Assembly: GCA_963816145.1 (NCBI GenBank)
Contig: CAWFJP010000029.1
Coordinates: 430,723-494,722 of the forward strand
Source of the DNA: an uncultured delta proteobacterium
GTDB taxonomy: Bacteria > Desulfobacterota > Binatia > UBA9968
Length of the DNA stretch: 64,000 nt
Direction: 5' to 3'
This document shows positions 1 to 64,000 of this stretch, piece after piece (position 1 is the stretch's first letter; every line of letters begins with the position of its first letter). The notes beneath the pieces are model-generated. The model did no database searches and was not told the origin of the DNA. It saw only the letters and a program-made list of their open reading frames with translations. A program made the translations under genes and the position numbers.

Positions 1-239
1 GTGGTTTTTCTGGCACTTATCAGCCGTATCCTATCACCCCGCTCTGTGTAGGATACGATCAAGAGCCGCCCTTGATGCGACTTGCCGAGCATGAGATAAC
101 GATTTTCGTCGATGGAATGGTCCGGATCGTAAAACTCCACGTACAAGGGATCGTTAAATACGGTTTTGGCTTCATCGAACGAGACATCGTGCTTTGCCAG
201 GTTGTCAGCGGCTTTCGTTTTGTCCCATTCATATTTCAC
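1..239 (-). CDS. brnT: BrnT-family type II toxin (partial, runs off the left window edge; missing from the ORF track)
   Basis: Manual reverse-strand translation from GTG at 239: MKYEWDKTKAADNLAKHDVSFDEAKTVFNDPLYVEFYDPDHSIDENRYLMLGKSHQGRLLIVSYTERGDRIRLISARKT. It has the EWD..K...N..KH and RLISAR motifs of BrnT. Confidence 0.9.
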   Translation of the reverse strand, partial: MKYEWDKTKAADNLAKHDVSFDEAKTVFNDPLYVEFYDPDHSIDENRYLMLGKSHQGRLLIVSYTERGDRIRLISARKT

Positions 240-402
240 AAAGGAAGTATCTCATTGGTTATTTGGACGACGCAAGAGGTGGATTCAAAGTTGGCTTTGT
301 ACCTGCCCGATTCAGTCAAACTTCATGCTACATTCCTCACCCTCATAGCTCTTGAAGTCCCAGATAGCGACCGATATTATCCCGCCGAAGGAGAATTTCT
401 CG

Positions 403-1800
403 ATGGCCGAACGGACTCTCTACGACAAGATTTGGCAATCGCATACGGTGGGCATCCTGCCGACCGGCCAAACCCAGCTCTTTATCGGGCTTCATCTAAT
501 TCATGAAATCACCACCGCGCCGGCGTTCGATATGCTCAGGGAAAAGGGCATGGACGTGGCATTCCGCGATCGTACCTTTGCGACCGTCGATCACATCGTT
601 CCCACCGACATGCGCCAACGGCCATTCAAGGATCAAGAGGCCGAAGATCTCACCCAAGCGTTGGAAAGAAACGTCGCCCAGTTCGGCGTCGAATTTTTCG
701 GCCTCGACAGCATGAACCAAGGCATCGTCCATGTAATCGGACCGCAGCTGGGTCTGACGCAGCCGGGCATGACGCTGGCCTGCGGCGACAGCCATACGAG
801 CACCCATGGCGCCTTCGGAACGTTGGCCTTCGGCATCGGCACCAGCCAGGTGCGCGATGTCTTGGCGACGCAGACCCTGGCGATGGACAAATTGAAAGTG
901 CGCCGCATCAACGTCAATGGCGCGCTTGGCACCGGAGTTTATGCCAAAGACGTGATCCTGCATATCATCCGCCAGCTGGGGGTCGGCGGCGGCAAAGGAT
1001 TTGCCTACGAGTACGGCGGCGAGGTGATCGACCGGATGAACATGGAAGAGCGCATGACCGTGTGCAACATGAGCATCGAGGGCGGCGCTTTGGTCGGTTA
1101 CGTCAATCCGGATCAGACGACATTCGATTACATCAAAGGGCGGCCTCATGCGCCCAAGGGCGAGGCGTTCGATAAGGCGGTCAAGTACTGGCAGTCGGTG
1201 GCCTCGGACGCCGATGCGAAGTTCGACGATGTGGTGAATTATGACGGTAAAGACATCGAGCCGACGGTGACCTGGGGTATCAACCCGGGGCAGTCGGTCG
1301 GCGTGTCGGAAAAACTGCCGTTGCCGGAAAAGTCGAGCGATCCCGAGAGCTCAAAGAAGGCTTATGAACATATGGGCTGGACACCCGGGGCGCCGATCAT
1401 CGGCACGCCGGTGAATGTCGCTTTCATCGGTTCCTGCACCAACGGCCGGCTCGCCGATTTCCGCGCCGCGGCGAAGATCGCCAAGGGGCGCAAGGTAAAT
1501 CCCAATGTGCGCGCCCTCGTGGTGCCTGGATCTGCCGAGGTAAAGAAACTTGCCGAGGCGGAGGGTTTAGACAAAATCTTTGAAGAAGCGGGATTTCAGT
1601 GGCGCGAGGCCGGCTGTTCAATGTGCTTGGCGATGAACCCCGACAAACTCAATGGCCGGGAAATTTCCGCGTCGTCGTCCAATCGCAACTTCATCGGCCG
1701 GCAGGGCAGCCCGCAGGGCCGAACCCTGTTGATGAGTCCGGCGATGGTGGTGGCGGCCGCTCTCAACGGCAAAGTCGTCGACGTGCGCGAGTACGAATAA
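403..1800 (+). CDS. leuC: 3-isopropylmalate dehydratase large subunit
   Basis: [32 protein letters not shown] and [10 protein letters not shown] motifs; AAGGAG upstream of ATG 403. Confidence 0.97.
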
Positions 1801-1809
1801 CGGAACGAG

Positions 1810-1917
1810 GTTCAAATCGTTCAAAAAGTTCAAGCCGTTCAAATTGTTCCGCATCTGTACACGGCTTGAGCGGAGCGCAGCGGTTGAACGGTTTGAACGA
1901 CTTGAACTGATTTGGAC
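1810..1917. repeat. 9-bp tandem-inverted repeat element (GTTCAANNN x4-5 ... TTGAAC x3-4)
   Basis: gttcaaatc gttcaaaaa gttcaagcc gttcaaatt, then ttgaac at 1884, 1893 and 1902, between leuC and leuD. Confidence 0.85.
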
Positions 1918-1930
1918 CTAGTGAGGAACC

Positions 1931-2545
1931 ATGAGTGAAATAATTAAGATCGTCAAAATTACCGGCACGGCGCTGCCGATGCGCGGCAACGAAATCGACA
2001 CCGATCGGATCATTCCGGCGCGCTATTTAAAAGAGGTTACTTTTTCGCGCATGGGCGACTATCCGTTCTTCGACGAGCGCTACACCAGCGAGGGCAAGAA
2101 GAAGGATCATCCGTTCAACGATCCCGAGTATAGCGGCGCGTCGATTTTGTTCGTCAACAAGAACTTCGGCTGCGGCTCGTCGCGCGAGCATGCGCCGCAG
2201 GCGCTCAACCGTTTCGGCATCAAAGTCATCGTCGGCGAATCTTTCGCGGCGATCTTCGCCGGCAATTGTACCATGATGGGCGTGCCGACGGTGACGGTGA
2301 GCGAAAGGGACATGCAGCAGCTGATGAAGAGTGTCGAGGAAAACCCCAAGACCGAGTACACCGTCGATATCGACAACAAGACCTTGACCTACGGTAACGT
2401 GAAGATCGCCATCGACCTGCCGGAAACTTACCGCACGGCCTTGACCATGGGATCTTGGGATTCCACCGCGCTGTTGCGCGCCAATCTCGATCAGGTCAAA
2501 CAAACCGCCAAGAAATTGCCTTACATGAACAACTTCGCGGGTTAG
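1931..2545 (+). CDS. leuD: 3-isopropylmalate dehydratase small subunit
   Basis: IDTDRIIPARYL and NFGCGSSREHAPQAL motifs; follows leuC. Confidence 0.97.
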   Translation: MSEIIKIVKITGTALPMRGNEIDTDRIIPARYLKEVTFSRMGDYPFFDERYTSEGKKKDHPFNDPEYSGASILFVNKNFGCGSSREHAPQALNRFGIKVIVGESFAAIFAGNCTMMGVPTVTVSERDMQQLMKSVEENPKTEYTVDIDNKTLTYGNVKIAIDLPETYRTALTMGSWDSTALLRANLDQVKQTAKKLPYMNNFAG

Positions 2546-2659
2546 CGACGCAAGAGATCGGAGATCGGATAAGAGATGTCTCCCGCAAAGTAACTCATGT
2601 ACGGGTCGGCACAACACAGCAAATGAAAATGAGCTGCGCCACGTTCAAAGCAACGACGG

Positions 2660-2715
2660 AAATCCCCCAATGGCCCCCTTTGCCAAAGGGGGCGGGCCGA
2701 AGGACCGGGGGATTT
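2660..2715. repeat. Nested palindrome AAATCCCCC..GCCCCCTTTG-C-CAAAGGGGGC..GGGGGATTT (REP-like, may also terminate leuCD transcription)
   Basis: Two nested inverted repeats read directly, followed by a T-run. Confidence 0.7.
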
Positions 2716-2744
2716 TTTGCCTTTGATCGGCATTTTCATAAGAG

Positions 2745-2813
2745 GCGCAAAGCGCGCGCAGTTCGGAATGATAAAATAGGAAAAAACTTTGCGCGCTTGG
2801 CGGCTTGGCGCGA
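2745..2813. repeat. 8-9 bp tandem-inverted element (GCGCAAAG ... CTTTGCGCG CTTGGCGG CTTGGCGCGA) with inner GTTCGGAA
   Basis: Direct reading; same family as the elements at 3985 and 30060. Confidence 0.7.
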
Positions 2814-2889
2814 TAAAGTTTTCTGATTGAGTGTCGGCGAACCTCTAAAAAGTCAGAATCTAACTTCAGCGGTATAACACCCGTGACCC

Positions 2890-3588
2890 ATGGCTGAACG
2901 GATTGTTTCCATGCACGCCGCCCATCGCAGCGGCAAGGATGTTGTCGACGGATTTCTTTCCCGGCCGACGGCCGGCGGCGAACGGCCGGCGATCGTTTTG
3001 GTCCACGGCTACCGCGGCCTGGACGACGGCCAGCGGGCGGTGACGCGCCGCTTCGCGCAAGAGGGGTTTGTTTGCTTGTCGCCGGATCTATTTCACGGCA
3101 AGACCTACCATACCCTGGAAGAGTGCGCGCTCAAGAAGACTTCGTTGGACATTCCCCACGCGGTCAACCAGATCGTCGACAGCGTGCCCTATCTGCGCAA
3201 GCTGCCTTGGGTCGGCAAGAAGAAAGTCGCAGTTTTGGGCTTCTGCATGGGTGGCGGTTTGGCGCTCTATGCCTTGGCGCAGTCTAAAGCCTTCGATGCC
3301 GGGGTGATTTACTATCAGAGCATGTTTCCCGATCCCGAGGATCTGAAGAGTATCTCGGCGCCGATGCTGTGCCATTACGGCACCGACGATCGCGGCACGA
3401 CCCAGACCGAGATCGACATGTTTCGCGAGAGCTTGGAGCGGCACAAGAAAAAATTTCACATCGAGATGTATTCCGGCGCCGGCCACGCATTCCTCAACAA
3501 CCCGTCGAGTAAAAACGCGGCCAACCGCGATGCCGCCGCTAAATCGGTTATCACCACAGCCAAGTGGCTGAAAAAAGTGCTGGCCTAG
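2890..3588 (+). CDS. Dienelactone hydrolase family protein
   Basis: GFCMGG nucleophile motif, YSGAGHAF His motif, PDLF. Confidence 0.9.
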   Translation: MAERIVSMHAAHRSGKDVVDGFLSRPTAGGERPAIVLVHGYRGLDDGQRAVTRRFAQEGFVCLSPDLFHGKTYHTLEECALKKTSLDIPHAVNQIVDSVPYLRKLPWVGKKKVAVLGFCMGGGLALYALAQSKAFDAGVIYYQSMFPDPEDLKSISAPMLCHYGTDDRGTTQTEIDMFRESLERHKKKFHIEMYSGAGHAFLNNPSSKNAANRDAAAKSVITTAKWLKKVLA

Positions 3589-3615
3589 CATTAAATAAAG
3601 TCCTGGAGGACAACA

Positions 3616-3921
3616 ATGGCGAACAAGTGGGACGAACGTAAGAAAGCGCAAGAGGACGAGTACTTCGTCAAGAAGGAACGCGAACAGCTGGCGAAATTAA
3701 AGGCTAAACAGGAAGCGGAAGCCAAAGAGACGGCGAATAAAGTCGTCCACATGCGCTGTCCCAAATGCGGCGAGCCGCTAAAGGCGCGGAGCTTCCAGAA
3801 GATCGAGATCGATCAGTGCACCGGTTGCAATGGCATCTGGCTCGATGCCGGTGAACTTGAGCAAGTCGCCGAAAAGGATGAGGGCAGTTGGCTCGGCAGG
3901 TTCTGGCAGAAAAACGGCTGA
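3616..3921 (+). CDS. zf-TFIIB-type zinc-ribbon protein with an IF1-like N-terminal helix
   Basis: CPKC...IDQCTGCNGIWLDAGELE zinc ribbon; GGAGG RBS; N-terminus WDERKKAQEDEYFVKKEREQLAKLK. Confidence 0.85.
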   Translation: MANKWDERKKAQEDEYFVKKEREQLAKLKAKQEAEAKETANKVVHMRCPKCGEPLKARSFQKIEIDQCTGCNGIWLDAGELEQVAEKDEGSWLGRFWQKNG

Positions 3922-3984
3922 TAGCGACAAGTCGCGAGGCTTGGGTTCGGAAGATTGGCCGCAGGAACCAAAAACCGGGAAGAG

Positions 3985-4120
3985 CCGCAAAGGGCGCAAA
4001 GACCAAAGATGACGGAACGAGCCGTCATCCCGAGGGAACACGAGGGATTCAAGACCGGATTTCTCCCAAGGGTCGACATGACAACATTTCCGGTGCTTGC
4101 GCCTTTGCGCCTTGGCGAGA
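3985..4120. repeat. Composite element: CGCAAAG tandem-inverted arms enclosing a CGTCAT...ATGAC REP-like palindrome (4023-4082)
   Basis: ccgcaaag ggcgcaaag accaaag ... cgtcatcccgag...catgac ... cttgcgc ctttgcgc cttggcgaga. Confidence 0.75.
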
Positions 4121-4162
4121 GACTCCGTAATTCGAAACCGTAATTGACCAAAGGAGACGACC

Positions 4163-4723
4163 ATGAAAAAATAGTAAGTGGTTTATCATTGGCATTGGCG
4201 ATAGCTGTGGCTGCAAGCCGCGGCGCTGGTTTCGGCGCAAGAGGGCAAAATCGTCCCGTATGTGCCGACGCCGCAGGAGGTCGTCGACCGCATGCTCGAA
4301 TTGGCCCAAGTTAAGAAGGGCGATGTCGTCTACGATCTCGGGTCGGGGGACGGGCGCATCGTCGTGACCGCGGCGAAAAAATACGGCGTCAAGGCGATCG
4401 GCTTCGAAATCGATCCGCAGCGCATCAAAGAATCGCATGAGAACATCAAGAAGGCCGGGGTCGAGAATTTGGTCGAGATCCGCCAGCAAGATATTCGCAC
4501 GGTCGATTTGTCGGCGGCCAACGTGCTGACGATGTATTTGCTGCCCGAAGTGAATCTGATGATCCGTCCGAATATCTGGAAACAGATGAAGCCGGGATCG
4601 CGCGTCGTGTCCCATGATTTCGATATGGGCGATTGGAAGCCGCTCAAGACGGAGTATATCAAGGACGGGTCGAGCTGGGATCACACGCTTTATCTCTGGC
4701 ATGTCGAGGCGGCGAAGAAATAG
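4163..4723 (+). CDS. Class I SAM-dependent methyltransferase, FAM173/aKMT protein-lysine MTase-like; N-terminal leader disrupted by small indels
   Basis: VPYVPTP, DLGSGDGRIV, GFEID and SRVVSHDF motifs. AAGGAG and ATG 4163 are in frame with the catalytic ORF but followed by stops; a hydrophobic leader is readable in a shifted frame. Confidence 0.8.
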
Positions 4724-4741
4724 TTCGGACTGCGCCCAAGG

Positions 4742-5896
4742 ATGGTTATGCAACTGACACGAGTACTGTTTGGCGCGCTGATAGCGGTCGGCTATTTCCC
4801 CAGTCTGTCCTTGGCACAAATCAAAATCGGCGTCGCCGAAGCGTTGACCGGCAATGCGGCGCAGTATGGCGTGCCGATCCGCAAGGGCTTCGAGCTGGCA
4901 GTAAGTGAGATCAACGGCAGCGGCGGCATCAATGGCCAAAAGATCGAGCTTGTCGTTGAAGACGAGCAGGGCAAGAAAGAAGATGCGATCAACGTTTTCA
5001 AGAAACTGATCTTTCAGGACAAGGTGTTGATGCTGTTCGGCCCGACGCTGTCCAACTCGGCACAGGCCTCCGATCCGGTGGCCCAGGGCGCCAAGGTGGT
5101 GGTGTTCGGCACGTCGAATACCGCCGACGGCATCACCTCCATCGGTAACTTTGTATTTCGCAATTCGGTCACTGAGGCTGATATCTTGCCGGTGACTCTG
5201 AAGGTTGCGACGCAGAAAACCGGTCTGAAAAAAGTCGCGGTGCTTTACGGCAACGACGATATTTTTACCAAAAGCGGCTACGACAATTTCAAGAAAGCGC
5301 TGCAAGCGCTAAAAATCCCAGTGACCACGACCGAGACTTTCGCCAAGGGCGACGTCGATTTCAAACCGCAGCTGACCAAGATCAAAGCGAGCAATGCCGA
5401 CGCTGTGGTGCTCTCGGCATTGGTGGCCGAGGGTGCGCCGGCGATGGTGCAAGCGCGGCAATTAGGCATCATGTTGCCGTTTATCGGCGGCAACGGCATG
5501 AACTCGCCCAAGGTCTTCGACCTCGCCAAGGACAATTCCGACAACCTATGGGTCGGCAGCCCCTGGTCCATAGAGAATCCCGCGGCGGAGAACAAGCGCT
5601 TCGTCGCCGCCTATCAGAAGGCGCAAAACGCATTGCCCGACCAGTTCGCCGCCCAAGCCTACGACGCCGTGTACATCGTCGCCCAGGCATTGAAGAAGGT
5701 TAAGCTCAGCGGCAAGCTAGAAGCCGATCGCAGCAACCTGCGCAATGCTTTGCCGGCGGTGCAAATCACCGGCGCCACTGGAGCTTTCAAGTTCCGCCAG
5801 GTGACGGGTAGAGACGGCAAGCCGGCCGGTTACGATGCCGTGCAGACCGCCATCGTGATGATGACCAAGGGCAACCAGTACGTCATTCAAAAATAG
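4742..5896 (+). CDS. Branched-chain amino acid-type ABC transporter substrate-binding protein (LivJ/K family)
   Basis: Signal peptide, IKIG..LTG, INGSGGINGQKIELVVED and AQAYDAVY motifs. Confidence 0.92.
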   Translation: MVMQLTRVLFGALIAVGYFPSLSLAQIKIGVAEALTGNAAQYGVPIRKGFELAVSEINGSGGINGQKIELVVEDEQGKKEDAINVFKKLIFQDKVLMLFGPTLSNSAQASDPVAQGAKVVVFGTSNTADGITSIGNFVFRNSVTEADILPVTLKVATQKTGLKKVAVLYGNDDIFTKSGYDNFKKALQALKIPVTTTETFAKGDVDFKPQLTKIKASNADAVVLSALVAEGAPAMVQARQLGIMLPFIGGNGMNSPKVFDLAKDNSDNLWVGSPWSIENPAAENKRFVAAYQKAQNALPDQFAAQAYDAVYIVAQALKKVKLSGKLEADRSNLRNALPAVQITGATGAFKFRQVTGRDGKPAGYDAVQTAIVMMTKGNQYVIQK

Positions 5897-5899
5897 CAG

Positions 5900-6781
5900 A
5901 TGCTTGCCCAGCAACTCGTTAATGCGATTTCACTGGGCGGTGTCTACGCGCTCTTCGCTCTCGGATTTACTCTGATCTTCGGCGTCTTGAACGTCGTCAA
6001 TCTCGCCCATGGCGCCATGTTCATGCTCGGCGCCTACACGGCGCTGCAGGCGGTGTTGTTATTCAAGCTTCCCCTGGCAGCGGCCGTTCTGGCGGCTATC
6101 GCCGTAACGGCCGGCGCCGGCTGGCTGCTCGACCGCTTCATCTTCGCGCCGCTGCGGGCGCGCCAGGCGCCGCACTTGGCGCCGATGATTGCCACCATCG
6201 GTTTGGCGATCTCGCTCAACAGCACGATCCAAGGAATCTTCGGCGCCGAGAATCTGCGCTTCCCGGTGCATGGCTTGGCCGCCGACGGGTTGCGACTGGG
6301 CGGTGTGCAAATCACCTGGCTGGAACTGCAAATCATTTTTCTGGCATTCCTGTTGATGGCGGTTCTGCTGTGGTGGCTCATGCGCACGCGCATGGGTACG
6401 GCACTGCGCGCACTGGCCGAGTCGCGCAAAGCCGCGGCGCTCTTGGGTATCGATGTCGAGGGGCTGTTTCGTCTGACCTCGGTGATCGCATCTTTGCTGG
6501 GCGGCGTGGCCGGCGTTTTGATCGCGCTCTACACCAACGCGGTGTTTCCCCAAATGGGTCAGCCGATGCTGCACAAGGGCATCGCCGTGGTCATCCTTGG
6601 CGGCATGGGCGACATCCGCGGCGCCTTGCTCGGCGGCTTTTTCCTCGGCTGCGCCGAAGTCTTTTCGGTCGCCTACGTCGGCTCGACCATGCGCGATGCC
6701 GTGGCGTTCGGCTTACTATTCGCAATTCTACTTCTTCGGCCGGAAGGATTGTTCGGCAAAGCCGCCCAGCGGCGGGCGTGA
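5900..6781 (+). CDS. livH: LIV-type ABC transporter permease
   Basis: QQLVNAISLGGVYALFALGFTLIFG, VILGGMG and RPEGLFG motifs. Confidence 0.92.
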   Translation: MLAQQLVNAISLGGVYALFALGFTLIFGVLNVVNLAHGAMFMLGAYTALQAVLLFKLPLAAAVLAAIAVTAGAGWLLDRFIFAPLRARQAPHLAPMIATIGLAISLNSTIQGIFGAENLRFPVHGLAADGLRLGGVQITWLELQIIFLAFLLMAVLLWWLMRTRMGTALRALAESRKAAALLGIDVEGLFRLTSVIASLLGGVAGVLIALYTNAVFPQMGQPMLHKGIAVVILGGMGDIRGALLGGFFLGCAEVFSVAYVGSTMRDAVAFGLLFAILLLRPEGLFGKAAQRRA

Positions 6782-6802
6782 TCGAAACATCCTGCGGGTT
6801 TC

Positions 6803-6832
6803 GTTCAAGGTTCAAAGGTTCAAAGTTCAAGG
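6803..6832. repeat. 7-8 bp tandem repeat GTTCAAG/GTTCAAA x4 (single arm)
   Basis: gttcaag gttcaaag gttcaaa gttcaag. Confidence 0.7.
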
Positions 6833-6926
6833 TCGGAGCGCGAGATTCGTCGACGTGTGGTGCTGAGATCAATTTTTATTGGTTGTCGGGTGATAGAAAT
6901 CCCTCGCGTGTAGAAAAGCTAATGTC

Positions 6927-7020
6927 CGTCATGCCGGCGCAGGCCGGCATCCAGTCTTGCTCGGATCGAGCTTCGGCCTGCCACCGAAGACGCCTGGATT
7001 CCGGCTTCCGCCGGAATGAC
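6927..7020. repeat. CGTC-type REP-like palindrome pair
   Basis: cgtcatgccggcgcaggccggcatccag ... ctggattccggcttccgccggaatgac. Confidence 0.85.
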
Positions 7021-7099
7021 AGAAGGAAAGTGAACTTCGAGTCGATAGTTTGACAAGCCGTTGGCTTTGAGCCGAGGGTTGCTGGTTTCAGATCATCGT

Positions 7100-7960
7100 A
7101 TGGAATGGCTAGAGACCTTTTGGGCGACTTACAGCACTCTGGTGCTTTCCATCGGCACCAACGTGCTATTGGCGCTGTCGATCTATTTGACGCTTGCCTG
7201 CGGGCTTTTGACCGTCGCCAATGCCGCCTTCATGGGTATCGGCGCCTATACCGCGGCGCTGCTCAGTTTGCACAGCGGTTTGCCTTTCTATTTGTCTTTG
7301 GTGCTCGGAGCGCTGCTGCCCGCAGCGGTGGCCTTGTTGCTCGGTCCGCCGACACTGCGGTTGTCGGGAGTTTATCTGGCGATGGCGACCTTGGCCTTAG
7401 GCGAGATCGTCCGGATATTTCTGCTCAACAGCGAAAATCTCACCGGCGGCGCTCTCGGCCTTAACGGCATCCCGCAGCATACCCAATGGTACGATGTTGT
7501 CGTGATTGTTGTCGCCGCGCTGTATACGCTCTTGCGCGTCGCCGGTTCGCGCATCGGTCGAACGATGGTGGCGATCTGTCAGGATGAAGTCGCGACGGAA
7601 CTCACGGGGCTCAACGTGCGCGCGTACAAGCTTGTCGCCTTCACGCTTGGCGCCGGGCTGGCCGGGCTTGCGGGCGGCTTGAACGCTCACTTCACTTTTT
7701 TCATCAGCCCGAACGAGTACGGCTTTGACCGTGGCGTGGAGATCTTGGCGATGGGGGTGCTCGGCGGCACCGGTAGCCCCTGGGGCGCGGTCATCGGCGG
7801 CGTGCTAATCACGCTCCTGCCGGAGTTACTGCGTGGTCTCGGCAATTACCGGCCGTTGATCAACGGGGTGATTCTGATCGTCATCATTCTTTATTCTCCC
7901 AAGGGAATCTGGGATCTCACGCGTTTTATCCGGGTCAAGCGTGCCGCGGCAGCCAACTAG
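7100..7960 (+). CDS. livM: LIV-type ABC transporter permease
   Basis: LRLSGVYLAMATLALGEI, LTGGALGLNGIP and VLGGTGS motifs; ATG 7100 preferred. Confidence 0.9.
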   Translation: MEWLETFWATYSTLVLSIGTNVLLALSIYLTLACGLLTVANAAFMGIGAYTAALLSLHSGLPFYLSLVLGALLPAAVALLLGPPTLRLSGVYLAMATLALGEIVRIFLLNSENLTGGALGLNGIPQHTQWYDVVVIVVAALYTLLRVAGSRIGRTMVAICQDEVATELTGLNVRAYKLVAFTLGAGLAGLAGGLNAHFTFFISPNEYGFDRGVEILAMGVLGGTGSPWGAVIGGVLITLLPELLRGLGNYRPLINGVILIVIILYSPKGIWDLTRFIRVKRAAAAN

Positions 7961-7962
7961 CT

Positions 7963-8751
7963 ATGCTGACATTGTCATCGATCGCAAAGAATTTCGGCGG
8001 CCTGCAGGTGCTGCGGGACATTAGCCTGGCGATTCCCGAGCGCGGCATCTTCGGCCTGATCGGTCCCAATGGTGCCGGGAAGACTACCGTGTTTAACTTG
8101 ATCACCGGTTTGTTGGCTCCTTCGAGCGGCACCATCGAGTTCCACGGACAACCCTTGAACGGCTTGCCGCCCCATCAGATTACCCGAAGGGGCATCGCCC
8201 GAACCTTTCAAAATATTCGCATCTTCAAAGAGATGTCCCTGAGCGAAAATGTTTTAGTCGGCATGGGGCGGCAGGCGCGCTACGGCGCCCTGCGCGTGCT
8301 CTTGCCGTCTTCAAGTTTGCAGGCGGCGCAGCGCGCCGAACGAGCCGAGGCCAGGGAGCTGTTAGCAAGAGTTGGATTGGGCGATAAGTCGGAAATTTTG
8401 GCGGGCAAACTTTCATACGGCGAGCAGCGCCGCTTGGAGATCGCTAGGGCGCTGGCGACAGCGCCCAAGCTCCTGTTGCTCGATGAACCGGCGGCGGGCA
8501 TGAATGGCGCGGAGAAGCAGCAACTCATGGAAGAGATCGTCAAGCTCGAAGGGAATGGCTTGAGCCTGCTGATCATCGAGCATGATATGCGTTTCGTTAT
8601 GGGCCTTTGCCGAGAAATCGCCGTGCTCAATTTTGGTCAATTAATCGCCCAAGGCACGCCGGAGGCGATTCGCGCCAATCCGGATGTCGTCGAAGCTTAC
8701 CTGGGTGAGCAAGACGACGGCGATTCACCGGCCGTGAAAAGCCCGTCATGA
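7963..8751 (+). CDS. livG: LIV-type ABC transporter ATPase
   Basis: GPNGAGKTT, RTFQNIR, LSYGEQRRLEIARAL, LLDEPAAG and EAYLG motifs. Confidence 0.93.
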   Translation: MLTLSSIAKNFGGLQVLRDISLAIPERGIFGLIGPNGAGKTTVFNLITGLLAPSSGTIEFHGQPLNGLPPHQITRRGIARTFQNIRIFKEMSLSENVLVGMGRQARYGALRVLLPSSSLQAAQRAERAEARELLARVGLGDKSEILAGKLSYGEQRRLEIARALATAPKLLLLDEPAAGMNGAEKQQLMEEIVKLEGNGLSLLIIEHDMRFVMGLCREIAVLNFGQLIAQGTPEAIRANPDVVEAYLGEQDDGDSPAVKSPS

Positions 8752-9461
8752 GCGTCTTGCTTGAAGTCAAGAATTTGCATGTCCACTACGGCGCCATCGA
8801 AGCGGTCAAGGGCATCGATTTCTCCTTGGAATTGGGGCAGATTGCCACTTTGCTCGGGGCCAATGGCGCCGGCAAGTCGACCACGCTCCTGGCGCTGTCG
8901 GGCCTGGTCGACGCCAGCGACGGTTCCATCTTGTTTGATGGCAAGGAAATGCGCGGCCGGGCGCCGCACCAGATCGTCGATCTGGGCATGGTGCAGGTGG
9001 CCGAAGGGCGCGAGATTCTCACTACGCTGACGGTCCACGAAAATTTGCTACTGGGCGCCTATCGACGCCTGGATCGCGGCGAGATCGATTCTGATTTGGA
9101 CAAGATGTTGGTGCTCTTCCCGCGCTTGAAAGACCGTCTCGGCGGTGCCGCCGGCAACCTTTCCGGCGGCGAGCAGCAGATGCTCGCCATCGCGCGCGCC
9201 CTGATGGCGCGACCGCGCCTCTTGCTTTTGGACGAGCCGTCAATGGGTTTGGCACCGCTCCTCGTCCAGGAAATCTTTCGGACTCTGAAGCAACTTCGTG
9301 AGAGCGGATTGACGATCTTGCTGGTGGAGCAAAATGTCCGGCAGGCGCTCAAGATCGCCGAGCGTGGTTATGTCATGGAGAATGGCGCCATCGTGTTATC
9401 AGGGCGGAGCGACGACCTGCTGCACAATGATCAAGTGATCGCCGCTTACCTGGGTGGATGA
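8748..9461 (+). CDS. livF: LIV-type ABC transporter ATPase
   Basis: GANGAGKST, LSGGEQQMLAIARALM, DEPSMGLAP and LVEQN motifs. Confidence 0.93.
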   Translation: MSVLLEVKNLHVHYGAIEAVKGIDFSLELGQIATLLGANGAGKSTTLLALSGLVDASDGSILFDGKEMRGRAPHQIVDLGMVQVAEGREILTTLTVHENLLLGAYRRLDRGEIDSDLDKMLVLFPRLKDRLGGAAGNLSGGEQQMLAIARALMARPRLLLLDEPSMGLAPLLVQEIFRTLKQLRESGLTILLVEQNVRQALKIAERGYVMENGAIVLSGRSDDLLHNDQVIAAYLGG

Positions 9462-9724
9462 GTCCGCTCGAGTGATCGCCGGATGTCGTTTCGTCACAAA
9501 TAGGAAATCTTTTTTGGCTCAAGCAAAGCGGGGCAGTTGTTGCAGTTTCGGGAGCCTCAGGGGAGTTCATCGGGTTTCTAGCGGCTGGCGGAAAACTTAC
9601 AGGTTTGTTCTCAATTGTGCCGATCATCGCTATTTGTGCACTCTTCCTTCGGGCCGAATTTCTCGGTTTGTCCCATAGTTGCGCAGCTGTCAGATCCTGT
9701 CCCGGCAAATTTGCAGGGCATTTG

Positions 9725-9739
9725 TGGCATGGATTCTGC
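9725..9739 (+). promoter_or_regulatory. Sigma-54 (-24/-12) promoter
   Basis: TGGCATGGATTCTGC gives GG-N10-GC, 48 bp before the ATG of the HTH gene, at the end of a 325-bp intergenic region. Confidence 0.65.
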
Positions 9740-9786
9740 CTAATCCTGCGGTTAGAAATCTGGCCGCAATCGAAGGAGGAGTTTCC

Positions 9787-9990
9787 ATGGATGAAATTTT
9801 GACCGCAGGGGAAGTTGCCGAGTTGTTACAAATTCACCCTCGGACGGTTTATAAACTGGTCAAGCAGGGTTCGATTCCAGGCCGCAAGTTTGGCGGCGGA
9901 TGGCGTTTTAGCCGAACCGATATCCTGGCGATGGTCTCGCCCACGGGGCAACCGCCGGCGCCGCCCCAGTTGCACACCGAAGAGCGCTAG
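9787..9990 (+). CDS. Small excisionase-like (HTH_17) DNA-binding protein
   Basis: MDEILTAGEVAELLQIHPRTVYKLVKQGSIPGRKFGGGWRF; GAAGGAGG RBS. Confidence 0.9.
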   Translation: MDEILTAGEVAELLQIHPRTVYKLVKQGSIPGRKFGGGWRFSRTDILAMVSPTGQPPAPPQLHTEER

Positions 9991-10013
9991 TTTCCAGCAT
10001 CGAGTTTTCATCA

Positions 10014-10068
10014 AGAAGCCCTCCCGGATCGAGTCGCGTCGACTTCGAACGGGAGGGCTTCTATTTTT
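10014..10068 (+). terminator. Intrinsic terminator
   Basis: 13-bp stem AGAAGCCCTCCCG/CGGGAGGGCTTCT followed by ATTTTT. Confidence 0.8.
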
Positions 10069-10090
10069 CCTAACTCATCCCGATATCAAA

Positions 10091-10180
10091 AGATCCTAGT
10101 GGTTCAGTTCTGAAGTATTGTTGTCTTCGTTCGGGATGACGGCTACTCAGGTTTTGTCATTTCGAGCGCAGCGAGAAATC
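10091..10180. repeat. Degenerate CGTC-type REP-like pair
   Basis: agatcct...cttcgttcgggatgacg ... gtcatttcgagcgcagcgagaaatc. Confidence 0.6.
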
Positions 10181-10292
10181 GATCCAATCTGTGATCGGCG
10201 GAACAGGCTAAATGAAGCACGACCAAACTGTCGAGAGGCTTGCTTCCCTAACGCCAAGCAGCTAGGAAGATTGGATCAATCTATATCAAAGG

Positions 10293-11477
10293 ATGGCATC
10301 CATGGGTGGGGCACTGGCGGGCATTAGGATTATCGAGGCAGCAAGTTATGTTACCGGACCGTTTGCGTCGCAGCTGCTGGCGGACTTGGGCGCGGAGGTG
10401 ATCAAGGTCGAGGAGCCCAAGCGCGGCGATCCATTTCGCGGCTGGGGCGAGCGCAACTATGCGGCGACCTTTTGCAGTCTCAACCGCAACAAGAAAAGCG
10501 TGACGGTGGATTTCCGCACCGACGAGGGGCGCGATGTGCTGGTCAAGCTATTAACCGGCGCCGATGTGTTTATTCAAAACTTTCGCCCTGGCGTCTTGGA
10601 CAAGCGCGGTTTGGGCTACGGCGATATCAGAAAGCTCAACCCGAAAATAGTCTATTGCTCGATCTCGGGCTTCGGTCCCAAAGGGCCCTATCGCGACATG
10701 CCGGGCTACGACACCATCGGTCAGGCGCGCAGCGGCCTGTTGAGCTTGCTAACGGATCCAGGCAAGCCCCAAGGCATGGGCATATCATTTTCGGATCATC
10801 TGACCGGTATGTACGCCTGCTACGGCGTGTTGGGCGCGCTGATGAACCGCACGCTGACCGGCGAGGGACAGCATGTGGAGACCTCCTTGCTGCGTGCATC
10901 AGTGTCGTTTGTCGGCGAAAATGCGGCGCGCTATTTCGAGACCGGTCATGTGCCGCGGCGCAAGCATCGCACGACCACCGCCGGCGTGTTCGCCTTCGAA
11001 GACCAAGAAGGCTTGGCGTTCGTGTTGCATATGTCGTCGCCGGATAAGTTCTGGTTCGGCCTGTTCGACGTCGTTGGCAAGCCGGAATGGGCGCATGACC
11101 CGCGTTTCAACAATCGCAAAGCGCGAGTGGAAAACTACGATGCATTGAACGACCAGTTAGCGCCGATCTTTCGCGCCGGCAAGCGCGAAGATTGGCTGCG
11201 CCGGTTGATCGCCAGGGACGTGCCGGCGGCGCCGATCAACACCCTCGATGAAGTGTTCGCCGATCCGCAAGTGAGATCCTACGGCTTCCCCATTGAGGTC
11301 GAACATCCGCAGATGGGTAAAATGCAGCTTATCGGCAACGCCGTCGACATGAGCCGCACGCCGCCGACCATCGATCGGCCGCCGCCGGTGCTGGGCGAAC
11401 AGACCGAAGAGATTCTCGGCGCGCTGGGCTTGGATGCGCAAGCGATCGCGGATTTGCGCGCTAAGGGCGCGGTCTGA
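10293..11477 (+). CDS. CaiB/BaiF family III CoA transferase
   Basis: GPFASQLLADLGAEVIKVE, LNRNKKS, NFRPG and SISGFGPKGP motifs; conserved Asp in ISFSDH. Confidence 0.95.
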   Translation: MASMGGALAGIRIIEAASYVTGPFASQLLADLGAEVIKVEEPKRGDPFRGWGERNYAATFCSLNRNKKSVTVDFRTDEGRDVLVKLLTGADVFIQNFRPGVLDKRGLGYGDIRKLNPKIVYCSISGFGPKGPYRDMPGYDTIGQARSGLLSLLTDPGKPQGMGISFSDHLTGMYACYGVLGALMNRTLTGEGQHVETSLLRASVSFVGENAARYFETGHVPRRKHRTTTAGVFAFEDQEGLAFVLHMSSPDKFWFGLFDVVGKPEWAHDPRFNNRKARVENYDALNDQLAPIFRAGKREDWLRRLIARDVPAAPINTLDEVFADPQVRSYGFPIEVEHPQMGKMQLIGNAVDMSRTPPTIDRPPPVLGEQTEEILGALGLDAQAIADLRAKGAV

Positions 11478-11487
11478 GCGATGATTC

Positions 11488-11542
11488 GAGTGATTGGAGT
11501 GCTGGGTTATCCAGACCCACTACTCCAATCCATTGATACTCC
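11488..11542. repeat. 8-bp tandem-inverted element (GGAGTGAT / TACTCC), degenerate
   Basis: gagtgatt ggagtgct gg ... ccactactccaatccattgatactcc; same family as the element at 61611. Confidence 0.6.
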
Positions 11543-11543
11543 C

Positions 11544-12029
11544 ATGCGTCATCCCAGTTTAGTTCTTCTATCTCACGACCATCACCATGGTCTGGCATTG
11601 GCGTTGCGTTGTCGCAAACAGTCGCTTGGGCAGATCAAGCCTATGGGTGCCGAGGGGCTGCGCGCGCGCGCTCAAGAGTTTCTAGACTTTTATCGTGCCA
11701 ACCTTGTGGCCCATTTCAAAGCTGAAGAAGAAGTTTTGTTCCCGCTGATGCGCCAACAGGTGCTGGGCTGTGGTGTAATGATCGACCAGTTGGTGCGCGA
11801 TCATGAGCAGCTTCGCCGCTCGGTGCGGCAGCTTGAAGCGGGCACCGGCTTGGCAAAATTGATTTTTGACTTGGGCGATCTACTAGAACGCCATATCCGC
11901 AAGGAGGAGCGGGAACTCTTCCCACTCTTCGAAGCTCATGTCGACGAGGCTCAGGCTGAGGCAATGGGCTTGAAGATTAAGGAACAACTTGGCGATGGCC
12001 GCACGATAAGGATGAAGGATGAAGGATGA
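11544..12029 (+). CDS. Hemerythrin (HHE) domain protein
   Basis: LSHDHHH, HFKAEEEVLFP, DHEQL and HIRKEERELFP motifs. Confidence 0.88.
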   Translation: MRHPSLVLLSHDHHHGLALALRCRKQSLGQIKPMGAEGLRARAQEFLDFYRANLVAHFKAEEEVLFPLMRQQVLGCGVMIDQLVRDHEQLRRSVRQLEAGTGLAKLIFDLGDLLERHIRKEERELFPLFEAHVDEAQAEAMGLKIKEQLGDGRTIRMKDEG

Positions 12030-12074
12030 AGGAAGCTCTTACACTTCGCCCCTCATCCTTCCGCCTTTATCCTT
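12008..12074. repeat. 7-bp tandem-inverted element (AAGGATG x3 ... CATCCTT/CCGCCTT/TATCCTT)
   Basis: Direct reading; lies between convergent genes and is followed by a T-run. Confidence 0.8.
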
Positions 12075-12078
12075 TTTT

Positions 12079-12432
12079 TTAGTCCATTAACTTCAACAAA
12101 ACATGGCGGCGATTTTTCGTGTGCGGCCGCACTTGAGCGGGCCAGCGGCCGTCTTCGATGGCTTTGTCCCAGGCTGGGCTGGTGAGCACGTCGGGGCTTT
12201 CCAGTTCGTAGATCGCCGTATAGGTCGGTTCGTTTGGGATCTCGATGGTTTTGCGCTCGCCACCGATATTCATCGTTAGCGTCCCCCGTTTGTAGCGCGA
12301 AACGCCGAGAACGCCCGGAACCTTGAGCAGGTTGGGCACATGCTCTTGGTCGTAGACTTCGTTAAAGATCGCGTCATGTTCCGCGTCGACATCCATGCTG
12401 GCGATCATTAAGTATTTTGCTTTGCCTGCCAT
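12079..12432 (-). CDS. Dimeric alpha+beta barrel protein (DUF4286/EthD-like)
   Basis: FNEVYDQEHVPNLLKVPGV and YTAIYEL motifs; GAGGAG RBS. Confidence 0.75.
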   Translation of the reverse strand: MAGKAKYLMIASMDVDAEHDAIFNEVYDQEHVPNLLKVPGVLGVSRYKRGTLTMNIGGERKTIEIPNEPTYTAIYELESPDVLTSPAWDKAIEDGRWPAQVRPHTKNRRHVLLKLMD

Positions 12433-12488
12433 GTTTTTCTCCTCGTGCGGCGATTTTAAAGATAGGATAATTAGATTCAGAGAATGGA

Positions 12489-12560
12489 TTCACCACAGAG
12501 CCGCAGAGCACAACAAGAATAACAATTTAATCTCTGCGAACTCAGCGCCTCTGCGGTAAA
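12489..12560. repeat. Tandem-inverted element (TTCACCACAGAG ... CTCTGCGGTAAA)
   Basis: caccacagag ccgcagag ... ctctgcgaa ctcagcgc ctctgcggtaaa. Confidence 0.8.
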
Positions 12561-12579
12561 GATTCTCGTCAAAGGTTCT

Positions 12580-12942
12580 CTACATGCCCAAGAAGCTGCC
12601 GAGCTCCGGCGCCGGCGATTTGATCTCGACGACGATGGACTCTTCGATGCCCTCGACTCCATGAGGCACACCCTTGGGGTGGCGGCAGACATCGCCGGGG
12701 CCAAGGATAAATTCTTCCTTGCCCACGGTCATTTTGACTTTGCCCTTGACCACGTAGGCCAGTGATTCGTGGTTGTGCACATGCAGCGGCGCGCCGACGC
12801 CAGGGGTGTAATGGATTTCCAGAAACGTCATTTCATCGCCGGTGATGAGCGGTTTCACTAGCAAATCGCCGCCATACATTGGCTTGCCTTCGATGGCTTT
12901 GACGGTGATCGCTTTGACATCGGCGTTTTTCGATAGAATCAT
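12580..12942 (-). CDS. Cupin domain protein
   Basis: PLHVHNHESLAYVVKG and PGD...HPKGVPHG motifs. Confidence 0.9.
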   Translation of the reverse strand: MILSKNADVKAITVKAIEGKPMYGGDLLVKPLITGDEMTFLEIHYTPGVGAPLHVHNHESLAYVVKGKVKMTVGKEEFILGPGDVCRHPKGVPHGVEGIEESIVVEIKSPAPELGSFLGM

Positions 12943-13106
12943 TTGCGCTCCTTCATCGGCTGTGGGGGATGGTATTAGGACTGGGCGGATTCTAACGATG
13001 GGGCGAATTCAAGTCAATGTGACGGAGCCAGAGACAACAGGTCTCCTCGCCTTTCTCATCAATCCTTGATAGGTGCAAAATAGCAAGAGATTCACTGGAG
13101 GGACTC

Positions 13107-13946
13107 ATGTTGGTGCAGGCTTTGGATCATTTTGTCGTGCCGGTTAACGATATCGTTGTCGCCGAGGATTTTTACGTCCAGGTGTTCGGCGGCAAGATTG
13201 TCAAACGCAACGGTCTCAATGTCAAAACCCAGGTTCTGGGAGCGCATACATTCATGGAAATCGCCGGCAAACGCATTGGCGTTTACCTGCAAAAAGAGGA
13301 ACGTGGCCAGGCCATCGCGACCCGCGGCACACCGACCTATTCGTTTACCACCACCAAGCATGGCATCGAAGAGGTGATGGATGCGCTGGAGCGGTGCAAG
13401 ATCGTTTTCGAAGGTCCGCAAAAAAACAGCCATCCGTTCGCCACGACCACCCTGTTTTTTGCCGACCCGGCGGGCAATAACTTCGCGGTCTATGTGCCGA
13501 GCATCGATGGCCAAAACACGGCCGCGACGGATGGGCGCCTAACCGGGGTAGGTTATTTGGAATTGGAGGCGCCCAAACTCGATGATTCGATCAAGTTTTA
13601 CGAAGCGGTTTTGGGCTTCGAGTTACTTAGCCGCGGCCAAGACGCCAAGAGCAAGCGCAATCAGACCGCCATGCGCATGGCCAGCGGGCAACACTTGATT
13701 CTCACCGAAGCGCCATTCGCTCCCAAGGGTTATCCGATGAGCCGGAAAATCCCCGGCCCACACCTCGGTTTCTACGTCGCGCCGCAACAGTGGCGCGACG
13801 CGTTGGCCCAACTCGACCGCCTCGGCATTCCCAACGGCGACCGCGGCGAAGAGGCCAAAGGGCGCCATCCTGGCGGCACCGCCGGGACTTACATGGACGA
13901 TCCTGCGGGTTACGTGATTCAGTATATTACCGAGGGTATGCAGTGA
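13107..13946 (+). CDS. Two-domain VOC/glyoxalase family protein
   Basis: LDHFVVPVND..AEDFY, FFADPAGN, FYEAVLGF, HLGF and YMDDPAG motifs. Confidence 0.85.
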   Translation: MLVQALDHFVVPVNDIVVAEDFYVQVFGGKIVKRNGLNVKTQVLGAHTFMEIAGKRIGVYLQKEERGQAIATRGTPTYSFTTTKHGIEEVMDALERCKIVFEGPQKNSHPFATTTLFFADPAGNNFAVYVPSIDGQNTAATDGRLTGVGYLELEAPKLDDSIKFYEAVLGFELLSRGQDAKSKRNQTAMRMASGQHLILTEAPFAPKGYPMSRKIPGPHLGFYVAPQQWRDALAQLDRLGIPNGDRGEEAKGRHPGGTAGTYMDDPAGYVIQYITEGMQ

Positions 13947-13973
13947 CACGGTTGCGGCGCGCTGAAGAGAGCT

Positions 13974-14345
13974 TCAAGCTTTGCTGGTGGGAGACGTCAA
14001 GCGCCATCGGCCGTAGGCGACGAATACAGAGAGCCCTCCGGTCATGAGCGGAATGAGTGCCGTTGCGATATCACCAATGATCATAGTTACCACGGTCGCC
14101 CCGATCATGATGACGCTCAACCCAGCGGCGGCAAGCGGCGTGAGGCCGGGACGAACTCTGAAAAGCCAGGGAAGGATCAAACCTATGGCGCCGAGCAATT
14201 CCGCTACCCCAATGAAGCGGAGAAACCAGCCGGGCATGGCGATCTGCTTGGTCATTTCCTCGATGGGCGTGATCAACTTCATGCCGCCGGCGAATAGAAA
14301 AAGCGCGGCGAGCAATGCTTGGATAATCCACAAAGCAATGTTCAT
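13974..14345 (-). CDS. DoxX family membrane protein
   Basis: LWIIQALLAALFLFAGGMK, IGVAELLGAIGLILP and PLAAAGL motifs. Confidence 0.9.
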   Translation of the reverse strand: MNIALWIIQALLAALFLFAGGMKLITPIEEMTKQIAMPGWFLRFIGVAELLGAIGLILPWLFRVRPGLTPLAAAGLSVIMIGATVVTMIIGDIATALIPLMTGGLSVFVAYGRWRLTSPTSKA

Positions 14346-14429
14346 GATGGGTTTCCTTTCGTGGCGATTGTACCCTGTTAAGCGTTGTTAAATTCCGGTA
14401 GTGGTTCACTTCGAGAGGGCCACAGGTCT

Positions 14430-14511
14430 TCATCCTGAGGAAGCGTGCTCGCTTCGCGTGAGATGACAGCAGAATAGTCGATTTGTCATCTCGAACGAAG
14501 TGAGAGATCTC
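14430..14511. repeat. CGTC-type REP-like pair
   Basis: tcatcctgag...gagatgaca ... tgtcatctcgaacgaagtgagagatctc. Confidence 0.65.
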
Positions 14512-14569
14512 GGTGTAACTGAACCGCTACATAAATTCCACGGCCTGTTTAGTAGACGGCACTCGGGTA

Positions 14570-15109
14570 TTATTGTTTGCCGATTGTCTCCGCCACTGAT
14601 TTCAATTGTGCCAAGCCCTTTTCGAAATCGGCGCCGACCAGTTTGTCCATGTTCATCAAAAGTCCGAAGGCCTTGGCTATAAAATTGTTCGTGCCGAACA
14701 TGCTCCAGGTTACTGTTGTTTGATTGCCATCGGGTTTGAAGCTGAACTCAGCGGTGTTAGTCGCGGCAAACGGTTTGAGGAATTCGAGCTTAATGCGGAT
14801 GAGTTCATTCGGCTGGCTTTCCGTCAACGTCATTCGTCCCTCTCCAACTTGATCGTTGCCGGACCACGAGTAGCTCGCGCCGACGCCGGCGGATGCTCCC
14901 GCGAATGACTGCTTCATATTCGGGTCGAGTTTTGCCCAGGGCGACCAGCCATCCCATTTGTGGAAATCGTTGACCTGCTCGAACACCGTCGCTGCGGGTG
15001 CGTTGATCGACGTTGAGCGCACAATACGAAAATCGGGCGGCTGCAAGGCGATGACAACGGCCAAGGCGGCGAGAATTGCGAGCAGAGCGATAAGAACTTT
15101 CTTGAGCAT
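14570..15109 (-). CDS. SRPBCC/polyketide cyclase family protein with N-terminal anchor
   Basis: RSTSINAP, WSPW..LDP, GVGASYSW and DFEKGLAQLK motifs. Confidence 0.9.
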   Translation of the reverse strand: MLKKVLIALLAILAALAVVIALQPPDFRIVRSTSINAPAATVFEQVNDFHKWDGWSPWAKLDPNMKQSFAGASAGVGASYSWSGNDQVGEGRMTLTESQPNELIRIKLEFLKPFAATNTAEFSFKPDGNQTTVTWSMFGTNNFIAKAFGLLMNMDKLVGADFEKGLAQLKSVAETIGKQ

Positions 15110-15118
15110 AAGTTGTAT

Positions 15119-15174
15119 CTTCGTGGTTAGAAATTCCCCGTGTCTCCGAAACGTTGAACCTTGAATCTTCGAAC
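15119..15174. repeat. Remnant tandem-repeat arms (CTTCGTGGTTA; TTGAAC-type 7-mers)
   Basis: cttcgtggtta ... tccgaaac gttgaac cttgaat cttcgaac. Confidence 0.5.
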
Positions 15175-15179
15175 GAGCC

Positions 15180-15476
15180 CTATCCCCCCGCGATCGCACC
15201 GATAATCATGAACGGCGCCGCGCCGGTGGCAATTGCATCGGGCAACAAGGCGTCCGGTGGCTCATGGGAAAGATCCTGCCCGCAGGCGAAGAAGCGCACG
15301 AAGGCGCGGCGGTTTTGCGTGACATGATCGCGGATCGTGCCGTGCAGCATCGGATAGCGCGCTTCGAGGGCGTCGAGCACGCTGCGTTGGGTGACTCGGC
15401 CGGTGACTTCGAGCTGTACTTCGCCGTCGACCTGCGCCAACTTGCGCAAGTGCGCGGGCAGCGTGACGCGGATCAT
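15180..15476 (-). CDS. MoaD/ThiS ubiquitin-like protein
   Basis: [10 protein letters not shown]...[13 protein letters not shown]...RFF; C-terminal AIAGG; ATGA overlap with the upstream gene. Confidence 0.9.
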
Positions 15477-16660
15477 GGCAGCGTCTGAACCTCCACCGAG
15501 ACTACCGCCGGCAGATCGCGCACGATCGGCGCCCAACTATCGCCGGCGTCGGCAGAGGCGTACACCTGACCGCCGGTGGTGCCGAAGTAGACGCCGCACT
15601 TATCGAGCGAATCGACGGCCATGGCATCTCGGAGCACATTGACGTAGCAGTCGCTTTGGGGCAGGCCCTTGGTCAGCGCCTCCCAATCGTTGCCGCCCGT
15701 CCGGCTGCGATAGACCCGCAGTTTGCCGTCCGGCGGGAAATGCTCCGAGTCGCTCTTGATCGGCACGACATAGATCGTTTCCGGTTCATGGGCATGCACG
15801 TCGATGACGAAGCCGAAGTCGGTGGGCAGGTTGCCACTGACTTCATGCCAAGAGTCGCCGGCGTCGTCGCTGCGCATGACGTCCCAGTGTTTTTGCATGA
15901 ACAGTACGTTTGGCCGCAACGAATTCATGGCGATGCGGTGAACGCAGTGGCCAATCTCCGCAGTTGGATCGGGGATGTAAAGGGAATGCAAGCCGCGATT
16001 GATCGGCTTCCATGTATTGCCGCCATCGTCGCTGCGAAACGCCCCCGCGGACGAAATCGCAATGACGATTCGCTTCGAATTGCTGGGATCGAGAATAATC
16101 GTGTGCAGACACATCCCGCCGGCGCCGGGCTGCCACGCGGATCCAGTGCCGTGACCGCGCAAAGCGGATAATTCCTGCCAGGATTTTCCCCCATCGGTGC
16201 TGCGGAACAGGGCCGCATCCTCAACGCCGGCATAGACCGTTTCCGGATCGTTAAGCGAGGGTTCGAGATGCCAGACACGCTTGAATTCCCACGGATGCGG
16301 CGTGCCGTCGTACCATTGGTGCGTTGTCAGCGGTTTGCCGGTTTCCGCCGACGTGTCATATACGAATTTGTTGCTTTCGCCCTTGGGCGTTCCATCCGGA
16401 GCCGTGGTGGGTTCCCCCGCAGGCGTGCCCGGTTGGTGCCAGCTCTTGCCGCCGTCATCCGATCGCTGGATAATCTGGCCGAACCAACTGCTCGATTGCG
16501 ATGCGTAGATTCGATTGGGATCCACGCTGGACCCCTTGAGATGATAAATCTCCCAGCCCGCGAAATGGGGCCCGCTGATTTGCCAGTTTTGCCGCTTTCC
16601 GTCCGAACTCAGGATGAAAGCCCCTTTGCGTGTGCCGACCAAAACTCTTACGCTGCTCAT
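15473..16660 (-). CDS. BNR/Asp-box repeat beta-propeller protein (sialidase-like fold)
   Basis: VLVGTRKG and repeated SxDxGxxW Asp boxes ([40 protein letters not shown]). Confidence 0.9.
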
Positions 16661-16682
16661 AGATTTTCCTTTCCGTTGTAAA

Positions 16683-17042
16683 TTAGACCATTGGTAAGCC
16701 GGGAATTTCAATGACCGGTCGAACTTCTACCGTGCCCTTGCGCGCCATCGGAATCCGGGCGGCGAGGCCAAGCGCTTCGTCGAGATCCTTGGCGTCGATC
16801 AAAAAGTATCCGCCCAACTGTTCGCGCGTCTCGGCGAATGGACCGTCGGTCACCAAGCGTTTGCCGTCGCGCACTCGGACACTGGTAGCCATCGACGTCG
16901 GGTGCAGCGGATTTGCGCTTAGATACTTGCCGTTTGCATGGATCTCTTGGGCGAGCTGCGTCGACTCGGCGTAACATTCCTGCCGTTCGGCTTCGCTCAA
17001 AGGATTTTGCTCATTCAGGTAAATTAACAACATGTATTTCAT
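16683..17042 (-). CDS. YciI/DGPF family protein
   Basis: MKYMLLIY...[14 protein letters not shown]...VEVRP. Confidence 0.93.
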
Positions 17043-17097
17043 CTCAGTGTCTCCGTTTCATGAACCGCGCAAGTATCTCTCAGGGGGGCCCGTTGGT

Positions 17098-17571
17098 CTA
17101 TTCCCCCTTAAACGCCCGCGTTAGAGTTTCGATGTCAATTTTGTTCATTTGCATCATTGCCGCCATGACTCTCGCCGATTTAGCCGCATCTTTGTCTTGT
17201 AACATTTCGACCAGCGCGGACGGAACAACTTGCCACGACAGGCCGAATTTATCTTTGAGCCAACCGCACTGGCTTTTTTGACCGCCGTCGGACAATCTCT
17301 CCCAGAGTTCATCGACTTCTGTCTGCGTTTTGCAGTCCACCGACAGGGATATGGCTTCGTTGAATTTGAATATCGGCCCGCCGTTCAACGCGATGAACTC
17401 CTGGCCTTCGAGTTCAAACGCGATGGTCAGCACTGATCCCTTCGGGCCCGGCCCGGATTCACCGCAGCGCAAGACTTTGCCAATTTTGGAGTTTTTGAAA
17501 ATGGCGCAGTAGTGGTTGACCGCCTCTTCCGCGTTGTAATCGAACCATAGGCATGGGGTAATTTTCTGCAT
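17098..17571 (-). CDS. VOC/PhnB-like protein (3-dmu-9 3-methyltransferase family)
   Basis: [13 protein letters not shown] and [14 protein letters not shown] motifs. Confidence 0.92.
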
Positions 17572-17579
17572 AGGGTCTC

Positions 17580-17948
17580 CTATCGTTCTCCGGGCAAGCC
17601 GGAAATTTCCCGCAAGGGGCGCACTTCGACGGTGCCGATGCGTGCGCCTGGCACCCGGGCGGCGATTTGCGTCGCTTCGTTAAGATCCTTGGCGTCGATT
17701 AGGAAATAACCGGCGATCTGTTCGCGGGTCTCGATGAACGGCCCGTCGGTGACCATCGGTTTACCTTCGCGCACCCGAACGATGACCGCCGTCGCCGCCG
17801 GCTGCAGCGGCGAAGCGCTCAGATATTGCCGCTTGGTGTGAAGCTGGTGCGTGAGCGCGACGGATTCGTGGAGCATTTGCTGTTGTTTCTCCTTAGTGAT
17901 CTTGTCGAACGCCACTTCATCGTGATGAACCAGCAACATGAATTTCAT
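17580..17948 (-). CDS. YciI/DGPF family protein
   Basis: MKFMLLV...[14 protein letters not shown]...VEVRP. Confidence 0.93.
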
Positions 17949-17976
17949 AAATCTATCTCCAGCCGTGCAGGGTCAC

Positions 17977-18387
17977 TCAGGGCGCCACAGTGACCATCCA
18001 GCCAACGCCGAAACGGTCGGCGACCATGCCGAAGCAAGGTGACCAGAATGTCTTGGTTAGCGGCATCCGCACCTGTCCGCCATCGCTAAGTGCCTCAAAA
18101 ACGCGCTTGGCTTCCGCCTCGTTGGCTACGGCCAGCGACAATGAGAAACCCTGAAAATTAAGCCCCTCGCTGCCACCGTCGGAGGCCATGATATTTGCGT
18201 TACCGACACGCAAATGGCTGTGCATGATTTTGTTATCCCAACCCGCCGGCACCATGCCGGGTGGTGGCGGTTCCGGGCTATCTTTGTAGCGCATCAGCAT
18301 CGATACTTCGGCGCCCAGAGCGTTCTGGTAAAACTCGATCGCCTCTTGGCAATGTCCGTTGAAAAATAGATAGGGTTCGATTGTCAT
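17977..18387 (-). CDS. VOC/PhnB family protein
   Basis: PYLFFNG, IMHS and TFWSPCFGMVADRFGVGWMV motifs. Confidence 0.92.
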   Translation of the reverse strand: MTIEPYLFFNGHCQEAIEFYQNALGAEVSMLMRYKDSPEPPPPGMVPAGWDNKIMHSHLRVGNANIMASDGGSEGLNFQGFSLSLAVANEAEAKRVFEALSDGGQVRMPLTKTFWSPCFGMVADRFGVGWMVTVAP

Positions 18388-18475
18388 GGCATTCCCTCCT
18401 GTCGGTTTGGTGTTAGCCGGTACTTCCCGTTTTAGCGTTATGCGATCATGGTTATTTTGGCGCGGTCATGGAGTA

Positions 18476-18502
18476 GTCGTTCGGCCCAGCCGCAAATCGA
18501 CA
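18476..18502 (-). promoter_or_regulatory. ECF42-type promoter TGTCGA-N17-CGAC
   Basis: Minus strand reads TGTCGA tttgcggctgggccgaa CGAC, between the sigma gene and the VOC/DGPF cluster. Confidence 0.7.
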
Positions 18503-18511
18503 ACCGGCAAA

Positions 18512-19781
18512 TTATTTTTTTAGATCAGCCAGCCGTCGCTCCAAAAAGCGCCGCTCCGGTCCCTGTTGGGTGAGGCTTAGGGCTCGTTGGTAGGCGGCGC
18601 GGGCTTCAGTGGCCCGTCCCAAGCGGCGACAGAGGTCGGCCCGGGCTGCATGAGCCAGGTGGTACCCCTCGAGATCACCGCGCGCAAGTATGGTATCGAT
18701 CAGGCTAAGGCCCGCCTCGGGCCCGTCGCGCATGGCCACCGCCACCGCCCGATTCAATTCGATCACAGGCGAGGGCTCCGCCTGCAGCAGGAGGTCGTAC
18801 AGCCCGACGATTTGCACCCAATCCGTAGCCCCGGCGCTAGGGGCATTGGCGTGCACGGCGGCGATGGCCCCTTGGATGGAGTAGGGGCCGACTTCGCTGG
18901 CGGCCAGGGCGCGTTGCACCAGAGCGGTGCCTTCGCGGATGGCATCGCGGTCTCCACGGTCTACGGTCTTGTTCCTCCAGCAGCACCAGGTCGCCGGTAC
19001 TGGACATGCGCGCCGCGCGCCGCGAGTCCTGCAGCAGCATCAGTCCCAGAAGTCCAGCGACATCCGGTTCGGGGAGTAAGTTCAAGAGCAGCCGTCCGAG
19101 GCTAATCGCCTCGCTGGATAGGTCATGGCGCGTGATTGCCGCGCCGGATGACGCAGCGTAGCCCTCGTTGAAAACCAGATAAACGACCCGTAGTACGGCG
19201 TCCAAGCGATCGGGTAGATCAGCACGCGCCGGCACCTGGTAGGGAATGCGCGCGTTGCGGATCTTCGCTTTGGCGCGGACGATGCGCTGCGCCAATGTCG
19301 GTGCCGCGGTCAGGAAGGCACGAGCGATTTCTTCCGTGGTGAGGCCACATACCTCGCGCAAGGTGAGCGCCACTTGAGTGTCTAGCGCCAGCGCTGGATG
19401 ACAGCAGGTAAAGATCAGCCGCAGCCGGTCATCTTCCACGCTCGAATGGTCGGTCGCATCTAGATCCTCAGCGTCTGTTGTAAGCCGCTCGGCAATGTTA
19501 TCTGGCAGGGGATCGAGGCGGGACTGTTTACGGATCGCGTCGATGGCTTTGAAGCGCCCCGTCGATATCAGCCAAGCCCGCGGCTTAGCCGGCACGCCAT
19601 CGCGCGGCCACTGCTCAAGTGCCGCTTTAAAGGCTTCGTGCAGCGCTTCTTCGGCGAGATCGAAGTCGCCGAGCAAACGAATCAGAGTGGCAAGAACCGA
19701 GCGCGATTCGGTACGATAGATGGTCTCGACCGCTTCGTGTGGCTGCTGGGTAGTGCTCGCTTGAGTATCGCGCCGGTTCAC
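18512..19781 (-). CDS. ECF42-type sigma factor with C-terminal TPR extension; one frameshift near 18953
   Basis: DFDLAEEAL, DDRLRLIFTCCHPAL, AQRIVRAK and YLVFNEGY in one frame; GPYSIQGAIAAVH, LNRAVAVA and ERRFLERR in the next frame; GGAGG before GTG 19781. Confidence 0.88.
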
Positions 19782-19967
19782 GATTCCCGTACCTCCCATG
19801 ATACGGCTACGGATTCCCCAAACTAGATTGTACATGAATCAGCCTCTGTGTTTAGCCCGGCAAGTGAAAAAATTGCTCACGGTTTGGGGCCCAACCCGTG
19901 GTCAAGCTTTGGCTTAGATATAGTGTTAACGGCCTGCTATGATCGGGGCCACGAAAGGGCAATTATC

Positions 19968-20972
19968 ATGACGCATAAAGTTACGTTGATTCCGGGCGAT
20001 GGGATCGGTCCCGAGGTAGTCAAGCCGGCACTGGAAGTCATCAAAGCCGCCGGCGCAAAAATTGATTGGGACTCCCATCTGGCCGGCACAGAGGCTTTGA
20101 AAAAACATGGGACGACCATCCCGCGGGCGCTGATGGATTCGTTCAACAAGACCAAGATCGCTCTCAAAGGGCCGGTGACGACGCCGGTGGGCGAAGGATT
20201 TAGCAGCGTCAATGTCGAGCTGCGCCAGACTTTCGATCTCTATGCCAATCTGCGGCCGATCAAGAATTTGCCCGGGGTCAAAGCGCGTTATCAAGACGTC
20301 GACTTGGTGGTCGTGCGCGAGAATACCGAAGGGCTGTATTCCGGCATCGAACATGAAGTCGTCCCGGGCGTCATGGAGAGCTTGAAGATCATCACCGAGA
20401 AGGCTTCGACGCGTATAGCCAAATTTGCCTTCGAGTACGCCAAGACGCATGGCCGAAAAAAAATCGTCGCGGTGCACAAAGCCAACATCATGAAACTCAC
20501 CGACGGTTTGTTCTTAGACTGCGCCCGCAAAATGTCGCAAAAATACAAGCGCATCGGCTTTAGCGACATCATCGTCGATAATGCCTGCATGCAGTTGGTC
20601 CTCGATCCACTCCAGTTCGATATCTTGCTGCTGGAAAACCTTTACGGCGACATCGTGTCGGACCTCGCTGCCGGTCTGGTCGGCGGATTGGGCCTGGTCG
20701 CCGGCGCCAATCTCGGCGACCACCACGCGCTTTTCGAGCCGGTGCATGGCAGCGCGCCGGATATCAAAGGGAAGGGGATCGCCAATCCGTCGGCGATGAT
20801 CACCGCCGCGGTCATGATGCTGCGCCATATCGGCGAGCGCGCCGCGGCCAATCGGATCTATGCCGCCTTGGAAAAAGTCCTGTGGCGCGGCGATTGTGTC
20901 ACGCGCGATCTCGGCGGCACAACGACGACGAAGAAATTTGCCGAGGCGATCATTAGAGAGATCGAGAGATAG
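19968..20972 (+). CDS. icd: NAD-type isocitrate dehydrogenase (IDH/IPMDH family)
   Basis: LIPGDGIGPEV, SVNVELR (isocitrate-type SxN), RENTEGLY, HKANIMK, NLYGDIVSD and EPVHGSAPDI motifs. Confidence 0.8.
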   Translation: MTHKVTLIPGDGIGPEVVKPALEVIKAAGAKIDWDSHLAGTEALKKHGTTIPRALMDSFNKTKIALKGPVTTPVGEGFSSVNVELRQTFDLYANLRPIKNLPGVKARYQDVDLVVVRENTEGLYSGIEHEVVPGVMESLKIITEKASTRIAKFAFEYAKTHGRKKIVAVHKANIMKLTDGLFLDCARKMSQKYKRIGFSDIIVDNACMQLVLDPLQFDILLLENLYGDIVSDLAAGLVGGLGLVAGANLGDHHALFEPVHGSAPDIKGKGIANPSAMITAAVMMLRHIGERAAANRIYAALEKVLWRGDCVTRDLGGTTTTKKFAEAIIREIER

Positions 20973-21217
20973 ATTCAATACAGGGGATGATGCAAGGTGT
21001 TTTTCCCCGAAAAAATTCACACGCGCCGCCGCATATCCAATATGAGTCAATTCCTCGCGGTACCCAATACTCGGCTGGTTTTACCGGACATATTCAAGTA
21101 AAAGGGCTGGAATATATCGCCGAATAGGATCGCGTTGATGGTTCGGGTTGCGTGCCTGCTCCGCACCTTCAGTAAGGGCCAATCACGGCGAATAAGTATT
21201 TCTCGAAACTATTGATC

Positions 21218-21715
21218 ATGTTTCGTTCCGTCGATCTTCCCGCAGGTGTTCCCGGTCGCTTGCTACTGCACAGCATGCCAGGACGCTACGAAGCTTTGGA
21301 GCGGGTGTGGCACCAGGTGCGCACCGATGCGGTGCGGACCATAGTCTGTTTGACCGAGCGGGATGAGCTGCACGAGAAATCCTTCGAGTACGCCCAGGCC
21401 CTGGAGCGCGGCACCGTCCCATGTTTGGTTTTGCCGTTTGAAATTCCCGATCGCGGCGCGCCGGAGGACCGTGAGGGGTTTTGGGAGTTGGCAGTCGGGG
21501 TCGCGAACCGATTGCAGTCTGGCGAAATTGTGCTGATTCACTGCGCCGGCGGCGTCGGGCGCACGGCATTGCTGGCGATCTGTGTGCTGCTGGCTCTGGG
21601 GCAGCCGGCAAGTGAGGCGCGGAGCTTAGTGTCGCGAGCCGGATCGACGGTTGAAACTGCGCCGCAAAGTAATCTTATTGCCTGGTGCGCGGCGCAAGCA
21701 ATCGTGCCGGTGTGA
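21218..21715 (+). CDS. Dual-specificity/tyrosine phosphatase family protein
   Basis: HCAGGVGRT P-loop; IPD and VET..Q motifs. Confidence 0.88.
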   Translation: MFRSVDLPAGVPGRLLLHSMPGRYEALERVWHQVRTDAVRTIVCLTERDELHEKSFEYAQALERGTVPCLVLPFEIPDRGAPEDREGFWELAVGVANRLQSGEIVLIHCAGGVGRTALLAICVLLALGQPASEARSLVSRAGSTVETAPQSNLIAWCAAQAIVPV

Positions 21716-21770
21716 GGTTCCACGCGTTGTTTACGAAATTATTCGGGTCTGGGTGAAAAGCAAGGAGATC

Positions 21771-22325
21771 ATGCAACAAGCGGATTCGATCAGGCCAAGA
21801 GTCAGCAAGCTGGAACTGTTCCTGACATTTTCGCGGATTACCCTATCGAGTTTTGGCGGTGCGCTTTTCTGGGCGCGGCTGGGAATCGTCGAAAGACGGC
21901 GTTGGCTGACCGAGCGCGAGTTTGCCGAGTTCTTGACCATCGGCCAGCTCTTGCCTGGCCCCAACGTGCTCAATCTGACGGTCTTGGTCGGCTATCGATT
22001 CGGCGGTTGGAGCGGCGCCGCGGTGTCGGTCTTGGGTTATCTTGGCTGGCCGTTTCTAGTCGTCATCGGCATGGGCATGCTGTACCAGCAGTTCGGCGCG
22101 CTGCCGCAGGTGCAGCAGGCGCTCGGCGGCATGTCCAAGGTAGCGGCGGGACTGCTGCTCGCGACGGTGATCAAGCTGGCGATGGTGCTGCCGCGCCGGT
22201 TGCGGCCTTGGCTATTTGGCCTTATTGCGTTTGTCGCCGTCGGCGTGATGCGCTGGCCGTTGATATGGGTCGTCGCGGCGCTAGGGCCTTGTGCCGTCTT
22301 CCTGGCCTGGAAAGCGAAGGATTGA
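21771..22325 (+). CDS. Short-chain chromate transporter subunit 1
   Basis: SFGG, VERRRWLTEREF and GQLLPGPN motifs; AAGGAG RBS. Confidence 0.9.
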   Translation: MQQADSIRPRVSKLELFLTFSRITLSSFGGALFWARLGIVERRRWLTEREFAEFLTIGQLLPGPNVLNLTVLVGYRFGGWSGAAVSVLGYLGWPFLVVIGMGMLYQQFGALPQVQQALGGMSKVAAGLLLATVIKLAMVLPRRLRPWLFGLIAFVAVGVMRWPLIWVVAALGPCAVFLAWKAKD

Positions 22326-22852
22326 TGGAACGCGTCGACCTGAGCGCATTGTTCTTCCATTTCGTGGCGTTATGGTTTGTCGCGGTCGGCGGGCCATCGG
22401 CGATCTTGCCGGACATCCACCGCTACGTGGTGGACGTGCATCACTTGTTGAGCAATCGGGAGTTTGCCGAGATCTATACGTTAGCGCAGGCGGCGCCCGG
22501 ACCCAACGTCATGTACACGACGCTGATCGGCTGGTATCTCGCCGGCTGGTCGGGGGCGTTGGCGACGACTGTCTCGCTGCTAGTGCCGGCAACCACATTG
22601 ACCCTGGTCGTCGGCCATTTCATCGAGCGCTACCCCGATGCGCCGATTCTGCGCGCCATCCGCCGCGGCTTGACGCCAATCACCATCGGCTTGATGTTCT
22701 CCGGCGCGACTGTGCTCATGCGCGCCGTGAGCCATGACTGGCGCGGCTATTTGACCACGATACTCACCGCCGCCGTCGTCCTGCGCCTGACCTGCAATCC
22801 GCTGTGGTTACTCGCTGCGGGTGGATTGCTTGGCATTGCCGGGGTTTTCTGA
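22325..22852 (+). CDS. Short-chain chromate transporter subunit 2
   Basis: AVGG and LAQAAPGPN motifs; TGATG overlap with subunit 1. Confidence 0.9.
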   Translation: MERVDLSALFFHFVALWFVAVGGPSAILPDIHRYVVDVHHLLSNREFAEIYTLAQAAPGPNVMYTTLIGWYLAGWSGALATTVSLLVPATTLTLVVGHFIERYPDAPILRAIRRGLTPITIGLMFSGATVLMRAVSHDWRGYLTTILTAAVVLRLTCNPLWLLAAGGLLGIAGVF

Positions 22853-22880
22853 GACGTGATCGAATCGAATTGAATTACCG

Positions 22881-22916
22881 CTGGAACCATTGGAACAGCT
22901 GGAACCGATGGAACCA
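22881..22916. repeat. 9-bp tandem repeat TGGAACNNN x4 (single arm)
   Basis: ctggaacca ttggaacag ctggaaccg atggaacca, between convergent genes. Confidence 0.75.
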
Positions 22917-22922
22917 CTGCTA

Positions 22923-23490
22923 TCAACGACCGCCGAGTAGTTTCTCGATCTGTGGCGATGAGCCGGCGATCTTCCGGGTCGACTGCGCTTTCGAAGGCGG
23001 CGATCTGCTGGCCTGATTTGTCGACGAGATATTTGTGGAAATTCCACTTTGGCGGGTGTCCAGTGCGGGTCGCGAGTTGGCGATAGAGCGGGTTGGCATT
23101 GGCGCCAACCACCGCGGTCTTGGCGAAGACTGGAAAGGTGATGCCGTAATTGACCTGGCAGAACTGGGCGATCTGCTGGTTCGATCCCGGCTCCTGGCCG
23201 CCGAAATCGTTGGCCGGAAAGCCCAGCACGACGAAGCCTTTGTCGCGATAACGGCGATAGAGTTTTTCCAAACCGTCATATTGCGGCGTGTAGCCACACT
23301 CGCTGGCAGTGTTGACGATCAATACGACTTTGCCGCGGAATTGGCAGAGAGATATTGGTTCGTCCATCAAGTTGGCGACTTTATGATCGAGGATCGGCGG
23401 GCAGGGGGACTCGGCCGAGCTGCTTGGTGTGGCGATGCCAAGTGACGTGATAACGGCTAAGGCAAATAGATATATCGATCGCCTGAACAT
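22923..23490 (-). CDS. Cys-type glutathione peroxidase with signal peptide; C-terminal frameshift near 22953
   Basis: VNTASECGYTPQY, FPANDFGGQEPG and WNFHKYL motifs; the expected tail QIEKLLGGR* is in the adjacent frame. Confidence 0.88.
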
Positions 23491-23665
23491 TGTTTCCCTC
23501 CAGCGTGAAATGCGACATTGTAAACCTAGGCGAGTCAATCGGAGATTACAAGTTGGTACATTCAGCTCACACATTGTCAGTCAGATGGGTCCGTCCGCCG
23601 TTCCACGGCCGCCGACGCGTTTTGACTGTTGGGCGGCAGGAATTCAATAATCATTCAGTGCTTCT

Positions 23666-24832
23666 ATGACGGAAAACAACACTCGGCAAAATCCTGGCCC
23701 CGAGACCGGCTACACCTATGTTCGCGCACAAGCTCTACTGGACAAAGTCAGCCAACGCATCGACGACGCCGCTAGAATCGCCGTGGATACCGAAGCCGAC
23801 AGTCTGCACAACTACTTCGAAAAAGTCTGTTTGATCCAGCTCTCGATCGATGGCGAACATTACTTGGTCGATCCCCTGGCGGGATTGGAGTTGAGTGGAT
23901 TTCTCGCATCCCTGGCGGTAAAGCCGTTGATTTTTCACGCCGGCGACTACGATCTGCGCATACTACGGGCCTCGACGGGCTTCCGGCCAAGTGGTGAAAT
24001 TTTCGACACCATGATCGCGGCTCAACTGCTGGGCATCGAACAGATCGGTCTAGCGGCGGTGATCAAGCGCAATTTTGCGATGACGATTGGCAAGGAAGGG
24101 CAGAAGTCGGACTGGTCGCAACGGCCGTTGAGCGAAAAGCAATTGCAATACGCGGTCAACGATACGCGCTATCTCGAGTCGCTGGCCGACCGGCTGACGG
24201 ATGAGTTGGAGGCGAAGGGGCGCCTCCAATGGCATCGCGAGAGTTGCCGAGCGATGGTGCAGGCGAGCGGTCGCGATAATCCCCGCGATCCGGAGGATGC
24301 TTGGCGCCTCAAGGGCGCGGGCCGGCTGACTCGGCGGCAGTTGGCCTACCTGCGCGAGGTCTGGCGCTGGCGCGATGGGCATGCCCGGCGCTTCAATCGG
24401 CCGCCGTTCAAGATTTTTGGTAATCAACAGATATTCGAGCTCATTCAATGGGTGGAGTCGCATCCCAACGAGCCGCTCGACAAAGGTCCCAAGTTGCCGC
24501 GTAATATTCAAGGCGCGCTGCTGACGACTCTCGTAGACGCGGTTGCGCGGGCGGCGGCGCTGTCGCCTGCGGATTGGCCGGAAACGAAAAAGCATGAGCG
24601 CGGCGAATCCGCCAGCGCCGAGTCGGTCGCAAGGGCCGACGCGTTGCGCAGCGCCTGCGCTGATCTCGCCAAGGTCTTGGAAATATCCCCGTCGGTGCTG
24701 GCGCCGCGAGCGGCGCTCGAAGCGATCGCGCGGCGCCAAACACGGGGTATCGAGGAAATCATGGAGCGCGGTGGCCTCTTGCGCTGGCAAGCGGAGATAA
24801 TTCAAGGTGTGGTAGAGAAATGTCTCGGATGA
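23666..24832 (+). CDS. rnd: Ribonuclease D (3'-5' exonuclease plus HRDC)
   Basis: AVDTE, CLIQL, FHAGDYD, FDTMIAAQLLG, SDWSQRPLS and YAVND motifs. Confidence 0.92.
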   Translation: MTENNTRQNPGPETGYTYVRAQALLDKVSQRIDDAARIAVDTEADSLHNYFEKVCLIQLSIDGEHYLVDPLAGLELSGFLASLAVKPLIFHAGDYDLRILRASTGFRPSGEIFDTMIAAQLLGIEQIGLAAVIKRNFAMTIGKEGQKSDWSQRPLSEKQLQYAVNDTRYLESLADRLTDELEAKGRLQWHRESCRAMVQASGRDNPRDPEDAWRLKGAGRLTRRQLAYLREVWRWRDGHARRFNRPPFKIFGNQQIFELIQWVESHPNEPLDKGPKLPRNIQGALLTTLVDAVARAAALSPADWPETKKHERGESASAESVARADALRSACADLAKVLEISPSVLAPRAALEAIARRQTRGIEEIMERGGLLRWQAEIIQGVVEKCLG

Positions 24833-24883
24833 CAATGTTTTGAACGACTCTGTATTCTAATCTCGCTGCGGTTCGGGGGACAT

Positions 24884-26344
24884 ATGACTCGGAGTGGTGA
24901 CGATTTCCTGCGCGGCCTGCGCGATGGCAGGGCGGTATATTTGAATGGCGAGAGGGTGGCCGACGTGGCGGCTCACCCGGCGTTTGCTGCTGGCATCCGC
25001 ACGGTGGCAGGGCTTTTCGACCTGGCGCATGATCCGGCCAACCGTGAACTGATGACTTACCCTTCACCGCGCGACGGCCGCCCAATCAATAAGGCTTGGA
25101 TGGTGCCGCGCACGCGCGAAGACTTGGTAGCGCGAAGAAAAGCGATCAAGTCCTGGGCCGACGCGAGTTTCGGATTTCTCGGTCGCTCGCCGGATCACGT
25201 CGCATCGTTTTTCGCCGGCTTCGCCGGATCACCGGCATTTTACGCGCGCGAAAGGCAGCAATTTGCCGATAATCTGTTGCGCTTCGCCGCCAAGGCGGCG
25301 GATGAGGATCTTTACATCAGCTATGTCATCGTGCATCCAACCGTCGACCGGACCAAGCCGGCGCATCAGCAGGCCGAGCCATATCTTTACGCCGGCGCGG
25401 CGGCTGAGCGCGACGGCGGCATCGTCCTGCGCGGGGCGCAGATGCTCGGCACCGCCTCGGTGATGTCGGACTATGTTTTTGTAACTGTAATCTTGCCGCT
25501 CAAACCCGGCGACGAAGACTACGCGATCTCGTGTGTGGTACCCAATGGCGCCCCGGGCCTGAAGCTCTACCCGCGCCGGCCCTATGCCCTCGGCGCCACC
25601 AGCGTCTTCGATTATCCGTTATCGAGCCGCTTTGACGAAAGCGATTCGTTGGTGGTGTTCGACGATGTCTTTGTGCCTTGGGAAGACGTCTTTATATACA
25701 AAAATATCGAGCTGACCGCGGGCCAGTTCAGCACCACCGCGGCCCATGTGCTGGGCAATACGCAGTCGCATATCCGCTCCTGGGCCAAGCTCCAGTTTCT
25801 AGTCGGTCTGGTGAAGCGCTGCATGGACGCGAGCGGCCGCTCGGCCGCAAGCGAGATTGTCTCTCAGTTGGGCGACCTGGCGACCCGTGTGTCGATCGTC
25901 GCGGGCATGATTCTCGGCGCCGAAGCGGCGGCGGAGCCGGATCAGTTCGGCGTCATGAGACCGAAGGACTCGCTGCTCTACGCCAGCCAGGTTTACCAAC
26001 AGGCGATGTATCCTGCGCTCCTCAACCAAGTCCGCGGCCTTATGGGCGGCAGCTTGATCCAGTTGCCGGCGACAGTTGGCGAGTTTGCCGCGCCGGAGTC
26101 GGCGGCGGATATCGAGCGCTATGTACGCTGGCCTCATGCTACCGGAGAGCTGCGGGTGAAATTATTAAAGCTGTTGTGGGACGCGATCGGCTCGGAGTTC
26201 GCCTCGCGCCATCTTCAGTATGAAATGTTCTATGCCGGCGAACCGTCCGCTATCCATGGGCGCGAGTTTCGCAACTTCGACTGGGCGGCGGCGCAGGAGT
26301 TGGTCGAAAAATGTTTGGCGAGTTATAACAAGGATAGCCGCTAA
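24884..26344 (+). CDS. 4-hydroxyphenylacetate 3-monooxygenase (HpaB)-family oxygenase component
   Basis: LRDGRAVYLNGERV.DV..HPAF, GRSPDH, FDYPLSSRFDESD, FDDVFVPWE and SEFASRHLQYEMFYAG motifs. Confidence 0.9.
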   Translation: MTRSGDDFLRGLRDGRAVYLNGERVADVAAHPAFAAGIRTVAGLFDLAHDPANRELMTYPSPRDGRPINKAWMVPRTREDLVARRKAIKSWADASFGFLGRSPDHVASFFAGFAGSPAFYARERQQFADNLLRFAAKAADEDLYISYVIVHPTVDRTKPAHQQAEPYLYAGAAAERDGGIVLRGAQMLGTASVMSDYVFVTVILPLKPGDEDYAISCVVPNGAPGLKLYPRRPYALGATSVFDYPLSSRFDESDSLVVFDDVFVPWEDVFIYKNIELTAGQFSTTAAHVLGNTQSHIRSWAKLQFLVGLVKRCMDASGRSAASEIVSQLGDLATRVSIVAGMILGAEAAAEPDQFGVMRPKDSLLYASQVYQQAMYPALLNQVRGLMGGSLIQLPATVGEFAAPESAADIERYVRWPHATGELRVKLLKLLWDAIGSEFASRHLQYEMFYAGEPSAIHGREFRNFDWAAAQELVEKCLASYNKDSR

Positions 26345-26413
26345 TAAGGATAGCTTTGGCGATTCAAATCCGGGAAAAGCTTCACGGCAAAGACGCAGAG
26401 TTGCGCCCGCCAG

Positions 26414-27286
26414 TCAGTCAAACCGGAACGATGCGTCGGTGCCGCTCACCGCTCCCTTGAGCGATGGATTATTCAAAGTCCCTTTGAACTTGAGATCGTT
26501 GATGTCGTAGATGCCGTCAAAGCGCAGATGTTTCGGCGTTGCTCTTCTGAACAGCGGCAGGGCGCGGTTCACTTTTCCTAGATCGAGGTTCTTGGCGTTC
26601 AGATTCCCCTCTATGGGATAGTTGCGATAATCGCCGATTCCCGCAATCGGGCCGACGCGAATGTTGAACTTCAGATTGGGTTTGGCGGTCATCACCGCCG
26701 CGGTCAGCTGCAGCTCGACGGGCTCGTCCTCGTCGAAGTCGCTCTGTCGTAGATCGATCTGCGACAAAACGATTTCGCTATCGTTTTTCAGGTCGCGATA
26801 ACGCAATGTGCCATTGGTTATTTGCACCCCAGCGAGGGCAAATATCTGGCGATCATTGGCGCGCTGATCGCTTCGGTTGGTTCTGTTTGCCGGCGGCTTT
26901 CTTTCCCCGCCTTGAGGCTCATAGTTGTAACGGCCGTCAGCCTCGCGAATGATCGTGATCACGGGCGAATCCAGGGTGATTTTAGCGGGCTGGAGCCGGC
27001 CAAGGAACAGGGGGAAAAAGCGCAGCTTAACTTGCATATCCTTGGCCAGCACCAGGGGATTGGCGCTGTCCCCGGGGTCGCCGGCGATGGCAAGGTTTGC
27101 CATACGAAGGGCAAATGGTTGGTAACTGATCTCGATCTTGTCCGAAGTTATAGCGTGACCGAAAGCGCGGGCCAGGCGGCCGAGTAAATAGTCTTTGTTG
27201 CGCTCAACGATGGAATTGACGTTCCACGCGGCGACAATGAGCAGGCAGGTTAAGACCAGACCGGCGGCGATGATGGGTTTACGCAT
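26414..27286 (-). CDS. AsmA-family N-terminal domain protein (short)
   Basis: N-terminal TM helix; FFPLFLG, ITLDSPVITIIREADGRYNY and ITNGTLRYRD motifs. Confidence 0.75.
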   Translation of the reverse strand: MRKPIIAAGLVLTCLLIVAAWNVNSIVERNKDYLLGRLARAFGHAITSDKIEISYQPFALRMANLAIAGDPGDSANPLVLAKDMQVKLRFFPLFLGRLQPAKITLDSPVITIIREADGRYNYEPQGGERKPPANRTNRSDQRANDRQIFALAGVQITNGTLRYRDLKNDSEIVLSQIDLRQSDFDEDEPVELQLTAAVMTAKPNLKFNIRVGPIAGIGDYRNYPIEGNLNAKNLDLGKVNRALPLFRRATPKHLRFDGIYDINDLKFKGTLNNPSLKGAVSGTDASFRFD

Positions 27287-27472
27287 AGCGGGCGCAGATG
27301 TTCGATTCAATCTAAACTGATGCAAGTGAGTCGAGTTTGATACTGGGTATGTCCTCGCGCACTCAATCTTATTCCTTGCGGCTGTTTTTTCAAACACCAC
27401 CAGCAGATTTCGCTCTGGGCGAAGGGCTTGGACCGCAACGGTTCTTCAATTATGTTAAAGTTTTCTTGATCT

Positions 27473-30016
27473 ATGCGAACCTTGAATTTACCCATCTCCG
27501 AAATTGAACAACGGTTGCGCGCCATTTTGGCAACCCAGAAACGGTTGCTGTTGACTGCACCGACCGGCTCGGGCAAGTCGACACAGGTACCGCAGATGCT
27601 TCTTGACGGCGGCCTGCTCGGCGCGGGGCAAGTAACTGTGTTGCAGCCACGCCGCTTGGCGACCCGCATGTTGGCTACCTGGGTGGCGCAGTCGCGCGGC
27701 GGCAAACTCGGTGGCGAGGTCGGCTATCGGATGCGCTTAGATCATGTCGCGTCGGCGGCGACGCGGATCTGTTACGTGACGGAAGGTGTGCTCTTGCGCC
27801 AGATGTTGACAGACCCAGAACTCCTGGGTGTCAACGCCCTCATCTTCGACGAATTTCACGAGCGCCATCTCTATGGCGACATCACGCTGGCGCGCGCGCT
27901 GCAAATTCAGGAAAATGCGCGACCCGATCTGATCATCATCGTCATGTCGGCGACCTTGGATGTCGGCGCGGTCGAGAAATTCCTGCAGCCCTGCGCGGTG
28001 TTGGCCTCCGCGGGCCGGAACTATCCGGTCGATGTCGAATATTTGCCGCAGTCGGCCGGTGCGGTGCCGGTTTGGGATCTCGCGGTCCGGCAGACCGAAC
28101 GTTTGGTACGCGAGGAGAGTGCAGGCGATGTGTTGATCTTCATGCCGGGCGCCTATGAGATTTCTCGTACGGTGCAGGCGGCGCGCGACAAGCTCGGACC
28201 GCAGTTCGTGGTTTTTCCGCTGCACGGTGAACTTCCGACAGGTGATCAGGATGCCGCGTTGGCGCGCTATGAGCGGCGCAAGGTCGTGGTTGCCACCAAC
28301 GTCGCGGAAACTTCCCTGACCATTGACGGCGTGCGCTTGGTCGTCGACAGTGGATTGGCGCGGATTCCGCGTTTCGATCCTTACCGCGGTATCAATACGT
28401 TGCTGGTTGACAAAATCAGCCGTGCCGCCGCGGATCAGAGAGCCGGCCGGGCGGGCCGTACCGCGCCTGGCCGGTGCTTGCGTTTGTGGACGGCCTACGA
28501 GCAAGAGGCGCGTCCGTTCCAAGAGCTCCCTGAAGTTAAGCGTCTGGATCTCGCAGAGGTCATTTTGACGCTCAAGGCGAGCGGGGTTGTCGACGTAAAA
28601 CAGTTTCGCTGGTTGGAGACTCCCGACCCGCGCGCGTTGGAGCGGGCCGGGACTCTATTAGCGGATCTTGGAGCGATCGATGGATCCACCGGCGCGATCA
28701 CCGATCTTGGCAGACGCATGCTGGCGTTCCCGGTTCATCCGCGTTATGCGCGCATGCTCTTGGCGGCGCAAGAATTTAACTGTGTGCGGCCGGTGGCGTT
28801 GATCGCGGCACTTACTCAAGGCCGTGACCTGCTGTTACGCCAGCTGGCCATGCAAACCGACGATGGCCGCAGTGATCTTTTTGACGCTGACGGCGAGTCG
28901 GATTTTTTCATTCTTATGCGCGCATGGCGGTATGCCGAGCGCAACGGCTTTCACCCTGAACGCTGCCGGCGCATGGGTGTTCACGCTCAGGCGGCGCGCC
29001 AGGTCGGGCCGTTGTTCGAGCTGTTCCTGCGCATAGCCGGAGAAGTGGGTTTGGATATCAGCGAAAAGCCCATCGACAATACGGCGGTGCAGCGCTGCCT
29101 TCTTCTCGGCTTTTCCGATCAGTTGGCGCGGCGCTTGGATGGGAAATCGTTGCGCTGCGACTTGGTCCATGGCCGGCGCGGTGTGCTGGCGCGCGAGAGC
29201 GTGGTGCGCTATGCACCGTTGTTCGTGGTCTCTGAAGTGCATGAAGTCGAAAGCAGCGGCGCCAGAGAGCGAAATCTCAACGTCAGGCTCAACCTAGCCA
29301 CCGCGGTCAATGAGGAATGGCTGCGCGAATTGTTTCCGCAGGATTTCCACGAAACACGAGCCGTGATCTATGATCCAGCGTTACACCGCGTGGTGGCGCG
29401 GGTCGAGCGGCGCTTCCGTGATCTGCTGCTGGAGGAAAATCTCACCGAAAATCCGCCGTTGGACGAGGCGGCGGCACTTTTGGCACGGGAAGTGATCGCC
29501 GGGCGCTGCGTGCTCGAGAACTGGAACGAATCCGTCGAGCAGTGGATTTTGCGCGTCAATCGCTTGCGTGAATGGATGCCGGAACTGGAGTTGCCAGCCA
29601 TCAATGGCGAGGATCGCGCCGCCATCATCGAGCATATTTGCCATGGGGCGTTGAGTTACGGCGAGATCAAAGACCGCCCGGTGATTCCCGTGGTGAAATC
29701 CTGGCTGTCGCACCAGCAACAAAGATGGATCGATGAATACGCTCCGGAGCGTATCCAGTTGCCGCGCGGCCGTTATGCCAAGCTGGTCTATTCCGCCGAC
29801 GGGCCGCCGACGATCTCGGCGCGCATTCAGGATCTCTACGACATCAAGGATGGAATTTCGATCGCCAACCGGCGCGTTCCGGTGCGCATCCAAGTGCTCG
29901 CGCCAAGTAACCGTCCGGTGCAGGTGACCGATAATCTATCGCTCTTCTGGCGCGAAACCTATCCGAAACTCAAACAACAATTGCAGCGCAGATATCCCAA
30001 GCATGAGTGGCGCTGA
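27473..30016 (+). CDS. hrpB: ATP-dependent RNA helicase HrpB
   Basis: APTGSGKST, DEFHER, MSAT, ATNVAETSLTI, QRAGRAGR and C-terminal RYPKHEW motifs. Confidence 0.95.
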   Translation: MRTLNLPISEIEQRLRAILATQKRLLLTAPTGSGKSTQVPQMLLDGGLLGAGQVTVLQPRRLATRMLATWVAQSRGGKLGGEVGYRMRLDHVASAATRICYVTEGVLLRQMLTDPELLGVNALIFDEFHERHLYGDITLARALQIQENARPDLIIIVMSATLDVGAVEKFLQPCAVLASAGRNYPVDVEYLPQSAGAVPVWDLAVRQTERLVREESAGDVLIFMPGAYEISRTVQAARDKLGPQFVVFPLHGELPTGDQDAALARYERRKVVVATNVAETSLTIDGVRLVVDSGLARIPRFDPYRGINTLLVDKISRAAADQRAGRAGRTAPGRCLRLWTAYEQEARPFQELPEVKRLDLAEVILTLKASGVVDVKQFRWLETPDPRALERAGTLLADLGAIDGSTGAITDLGRRMLAFPVHPRYARMLLAAQEFNCVRPVALIAALTQGRDLLLRQLAMQTDDGRSDLFDADGESDFFILMRAWRYAERNGFHPERCRRMGVHAQAARQVGPLFELFLRIAGEVGLDISEKPIDNTAVQRCLLLGFSDQLARRLDGKSLRCDLVHGRRGVLARESVVRYAPLFVVSEVHEVESSGARERNLNVRLNLATAVNEEWLRELFPQDFHETRAVIYDPALHRVVARVERRFRDLLLEENLTENPPLDEAAALLAREVIAGRCVLENWNESVEQWILRVNRLREWMPELELPAINGEDRAAIIEHICHGALSYGEIKDRPVIPVVKSWLSHQQQRWIDEYAPERIQLPRGRYAKLVYSADGPPTISARIQDLYDIKDGISIANRRVPVRIQVLAPSNRPVQVTDNLSLFWRETYPKLKQQLQRRYPKHEWR

Positions 30017-30059
30017 GCAATAAATTGAGTTGCCTTAGGAAAATCACGGATTCGGAGAT

Positions 30060-30128
30060 TTAACCGCAAAGGGCGCAAAAAACGCAAAAAAGGAATCGTA
30101 CTGCCAGGGAGCAACTCTCGGTGGTTAA
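30060..30128. repeat. Tandem-inverted element TTAACCGCAAAG ... GTGGTTAA (right arm collapsed)
   Basis: ttaaccgcaaag ggcgcaaaa aacgcaaaa ... ctctcggtggttaa. Confidence 0.65.
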
Positions 30129-30177
30129 CCTCCGCCCTGCCACAGAGATTGCGACGATCGGAAGAGGAGAATGGGGT

Positions 30178-31017
30178 ATGAAGCTATCGACATACAATCA
30201 GATTGCGGTTCCGTCGTTCATGTATGGCACGGCTTGGAAGAAAGATGCTACGGCGCAGTTGGTTAAATTGGCGGTGGAATGCGGTTTCACGGCCATCGAT
30301 ACCGCCAACCAGTTGATTCATTACCAGGAAGCGCTGGTAGGTGAGGCGTTGCAGTCGCTGGCGCAACAGGGTGTGACGCGAGAATCGCTATTTCTCCAAA
30401 GCAAATTTACTTCAGCCGATGGCCAAGATCATCGCACTCCGTACGATCCCAGCGCCGCTCTCACTACTCAGGTGCAGCAGTCTTTCGACAGCTCGCTGGA
30501 ACATCTGCACACCGACTATCTCGATTCCTATGTGCTCCACGCGCCGTTTTCGCGACGCGGGTTGGGTGCGGCGGATTGGGAGGTGTGGGCGGTGATGGAG
30601 TCGCTTTATCTGGCGGGCAAGACCAGGATGATCGGGATTAGTAATATCACAGCTGCCCAATTAGCGCTGCTCTGCCAGGAAGCACAGGTGAAACCGATGA
30701 TGGTGCAAAATCGCTGTTTCGCGGTACGGGCGTGGGATGAGGAAGTGCGCGACATTTGTCGGCAGCACGGCATCATTTACCAGGGATTTTCGTTGCTCAC
30801 TGCCAATCGCGACGTCCTTGCCGCACCGGAAGTTCGCGCGCTTGCCGAGCGCGAGGGCGTCGGACCGGCCCAGGTGGTGTTTAGTTTCGCCATGCAAGTC
30901 GGCATGTTGCCGCTGACCGGCACGGCTAACCGACAACATATGTTGGAGGATCTCGCCGCGGAGCGGATCACGCTTTCGGCTGATGAGGTTCAGCGCATCG
31001 AAATGATCGGGTTGTGA
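30178..31017 (+). CDS. Aldo/keto reductase
   Basis: YGTAW, GFTAIDTA, FLQSKF, YLDSYVLH and IGISN motifs. Confidence 0.9.
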   Translation: MKLSTYNQIAVPSFMYGTAWKKDATAQLVKLAVECGFTAIDTANQLIHYQEALVGEALQSLAQQGVTRESLFLQSKFTSADGQDHRTPYDPSAALTTQVQQSFDSSLEHLHTDYLDSYVLHAPFSRRGLGAADWEVWAVMESLYLAGKTRMIGISNITAAQLALLCQEAQVKPMMVQNRCFAVRAWDEEVRDICRQHGIIYQGFSLLTANRDVLAAPEVRALAEREGVGPAQVVFSFAMQVGMLPLTGTANRQHMLEDLAAERITLSADEVQRIEMIGL

Positions 31018-31066
31018 CGTTTTGGAAGTTACTTGTGAGTTGTCATTTTGAGGAGAATATTCGCTC

Positions 31067-31145
31067 TCACCACGAAGGACGCGATCACGAAGGTTTCGTA
31101 AAACCAGAAATTCGACCTTCGTGATCTTCGTGTCCTTCGTGGTGA
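31067..31145. repeat. 9-bp tandem-inverted element TCACCACGAAG ... CTTCGTGGTGA
   Basis: caccacgaag..cacgaagg tttcg...ttcgac cttcgtgat cttcgtgtc cttcgtggtga. Confidence 0.85.
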
Positions 31146-31197
31146 AAATGTTTTTGACATTCACTCGCGGCCATGCCACGCCAGATTGCCGCGCAGT

Positions 31198-32523
31198 TCA
31201 TCGCTTCTGCTTCTTTTTTTCTTCCCAGTATTTCAGTCTCTCCTTGATTTGTCTCTCATAGCCGGATTCGGACGGCGTGTAGTAGCTTCTATCGGCAAGC
31301 TCGTTGGGCAGGTGTTGTTGATCGACGATATGCTCCTCGTAATTGTGGGCGTATTGGTAATCTTTTCCATAGCCCAAGTTCTTCATTAAGCCGGTAGGCG
31401 CGTTGCGCAGATGCATGGGGACGGCCAACGCGCCATGCGCTTCGACATCTTTTGCCGCTGCCAACATCGCTTTGTATGATGCGTTGGATTTAGGCGCGCT
31501 CGCCAGGTAGGTCACCGCCTGAGCCAAGGGAATCTTGCCTTCCGGGAGACCGACGAAGTGGACGGCGTCTTTGGCGGCGACGGCGACCTGCAAGGCCCGC
31601 GGGTCGGCGTTGCCGATGTCTTCGGAGGCGAAGATCACCATGCGGCGGGCGATGAACAGCGGCTCTTCGCCGGCCTCCAACATGCGCATCATCCAGTAGA
31701 GCGCCGCATCCGGGTCGCTGCCGCGCAGGCTTTTTATAAACGCAGAGATGACGTTGTAGTGCTCTTCGCCGGCTTTGTCGTATTGCAAGGGCTTCTTTTG
31801 CAGGGCCTCTTGAAGATGGACGAGAGTGATTTCGTTTTGCTTGTGAGCTTGGGCCAGCGATGCAGCGCTCTCCAATCCGTTTAACGCCACCCGGCAGTCG
31901 CCCTGGGATTGTTGGATGATGAAGTCGCGGCCTTCAGCGGAGATCGTCAGTTTCATTTTGCCAAGACCGCGCTCGGTATCGCCGAGGGCGCGGTCGATAA
32001 TCTTGCCCATGTCGGTGGGGGAAAGTGCTTTAAGCACCAGAACCTGACAGCGCGAGAGCAGGGGAGAGATGACCTCGAAGGAAGGATTCTCGGTGGTGGC
32101 GCCGATCAGGATGAGCGTACCCCTTTCCACATGGGGAAGAAAATTGTCTTGCTGCGATTTATTGAAGTGATGGATCTCGTCGACGAACAACACCGTCGGT
32201 GTGCCCAAACGTTGGAGCTGTTCGGCGTCCTGAATGATTTTTTTTAAGTCTTTGACTCCGGAAGTCACGGCCGAGAAATGCACGCAGTGGGCACCGGCGG
32301 AGTTGGCTAGGATCTGCGCCAAGGTGGTTTTGCCGCTCCCGGGCGGCCCCCACAGAATGAGTGATCGAAGTTTGCCGGCGCCGCTGAGGCCGCGCAGCAG
32401 TTTGCCGGCACCGAGCAAGTGTTCTTGGCCGACAAATTCGTCGAGCGAAGTTGGCCGCATCGCTTCGGCCAGCGGTCGTGAGGAAAAATTGTTTTTGGCT
32501 GGTGCCGAGTCAAAAAGGTCCAT
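31198..32523 (-). CDS. rarA: Replication-associated recombination protein A (RarA/MgsA)
   Basis: [39 protein letters not shown] and [10 protein letters not shown] motifs. Confidence 0.96.
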
Positions 32524-32632
32524 GCACAGTCATGCTAGCACAAGTGTGACGTCGGATTGTAGTCACCCTGAATTTGCTTTCGCTCGCCGCCCGTCAGTGC
32601 TATGTTGGGCGAAGCAGCGGGGAAAAACAGCC

Positions 32633-33001
32633 ATGGCAGAAGCTTCGGATAAAGACAATCCATCGTTCATTCAAGGCGCGGCGCCGCGCACGGTGCTGTT
32701 CGCCAACTCATCGATTTCGGGCAAGCTCAGTTACAATCTGCCCGTCAAAATCGACGGTCATTTCACCGGCGAGATCAAATCCACGGAACTGTTGGTGATC
32801 GGCCCCAACGCACAGGTGGAGGCGCATGTGTCGGCGCGGCAGGTGCACCTCGAGGGCAAGCTGATCGGCTCCGTGCAGGCGATGGGCTGTCTTGAGATTC
32901 TAAAAGGCGGTTACTTCAAGGGTGAAGCTCGGGTTGCGGAACTCAAGCTTCACCCCGATGCGGTGTTCGAAGGGACAGGGAATATTCTCGGCAGCAGCTA
33001 G
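32633..33001 (+). CDS. Bactofilin (polymer-forming cytoskeletal protein)
   Basis: VKIDGHFTGEI, LVIGPNAQVEA, EGKLIG and AVFEG beta-helix pattern. Confidence 0.85.
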   Translation: MAEASDKDNPSFIQGAAPRTVLFANSSISGKLSYNLPVKIDGHFTGEIKSTELLVIGPNAQVEAHVSARQVHLEGKLIGSVQAMGCLEILKGGYFKGEARVAELKLHPDAVFEGTGNILGSS

Positions 33002-33013
33002 TTGCCGCTGCTC

Positions 33014-33358
33014 TTAGCCTTCTTGCTCGGTGAGGCGGGCGGCTTTACCGGACAGATCCCGTAGATAATAAAGCTTGGCGCGGCGGACTTTTCCGTGCGA
33101 CATGATTTCGACTTTCTCGATGCGCGGCGAGTGGATCGGGAAAATGCGCTCGACACCGACCCCATAGGAAATTTTTCGTACGGTGAAGTTGGCGCGGGCG
33201 CCGGTGCCGGCCATGCCGATCACGACCCCTTCAAATACCTGAGTGCGCTCTTTTTCGCCTTCGACAACTTTGACATGGACGCGGACAGTTTCGCCTGGAC
33301 GCAAGTTCGGAAGGTCCGGCTTCAGCTGTTCGGATTCGATTTTCGCAATGGTATTCAT
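33014..33358 (-). CDS. rplS: 50S ribosomal protein L19
   Basis: [23 protein letters not shown] and [12 protein letters not shown] motifs. Confidence 0.98.
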
Positions 33359-33373
33359 AACTGCTCCTATCGA

Positions 33374-34651
33374 TTACCTCGCTAGTAGGCGGTCCAAAAT
33401 GATCGCCGCGGCGGAACGGACCGATAGGTGGTTATAGTCGGAACCGCCAGCGACCGCTTCTAGAACGTAATCTGCTCGTGAAATTATTGTCTCAGTCAGG
33501 CCCCACCCTGTGCCGAAAATGACCAGAAAGGGCCGAGTCACACTATGTAACATGTCTTGCAGCGCGACGAAAGAGGTCCGCTCTGTCCCAGTGTCGCGGG
33601 CCGAAGTCACGACGATCAAAGGCTTTTGGCTGCACTCTTTTTCGATATCGATAATCGTGTCGTCGAGGTTGTCGCTAATCCGCGCCAGCGCCAGCGCATC
33701 CTTGCGCGTGACGTTGTATTGGCTGCCGTAGCCGACCTCCCAGTGGTCGATAATCTTGAGCGCCAATTTTTGCAGCGGCTTGACCGGCGTGACGACATAG
33801 AACCCTTGAATACCGTAGGTTTTGCCGGCGCGACAGATATCGTGGATATCCATGTTGGTCACTGCCGTGGTGACCACCTGGTGGTTCTTGTCATACACCG
33901 GATGATGCATGAGGGCGACATAAATTGGCGCTCGCCGGTGTTTCTTGCCGCCTGTTGCAGCGCCGGCTAGATTGGCCGCGTCAAGAAGATCGGGCCGGCG
34001 CCGGCGGGTGATCTCAAGACTCATTTCCCGGCGCCAGTCCTTGACCCGTTGGTGGGCTCCCGACAACAGCACTTCGGGAACCTTCATGCCGCGAAACTCT
34101 TCGGGACGGGTGTATTGGGGATATTCGAGCAGACCATCGCTGAAGGACTCATCGGCTGTCGAGTTTTCATTGCCCAGTACGCCGGGTATCAGTCGGGTCA
34201 CGGCGTCGATGACGATGTTGGCCGCCGGCTCGCCGCCGCTGAGCGTGTAATCACCGACGGAAATCTCTTCGTCGATGAATGACTTGACGCGCTCGTCGAC
34301 CCCTTCGTAGCGGCCGCAGAGCAAGACAATTTCATCTTCACCCGCCAAACGTTGGGCCTGGCTCTGTTTGAAGATTCGTCCCTGGGGCGCGAGCAGAACG
34401 ACGCGGGCTTTCGGATTGTTCTTACGCGCCGCTTCGATGGCTGTCACAAGCGGCTCGGGTTTCATGACCATTCCTTGACCACCGCCGTAGGGATAATCGT
34501 CGGTCATGCGGTGCTTGTCGGTGGTGTAATCGCGCAGGTCGATCAGATTGATCTTGACGAGATTTTTTTCCTGAGCGCGTTTTAAGATGCTATGGCCCAG
34601 AGACGAGGCGAACATCTGCGGAAAGATCGTGATGACGGTGAAGGTCAGCAT
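33374..34651 (-). CDS. trmD: tRNA (guanine37-N1)-methyltransferase fused to a second SPOUT domain (Tm1570/Methyltrn_RNA_4-like)
   Basis: DDYPYGGG.GM, CGRYEGVDER, GDY.LSGGE and LLEYPQYTRP, then HHPV, TNMDIHDI, FGTGWGL and YNHLSVRSA. Confidence 0.95.
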   Translation of the reverse strand: MLTFTVITIFPQMFASSLGHSILKRAQEKNLVKINLIDLRDYTTDKHRMTDDYPYGGGQGMVMKPEPLVTAIEAARKNNPKARVVLLAPQGRIFKQSQAQRLAGEDEIVLLCGRYEGVDERVKSFIDEEISVGDYTLSGGEPAANIVIDAVTRLIPGVLGNENSTADESFSDGLLEYPQYTRPEEFRGMKVPEVLLSGAHQRVKDWRREMSLEITRRRRPDLLDAANLAGAATGGKKHRRAPIYVALMHHPVYDKNHQVVTTAVTNMDIHDICRAGKTYGIQGFYVVTPVKPLQKLALKIIDHWEVGYGSQYNVTRKDALALARISDNLDDTIIDIEKECSQKPLIVVTSARDTGTERTSFVALQDMLHSVTRPFLVIFGTGWGLTETIISRADYVLEAVAGGSDYNHLSVRSAAAIILDRLLAR

Positions 34652-34683
34652 TGATTTGCAAATTTAGGCCGACGCGTTGGCGG

Positions 34684-35223
34684 CTACAGGTCGAGCAGCC
34701 CTTCCGGCGGATCGACGATCACCCTGCGGGTATCGAAGTCGACCTTGTCGACAATCTCTTTGACCGCCGGAATTAGAAATTCTTTTTCGGCTTCCTTGAC
34801 GACCAGGATGTCGTTCCCGGCGGTTGATAGCACCGAGACGACGATACCGATGCGCGCGCCGTCTTTGTGGAAAACCTCGAAGCCGATTACTTGGTAGTGA
34901 TAGTACTGTCCTGGATCGAGCGGTTCGAGCTCGCTCTCGTCCACGGATAACGTCGCGCCTAACCAGCACTGGGCTTGTTCGATGCGATCGATGCCGCGCA
35001 GCTTGATCAAGAATTGCTTCTTGAATGGTTTGGCATCCGCTGCCAGTTCCAAGTTCGCGTGGGCATCGCCAAGATCTAGACAAACCCTGCGTCCCGCGAC
35101 CAATACGGCAGTGTCGGCGTTGAAGGGGTTGAGCTTCAACCAGCCGTCGAGGCCGTGGGTGGTGGCGATCGCGCCGAGGGGAACGGATGGTTCTGCCATC
35201 GGCGCAGCCTCGGAGCGGGTCAC
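34684..35223 (-). CDS. rimM: Ribosome maturation factor RimM
   Basis: THGLDGWLK, YYHYQVIG, LIPAV and PEGLLD motifs; position in the operon (start 35223 or 35199). Confidence 0.95.
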   Translation of the reverse strand: MTRSEAAPMAEPSVPLGAIATTHGLDGWLKLNPFNADTAVLVAGRRVCLDLGDAHANLELAADAKPFKKQFLIKLRGIDRIEQAQCWLGATLSVDESELEPLDPGQYYHYQVIGFEVFHKDGARIGIVVSVLSTAGNDILVVKEAEKEFLIPAVKEIVDKVDFDTRRVIVDPPEGLLDL

Positions 35224-35456
35224 TCTTCTTCGACGATTTCCAGGATGACTTTGCGGTTGCTTTTGGAAGCGGCAGCGTTGAGCAGCGTGCGGATCGATTT
35301 CGCCGTGCGGCCTTGCCGGCCGATCACACGGCCGAGGTCTTCCTTGGCGACTTTGAGCTCGAATATGGCAGTGTCGTCGCGCGTAGTCTCGTTGACCTCG
35401 ACAGCGTTGGGATCATTTACCAGAGACTTAGCTAGGTATTGAACCAGTTCCTTCAT
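35220..35456 (-). CDS. khpA: KH-domain RNA-binding protein
   Basis: DLGRVIGRQGRTAKSIRTLL, between rpsP and rimM. Confidence 0.93.
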   Translation of the reverse strand: MKELVQYLAKSLVNDPNAVEVNETTRDDTAIFELKVAKEDLGRVIGRQGRTAKSIRTLLNAAASKSNRKVILEIVEEE

Positions 35457-35482
35457 TCAGGCGGTTCTTTCCGCGGTCAAGC

Positions 35483-35728
35483 TTAGCTGGCTTTCCGCTC
35501 TTTTTTCATCAGTTCGGAAACGGTTTGACTTGGCTTGGCGCCTTTCTTGATCCACGCGTCGATTTTTTCGCGATCCATTTTCACACCGCCGGTTTTGGCG
35601 CGCGGATCGTAGGTGCCGACCTGCTCGATGTAGCGGCCGTCGCGGGCGAAGCGCTGATCGCTAACGACGATGCGGTAGAAAGGTTTTTTCTTGGCGCCAT
35701 GGCGGCTCATACGAATGCTTACACTCAT
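35483..35728 (-). CDS. rpsP: 30S ribosomal protein S16
   Basis: [21 protein letters not shown] and GAKPSQTV motifs. Confidence 0.98.
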
Positions 35729-35748
35729 GCTAGTTCTTCCTTCTCGTG

Positions 35749-37089
<1,341 letters not shown>

Positions 37090-37171
37090 GTACGGGGATG
37101 CTAAGATGCGATATTTTCAAGAGAATTACCAAAACAAAGTAATAAAAAACGTTTCTGGAGTCAAGTTCGCC

Positions 37172-37221
37172 AAAAAAACAAAAGCCCGTTACGCGCATCG
37201 GGTCGACACGCGTAACGGGCT
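37172..37221 (-). terminator. Intrinsic terminator after groEL
   Basis: 13-bp stem AGCCCGTTACGCG/CGCGTAACGGGCT with A-runs on the left (U-tract on the minus strand). Confidence 0.85.
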
Positions 37222-37240
37222 GGGGCAATTTAAACCAAAG

Positions 37241-38920
<1,680 letters not shown>

Positions 38921-38932
38921 TTATCTGCTTAA

Positions 38933-39223
38933 TTACTTTTCGATAACGCCGAGGATATCGTCCTCGCGCATGATCAGATGCTCTTCGCCATCAACGTTGA
39001 TTTCTGTGCCGGAGTATTTTCCGAACAGGATGAGGTCATTCACTTTGACATCGAGCGGGGTAATCTTGCCGTCGTCGTTCAGCTTACCTTTTCCGACGGC
39101 GACCACTTTCCCTTCCTGCGGCTTTTCTTTAGCCGTGTCGGGAATAATGATTCCGCCCTTACTTTTTTCCTCCTCCTCGATGCGTTTGACGATGACCCGG
39201 TCCTGCAAAGGCCTAATTTTCAC
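38933..39223 (-). CDS. groS: Co-chaperonin GroES
   Basis: [21 protein letters not shown] and KYSGTE motifs; GTG start with AAAGGAGG. Confidence 0.99.
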
Positions 39224-39328
39224 TTCGCGCCTCCTTTCAAGCGTTTGAATTTAACTGACTGATTTTAAAGTAGTTTGCTGCTAATCGGAACCGCCGGCGC
39301 GGAGCCAGGGACAAACTAGAGCAGGCTG

Positions 39329-39356
39329 AAGTTAAGCATCAATGCGCTGATGTCAA
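39329..39356 (-). promoter_or_regulatory. Probable sigma-70 promoter of groESL
   Basis: TTGACA-N16-TAACTT on the minus strand. Confidence 0.5.
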
Positions 39357-39411
39357 GGTTTTTGTCGGCAAATTTCTCATAGAAATCGAGTGGCTTCGGC
39401 CGATTGGTGGT

Positions 39412-39687
39412 CTATCGGCGATGCTTGCGGGACTCTTCTTCGTAATACTTGCGGTAGAGCACATCCCATTCGCGGCTGCCCGGCGGTATTTGCCGGGATA
39501 GCGTCGCAATCTTCTGGCGTACCGCGTCGTCGAGCTGGTCTTCAAAATGGAAAAATTCCTGGAGAATTTGTTTGGTCTCGGAGAGCGAGCGGCCATCGGC
39601 AGGGAATTCGGCTAACTTTGACTTGGTCAGACTCTCAAGCACCAGATGAGCTAAGTGGGATACGCGGCTCTCCGAAAGCCGGCTCAT
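39412..39687 (-). CDS. DUF507 family protein
   Basis: RLSESRVSHLAH...VRQKI.TLSR.IPPGSREWDVLYRKYYEEE. Confidence 0.85.
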   Translation of the reverse strand: MSRLSESRVSHLAHLVLESLTKSKLAEFPADGRSLSETKQILQEFFHFEDQLDDAVRQKIATLSRQIPPGSREWDVLYRKYYEEESRKHRR

Positions 39688-39959
39688 AGGATGAAGCCTT
39701 TCTTGGCCGCGAGTTTCTGCTTGGCCAGCAAAAACATCTTAAAAGGGTCCATGTCTCTGCTGACTTGGGCATAACTGGCGAGCATTTTGCGCGCCTCTTC
39801 CTCAATCGCTTCCTCCTCGGCAAAGTTGCGGTTGATGGCCTCCACGACTTTAGCCTTGAGCTCGGCGTCGCTGGCTTTGCTGACAATCAAATCCTTTTTC
39901 CGATAGGCAGCCACGAGCTGGGATGCCAATCGATCAAGCTGTTCGGGTTTGATCTTCAT
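39684..39959 (-). CDS. DUF507 family protein
   Basis: EEEAIEEEARKML...MFLLAKQKLAAKKGFIL; overlaps its partner by 4 bp. Confidence 0.85.
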   Translation of the reverse strand: MKIKPEQLDRLASQLVAAYRKKDLIVSKASDAELKAKVVEAINRNFAEEEAIEEEARKMLASYAQVSRDMDPFKMFLLAKQKLAAKKGFIL

Positions 39960-39963
39960 GAAT

Positions 39964-40251
39964 TGTGAATAAGTCTGTGAACAACTCGCCGATCATCTGT
40001 GCTTAAGTTTTTCTCCGATGCTCTGTTTACGGTTCTATCCAGCTTATGAATTGAAGTCAATTACCATGGATTGACCGCTTCAGCCCCCGTTAGAAACGTT
40101 TAATTTCTTGTACATAGGAAGTTTTTTTGAGAAGATCATTGGGATAATGGTATTGCTGTCGAACTCGCCGCAAAGTTATCCACAGCAGCAAATTGATTGT
40201 GCTGCGGTCGGAAGCTGCCGGGTTGTGGAGAAGTCCCATGGCTGTGCATAA
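39964..40251. promoter_or_regulatory. DnaA-box cluster with AT-rich core (candidate oriC or DnaA-titration locus)
   Basis: TGTGAATAA 39964, TGTGAACAA 39976, TGTGCTTAA 39998, TTATCCACA 40176, TGTGGAGAA 40224, TGTGCATAA 40243; 40091-40140 is 37/50 A+T. Confidence 0.65.
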
Positions 40252-41146
40252 ACCTTCGGCGCTCTTTCCCGGCGCGCGCATCGGTGTCATCGCGCCGGCT
40301 GGGCGCGTTGATCGCGTTTCGCTCTTGGCTGGGGTCGCAGCGATCGAGGCCCAAGGCTATGCGGTGGAACTTGCCCAGGGAGTTTTCCTGGCCAACGGGT
40401 ATCTTGCCGGCGACGCCGCCGGCCGGGCAGGCGATTTAACCAACTTCTTTCGCCGGGACGATATTGCAGCGATCTTTTGTGCGCGCGGCGGGTTCGGGTC
40501 AATTCAAATGCTCGGTTTCTTGAGCGACGGGTTGAAGAAACATCCCAAGATATTTGTCGGTTACAGCGATATTACGATACTGCTCGAGTGGCTGCGTACT
40601 CGCTGCGGCATGGTGACTTTTCATGGGCCGATGGTGGCGATGGACTTGGCGCACGGCTTATCTGATCGGAGCGGCGATCACTTTTGGGGCATGTTGAGCG
40701 GCCGTAGTCGAGCCTGGAAACTGCCGTTGGGGGAGGTCATTCGCAACGGCCGGGTCGAAGCAGAGATGACCGGAGGCTGTTTGTCAATGCTTGTCACCAC
40801 GCTAGGAACGGCCTACGAGATCGACACCCGTGGTCGAATTCTCCTTCTTGAGGATGTCGGCGAACGGCCCTATCGCGTCGAACGCATGCTAACCCACTTG
40901 AAGATGGCCGGTAAGCTTGACCATCCGGCTGGTGTAGTGTTTGGTGATTTCACCGATTGCGAGGGCGAGGGGCCGCGCGATGTCCGCGCGGTGGTCCGCG
41001 ATTTGTTTGCTCGAGCGCCCTATCCGGTGGTGATGGGGCTACCGGCCGGCCACGGTGAGGAGAACTTGGCACTGCCCTTTGGCGTCAAGATGCGTTTGGA
41101 CGGCGACGGTGCGACATTGGAAATGTTGGAGTCGCCTGTTTTGTAG
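40238..41146 (+). CDS. ldcA: LD-carboxypeptidase (peptidase S66)
   Basis: IGVIAPAG, ARGGFG, GYSDIT, FHGPM, LLEDVGE and GH motifs. Confidence 0.92.
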   Translation: MAVHKPSALFPGARIGVIAPAGRVDRVSLLAGVAAIEAQGYAVELAQGVFLANGYLAGDAAGRAGDLTNFFRRDDIAAIFCARGGFGSIQMLGFLSDGLKKHPKIFVGYSDITILLEWLRTRCGMVTFHGPMVAMDLAHGLSDRSGDHFWGMLSGRSRAWKLPLGEVIRNGRVEAEMTGGCLSMLVTTLGTAYEIDTRGRILLLEDVGERPYRVERMLTHLKMAGKLDHPAGVVFGDFTDCEGEGPRDVRAVVRDLFARAPYPVVMGLPAGHGEENLALPFGVKMRLDGDGATLEMLESPVL

Positions 41147-41212
41147 GGTGCTTCGCCAACGACGACGCGGCGCGAACCAGCGCTCGCGGCATACTTGGAC
41201 AATCTAAAATTT

Positions 41213-42346
41213 ATGGCCATGGATTTTCAACCGGTCGAGAACGCTTTCAATGAGGCGGTCGCTCAAGGCGTCTTTCCCGGTGCGGTGGTGCTGGTGTGCA
41301 AGGACGAGCAGATCGTTTTCGAGAAAGCGTTTGGCTATCGCTCGTTGTTGCCACAAAAGAATCCGATGCAGTCCGATACGATCTTCGATCTCGCATCGTT
41401 GACTAAACCGATGGCGACTACCGTGGCGATCATGCTGCTGGTGAACGAAAAGAAGTTGCGCACCGACGATAAGCTGACCCGTATCATCCCCATGTTTGGG
41501 GTGTTCGGCAAGAGTATGACGACTTTTCGCCACCTGCTCAGCCACTCATCCGGGTTGGCGGCGTGGAGGCCCTATTACGAAGAGATCATTAAAAGTGAAA
41601 AGGCCGGGCGGATCAATTTTGTCGTCAGCCGCGCGGCGAAAAGCTATGTCCTGGAGCAAATCCACCGCGACAAACCGTTGAGCTCTCCGGGCACTCAGGC
41701 GCTCTATAGCGATCTCGGGTTCATGGTGTTGGCGGAAGCCGTCGAGACCGTATCGAGCAGCGGTTTGGACCGCTTCTGCCAGGAGCGCATCTTTAAACCC
41801 CTCGGACTGCGCTCAACCGGCTTCGTCGATCTTACCGAGTTGCGCAAACGACGGCTGCAACCGGTCGAAGAGATGATCGCGCCCACCGAGAACTGTCCGT
41901 GGCGTAAAAAAATACTCTGCGGTGAAGTGCATGATGACAACGCCTATGCCATGGGCGGTGTGTGCGGCCATGCCGGACTGTTTTCGTCAGCGCGTGACGT
42001 GCATACTTTTCTATTGCGTATGAACCGCTGTCTGGAAGGCAAGGATGATTTCTTGCCGCAAGCGGTGTTGCAGGAATTCTTAACCAAAGATAGCTCGGTG
42101 CCGAACTCGACCTATGCGCTGGGCTGGGACACGCCGTCACCGGTCAATTCATCGAGCGGCACGCTATTTTCGCCCCGTTCCGTCGGCCATCTCGGTTTCA
42201 CCGGCTGTTCGATGTGGTGGGATATTGAAAAGAATTGTCACGTCATCTTGTTGACCAATCGAGTGCACCCAAGCCGCAAGAATGAAAAGATTCGCGACTT
42301 CCGTCCCCATGTGCACGACCTGATTATGAAAGCGCTTTTTCCATGA
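41213..42346 (+). CDS. Beta-lactamase-family serine hydrolase
   Basis: FDLASLTK, LLSHSSG, YSDLGF, GEVHDDNA, GHAGLF, GHLGFTG and LTNRVHP motifs. Confidence 0.9.
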   Translation: MAMDFQPVENAFNEAVAQGVFPGAVVLVCKDEQIVFEKAFGYRSLLPQKNPMQSDTIFDLASLTKPMATTVAIMLLVNEKKLRTDDKLTRIIPMFGVFGKSMTTFRHLLSHSSGLAAWRPYYEEIIKSEKAGRINFVVSRAAKSYVLEQIHRDKPLSSPGTQALYSDLGFMVLAEAVETVSSSGLDRFCQERIFKPLGLRSTGFVDLTELRKRRLQPVEEMIAPTENCPWRKKILCGEVHDDNAYAMGGVCGHAGLFSSARDVHTFLLRMNRCLEGKDDFLPQAVLQEFLTKDSSVPNSTYALGWDTPSPVNSSSGTLFSPRSVGHLGFTGCSMWWDIEKNCHVILLTNRVHPSRKNEKIRDFRPHVHDLIMKALFP

Positions 42347-43758
42347 ACGACTTGCCGGCAGCGGGAAGCCATATTCATTTAACCGCGATCTGCGGCGTTG
42401 GCATGGCCTCTCTGGCGGGGCTATTGAAGGCGCGCGGCTATCGCATCACCGGATCGGATCAAAACATTTATCCGCCGATGAGCACTTATTTGGCCGACAT
42501 CGGCATTCATGTCCTCGGCGGCTTTCGCGGCGAACATCTGCTGCCGCGACCCGATCTCGTGGTCATCGGCAACGCGGTGTCGCGCGACAATCCCGAAGCC
42601 GAAGCGGTGTTGGCCCAAGCTATTGAATATATTTCCTTTCCCCAGGCGCTGGGCCGCTTTCTCATCGGCGCGCGCAGCTCGCTGGTGGTCGCCGGCACCC
42701 ATGGAAAGACGACGACAAGCGCGTTGGCCGCCTGGGTGCTTACGAGCGTCGGACTCGATCCTGGCTTCTTTGTCGGCGGCGTGCCGCTCAATTTTGGCAG
42801 TGGTTGGAATGCCGGCACCGGCGAGCATGTTGTGCTCGAAGGCGATGAGTATGACACCGCCTTTTTCGACAAAGGACCAAAGTTTCTGCACTACCGTCCG
42901 AAGCATGTCATCTTGACCAGCGTCGAGTTCGACCACGCCGATATATACCGCGATCTCGCTCATGTGAAGAGCGCTTTTGCCAAGCTCGTCGATATTGTTC
43001 CCGCAGATGGTTCGCTGGTCGTGTGCAGCGACTATCCCGAGGCGGTTGCGGTAGCGCGCGCCGTCAAGGCTCCATCGACCACTTACGGTGAGTCCGGCGA
43101 TTGGACCGCCACGAATATCAAATTCGACCAAGGGCGAAGTCTCTTTGAACCCTGTTTCAAGGGCCGATCGGAGGGGCTGGTCGAGGCAGCGGTCATTGGC
43201 CGGCACAATGTCAAAAACGCCTTGTCGGTTTATATCATGGGCCGAAACTTGGGGATCGCTCACGACCGACTGCTCGACGGCTTTGGCACTTTTAAAGGGG
43301 TCAAACGGCGCCAAGAAGTGCGCGGTGAAAAACACGGCGTCTTGGTGATGGACGACTTCGCGCATCATCCAACCGCGGTGCGCGAAACCATCGATGCGGT
43401 CCGCGCCGCTTATGCGGGTCGCAGGCTTTGGGCGATTTTCGAACCGCGCAGCAATACCAGCAAACGCAATGTTTTCGAAAAAGAATTCGCCGCGGCGCTG
43501 GCGTTGGCCGACAAGACCGTTGTCGCCGGTGTTTACCAACCTGAGAAAGTCCCCGAAGGCCAGCGCTTGTCGGTCGACGGGCTGGTCGATGAGATCAATC
43601 GAGTTGGCGGCGCTGGGCGGGCGCTGACCATCGCCGACTCGGCTGCAATCGCCGATTATGTGGCGCGCAATAGCCGGGCTGGGGACGTGCTACTAGTGAT
43701 GTCCAACGGCGGTTTTGACGGTGTCCACGACAAGATTCTGCAGGCTCTAACCGGCTAA
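42343..43758 (+). CDS. mpl: Murein peptide ligase (UDP-MurNAc:L-Ala-D-Glu-mDAP ligase)
   Basis: YPPMST, AGTHGKTTT, EGDEYDTAFFDK, DFAHHPTA, EPRSNT and MSNGGF motifs. Confidence 0.93.
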   Translation: MNDLPAAGSHIHLTAICGVGMASLAGLLKARGYRITGSDQNIYPPMSTYLADIGIHVLGGFRGEHLLPRPDLVVIGNAVSRDNPEAEAVLAQAIEYISFPQALGRFLIGARSSLVVAGTHGKTTTSALAAWVLTSVGLDPGFFVGGVPLNFGSGWNAGTGEHVVLEGDEYDTAFFDKGPKFLHYRPKHVILTSVEFDHADIYRDLAHVKSAFAKLVDIVPADGSLVVCSDYPEAVAVARAVKAPSTTYGESGDWTATNIKFDQGRSLFEPCFKGRSEGLVEAAVIGRHNVKNALSVYIMGRNLGIAHDRLLDGFGTFKGVKRRQEVRGEKHGVLVMDDFAHHPTAVRETIDAVRAAYAGRRLWAIFEPRSNTSKRNVFEKEFAAALALADKTVVAGVYQPEKVPEGQRLSVDGLVDEINRVGGAGRALTIADSAAIADYVARNSRAGDVLLVMSNGGFDGVHDKILQALTG

Positions 43759-43974
43759 ATAGCGCTGGGCGCACTCTTCGCTGCAAAAATACTTTCCGTA
43801 GCGCGTCACAGCTTCTGATTTCGGCACATAGGTTTGGCATTGGGGATCGAGCACCATTTGTTCGCCGAGTTGCGCTGGATCCGCCGGCTTTTGGCCGCCG
43901 CGCAGCAGCGGCTTCAATGCCGAGTAGACGATGTAAATGATGATGAAAAGAAAAACTAAGCGGAGCAGAGTCAT
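43747..43974 (-). CDS. Small membrane protein with YHS/TRASH-like Cys motif
   Basis: TM helix followed by MVLDPQCQTYVP...YFCSEEC. Confidence 0.8.
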   Translation of the reverse strand: MTLLRLVFLFIIIYIVYSALKPLLRGGQKPADPAQLGEQMVLDPQCQTYVPKSEAVTRYGKYFCSEECAQRYLAG

Positions 43975-44006
43975 GTCGCTCCTAACTTGAGGGATGTGGA
44001 ACTTCC

Positions 44007-44510
44007 TTAGACATGAAAGAGATGAATCTTCTTGTCGTCTTTGACGTTGATGAGGAGCTCTGAGATCGTGACCCCGAGTTCCGGGTGAATCACTTGCGGT
44101 GCGATCTCACTCAATGGGATTAGAACGAACTTACGCCTCGGCATTTCCGGATGGGGGATGCGCAGGTTTTTTTTCTTCACCACGGCCAAATCGTAGAGCA
44201 AGATATCGAGGTCAATGATCCGCGCGCCCCAGCGTTTCTTGACCTTTTTGCGGCCCATGGCGCGCTCGATGTTTTTGAATTTATCGAGCAGCACCTCCGG
44301 TTTGAACTTGGTCTCGATCTCGATGGCGCCATTGACGTACCAGTCTTTGGAATCGCCCAGCGGTTCGCTTTCATAGAGTGACGACTCTTTGATCACCCGC
44401 GTGTCGGGCAGTTTGCCGACGCGCTCCACGGCCTCGAAAAAGTTTTCCCGCTTGTTGCCCACATTGGACCCGATGCCGATGTAGACTTGATGGGTGATGG
44501 CGTTAGCCAT
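44007..44510 (-). CDS. folK: 2-amino-4-hydroxy-6-hydroxymethyldihydropteridine diphosphokinase
   Basis: YIGIGSN, SSLYESEP, RIIDLDIL, IPHP and FVLIPL motifs. Confidence 0.97.
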   Translation of the reverse strand: MANAITHQVYIGIGSNVGNKRENFFEAVERVGKLPDTRVIKESSLYESEPLGDSKDWYVNGAIEIETKFKPEVLLDKFKNIERAMGRKKVKKRWGARIIDLDILLYDLAVVKKKNLRIPHPEMPRRKFVLIPLSEIAPQVIHPELGVTISELLINVKDDKKIHLFHV

Positions 44511-44533
44511 GGTGCCGTTTGGGAAAGGGCGTG

Positions 44534-45706
44534 CTAAAGCTTGACGCGGCGAATCCTTTCCGCAACCTCCCGCAGTCGTTCTTTGTCGACACAGACGGTA
44601 AAGCGGACATAGCCTTCCCCGGCTTCACCGAATCCATTACCCGGAGTGGTGACTACCCCGGCTTCGTCGAGCAATTTGGTCGTAAAGTCGGCCGAGGATA
44701 GCCCTTTGGGACAACTCACCCAGACGTAGAATGTTGCCTTGGGTTTCTCGCATTCGAGACCGACGGCGCGCAGACCTTCGACCAAAATATCGCGCCGCTC
44801 TTGGTAAATTTTACGTGACGGTTCGACGATCTGATCGCCCAATCTAAGCGCTTCGATGCCGGCTTCCTGCACGGCCTGGAAGATGCCCGAATCGAGATTG
44901 GATTTTGCTTGCGCTAAGCCGCCGACTAGTTCCGGATTGCCCACAGCCATGCCGATGCGCCAGCCGGTCATGTTGAAGGTCTTTGACAGCGAATGAAATT
45001 CGATGCCCACCTCGCGGGCGCCGTCGACTTCGAGAAAGCTCATGGGGCGGTAGCCGTCGTAACCCATCTCGGTATAGGCGGCATCATGGCAGACGATGAC
45101 GTTGTACTTGTTCGCGAAGGCCACGACACGCTGGTAAAAGTCTTTGTCCGCCACCGCGGCGGTGGGATTGTTCGGATAGTTGATCCACAGCAGCTTGGCT
45201 TGCTTGGCGATGTCCGCCGGGATCGCTTCAAGGTCCGGCAAAAAATGATTTTCTTTTTTCAATGGCAGAAAGTAATTCTTGCCGCCGTTGAAGGCGGTGC
45301 CGATATGGTAGACCGGATAACAAGGGCTCGACACCAGAACGACGTCGCCGGGATCGACGAATGCCACAGCCATGTTGCCGATGCCTTCTTTGGAGCCGAT
45401 TAACGAGCAGACTTCTTTGCCAGGGTCCAGAGTCACGCCAAAACGGGATCTATACCAATTCGAAACCGCCTGGCGGAACTCAGGCATCCCCGAGCTGTTC
45501 GGATAACGATGGTTGACCGGCCGACTGGCGCCTTCTAAGAGCTTCTCGACAACTGTTGAAGGCGTAGGGATATCGGGGTCGCCGATACCGAGATCGATAA
45601 GATCTACTCCCCGGCTCAGCGCTTCCCGTTTGCGCCGGTCGATTTCAGCGAAGAGGTAAGGGGGTAAGTCGTTGATTCGTTTAGCTTTTTTAATCGTGAG
45701 AGACAA
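44534..45706 (-). CDS. dapL: LL-diaminopimelate aminotransferase
   Basis: LPPYLFA, LGIGDPD, LIGSKEG, NYPNNPT and EFHSLSKTFNMTGWR motifs. Confidence 0.85.
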   Translation of the reverse strand: MSLTIKKAKRINDLPPYLFAEIDRRKREALSRGVDLIDLGIGDPDIPTPSTVVEKLLEGASRPVNHRYPNSSGMPEFRQAVSNWYRSRFGVTLDPGKEVCSLIGSKEGIGNMAVAFVDPGDVVLVSSPCYPVYHIGTAFNGGKNYFLPLKKENHFLPDLEAIPADIAKQAKLLWINYPNNPTAAVADKDFYQRVVAFANKYNVIVCHDAAYTEMGYDGYRPMSFLEVDGAREVGIEFHSLSKTFNMTGWRIGMAVGNPELVGGLAQAKSNLDSGIFQAVQEAGIEALRLGDQIVEPSRKIYQERRDILVEGLRAVGLECEKPKATFYVWVSCPKGLSSADFTTKLLDEAGVVTTPGNGFGEAGEGYVRFTVCVDKERLREVAERIRRVKL

Positions 45707-45827
45707 TGCTCGCGGTCCTCCGTTAGAAAATCGACCTGGTTTTACCTGTTTTTTGCAGGTTTGACAACCGTCTGGACTACCGGCGTTTTTTGCGATGCGT
45801 AGGAAAAATCGCTAGGATGAGTTGACT

Positions 45828-46325
45828 ATGGACCTCATCATCGACGGCTACAACCTGTTGGCGCTTGATCGGCGATTGGACCGCGGGTTGGAACAAAGCC
45901 GAAATTCACTTATCAATCATCTCGTGCGCTACCGCCAGGTAAAATCGCTGAATTTGACTGTGGTCTTCGATGGCTGGCGTTCTGGTTCAGCGACCGAAAC
46001 CCGCCTTGCCCAGGATGGGATTAGTATCGTCTATTCACGCTTGGGTGAAAAAGCTGATGCCGTGGTTATCCGCTTGGCCCGTGAAAAGAGCAGCGGCGCG
46101 GTGGTCGTGTCGTCCGATCGAGAAATCCGCAACGCCGTCGAGCGCTTCGGCGCTGTGGCGATTCACGCCCAAGAATTTAATGATATCCTACAGGAGTTGG
46201 ATTTCCCGGGCGGGGAAGACGGCTTTGACGATTGGCAAGATCGGCCATCGGATCGAACCAGGGCCAATCGTCTCTCAAAAGCGGACCGCAAGCGCCAGGA
46301 CAAACTGCGCAAGCTGCGTCTCTAG
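45828..46325 (+). CDS. NYN domain protein (YacP/Rae1-like RNase)
   Basis: IIDGYN, VVFDG, EKADAV and VVSSDREI motifs. Confidence 0.88.
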   Translation: MDLIIDGYNLLALDRRLDRGLEQSRNSLINHLVRYRQVKSLNLTVVFDGWRSGSATETRLAQDGISIVYSRLGEKADAVVIRLAREKSSGAVVVSSDREIRNAVERFGAVAIHAQEFNDILQELDFPGGEDGFDDWQDRPSDRTRANRLSKADRKRQDKLRKLRL

Positions 46326-46339
46326 TCTAGCGGGAGAAA

Positions 46340-47011
46340 CTACTTGCTTTGCGGACGGTCGACCTTGTTCAATAAGCCGTTTTGAAATGTCAGTACCGAC
46401 CCGTCCGGGTAGAGCCATTGTTCTTCAGCGCCTTTGATCGGTCCGCGCACTTTGATCACCCGGGTCGGTGGCCCGAGCACGTTTTTTATTTCAACGGTAT
46501 TCAGTCCCGGAATCGGTTGTTTTTTGATCGCCGCGTCCTTTATCGCCGGTGACCAGGGCTGCGCCTGGATCCACGCGATACGTTTCTTGTCGGCTTCGGC
46601 GGCTTCAGCGGCTTTGCTTTTTTCTTCGGCCGCTGGATCGGCGGTGACGATGGTCAGATTGAGTGCTTCGAGAAATTGCTCCGGGCTGATGTAGCCTTCC
46701 TGGCCGTTCTCACGCTTGATTTTGTAGTACGGGTCTTTGGCGGCTTGTCCGACCAGCTCGATAATCTGAAAAGACTCAACCGCGTCGACGCGAATGAGTT
46801 TGGCGTTAGGCGCCGGAGCGGCGCCAAAACTCGGCCCCTTGCCGTTCACCGGCTGACTCCAATATGTCTGTCCCACCCGACTCGCCAATGCTTCCAACTG
46901 CTTGGCGGTGTAGTGGTTCGACCCCCAAGCCGGACCGCCCAAGCCGAGTAGCAGCGACGTATATAGCGAGGCGGCGAAAGTCAGGCGGATTGTTGTTGTC
47001 GAGTGCTTCAT
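46340..47011 (-). CDS. Exported hypothetical protein (SH3-like region, C-terminal LGPP...EQWLY module)
   Basis: Signal-like N-terminus; YYKIKRENGQEGYI; VLGPP..EEQWLYPDG..LTFQNG. Confidence 0.65.
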   Translation of the reverse strand: MKHSTTTIRLTFAASLYTSLLLGLGGPAWGSNHYTAKQLEALASRVGQTYWSQPVNGKGPSFGAAPAPNAKLIRVDAVESFQIIELVGQAAKDPYYKIKRENGQEGYISPEQFLEALNLTIVTADPAAEEKSKAAEAAEADKKRIAWIQAQPWSPAIKDAAIKKQPIPGLNTVEIKNVLGPPTRVIKVRGPIKGAEEQWLYPDGSVLTFQNGLLNKVDRPQSK

Positions 47012-47174
47012 CGAATCGGTCGCTTCTCTGTTACTTTGACGACGCTGGGCGAAAAATCTTTGCTTTAAGAAATTTACCAGCTCTGGGCGGCGACGCAAGC
47101 CAAAACGAGGCCGCTATCATGACAAAGTGCAAGTTGGGCGAGGAATAATGCGGACATCTTTTGGTGGAGAAAAT

Positions 47175-47198
47175 TAAAAGGGGGCCTAATGGCCCCCT
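47175..47198 (-). terminator. Terminator after the tRNA
   Basis: AGGGGGCC-TAAT-GGCCCCCT stem flanked by an A-run. Confidence 0.75.
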
Positions 47199-47209
47199 AA
47201 AAATATTTT

Positions 47210-47286
47210 TGGTTGCGGGGCCGGGATTTGAACCCGGGACCTCAAGGTTATGAGCCTTGCGAGCTGCCAGACTGCTCCACCCCGCG
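47210..47286 (-). tRNA. tRNA-fMet (CAT), initiator type, CCA encoded
   Basis: CGCGGGGTGGAGCAGTCTGGCAGCTCGCAAGGCTCATAACCTTGAGGTCCCGGGTTCAAATCCCGGCCCCGCAACCA; C1:A72 mismatch and A11:U24 pair. Confidence 0.96.
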
Positions 47287-47347
47287 ATAATCTGTCGAGT
47301 GATCTTTCTACCTTGCGCTTTTCGTGGAGTCAAGGTAGGGAAGCGGC

Positions 47348-47770
47348 ATGAGTGAGAATTCCCGCAATCCATTTCCGACGGTCGACATTATTATTGAAAT
47401 CGACGGCGGCATCGTGCTGATCGAGAGAAAAAATCCGCCGCCGGGATGGGCGATGCCAGGCGGATTCGTCGACTACGGCGAGAGTGTTGAGCGCGCGGCG
47501 GTGCGCGAAGCCAAGGAAGAAACCTGTTTAGATGTGAGGTTGGTCGAGCAGTTCTACACCTACTCCGATCCACAGCGCGATCCGCGCCATCACACTTTGG
47601 CGGTGGTGTTTATTGCGACGGCCCAGGGCACGCCGCGAGGCGCCGACGATGCGCGCGTGGCAAAGATCTTTTTCGAGAATGGTTTGCCTGTGCCGATCGC
47701 TTTCGACCACGCGGAAATCCTGCGCGATTATTTTCACTTCAAGAAAACCGGCCAACGGCCAAAGCCGTAG
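47348..47770 (+). CDS. NUDIX hydrolase
   Basis: [23 protein letters not shown] Nudix box; RDPR and GADDA motifs. Confidence 0.93.
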
Positions 47771-47819
47771 TTCCTTGGCGGCAATGGCCTTGCGCTCTGC
47801 GCGGAAAGGAAAATCCATC

Positions 47820-47899
47820 TCACCACGAAGGCACGAAGAGCACGAAGGTTTCGGATAAACGATTTTCCCACCTACGTGCTCTTCGTGCCTTCGTGGTGA
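47820..47899. repeat. 9-bp tandem-inverted element TCACCACGAAG ... CTTCGTGGTGA
   Basis: caccacgaag gcacgaag agcacgaag gtttcgga ... ctacgtgct cttcgtgc cttcgtggtga. Confidence 0.88.
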
Positions 47900-47917
47900 A
47901 AACTCTGAATGTGGAAA

Positions 47918-49114
47918 TTAGCTAAGCTTCGCTACTGCGTCGCTAACGCGCTTGCAACCCTTCTCAATATCTGCCAGCGAGGTCGCATAGGAAAACCGGA
48001 TATGCTGTTGCGAGCCGAAGTCTTCTCCTGGTACGCCGGCAACCTTGGCTTCGTCGAGCAGGTAATCGGCGACATCGCAGGGCGAACTTAGCTTCTTGCC
48101 ATTGGCAGATTTACCGATCAGGCCGGCGATGTTGGGGAATACGTAAAATGCCCCTTCCGGTTTAAGACAGTGAAAGCCCGGAATCGCATTGAGGCGCTCG
48201 ACGATTACGTCCCGCCGCTTGTGGAACTCGCGGACCATCATCGTGACCGATTCCTGCGGGCCGCGCACCGCTTCCAATGCCGCCCACTGGGCGATGGAGG
48301 TTGGGTTCGAGGTGCTCTGACTTTGAATTTTCCCCGCTGCGGCGATGACGTCGCTCGCGCCCATCGCGTAACCGATACGCCAACCAGTCATGGCGTAGGT
48401 TTTCGAAACGCCGTTGATGATCAGTGTGCGCTCACGTAGATTGGGACAAAGCGCGACGAGGTTATGCACTTCAAAGCCGTCGTAAACGATTTTTTCGTAA
48501 ATATCGTCGGCAAAAATCAGACAGGGGTGTTTTTCCAGAACCTTCCCAATTGCCAACAGCTCGTCCTTGCTGTAAGTCGCGCCGGTGGGATTGCACGGAC
48601 TGTTCAAGAAAAAAACTTTTGTGCGCGCCGTAAGGCCGGCTTGCAGATGTTCGGGTTTGATGCGGAATCCTGTCGACTCGTCGGTGGGAATGAGCTTCGG
48701 CACGCCATTGGCCAGCATCGCCATGTCGGCGTAGCTGACCCAATAGGGCGCCGGGATCAACACTTCGTCGCCGGGATTGACCACCGCTTGGAGCAAATTA
48801 TACAACGAGTGCTTGGCGCCGCAGCTGACCACGACGTCTTCCTTGCGGTAACTGAGGCCGTATTCTTTTTGATACTTTTGGACGATCGCCTCGCGCAACG
48901 GTTCGATGCCTTTGACGTCCGTGTACTTGGTCAGGCCTTTGCGCAGCGCTTCGATGGCCGCGTCCTTGATATGCTCCGGTGTGTCGAAATCCGGCTCGCC
49001 GGCGGAAAAATTGACGACATCGATGCCTTCCGCGCGCAGCTTGCCGGCTTTGGCGGCGATCGCCAAGGTTACCGAGGGTTTGATCAGTTTGGTGCGTTCT
49101 GCCAGTACCGTCAT
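47918..49114 (-). CDS. Aspartate aminotransferase family (class I/II PLP) enzyme
   Basis: AGEPDFDTP, GAKHSL, PYWVSY, NSPCNPTG, DDIYE and GVSKTYAMTGWRIG motifs. Confidence 0.92.
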   Translation of the reverse strand: MTVLAERTKLIKPSVTLAIAAKAGKLRAEGIDVVNFSAGEPDFDTPEHIKDAAIEALRKGLTKYTDVKGIEPLREAIVQKYQKEYGLSYRKEDVVVSCGAKHSLYNLLQAVVNPGDEVLIPAPYWVSYADMAMLANGVPKLIPTDESTGFRIKPEHLQAGLTARTKVFFLNSPCNPTGATYSKDELLAIGKVLEKHPCLIFADDIYEKIVYDGFEVHNLVALCPNLRERTLIINGVSKTYAMTGWRIGYAMGASDVIAAAGKIQSQSTSNPTSIAQWAALEAVRGPQESVTMMVREFHKRRDVIVERLNAIPGFHCLKPEGAFYVFPNIAGLIGKSANGKKLSSPCDVADYLLDEAKVAGVPGEDFGSQQHIRFSYATSLADIEKGCKRVSDAVAKLS

Positions 49115-49125
49115 GGCGAAATTCC

Positions 49126-49620
49126 TTAGGCGTTAAATTTCTCTTTGAGTTTCTTGAGCACATTATCCGGCACTAGGCCGGCGACGTTGCCGCCGAGGCT
49201 AACGACTTCTTTGACCAGCCGCGAGCTGGTGTAGAACTCCGACTCTCCGGTCATCATGAAAAAGGTTTCCAGCTTCGGCTTCAACCGGTGGTTCATCATG
49301 GCCATTTGAAATTCATATTCAAAATCTGAGATCGCCCGCAGGCCGCGGATCACTACCGTCGCGCCTCTGCGCTCGCCGTAGTCGACCAGTAGCCCTTGAA
49401 AGGAATCGGCGCTGACGCGGCCGTTGGTCCCGGCGAAGACCTCATTGATCATCTGCAAGCGCTCGTGGACTGTGAACAAAGAGCGGTCTTTATCGGGGTT
49501 GGTTGCGATGGCGACGACGACTTTGTCGAACACTCGCAGAGTGCGGTTCACCAAGTCGACATGGCCGTTGGTGATGGGGTCGAAGGAGCCCGGATAGATC
49601 GCGAGATCATTATTAGCCAT
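49126..49620 (-). CDS. coaD: Phosphopantetheine adenylyltransferase
   Basis: YPGSFDPITNGH, RGLRAISDFEYE and SSRLVKE motifs. Confidence 0.97.
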   Translation of the reverse strand: MANNDLAIYPGSFDPITNGHVDLVNRTLRVFDKVVVAIATNPDKDRSLFTVHERLQMINEVFAGTNGRVSADSFQGLLVDYGERRGATVVIRGLRAISDFEYEFQMAMMNHRLKPKLETFFMMTGESEFYTSSRLVKEVVSLGGNVAGLVPDNVLKKLKEKFNA

Positions 49621-49631
49621 TATGTTTGTCC

Positions 49632-50204
49632 TTATGCTGTCGGATTCATCGCCGCTTGCCTATGGAAGAACGACAAGAAAGTATCACCATAACGGCGCCG
49701 ATCATTCAACACGAGATCGCCGTATCTGGGTTTTATAACTTCCCGTCCGCTGTGTTCGACGACGACCAGGCCAGCCGGGTTGAGCAGGGAACTCTGGCCG
49801 ATGGCGTCCAAGGTTGTCGCAACCAAACCCTTGTCATAGGGCGGATCGACAAAGATCAGATCGAACTTTTCGCCGGCCTTGTCGAGCTTGCGTAGCGAGC
49901 GCGCCACCGGAGCGACCCAAACTTGCGCCCGACGATGCAACTCCAGTCGAGTCAGGTTCTCGCGGATCGCCGCGGCGGAGCGGGCCGACTCGTCGACCAA
50001 CACCGCTTCGACGGCGCCGCGGCTGAGCGCTTCGATGCTGACATTGCCGCTGCCGGCGAACAAGTCGAGCACCCGCAGCTCGGAAAAATCATGGGGCAAA
50101 ATATTAAACAGCGACTCTTTGACCCGCGCCGCCGTGGGCCGGACGGCAAGTCCTTTGGGGACTTTTAGCTTACGGCCGCGCGCCGCTCCGCCGATGACTT
50201 TCAT
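49632..50204 (-). CDS. rsmD: 16S rRNA m2G966 methyltransferase
   Basis: RPT..RVKESLFN, LDLFAGSG, EALSRGA and DPPY motifs; adjacent to coaD. Confidence 0.95.
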   Translation of the reverse strand: MKVIGGAARGRKLKVPKGLAVRPTAARVKESLFNILPHDFSELRVLDLFAGSGNVSIEALSRGAVEAVLVDESARSAAAIRENLTRLELHRRAQVWVAPVARSLRKLDKAGEKFDLIFVDPPYDKGLVATTLDAIGQSSLLNPAGLVVVEHSGREVIKPRYGDLVLNDRRRYGDTFLSFFHRQAAMNPTA

Positions 50205-50225
50205 AAGCATTGAACTTGCGTGCGC

Positions 50226-51263
50226 CTAGCCATCCTCGTGCAAAACGATCTTACCCAAATGCTGGCCTTGCGCCAAACGCTCTTGCGCTTGGGCGGCATC
50301 TGCCAATGGATAGACTTTGTCGATGATCGGTTTGATGCTGTTGGTTGTCACGTAGTTGAGCACTCGGCGGAATTCATCACGGCTGCCGAGGGATGAACCG
50401 AAGACTTTCAAGTGATGCCAAAAGATCCGCCGTAGATCGGTCGCCGGCTGCGCGCCGCCGCTGGCGCCACAGCTCACTAGCCGTCCATCCCTGTTGAGGG
50501 CGGCGAAGTTCTTCGCCCAGCTATCGCCGCCGATGCAGTCAACGACTACATCAACGCCGCGCTTGGCGGTGAGGCGCCGCACCTCCGGCGGGAAATCTTG
50601 TTTGCGTTCGTCGATGCCATGTTTTGCCCCGAGTCGTAAGGCGCGGGAAAGGATTTCAGGATTCTCCGCGGTTACGAGGGTAAGGGCACCGAAGCTTAAT
50701 GCCAATTGCATGGCCGCCGTAGCGACACCACCGCCGATGCCGCGAATCAATACCGACTCTCCAGGTTTGAGTTCGGCGTCGGTCATCAGCATGTGCCAAG
50801 CCGATAGATAGTCGACGGGAATCGCCGCACCTTCTTCATAGGAAAGGCCCGCGGGCAGAGGGAAACAGTTTTGCCAGCGAACCCGCAAATATTCGGCATA
50901 AGTCCCGTCGATTTGTTCCCCAAGCCGCTGTGGCTGCTCGCATAGATGTTGGTGGTCGCTGCGGCAAGCCCAACATGTGGCGCAGCCGTTTTGCGGGTAA
51001 AGGCAAACCGCATCACCGATCTTGAATTCTTTGACGCCACTGCCAACGGCAGCGACAACACCTGCCCCGTCGCTGCCGAGAATCCGCGGCAGACATGATC
51101 GCTTACCGTCGGTCCCTTGACGAACCTGGATATCGGAAAAATTGAGCGCAGCGGCTTTCAGGTGAACGATGACATCGTCGGGTGATTGTAGCTTGGGGTC
51201 GGCTGTTTCTTCGTGACGCAGTTGTTCGACGCCGCCATGGTGATGAATCCGTATCGCTTTCAA
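50226..51263 (-). CDS. Zinc-binding (MDR) dehydrogenase, quinone-oxidoreductase-like
   Basis: CATCWAC...C structural Zn site; ILGSDG, GGGVATA and GKIVL motifs; TTG start with GAGG. Confidence 0.88.
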   Translation of the reverse strand: MKAIRIHHHGGVEQLRHEETADPKLQSPDDVIVHLKAAALNFSDIQVRQGTDGKRSCLPRILGSDGAGVVAAVGSGVKEFKIGDAVCLYPQNGCATCWACRSDHQHLCEQPQRLGEQIDGTYAEYLRVRWQNCFPLPAGLSYEEGAAIPVDYLSAWHMLMTDAELKPGESVLIRGIGGGVATAAMQLALSFGALTLVTAENPEILSRALRLGAKHGIDERKQDFPPEVRRLTAKRGVDVVVDCIGGDSWAKNFAALNRDGRLVSCGASGGAQPATDLRRIFWHHLKVFGSSLGSRDEFRRVLNYVTTNSIKPIIDKVYPLADAAQAQERLAQGQHLGKIVLHEDG

Positions 51264-51337
51264 TAGTTTTCCTCGACGACTATCAAGTTCGTTAACAAGA
51301 ACGAAAATCAGAGTCAAAGAGAGACGAAGATTTAAGA

Positions 51338-51406
51338 TTCACCACAGAGACGTTGAGGGCACAGAGTTGGAGCAAATCTTCTATTCTCCAAGTTCTCTGC
51401 GGTAAA
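51338..51406. repeat. Tandem-inverted element TTCACCACAGAG ... CTCTGCGGTAAA
   Basis: caccacagag acgttgag ggcacagag ttggag ... ctccaag ttctctgcggtaaa. Confidence 0.8.
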
Positions 51407-51431
51407 ACCCCGAACTGAATTAGTGGAACGG

Positions 51432-51785
51432 TTATGCCGAGAAGGACGTGCCGCAGCCGCAGGTGGCGGTCGCGTTGGGATTGCTGAATTTGAAACCGCC
51501 GCCGTAGAGACCGGACTCATAATCGATGACCATGCCCTGGAGGAATGGCGCACTGGCGCCATCGACAAAGACTTTTACGCCGTCCCGATCTAGTACGGTG
51601 TCACCGGCTTTCTGTTCCTTCTCGAAGTCGAGCTTGTAGGAATGGCCGGAACAGCCGCCGTCGGTCACCCCGACGCGTAGACCCTGGCCAGTGCGGTCGT
51701 CGCGCGCCAAGAGCTTTTTGATCTGCTCGATCGCACTCTCAGTCAATTCTAGGTCGAGGTTGTTATCTGATTTGGCCATTTTCAT
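51432..51785 (-). CDS. A-type Fe-S carrier (HesB/IscA/ErpA family)
   Basis: GGCSG and NPNATATCGCGTSF motifs. Confidence 0.95.
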   Translation of the reverse strand: MKMAKSDNNLDLELTESAIEQIKKLLARDDRTGQGLRVGVTDGGCSGHSYKLDFEKEQKAGDTVLDRDGVKVFVDGASAPFLQGMVIDYESGLYGGGFKFSNPNATATCGCGTSFSA

Positions 51786-51897
51786 AAGTCACTGTCATTA
51801 AGGGTAATGCCGGTGCATAGGCAAGTCAAGACAGACTTGTGTCGTTGACATTCGGATTGCGCGATTGACGACCTAGCGTACGAGCCAATGATTTGAG

Positions 51898-52824
51898 CTA
51901 TTTCTCGAATAGCGCCTGGACGAAGCTTTCGGCTTCGAAGGGCTGGAGATCCTCGACGTCCTCGCCGACACCGATAAATTGCACGGGGACGCCGAGTTCT
52001 TCTTGGATGCTGATGATGACCCCGCCTTTGGCGGTGCCGTCGAGTTTGGTGAGCACGATGCCGGTGATATCGGTGGCTTCTTTGAAGACGCGGGCTTGCT
52101 GTAAGCCATTTTGACCGGTGGTGGCGTCGAGTACGAGCAGGGTTTCGTGGGGCGCATCGGGCAGCTCCCGGGTGATCACCCGGCGGATTTTCTTAAGCTC
52201 TTCGATCAGGTGAACCTTGGTGTGCAGGCGGCCGGCGGTGTCGATGAGCAAGACGTCGACGTTGCGGCTTTTAGCCGCTTGCATTCCGTCAAATACCACT
52301 GCTGAAGGATCGGCGCCCGCCTTGTGTTTGACGACATCGACACCGACTCTCTTGCCCCAGGCATCGAGCTGTTCGATGGCGGCGGCGCGAAAGGTGTCGC
52401 CAGCCACCATCAGTACCTTTTTGCCGTCATTGCGGTACTGGGCCGCGAGCTTACCGATCGTCGTTGTCTTGCCGACGCCGTTAACACCAAGAAAAATGAT
52501 CACCCATGGGCGCGCCGAAAGCGGCGCTCGTCTGGGTGTCGCAACCGAGCCGCGCAGCATCTCGACCATGGCGGTCTGCAGTTTGGCCGACATATCCTGG
52601 GTGAGATCTTCGGTTTCGCCAGGCGACTGACGGCGCAGCGCCTGCATCAATTTGTCCGTGGCTTTGACGCCGACATCGGCGGTGATAAGGCTCTCTTCCA
52701 TTTCGCCGAGAGAGTTTTCGTCCCATTGGCGATTTTGAAAGATCGTGCCGATCTTTTGAACCCAAGTCTCGCGACTCTTGGTTAACCCTTCTTTTAGCCG
52801 TTGAAAAAAAGCGCCGACTGCCAT
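51898..52824 (-). CDS. ftsY: SRP receptor FtsY
   Basis: [28 protein letters not shown] and [10 protein letters not shown] motifs. Confidence 0.98.
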
Positions 52825-52902
52825 GGGCTGATACTCTGCGAAGCTGTGCTGAGAGTCAAACGACGGGCCTAGATAGCAGCCCGGAACCGTGCGGTGGGAA
52901 GC

Positions 52903-55900
52903 TTAATTCATGCGCACCGAGACGACTTTGGATACCCCGGGTTCGGCCATGGTGATGCCGTACAACATCTCGGCCGATTCCATGGTCTTCTTGTTGTGCG
53001 TCACCAGGACGAATTGCGAATGGCTGCTCATCTCGCGAATCATGTCGTTGAATCGATCGAGATTGGCGTCGTCGAGGGGCGCATCGACCTCGTCGAGAAA
53101 GCAGAAGGGACTCGGTTTGGTTAAGAAGATTGCGAAGAGCAAACTGACCGCCGTCAGCGCCTTTTCGCCGCCGGACAACAGCGTGATCGACTGGAGCTTT
53201 TTCCCTGGCGGCTGGACGATGATATCGACTCCGGTTTCGAGAAAGTCGTTTTCATCGGTGAGCACGAGTCGGGCTTTACCGCCGCGGAACAGACGCGGGA
53301 AGATCGCCTCGAACTTCTCGTTGATCGATTCGAAGCTTTCCTTAAAGCGCAGCCGGCAGACGCGATTCAATTTGACGATGGTCTGCTGCAAGTCGGCGAT
53401 GGATTTTTCCAGATCTTCCTTTTGTTGGCTCATGAACTGGAAGCGGCTGGTCAGCTCTTCGTACTCGCCGATGGCGGCGAGGTTGACTTCGCCCATACGC
53501 TCCAGGCGGCCGCGCAGTTCTTCGATGTCGAGCAGCAGTTGATCGCGCGACGCATGATCGTCGCCGGTTTCAGCGGCGATTGATTCCAATTCGGTGTCGT
53601 ATTTTTCGCGCAGATTGTCGGCAAGGTGCTGCAAGTTGAGTCGCTTTTCGGCGAGCGTGAGCTGAATCCGGCTGCGCTCGTCCTGACAAGCCTCGCCGAG
53701 CGGCCGCAGCTCCTTGATCATTTCACCGATCTCGGCCAACTGCATTGAAATAGTCCGATAGCTTTGCCGGTCGGCCTGCAAGCGATTTTCCAAAGCCTGG
53801 AGCTCTTCCTTGGCGCCGGACAGCGACGCTTCGATTTGCCGCAGAGCCTCGGCGATTTCGCTGCGCTGGTGCCGGCAATCGGCGCCGCGGCTCTGCCAAT
53901 TGGCGATTTCCTGAGCGGTGTCCGTCCGTTGCTTTAGGCGATTGGCGAGATTGGCATGAGTGTTCTCGCGTTTTTCACCCAAGGCGGCGTTGCGGATGCG
54001 CGACTGAGTCACTGCCGCTTCGGCATTCTCGACGGCACTACGCAATTCACCAAAGCTCGCTTGTTTTTCCGCCAGGGATTGTTCGCCGGTCAATTTCTGC
54101 GCCGTACGGCCTTCGATCATTTCGCAGTTGCGTTGCAACTCGTCGCGCAGATTCTGCAATGCCGCGGTGAGATCGTCTTGCTCCTGGCTGAGCGCTTCCA
54201 GGGTGCGGCTCAGGCGTTCATGCTCTTGGCCGGCTGCCCGATTCTCATGCTCCAAGCGTACCCGATCGAGTTCGAGCCGATGGATCTCGTTGCTTAATAC
54301 CGTCTTGCGAGTTTCCGCCAGTTCAAGTTCGGCTTTGAGTTTCGCGTATTCGCTCTCTTCATCAGGGAGTTTCGCTGCCAGGTTGGCGAGGGTGTTACCG
54401 AGTTCACGAATACGCCGCCGTTGGGTGAGCAGGTTGCCCTCGAGCGGCGTACTGCTGCCTCCGGTGACGGTGCCCATGGGATCGATCACTTCGCCGTCGG
54501 GAGTGACGATGGTGCAGTAATAACCGTTGCGGTTCCATAGGGCCAAGCCCGAGGTCAAGTTCGGTACGACGATAACGTCAGAGAGCAAATACTCGGCGAT
54601 TTCGCGATAGCCGTCTTTGATTGACACCATATCCAAAAGCGGCGCGATCACTTCGGCTTCGCCCAAAGGCAGCGCCTTTTGCTGGCGATGGCGCAGCTGT
54701 AACGGGATGAAGCTGCCGCGGCCGGACACCTGTTGTTTGAGGAATTCAATGGATTCGACGCCCTCTTCGTGGCCCTTGACGATGACGTACTGGAGCCGGT
54801 CGCCCAGGACGGCAGTTAAGGCTTTCTCGTAGTTTTCCGGGGCTTCGATCACCTCGGCGACCAGGCCATAAATTCCGTTGGGCGAGGCTGCCTGTTGCTT
54901 TTTGAGCATGATAGCGCGCACGCCTTCTTGGTAGCCTTCGTAGTTGCGCTGGAGGTCTTCGAGAGACAGCAAACGAGATCTATGTTCTTGAATCACGGCT
55001 TTGAGGCCGTCGATACGACGCTGCTGATCGTCGCGCGCCTGACTGAGCGTTTGGATCGAGGCGGTCACCATCGTTGATTCTAACGTACACCCGCGCAACG
55101 CTTCGACACAGGTGTTCATCGCCTGGCTGGTCTCCTCGCGCCGCTCTCCGCATGCCGTCAGCGAGACCCTCGCTTGGGCGGATTCGCTCTGGCAGCGGCC
55201 TAGCTCTGCGGCGATTTCCGCCTGGCGTTTGTCTTTCGCCACGCTGTCGTTTTTGAGGTAAGCGATCTGGTTGGCAGCATCGATGAGCGCGGCTTTCTGC
55301 CGATCGATGTCGTCCTGCAGGGTGCGGATTTGTCCCTGGAGACCGCTCAGTTCGGCTTCGCGCTCGCGCAAAAAAGTTTCTTCGAAAAGCGATAGCTGAA
55401 TAAAGCTATCCTTAGCTTTACTCAGCTCATCGATCTCCTGGGTCAGGGTCTTCAGCCGTTCGCTCACTGCGGCTAAGGCGATCTTCGCTTCGTTTTCCGA
55501 TTGTTCCAACTGTTCAAGATCACGCCGGTAGAAATCGCATTTCTGTTCGTCAGTTTGGATTTGCGTGCGCCGTTGAAAAACCGTTTCTTGTTGGGCGCCG
55601 ATGGCCTTGTCGGCTTCGAGCAGCGACAGCCGCACGGACTCGTTCTCGGCTTCCTTGCCATGCAGCATGGCGAGGTGTTGGGCCAGGCGGTTTTCGACTT
55701 GGGCGAGTTGCGCTTCCTGCTGCGCGATCTCGCCATGCAAGGCATCGCGCTGCATCGCGGCGAAGGCAAAATCTTTTTCGCGCAGCTCGGATCTGAGGGC
55801 GCGATAGCGTTCGGCCTTCTTAGCCTGCAACTCCATGGTGCGGATCTGCCGCTCGATCTCGCGGACAATATCGCTGACACGCAAGAGGTTTTGCTGGGTG

Positions 55901-56457
55901 CGTTCGAGTTTTTTCTCGGCGACCACTTTGCGGCTCTTGTACATGCTGGTGCCGGCCGCTTCTTCGATCAGGCCACGCCGATCTTCCGGCTTGGAGTTGA
56001 CCAACTCATCGACCTTGCCTTGCTCGACGATCGAATAGGTCTTGCTGCCGACGCCGCTGCCCAAGAACAGCTCGACGACGTCTTTCAAGCGGCAGGTAGT
56101 TTTGTTGATGGCGTACTCGGATTCGCCGGAGCGAAACAACCGGCGAGTCACCATAATCTCGGCCAAGTTGCTGTATTCCGCCGGACTGCGGCCATCTTCG
56201 TTGTCGAAGGTAATCGAAACCTCAGCCATACCGGTGGGCGGCAAGCTATCACTGCCGGCGAAGACGACGTCCTCCATTTGATGACCGCGCAGGTGGCGGG
56301 CGCTCTGTTCGCCCATGGCCCAACGCAAGGCGTCGACGATATTGGACTTGCCGCAACCATTCGGGCCCACGACCGCCGTGACCCCTGGATTGAACTCCAC
56401 GAAAGTCTTCTCGGCGAAAGACTTAAAACCAATCATTTCAAGGCGTTTTAGGCGCAT
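52903..56457 (-). CDS. smc: Chromosome segregation protein SMC
   Basis: GFKSF, GPNGCGKSN, hinge (GRGSFIPL, VTGG), LSGGE and LDEVDAPLD motifs; 1184 aa; upstream of ftsY. Confidence 0.98.
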   Translation of the reverse strand: MRLKRLEMIGFKSFAEKTFVEFNPGVTAVVGPNGCGKSNIVDALRWAMGEQSARHLRGHQMEDVVFAGSDSLPPTGMAEVSITFDNEDGRSPAEYSNLAEIMVTRRLFRSGESEYAINKTTCRLKDVVELFLGSGVGSKTYSIVEQGKVDELVNSKPEDRRGLIEEAAGTSMYKSRKVVAEKKLERTQQNLLRVSDIVREIERQIRTMELQAKKAERYRALRSELREKDFAFAAMQRDALHGEIAQQEAQLAQVENRLAQHLAMLHGKEAENESVRLSLLEADKAIGAQQETVFQRRTQIQTDEQKCDFYRRDLEQLEQSENEAKIALAAVSERLKTLTQEIDELSKAKDSFIQLSLFEETFLREREAELSGLQGQIRTLQDDIDRQKAALIDAANQIAYLKNDSVAKDKRQAEIAAELGRCQSESAQARVSLTACGERREETSQAMNTCVEALRGCTLESTMVTASIQTLSQARDDQQRRIDGLKAVIQEHRSRLLSLEDLQRNYEGYQEGVRAIMLKKQQAASPNGIYGLVAEVIEAPENYEKALTAVLGDRLQYVIVKGHEEGVESIEFLKQQVSGRGSFIPLQLRHRQQKALPLGEAEVIAPLLDMVSIKDGYREIAEYLLSDVIVVPNLTSGLALWNRNGYYCTIVTPDGEVIDPMGTVTGGSSTPLEGNLLTQRRRIRELGNTLANLAAKLPDEESEYAKLKAELELAETRKTVLSNEIHRLELDRVRLEHENRAAGQEHERLSRTLEALSQEQDDLTAALQNLRDELQRNCEMIEGRTAQKLTGEQSLAEKQASFGELRSAVENAEAAVTQSRIRNAALGEKRENTHANLANRLKQRTDTAQEIANWQSRGADCRHQRSEIAEALRQIEASLSGAKEELQALENRLQADRQSYRTISMQLAEIGEMIKELRPLGEACQDERSRIQLTLAEKRLNLQHLADNLREKYDTELESIAAETGDDHASRDQLLLDIEELRGRLERMGEVNLAAIGEYEELTSRFQFMSQQKEDLEKSIADLQQTIVKLNRVCRLRFKESFESINEKFEAIFPRLFRGGKARLVLTDENDFLETGVDIIVQPPGKKLQSITLLSGGEKALTAVSLLFAIFLTKPSPFCFLDEVDAPLDDANLDRFNDMIREMSSHSQFVLVTHNKKTMESAEMLYGITMAEPGVSKVVSVRMN

Positions 56458-56549
56458 GTTTAATTCTAGTTTAAGTAACTTTTAGGCAATTTCAGGAAGC
56501 CTGATCTAGCGCCACTATTTCATAGCCTTCGGGGGGTGTCAAGATTAAA

Positions 56550-56644
56550 TCACAAGATACGGTGGGCCCTGTGGATAACTTACCACTATATATTGAATTT
56601 ACGCGTTCTGAAGCAGGGTTCGTCGGTATGAATCCTGTGGGTAA
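56550..56644. promoter_or_regulatory. Two NrdR-like boxes flanking a perfect DnaA box, upstream of smc
   Basis: CACAAGATACGGTG 56551, TGTGGATAA 56570, CACTATATATTGAA 56584, TGTGGGTAA 56636; TTGACA on the minus strand at 56537-56542. Confidence 0.6.
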
Positions 56645-56672
56645 GTACTGCCCGCGTGCGGTGCTCGGCCGT

Positions 56673-57305
56673 CTAACGTTCCAAAAGCTCGGTATTCCAG
56701 TACGACGCGTCGACGGTATTAAGAAATGGTGTCCATTCCTTATAGCGCGAAAGGCTGAAGGTTTCCTGCATGAAGGGTGTCCACTGGGGGCGGACAGGAA
56801 AGCGAGCCAGGAGCATGCCGGCTTGATGCGGTGTGCGCCCGCCCTTGCGGCGATTGCACTCATGGCAGGAGCAGACCACGTTCTCCCAAGTGGATACGCC
56901 GCCCTGCGAACGGGGGATGACGTGATCGAGATTGAGTTCCTGGCGCGGCAGCCGCCGGTGGCAGTACTGGCAGGTCAGTTTGTCGCGCGCATAGATATTA
57001 AAACGGCTGAAGCGAACCTGGCGTTTGGGCACTCGGTCGTAGGCCACCAGAAGAATCACCCTGGGCACGCGAATGACCCGATTGACCATACCGACGGTCT
57101 CGTCATGGGCTGAGATCGATAGGTCGCTCCAACTGTCGAAATCGAAGGTCTGGTACTGCTCGTTTACCGCTTTGGCGATACCCTGGTAGAGCAGCACAAA
57201 GGCGCGCTTTACCGAGGTGACGTGGATCGGCAAATAGGACCGATTGAGGATCAGGACCTTGGTGTTAAGGATCGAATAACCTGGCGCAGTGGCTGAAAAA
57301 CTCAT
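56673..57305 (-). CDS. HNH endonuclease (McrA-like)
   Basis: VLILNRSY.P, RDKLTCQYC, DHVIPRSQGG..TWENVVCSC..CN..KG motifs. Confidence 0.92.
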   Translation of the reverse strand: MSFSATAPGYSILNTKVLILNRSYLPIHVTSVKRAFVLLYQGIAKAVNEQYQTFDFDSWSDLSISAHDETVGMVNRVIRVPRVILLVAYDRVPKRQVRFSRFNIYARDKLTCQYCHRRLPRQELNLDHVIPRSQGGVSTWENVVCSCHECNRRKGGRTPHQAGMLLARFPVRPQWTPFMQETFSLSRYKEWTPFLNTVDASYWNTELLER

Positions 57306-57559
57306 AGTCAGCTTACATCATGCACGAATGATGTCGATCGGGTCGCCGGTACTCTTTTGAAATTACCGGTCTTCGGCGTTAATGTCAATTTGACGCTGGA
57401 CGAACTGCCCAGCTTCATCTTGATCTCACCGGTTATTTCTTTTATATGTAATGTCAGCTATTTTCTTTTTTGCTATTCGTCGGTTGCGCTATTCTCTGCG
57501 CGGCCCGCCTCGCACCACACCCACCGGCAGCGCCAAAAGTTAAGTGTCAACGTAAAACT

Positions 57560-59071
57560 ATGAAACAAGAAATTATTATCAATTCCACGCCGCAAGAAAG
57601 CCGCATCGCGATTGTCGAAGACGGTCTCTTAGCCGAGTTCTTCGTCGAACGAAAAGAAGAGATGGGCGTCGCGGGAAATATCTACAAAGGCAAGGTCGCG
57701 CGGGTTTTGCCCGGCATGCAAGCGGCCTTCATCGAGATCGGCATGGACAAGGCGGGATTTCTCCATGCGTCGGATTTCTCCGCCCTCGATGACGTACAAT
57801 TAATCAGTCCGGCGAACGATGATGTCGAATTCGAAGAGGCGCCGCCGAAGCCCAATCCGTCGCGCCACTTGCCCTTGGAGAAGCAGCTTTCGCGCGGCGA
57901 AGAGGTGCTCGTGCAGGTTGCCAAGGACCCCCTCGGCACCAAGGGCGCGCGGGTAACCTCACATATTTCTCTACCTGGCCGCTACATGGTTTTTATGCCT
58001 GGGAATAGGCATATCGGCATCTCGCGGCGCATCGAAAGCGACGACGAACGCAAGCGGCTCAAGGAGATCGCGCAATCCTTGGGTACGGAGGAAGGCGGCT
58101 TTATTCTGCGCACGGCCTGCGAGGGACTGAGTAAGCGCGAGATTCAGCGCGATTTGGGCTTTTTACAGAAGCTTTGGAAAGGCATTCAGAAGAAAGCCGA
58201 AAGCGCGCCGGCGCCGTCATTGATCCATCAGGATCTCGATCTGATTGCGCGGGCGATTCGCGATTTTTTCAGCGCCGATACCGAGCAGGTGTTGATCGAT
58301 TCGCCCAAGGACCACCGGCGTATTGTCGATTTTGTGCGCCACTTCATGCCGCGCTTGAAGTCGAAGATTAATCTCTACGCCGACAAGGAGCCGCTGTTCG
58401 AACAACTCGGGATCGAAGAAAAGATTACCAAAGCCCTCGATCCGCGCGCCTGGTTGCGTTCGGGCGGCTACATTATCATCGAACGGACCGAGGCGCTGAC
58501 CGCGGTGGACGTCAATACCGGCCGCTTCGTCGGCAAGCGCAATCAAGAAGAGACGATTCTCAAGACCAACCTGGAGGCGGTGCAAGAAGTGGTGCGGCAA
58601 CTGCGGCTGCGAAACGCCGGCGGCCTGATCATTATCGACTTCATCGATATGGAGAAAGAGGCCAACCGCAAGAAGGTCTATGAAGCTCTCAAGGAAGCGC
58701 TGAAAAAAGACAAAGCGCGCACCAATATTTTAAAAATTTCCGAGCTGGGCCTGGTCGAAATGACTCGCCAGCGCACCCGTGAAAGTTTGGAAAATCAACT
58801 GCTCCGCCCCTGCCCGCACTGCGAGGGGCGCGGCCGGATCAAATCGCCGGTGACCGTGGCCTATGATGTCCTGCGCGCGATCAAGAGTCACCATGCCGGA
58901 ATGGATAATAGCCGGAACATCGTCGTGCGCCTGCACCCCGATGTCGCGAACTTCCTCTATGATGAGAAGAACAACAGTTTGGAAACTCTAGAGCGTGAGA
59001 TCAACCACCGGATCATCATCAAGGCGAGCCAAGAGCTGCACCACGAGAAGTACGAAATTTCCGAATCGTGA
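57560..59071 (+). CDS. rng: Rne/Rng family ribonuclease (RNase G length)
   Basis: GNIYKGKV, PGMQAAF, KGAR, VDVNTG, IIDFIDM and GLVEMTRQR motifs; CPHC. Confidence 0.92.
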   Translation: MKQEIIINSTPQESRIAIVEDGLLAEFFVERKEEMGVAGNIYKGKVARVLPGMQAAFIEIGMDKAGFLHASDFSALDDVQLISPANDDVEFEEAPPKPNPSRHLPLEKQLSRGEEVLVQVAKDPLGTKGARVTSHISLPGRYMVFMPGNRHIGISRRIESDDERKRLKEIAQSLGTEEGGFILRTACEGLSKREIQRDLGFLQKLWKGIQKKAESAPAPSLIHQDLDLIARAIRDFFSADTEQVLIDSPKDHRRIVDFVRHFMPRLKSKINLYADKEPLFEQLGIEEKITKALDPRAWLRSGGYIIIERTEALTAVDVNTGRFVGKRNQEETILKTNLEAVQEVVRQLRLRNAGGLIIIDFIDMEKEANRKKVYEALKEALKKDKARTNILKISELGLVEMTRQRTRESLENQLLRPCPHCEGRGRIKSPVTVAYDVLRAIKSHHAGMDNSRNIVVRLHPDVANFLYDEKNNSLETLEREINHRIIIKASQELHHEKYEISES

Positions 59072-59080
59072 GATTCCAGT

Positions 59081-59160
59081 TTACCGCGAAGAGCACGAAG
59101 GACACGAAGGTTTCGGAAGTTTAAAATTCCGAACTTCGTGATCTTAGTGTCCTTCGTGAA
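59081..59160. repeat. 9-bp tandem-inverted element with inner TTCGGAA/TTCCGAA palindrome
   Basis: ttaccgcgaag agcacgaag gacacgaag gtttcggaagtttaaaattccgaa cttcgtgat cttagtgtc cttcgtgaa. Confidence 0.88.
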
Positions 59161-59190
59161 AAACTATCGACTACGCACAATTGCTGTCAC

Positions 59191-59838
59191 TCAATTCTTC
59201 GGCCAGGCGTGAATGTCGGTGTCTTTGCGCAGCTTCTTCTTGTCGTAAACCTCGTAGTGGGTGAACGCGCTGATCGGCCGCCTGGGCTTAGCTTTCGGCC
59301 AGCTGCTGGCGTGGCCGATGGGCATGACCCATAGCAGGCGCAATTCATTGGGCACCCCGAACAGTTTTCGTAATTCCGGCTCCACTTCCTCGCGCACAGA
59401 TACCCACACGGTGCCCAAGTTCATGCTGGCGGCGGCGAGCATCGCTTGCTGCACCGAGTTGGCGATGCTGGCTTGGAATAGCTTTTCCCGGTCGGCGGGC
59501 TGGCGTGTGGTTAGGTAGACTTGCTTGGTTCGTGCGTCACCGCAGGCGAGCACCAGCACGCTGACATCGCCGACATAGTCTTTTTTCAGGCCCTTATAGT
59601 GCACCGGGTCTTCTTTTTTGCGATCGCGCCATTCTTGGGAATAGATCTCGCGCACCCGTTTCATCTTCTTGCGGTCACGGGTGGCGATGAACTCCCAAGG
59701 CTGAGTGTTGGCTCCCGAAGGCGCCCAGCGCGCTGCTTCGAGAATGGTCTCCAGTTGTTGGTTGGTGACCTTGCCGGTCTTGTAGACGCGCACGCTGCGC
59801 CGGTGGCGGATGATGTCTAACAAATTTTCAGTATCCAC
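59191..59838 (-). CDS. Nitroreductase family protein
   Basis: RRSVRVY, AARWAPSGANTQPWEF and LGTVW motifs. Confidence 0.93.
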   Translation of the reverse strand: MDTENLLDIIRHRRSVRVYKTGKVTNQQLETILEAARWAPSGANTQPWEFIATRDRKKMKRVREIYSQEWRDRKKEDPVHYKGLKKDYVGDVSVLVLACGDARTKQVYLTTRQPADREKLFQASIANSVQQAMLAAASMNLGTVWVSVREEVEPELRKLFGVPNELRLLWVMPIGHASSWPKAKPRRPISAFTHYEVYDKKKLRKDTDIHAWPKN

Positions 59839-59863
59839 GAATGCTCCGATTCTCTAATTAAAA

Positions 59864-61603
59864 TCAATTGAGCGACACCTGGCTGCGCCGGCCGAACCAC
59901 CAGGCGATGAAGATGAGCGGCGCCAAGACCAACGTCATCAGTAGTGTCACGGCGGAAGCTTTGTTGATGCTGCCGCTGTACCAGTAGCTCCAAATGACAG
60001 CTGGCAAGGTGATGTTGTCATGGACGGCGAGGAACACCGCGACGGTCAGCTCGCGGTAAACCAACAACGCCGTCCAAATCCACACCGAGAAAAGGGTAGG
60101 CCGGATCAACGGAAACAACACTCGCCATGCGGTGCGGGCGGTGGACAGGCCGGAGACAAAAGCGGCTTCTTCAAGCTCGCGATGGATTTGCAACAACGAG
60201 CCGTTCAAGGCACGGGTGGCGAAGGCCAAGCGGGCCACCGTGTAGACGATCGCGATGATCCAGACCGAGCCATAGAGCGGTACTTTGGTACCGATGACGA
60301 AAAGCGCGAGCAACAGCGCGCCGATGGCGAGGATCACTTCGGGCAAGGCTTGCGGCAGAAAGGCACCGAATTCCAGCGCAAAACGCAGCCGGCTGCGCGA
60401 GCGCACGATCAACCAGGAGAGCGCGAAGGCGAGCAGGAGAACCGCGAGCGGCACCACCGCGACCAACAGGACAGTATTTTTCAAACCTCGCAACACCAGT
60501 TCCCAATCCATACCCTGAAAGTGAGTGAACGACAGGTTCTTCATGGCTTCGACCGAAGGCGGCACGAAGTAGGGTGTCAGCGCGGCATAGGCGATCAAGA
60601 GCAGCGGCAGCAGTTTTGAAAATAGCGCGTAAAGCAGGATAAACGCCCAAGCAAGCAGCGACCAACGGCCGAGCGGAATCAACGTCGGTTTATAACCTTT
60701 GCCGGTGACCACTTCGAAGCGGTGTCCCTGGCGCAGCACCTGGCTGTACCACAGCGTCAGTAGGCCGGCGACGACGATCATGAGAGCGCCGACGACGCCG
60801 GTAATACCATACTCGGGCAGGCCGGCGCCTTGGGGATGAACTTTTAAATAGATAAACGTGCTGAGCAGATAGACGCGATTACCCAACCCCAAAATCGCCG
60901 GGATGTCGAAAGTGGCGATACCGATGGTGAAGATGTAAATCACCGCCGCCAGAATTCCCGGCCGGGCCAGCGGTAAGGTGATGCGCCAAATGATTTTAGC
61001 GAAGCCCATGCCATGAACCCGCGCGGCTTCTTCGAGGGAGGGATTCATGGCGCGAAACATCTGCGAAGTTAATATGAACGCCAAGGCGGCGAGGCTCAAA
61101 CCTTGGACGAGACCCATGCCGACGGGTGTGGCGATATTGATCGGCCCGTCGTCGAGATTGAATAGATCGACCAGCCAGCGATTGACAAACCCGATCCGAG
61201 GATGGGCGATCAACGTCCAGCCCATGGCGGTGTAGATTCCTGGAATGAGCAAGCCCAGCGTCATGATTGCGTAAAGCAAAGTCTTTCCCGGCAGCGTGGT
61301 TCGTTCCACTAGCCAAGCGACGGGTAAGCCAAAGAACAGGGCGACCAACGTCGCGGTAATTGTGAAGATCAAAGTGTTGACAACGACACCGATGATAAAC
61401 GGGTCGGCAAACACTTCGCGGTAATTGGCCAGCGTGTAAATCGCGCTGGGAGTGCCCAGCGCGCCTTTCTGCACGCTCACCCAAAACATGGCGAGGACCA
61501 AGACGAGGATGACCGCCATCGGCAACGCGGCCAGCGACAGAAGAGCCGGGGAGGTCTGTGTGCCGGCGAGGAAGCCTCTTAAACGCGAAGTGTACGCAGT
61601 CAT
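59864..61603 (-). CDS. Fe3+/thiamine-type ABC transporter permease (duplicated TM domain)
   Basis: Two EAA loops (SLEEAARVHG, ELEEAAFVSG); VTGKG motif. Confidence 0.92.
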   Translation of the reverse strand: MTAYTSRLRGFLAGTQTSPALLSLAALPMAVILVLVLAMFWVSVQKGALGTPSAIYTLANYREVFADPFIIGVVVNTLIFTITATLVALFFGLPVAWLVERTTLPGKTLLYAIMTLGLLIPGIYTAMGWTLIAHPRIGFVNRWLVDLFNLDDGPINIATPVGMGLVQGLSLAALAFILTSQMFRAMNPSLEEAARVHGMGFAKIIWRITLPLARPGILAAVIYIFTIGIATFDIPAILGLGNRVYLLSTFIYLKVHPQGAGLPEYGITGVVGALMIVVAGLLTLWYSQVLRQGHRFEVVTGKGYKPTLIPLGRWSLLAWAFILLYALFSKLLPLLLIAYAALTPYFVPPSVEAMKNLSFTHFQGMDWELVLRGLKNTVLLVAVVPLAVLLLAFALSWLIVRSRSRLRFALEFGAFLPQALPEVILAIGALLLALFVIGTKVPLYGSVWIIAIVYTVARLAFATRALNGSLLQIHRELEEAAFVSGLSTARTAWRVLFPLIRPTLFSVWIWTALLVYRELTVAVFLAVHDNITLPAVIWSYWYSGSINKASAVTLLMTLVLAPLIFIAWWFGRRSQVSLN

Positions 61604-61610
61604 GAAGATT

Positions 61611-61697
61611 GGAGTAATGGAGCGGTGGAGTGATGGAGAAATGGGTTCGGAAGGGAGGGCGGCCCCAACACTCCATTACTCCAATACTCCATCACCC
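61611..61697. repeat. 8-bp tandem-inverted element (GGAGTAAT ... ATTACTCC) with inner GTTCGGAA
   Basis: ggagtaat ggagcggt ggagtgat gga ... ccaacact ccattact ccaatact ccatca. Confidence 0.88.
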
Positions 61698-61709
61698 CGG
61701 TTCGCTTGC

Positions 61710-62780
61710 CTACTTCTGCCTCAGGATGCCTTCCAGCTCTTTCTGGATCGCCGAGTAATCTTTGAACGACGCCAGCCACTCGGGGGAATTGATGATGATC
61801 TTGCCTTTGGCGGCGCGCACGCGGTCGAGTTCGCGCTTGGTTTGCGAACCGGAGAATAGATGCAGATCCAGGCCGTCGATGCGCCAGAGCAGTTCTTGGC
61901 CCTCGGCGCTCATGAGATAATGAATCAACAGCGCGCCGGCATTGGGTGAGCGCGAGTTTTTCGGCACGCCGGCATAACGCATATGCAGCACAGTGCCTTC
62001 TTCCATGACAGAATGGCCCACCGGCGCGCCGGTGCGCTTGGCGACGTTGACGTCGTTGCCGCCGCAGGTAAACGCCAGCATGATAAATTCGCCGCTAGTG
62101 ATGCGTTCGACTTCGCCGCAACGCATCAACCCGCCGATCTGTTTAGACAGTTTGCGCGTAAAGTCGACCATTTTCTCGCGGCCTAAGAAATCCGGCGTGG
62201 CGAACTCGCGCATACCGGCGGCGTAGGGGGTCGAGGCGATTTTACCCTTCCACTTGGGATTGAGCACGTCCTCGATGCGCTTGGGAATGTCGTTGCCCTT
62301 GACCGCGTTGGTGTTGTACTGCACCCCGACCACGGCGGTGGCGACTGCGACATGGGTGCCGTCGGCCGCGATCGGATTGAATTTGCCTTCGCTCGCGGGC
62401 TTGTCCAGGATGAATTGATTGTAGGTCATCGGCTTGAGCACCTTAGCATTCAGGCCATCGAGCATCGCCTGGGCATTGCCCAGATAGACGTCGGTGCTGG
62501 CTGGTTGGCCGGCGGCGGATTCCTGAATGACCCGCAGCATCAATGCCTGCATATCGGGACCCGGCGTGTACTGGCCTTTCAAGTCGAGCTTGTATTTTTT
62601 GTTCATGTTGGCGACGATTTCCTTGAAACCTTCGCTGCCGCCGAAGCTCGCCTGGCCCCATTGGCCGCGCAGCACGCCTTCTTTGCGCGCGCCTTCGATC
62701 AGTTCGGCAAGGGTCGTGGCTTTGGCTTGGGCGCCAAAGCATGCCAGGGCGAAAACAAGTGCTGCCAGTCTAACGATCAT
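61710..62780 (-). CDS. ABC transporter substrate-binding protein (Fe3+-type cluster)
   Basis: Signal peptide; GARKEG, YNTN, LNPKWKGKI, PNAG.L and SAEGQ motifs. Confidence 0.88.
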   Translation of the reverse strand: MIVRLAALVFALACFGAQAKATTLAELIEGARKEGVLRGQWGQASFGGSEGFKEIVANMNKKYKLDLKGQYTPGPDMQALMLRVIQESAAGQPASTDVYLGNAQAMLDGLNAKVLKPMTYNQFILDKPASEGKFNPIAADGTHVAVATAVVGVQYNTNAVKGNDIPKRIEDVLNPKWKGKIASTPYAAGMREFATPDFLGREKMVDFTRKLSKQIGGLMRCGEVERITSGEFIMLAFTCGGNDVNVAKRTGAPVGHSVMEEGTVLHMRYAGVPKNSRSPNAGALLIHYLMSAEGQELLWRIDGLDLHLFSGSQTKRELDRVRAAKGKIIINSPEWLASFKDYSAIQKELEGILRQK

Positions 62781-62797
62781 GACGGTCCTCCTGTGAT

Positions 62798-63871
62798 TTA
62801 CGGATTACGGCGGGAAAAGACCATGATGTCCGCCGCGTCCACTGTAAATTGTGTCGATCCGCTTGTGTTCTCTGGTAAAGTTCGATTCTTGCCCATCAAT
62901 TGCCGGTCGTTGGCTTGGGCGCAATAGGTATATTGATCGCCGAGAAAGGTGCTCGAAACCAACTTGCCATTGAAGCAGTTAGTTCGGCTGTTGCCGTTGG
63001 CGACCCGTAGATTTTCCGGTCGAAAGCCGAGACGAATCTTTTGCCCCGGCTTGGCAGCGGACTCGACTTGGAGCTTGCCGATGGGCGAGTCGGCAATACC
63101 TGGGGCAACGATCTCGCCGTCGAGCCAGTTGACCGAACCGAAGAAATCGGCGACATCGGCGTTGTTGGGTTTGTGATAGATCTGCGCCGGCGTGCCGACC
63201 TGCAACAATTCGCCGGCTTGCATGAGGGCGATCTTGTCGGCGATAGCCATCGCTTCGATTTGATCGTGGGTGACGTAGAGGACGGTGGAGCCCAACTGTT
63301 TAGCCAGATCGCGAATTTTGCCGCGGACGTCTTCGCGTAGACGAGCGTCGAGGTTGCTCAGCGGCTCGTCCATCAACAATAACCGTGAGCTGACCGCAAT
63401 GGCGCGCGCCAGGGCGACGCGCTGCTGTTGTCCGCCGCTCAGCAAGGTTGCCGGACGGTCCGCCTGTTCTTCCAGCTGAACTAAGCGGAGCGCTTCGTTG
63501 ACCCGTCTGGCGACTTCGCTCTTGGCGATGCGCTGGGCGCCTTCGGCCAGCGGCAAGGCGATGTTTTGCGATACCGAGAGATGAGGCCAGACGGCGTAGG
63601 ATTGAAATACCATGCCGAGCTTGCGCTGCTGCGGCGCGACCCAAGTGGGCGGGCTATCCGACGAAACGACCTTGCCATCGATGCGCACCTCGCCGCCGTC
63701 GGGAACTTCCAGCCCGGCGATGCAGCGCAGCAGTGTGGTTTTTCCCGAACCGCTGGCACCGACGATGACGAACAGCTCGCCTTCGGCGACTTCCAAGTCG
63801 AGCGATTTGATCGCGGCGACCACGCCGTCGCTGACGGTGAACCGTTTGTGCAAGCGGCGGATGGAAATCAT
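62798..63871 (-). CDS. ABC transporter ATPase (FbpC/PotA-like)
   Basis: GASGSGKTT, MVFQSYAVWPH, LSGGQQQRVALARA, DEPLSNLD and YVTHDQ motifs. Confidence 0.95.
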   Translation of the reverse strand: MISIRRLHKRFTVSDGVVAAIKSLDLEVAEGELFVIVGASGSGKTTLLRCIAGLEVPDGGEVRIDGKVVSSDSPPTWVAPQQRKLGMVFQSYAVWPHLSVSQNIALPLAEGAQRIAKSEVARRVNEALRLVQLEEQADRPATLLSGGQQQRVALARAIAVSSRLLLMDEPLSNLDARLREDVRGKIRDLAKQLGSTVLYVTHDQIEAMAIADKIALMQAGELLQVGTPAQIYHKPNNADVADFFGSVNWLDGEIVAPGIADSPIGKLQVESAAKPGQKIRLGFRPENLRVANGNSRTNCFNGKLVSSTFLGDQYTYCAQANDRQLMGKNRTLPENTSGSTQFTVDAADIMVFSRRNP

Positions 63872-63930
63872 CGGATTGTAGTCTGTGCGATAAGTGAACT
63901 CGGTGTGGGCTGGTGCGGATCGAAGCCTTT

Positions 63931-63990
63931 GGTTTTGGGTTTCGAGTTCCGGGTTTCGTGCGAACCCAAAACTCAAAACCCAAAACGGAA
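63931..63990. repeat. 7-bp tandem-inverted element (GTTTTGG/GTTTCGA ... AACCCAA/AACTCAA)
   Basis: gttttgg gtttcga gttccgg gtttcg ... cgaacccaa aactcaa aacccaa aac. Confidence 0.8.
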
Positions 63991-64000
63991 TTTTCAGTGA

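Follow-up and report, generated by a model that had tools for sequence, protein, structure and literature searches.

The gene at positions 3616 to 3921 (plus strand) of the window, that is, of the whole 64,000-nucleotide stretch of DNA that was analysed, raises the question of whether a bacterial protein can carry a counterpart of the inhibitory helix of the mitochondrial ATPase inhibitor IF1 and, if so, whether this protein may act on the F1-ATPase of its own cell. The first-pass annotation of the sequence had proposed an IF1-like ATP-synthase inhibitor, possibly gated by metal or redox state.

The gene and its product

The open reading frame starts with ATG, 6 nt downstream of a ribosome-binding site (GGAGG, 3605 to 3609, plus strand) read in the sequence, and its translation gives a protein of 101 amino acids, in which an IF1-like N-terminal helix, a Zn_ribbon_TFIIB domain and an amphipathic tail, all encoded on the plus strand, follow one another. 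Residues 5 to 29, as quoted in the first-pass annotation, match this translation exactly. In the AlphaFold2 model (mean pLDDT 81.3, with residues 11 to 40 at 84 to 91), one long alpha-helix is predicted for residues 2 to 44 (3616 to 3747); residues 4 to 30 (3625 to 3705) can be aligned through Pfam IATP and the IF1 chains of the PDB to residues 21 to 47 of the long inhibitory helix of bovine IF1, and residues 31 to 46 constitute a variable linker. The region behind the helix is modelled as beta hairpins and two short helices, with no coiled coil. It includes the Zn_ribbon_TFIIB domain (PF13453; residues 47 to 86; 3754 to 3873), matched with an E value of 5.1e-17 and 61.4 bits, where the cut-off is 22, and whose two CxxC knuckles (CPKC...CTGC) supply C48, C51, C68 and C71. 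The short amphipathic C-terminal tail (residues 90 to 99, GSWLGRFWQK; 3883 to 3912) combines aromatic and basic residues, and its residues 92 to 99 are predicted to be helical.

In one soil RNA library (run X1), a 268-base contig, which may also derive from DNA carried over into the library, spans positions 3620 to 3887 with 3 differences. In three other RNA runs cover was found on the neighbouring genes only, a lack of cover being uninformative in such data.

Likeness to the inhibitory helix of IF1

The comparison made in the first-pass annotation relied on a bovine IF1 sequence (residues 22 to 46), which the phmmer output showed to be identical to residues 22 to 46 of PDB chain 2v7q_J. We could reproduce the ungapped alignment with its 11 identities over 25 positions (R25, A28, E30, Y33, F34, E40, Q41, L42, A43, L45 and K46), as well as the tryptophan, at position 5 of the window protein, that stands opposite F22 of IF1. 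The identities are not evenly spread along the helix: at the group 1 binding residues of IF1 defined by Bason and coworkers in 2011 (F22, A28, E30, Y33, F34, Q41, L42 and L45; PMC3041923), the window protein is identical in 7 out of 8 cases, compared to 4 out of the 17 other positions (post-hoc Fisher p 0.004).

The PDB chains of IF1 are matched by the single window sequence as well as by family profiles. Two profiles, A5 and A8, comprising the N-terminal helix only, were searched against 177,635 PDB sequences, and the best E values in these searches were 1.6e-5 and 2.6e-5. With A5, 16 matches were retrieved at E values of up to 0.035, the next, unrelated one standing at 0.77; with A8, 16 matches were retrieved at up to 0.023, and the next, again unrelated, stood at 0.5. 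All matches with E values below 0.05 are exclusively ATPase-inhibitor or IF1 chains, including those from bovine and yeast, together with Drosophila PSK, an IF1-family peptide (PMC6266733), and the plant protein At2g27730, which appears as 'Atpase inhibitor protein' (PMC4921834). In these searches the helix matched IF1 far better than other charged helices, so that the objection foreseen in the first-pass annotation, namely a resemblance of the kind that any shuffled charged helix would give, fails.

The search against Pfam IATP (PF04568), which had been suggested as a check, gave a divided answer, since residues 3 to 38 align to model positions 50 to 84 with an E value of 7.5e-5, but the score of 23.6 bits lies under the gathering cut-off of 25 bits. 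None of the 43 family members considered exceeds the 23.6 bits of the window protein, and 17 of them match IATP at an E value of 0.01 or less; a precomputed PF04568 label is carried by 4 of 120 listed close relatives. In the reverse direction, a six-frame scan of the organism's own 7.8-Mb genome with IATP returned the window gene and two paralogues as its top three matches (best score, 23.8 bits). Furthermore, all five places found at E values below 0.02 in 61 genomes of the phylum are family members, and a match at an E value of 0.05 or less occurred in none of 14 control genomes.

Thus, by the statistics of the tools used, the resemblance noted in the first-pass annotation is genuine, specific and beyond chance, and at the level of sequence the N-terminal helix resembles the inhibitory region of IF1 both specifically and family-wide. 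Differences from mature bovine IF1 are nevertheless present. The first residue of the window protein corresponds to residue 18 of IF1, and the N-terminal 17 residues are thereby missing, including residues 13 to 17; in bovine IF1, the stretch from 13 to 20 contacts gamma and slows dissociation. Moreover, the replacement of F22 with tryptophan makes bovine IF1 weaker (PMC3041923), and the family does not maintain the equivalent of Q41.

Conservation of the helix across the family

An alignment of 43 members was examined, the rows of which were chosen by eye for the N-terminal extension, so that the counts given here are conditional on that choice. The most conserved positions of the helix are E13 (43/43), F17 (40/43), Y16 (tyrosine in 35 members and phenylalanine in 7) and E23 (36/43), which are the equivalents of E30, F34, Y33 and E40 of IF1, residues whose mutations fall in the class of strong effects described in 2011 by Bason and coworkers (PMC3041923). 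The equivalent of A28 is kept in 27 of the 43 members. Of the two motifs whose retention had been put forward as a check, E-x-x-Y-F is kept, whereas Q-L-x-x-L is kept in part, with glutamine at position 24 in only 4 of 43 members, leucine, isoleucine or valine at position 25 in 38, and leucine or methionine at position 28 in 31. Hydrophobic residues are maintained in the family at the equivalents of IF1 positions 22, 42 and 45; a sub-group with the motif KPS-x-N-E-D-E-Y-F has no equivalents of F22, R25 and A28.

In a comparison of 78 orthologues, conservation is highest over the first 30 residues of the protein (3.60 bits per position), followed by the zinc ribbon (3.27) and the linker (2.01). 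Such conservation on a solvent-exposed single helix is what would be expected for a partner-binding face.

Zinc ribbon, tail and domain architecture

Zn_ribbon_TFIIB (PF13453) is matched by 40 of the 43 family members. The nearest solved structure to the ribbon is 8yoz, ZifS/TTHA0897 of Thermus thermophilus (phmmer E value 6e-5, profile E value 4.6e-11, Foldseek E value 8e-4), and the Foldseek search against the PDB returned nothing besides it at E values of 0.001 or less. The first knuckle reads CPKD or CPRD, with aspartate for the second cysteine, in P0116, P0132 and the G038 copy, and the last cysteine pair is missing in P0065; it follows that not every member needs the full cysteine tetrad. 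Tails resembling GSWLGRFWQK were found in most members. Since such a tail resembles membrane-targeting helices, it may bind the membrane.

Among the best 150 PF13453-type representatives, 97 are longer than 135 amino acids, many of them with 4 to 6 matched stretches, and the helix motif occurs in 5 of these 97. Tandem two-unit forms are represented by P0018, P0019, P0068 and P0072. Searches for longer proteins gave no case in which the N-terminal helix is fused to another domain, which is weak evidence given the kind of search.

Other identities were considered and set aside. The PADLOC and PHROGs matches that could have indicated a defence-system or phage protein among the four paralogues of the genome are weak (E values from 8e-4 to 5e-3) and concern families without known function, and one match to a 'transcriptional regulator' phrog (E value 0.0027) extends over the ribbon region. 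The zinc domain of MqsA was retrieved by Foldseek at E values of 0.06 to 0.3, too weak for an MqsA-type antitoxin, and the DksA-like identity suggested by the JGI names of some members does not agree with the model, which has one long helix and no coiled-coil hairpin. No NCBIfam match came near any cut-off, and a search of the named clusters of the ESM Atlas with residues 1 to 45 gave no usable match.

Distribution, gene neighbourhood and F1-ATPase of the organism

Named metagenome-assembled genomes (MAGs) and isolates contributed 80 loci with orthologues of 42 to 93% identity. The carriers of the family are Binatia-like bacteria, Desulfuromonadales, Syntrophobacteraceae, Acidobacteriota, Verrucomicrobiota and Chloroflexota MAGs, and among the family records listed alphaproteobacteria are absent. 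Cultured carriers are Malonomonas rubra DSM 5091 and Desulfuromusa kysingii DSM 7343. The occurrence in the phylum is patchy (11 genomes out of 201); F1 alpha and beta are present in nearly all of the 61 phylum genomes sampled.

No atp genes lie within 6 kb on either side in the 80 genome loci, nor were any found at 80 metagenome loci, many of which are short. The neighbours in the relatives of the window are leuCD, a methyltransferase and a liv-type transporter; a riboflavin synthase gene is adjacent in 47 of 80 sub-family-2 loci and in G038. Across the loci compared, synteny is lineage-specific only. In the organism's own genome, which has four paralogues, one of them lies 52 nt downstream of ftsH, and the atp loci are on contigs other than that of the window. 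A separate open reading frame downstream of the beta gene was taken as epsilon by position alone.

In the organism's own F1, the residues corresponding to the IF1 contacts named in PMC3041923 are present, with numbering offsets of 7 in beta and 8 in alpha inferred from motifs: I383, L384, V397, R401 and D443 of beta correspond to bovine I390, L391, V404, R408 and D450, and E391, A394 and F395 of alpha to E399, A402 and F403. Position 467 of beta is an alanine, the same as bovine A474, a residue called critical for the susceptibility to IF1 (PMC10949317), and K464 is found where the bovine subunit carries D471. A complex prediction with beta residues 78 to 469, alpha residues 95 to 502 and residues 1 to 46 of the window protein, all entered as alignments, scored 0.20/0.19 against a mark of 0.32, for one alpha/beta pair and without controls, a result that weighs on neither side of the question of binding.

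Comparison with known inhibitors

Like IF1 (PF04568; PDB 2v7q), the window protein has a length of about 100 amino acids and an N-terminal inhibitory-type segment followed by a different module, and both are encoded away from the ATP synthase genes. The two share a helix of about 27 residues; IF1 acts at the alphaDP/betaDP interface of F1 to inhibit ATP hydrolysis. However, different from IF1, the window protein is bacterial, has no presequence and carries a zinc ribbon and an amphipathic tail in the place of the C-terminal coiled coil.

The recognised bacterial inhibitors named in the first-pass annotation, epsilon and the alphaproteobacterial zeta, agree with those of a 2022 review (PMC9317440). 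Zeta (DUF1476), called an IF1 analogue (PMC9317440; PMC10469736), embodies the same concept: its inhibitory helix is N-terminal and sits on a globular anchor domain of its own, the place of which is taken by a zinc ribbon in the window protein. The 17 Pfam families retrieved for the window protein at E values of up to 10 do not include DUF1476, and the 43 members have no match to it at E values of 0.01 or less; the filters of HMMER remove many weak matches. The C-terminal domain of epsilon is likewise a helical inhibitor of hydrolysis by F1, located between alpha, beta and gamma (PMC9317440). Epsilon, however, belongs to the rotor and has its gene in the atp operon, and the window protein has no sequence likeness to it. 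ZifS (8yoz) shares the zinc-ribbon domain, but its ribbon starts from residues 4 to 6, and hence it has no N-terminal IF1-like helix.

Possible mechanism and competing readings

We tentatively favour, at somewhat less than an even chance, an IF1-like inhibitor of ATP hydrolysis by F1, with the zinc ribbon as its anchor, perhaps aided by a tail that binds the membrane. The same proposal of the first-pass annotation is sustained by the likeness of the helix and by the conservation of the matching positions E13, Y16, F17 and E23, and is weakened by a Q-L-x-x-L motif that is mostly devoid of its glutamine. We infer binding to F1, inhibition of hydrolysis and the roles of ribbon and tail, as follows. 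The gene product would be a small cytoplasmic regulator, whose conserved helix (residues about 4 to 30) would act in the manner of its counterpart in mitochondrial IF1, entering a catalytic alpha/beta interface of the cell's own F1 against the C-terminal domain of beta and, once inserted, stopping rotation during ATP hydrolysis. E13 would pair with R401 of beta, Y16 and F17 would pack on helix 2 of beta, and L25 and L28 on its C-terminal helices. The zinc ribbon would take the place of the IF1 coiled coil as an anchoring or oligomerizing module, and the amphipathic tail may keep the protein at the membrane beside the enzyme. The likeness to IF1 may derive from common descent or from convergence.

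The helix, IF1-related or convergent, could also bind some other conserved partner, such as a different ATPase or a membrane complex, the protein then being an adaptor or regulator and not an inhibitor of F1. The lack of atp linkage in 160 loci, conserved neighbours that vary by lineage and the paralogue close behind ftsH agree with such a role, and a patchy occurrence together with four paralogues would suit a regulator in an accessory role, acting on a target less widespread than F1. However, the top conserved residues and their spacing are those that provide the beta-binding energy of IF1, which would be an odd coincidence on a different surface, and no fusion points to an alternative partner. 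We regard this role as rather doubtful. A likeness without function, in which a charged amphipathic helix would serve folding or self-association, e.g., as an antiparallel dimer, appears improbable. It is true that the similarity covers about 25 to 35 residues of a K/E-rich helix, for which HMMER E values may be optimistic, that the IATP scores lie under the curated cut-off of Pfam and that the tandem forms suggest units which may normally pair. Yet only IF1-type proteins were retrieved at E values below 0.05 by two profiles from 177,635 PDB sequences, among which charged coiled coils abound, with a more than 20-fold gap in E value before the first unrelated match, and the reverse IATP search singles out the family in whole genomes. 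In addition, the helix is straight in the model and separates Y16 and F17 from the ribbon by some 30 residues, which makes intrachain packing unlikely.

The proposed metal or redox gating has in its favour the four cysteines of the window protein, which form a zinc-ribbon pattern, and the redox sensitivity that zinc sites made of cysteines can show. It is nonetheless very unlikely that the ribbon makes the inhibitor switchable, and this part of the first-pass annotation found no support. The members with CPKD or CPRD knuckles, along with P0065, speak against a conserved metal switch, and the ribbon is of the ordinary PF13453 kind, found in 4 to 6 copies in unrelated architectures too.

Implications

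The 2022 review states that BLAST finds no IF1 in prokaryotes save for two matches that are likely contaminants or transfers, and bases its evolutionary scenario on this absence (PMC9317440). A published account of a family combining a zinc ribbon with an IF1 helix was not found in the literature on bacterial IF1 homologues, PF13453 and ZifS, and the literature searched returned no paper on ZifS or PF13453.

In a broader reading, which we consider possible but on the unlikely side, the family would be the prokaryotic counterpart, and possibly the evolutionary source, of IF1, and a third class of F1Fo inhibitor beside epsilon and zeta, in which the zinc ribbon carries the helix and the tail attaches the protein to the membrane, providing one-way control of hydrolysis in Binatia, Desulfuromonadales, Acidobacteriota and others. 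As cultured carriers exist, the idea is directly testable. IF1 is regarded as a eukaryotic invention, and a bacterial family with its beta-binding residues would reopen the question of its origin. If the proposed function is true, the family would also offer natural helices already suited to bacterial F1, the fitting of helices to which is a stated goal (PMC10949317), and would add an IF1-like brake to the known kinds of ATP synthase regulators in bacteria.

Architecture of the zinc-ribbon protein

The ORF at 3616..3921 on the + strand, whose ATG start is preceded by GGAGG 6 nt upstream, encodes by direct translation a protein of 101 aa. The Pfam scan matched residues 47 to 86 with Zn_ribbon_TFIIB (61.4 bits, cut-off 22), and the protein is a member of that family; no NCBIfam family came near its cut-off. 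In the AlphaFold2 model (single chain, family alignment A1 as input, mean pLDDT 81.3, pTM 0.48), residues 2 to 44 form one unbroken helix, the ribbon strands occupy residues 54 to 60 and 63 to 68, and short helices are found at 78 to 87 and 92 to 99. The sole Foldseek match to the model at E<=0.001 was 8yoz (ZifS, TTHA0897, of Thermus thermophilus), which has the zinc ribbon in common with the window protein but does not contain the N-terminal helix. The C-terminal tail GSWLGRFWQK (window 3883-3912) is short, amphipathic, aromatic, and basic; a similar stretch occurs in most members of the family alignments A1 and A6, and the tail Trp is invariant in all 9 rows of A6. The tail looks like the membrane-targeting helices of peripheral membrane proteins, and a membrane location of the family proteins would follow from this resemblance.

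Relationship of the N-terminal helix to IF1

The first-pass annotation had set residues 5 to 29 against residues 22 to 46 of bovine IF1, the mitochondrial ATPase inhibitor. Both strings proved exact, the former letter for letter in the translation and the latter in PDB chain 2v7q_J as printed by HMMER, and the ungapped alignment does contain 11 identities in 25 positions. The second-best Pfam family was IATP (residues 3 to 38 against model positions 50 to 84, E 7.5e-5), with a score of 23.6 bits, just below the 25-bit cut-off of Pfam; the protein was not filed under IATP because its score lies under the curated cut-off and its C-terminal architecture is not that of the family. When the protein was searched by phmmer against the PDB set (177,635 distinct sequences, also used for the profile searches), IF1 chains appeared at E 0.013 to 0.1, next after the zinc-ribbon protein 8yoz.

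Two profiles of the N-terminal helix, to which the zinc ribbon contributes nothing, were built from DNA references: A5 (19 sequences, 36 positions), which misses sub-family 2 (for example, the copy of genome G038), and A8 (28 sequences, 44 positions), which includes both sub-families. A5 gave 19 PDB matches at E<=10, 16 of which (E 1.6e-5 to 0.035) were all ATPase inhibitor/IF1 chains, bovine and yeast included, Drosophila PSK, or plant At2g27730; the remaining three were unrelated proteins at E 0.77 to 1.7. With A8, 20 matches were obtained, of which 16 IF1-type chains (E 2.6e-5 to 0.023) were followed by NDUFB9 (0.5 and 0.56), eIF2B-alpha (0.74), and one further IF1 (0.81). PSK is described in a passage of PMC6266733 as a mitochondrial peptide of the ATPase inhibitor family, and a table row of PMC4921834 enters At2g27730 as 'Atpase inhibitor protein'. 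Charged coiled coils are abundant in the PDB, yet none scored with A5 or A8, which provides an empirical control for a generic charged helix as the source of the likeness.

In the opposite direction, Pfam IATP found 4 places at E<=10 in the six-frame translation of the window's own genome (7.8 Mb), the best three being the window gene and two paralogues (E 3.5e-4, 7.4e-4, and 0.015). Over 61 genomes of the phylum, likewise translated in six frames, 8 places were found at E<=0.05; all 5 at E<0.02 were family members (three in the window's own genome, one each in G049 and G038), and the other three had E 0.036 to 0.039. None of the 14 control genomes had an IATP match at E<=0.05. In the own genome, A5 recovered exactly the four paralogues, with E values from 1e-16 to 4e-12; no other place scored better than E 0.53. 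In our judgement, the sequence relationship of the family N terminus to IF1 is real, being specific, reciprocal, and family-wide.

Composition of the family and conservation of the helix

The full scan of 1.84 billion database representatives returned 8133 matches at E<=1e-3, of which 820 reach E<=1e-10; most are to the zinc ribbon. Among the best 150 representatives, 97 exceed 135 aa in length; many of these have 4 to 6 matched stretches, and only 5 of the 97 contain the helix motif. The 43 rows of A1 comprise the window protein, three paralogues, and 39 of the 53 short matches, selected for a motif-bearing N-terminal extension. The 14 left out are ten fragments or proteins lacking the extension (P0058, P0085, P0105, P0108, P0113, P0119, P0120, P0135, P0146, and P0147) and four whose extension has no motif (P0001, P0004, P0012, and P0107).

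The conservation counts in A1 are conditional on this choice of rows, made partly by the feature itself: with an offset of +17 to IF1 numbering, E13 (IF1 E30) is Glu in 43/43 rows, F17 (F34) is Phe in 40/43, Y16 (Y33) is Tyr in 35 and Phe in 7, and E23 (E40) is Glu in 36/43, these being the four helix positions with the highest information content. As stated in parts of Bason et al. 2011 (PMC3041923), mutation of IF1 E30, F34, Y33, or E40 strongly affects binding, E30 is salt-bridged to R408 of beta-DP, and Y33 and F34 are accommodated by helices 2 and 6 of beta-DP and the V404/S405/R408 pocket. Among the other equivalents, A28 (A11) is Ala in 27/43 rows, F22 is Trp, Leu, Met, or Phe in 34, L42 is Leu, Ile, or Val in 38, L45 is Leu or Met in 31, and Q41 is Gln in 4 and Leu in 26. 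Of the motifs singled out at first pass, E-x-x-Y-F is retained in the homologues of A1, whereas Q-L-x-x-L keeps its Leu residues in kind and loses the Gln. Of the 8 'group 1' residues, the window protein shares 7 with IF1, against 4 shared among the remaining 17 aligned positions (Fisher p 0.004, post hoc), and group 1 positions are more informative than the others (Mann-Whitney p 0.04, post hoc). Across 78 sub-family 1 orthologues (the window and 77 of 80 related loci, three truncated loci being dropped), residues 1 to 30 are the most conserved segment, with 3.60 bits per position, followed by the zinc ribbon (3.27), the tail (2.71), and the linker 31 to 46 (2.01).

Sub-family 1 has the window-type N terminus M-x-x-x-W-D-E-R-K-K-A. 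Proteins of sub-family 2 have about 8 more residues and a start of the D-E-K-D-R-F/L-G-D-K-L-R type, and their core K-A-E-E-D-R-Y-F is still closer to IF1. Carriers are MAGs recorded as Candidatus Binatia, 'uncultured delta proteobacterium', Syntrophobacter(aceae), Thermodesulfobacteriota, Desulfuromonadales, Blastocatellia/Pyrinomonadaceae, Verrucomicrobiia, Chloroflexota, and Eisenbacteria, and two isolates, Malonomonas rubra DSM 5091 and Desulfuromusa kysingii DSM 7343; Binatia records are the closest to the window's organism (79 to 93% identity for the window protein). In P0116, P0132, the G038 copy (L241:1098-1418), and several metagenome loci, the first zinc knuckle reads CPKD or CPRD rather than CPKC, and P0065 lacks the second cysteine pair, so that zinc binding may not be universal in the family. 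Since the cysteine tetrad is incomplete in several members, the metal or redox gating proposed at first pass finds no support.

P0018, P0019, P0068, and P0072 are tandem proteins of about 200 to 220 aa, with helix and ribbon twice and an E-D-x-Y-F motif usually degraded in the second unit; they have the look of a covalently joined dimer in which a single helix is active. At G000:C5:184263-184589 (L005, L006) of the window's own genome, a single 116-aa open frame contains two adjacent zinc-ribbon matches that cover only query residues 42 to 88, which indicates a protein with two ribbons and no IF1-like helix.

Genomic context, distribution, and expression

The window gene lies downstream of leuC- and leuD-type aconitase-family genes and a dienelactone hydrolase gene and upstream of a small methyltransferase gene and a branched-chain-type ABC transporter, an order common to 45 to 47 of 81 sequences (80 related loci plus the window), mostly from close relatives. 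No ATP synthase genes occurred within +-6 kb in the 80 related loci, nor in the 80 sub-family 2 metagenome loci, which are often short and total 321 kb. In sub-family 2, riboflavin synthase is directly downstream on the same strand in 47 of the 80 metagenome loci (L161-L240) and in G038 (L241:1098-2034), where it was confirmed as Lum_binding. A convergent UbiB/ABC1-type-kinase-like gene, judged by eye, is next in 15 of these 80 loci. One paralogue of the window gene begins 52 nt 3' of ftsH (AAA and Peptidase_M41) on the same strand (L004:79-1812, G000:C31 ~290439-292172); no ftsH was found in the 80 sub-family 2 metagenome loci. At the window edge, a 79-aa ORF (3-239, - strand) starts with MKYEWDKTKAADNLAKHDVSF and looks like a BrnT/DUF497-type toxin of a toxin-antitoxin pair.

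Within the genus, 16 of 18 other genomes carry 1 to 4 copies (15 of 17 without the unpublished G065), and A5 found none in 12 genomes of two sister families. In the A8 census, the family is present in 11 of the 201 phylum genomes, among them each of the other 5 genomes of the same class and 4 of 5 of family f7. In one soil metatranscriptome run (X1), a contig of 268 bases covers window 3620-3887 with three differences (3801, 3802, and 3804), a weak hint that the gene is expressed. Stretches almost identical to parts of the adjacent hydrolase and methyltransferase genes occur in three other soil RNA runs.

The putative F1 target and alternative roles

The window's own genome has two F-type alpha/beta pairs. 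At the canonical locus (G000:C17:174477-180480), the run of alpha, gamma, and beta is preceded by two b-like ORFs and a delta-like one and followed by a presumed epsilon, alpha and beta being assigned via PF00006 and sequence motifs, and gamma and the other ORFs by position and size only. In the second locus (G000:C1:123489-130457), beta lies upstream of ORFs resembling a, b, alpha, and gamma, an order that we take to be that of N-ATPase operons; a second, roughly 50%-identical beta occurs in about 5 of the 61 sampled genomes of the phylum. With bovine offsets (beta 7, alpha 8) inferred from the DELSEED-region and AAFAQF motifs and published residue identities rather than by alignment with the bovine chains, the C17 beta presents the published IF1 contacts I383, L384, V397, R401, and D443, none of which varies among 30 beta sequences from the phylum, and the C17 alpha presents E391, A394, and F395. 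Passages of Hatasaki et al. 2024 (PMC10949317) name five beta positions as deciding whether a bacterial F1 accepts bovine IF1 and stress the Ala at bovine A474. Four of these are occupied in the own beta by A398 (bovine S405), K464 (D471), M466 (L473), and A467 (A474), and the chain stops short of the H477 position; it thus shares the stressed Ala but not the acidic residue.

The simplest reading would be that the conserved helix residues recognise the surface that IF1 recognises, a target that is itself highly conserved. We tentatively give a little less than an even chance to the proposal of the first-pass annotation that the protein inhibits F1 hydrolysis as IF1 does, a zinc ribbon replacing the coiled coil. 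Against it stand the absence of genomic linkage to atp genes, the patchy distribution of a family whose putative target, F1, is universal, the four paralogues in one genome, the lack in sub-family 1 of the gamma-contacting N-terminal stretch, and the lack in one sub-group of the F22, R25, and A28 equivalents. We give a lower but still appreciable chance to the IF1-like helix binding a different partner, and a somewhat lower one again to a structural or self-association role of the helix.

Database relatives are named 'zf-TFIIB domain-containing protein', with a precomputed PF04568 label on 4 of the 120 relatives listed, and our literature search found no published account of the family, PF13453, or ZifS. 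According to passages of a 2022 review (PMC9317440), BLAST detected no IF1 in prokaryotes except two hits ascribed to transfer from hosts, and zeta, a recognised bacterial F1 inhibitor, and IF1 are judged analogues. Judging from its sequence, the N terminus of this family looks as if it works as the IF1 inhibitory helix does, which would make it a new variation on a known type of regulator.
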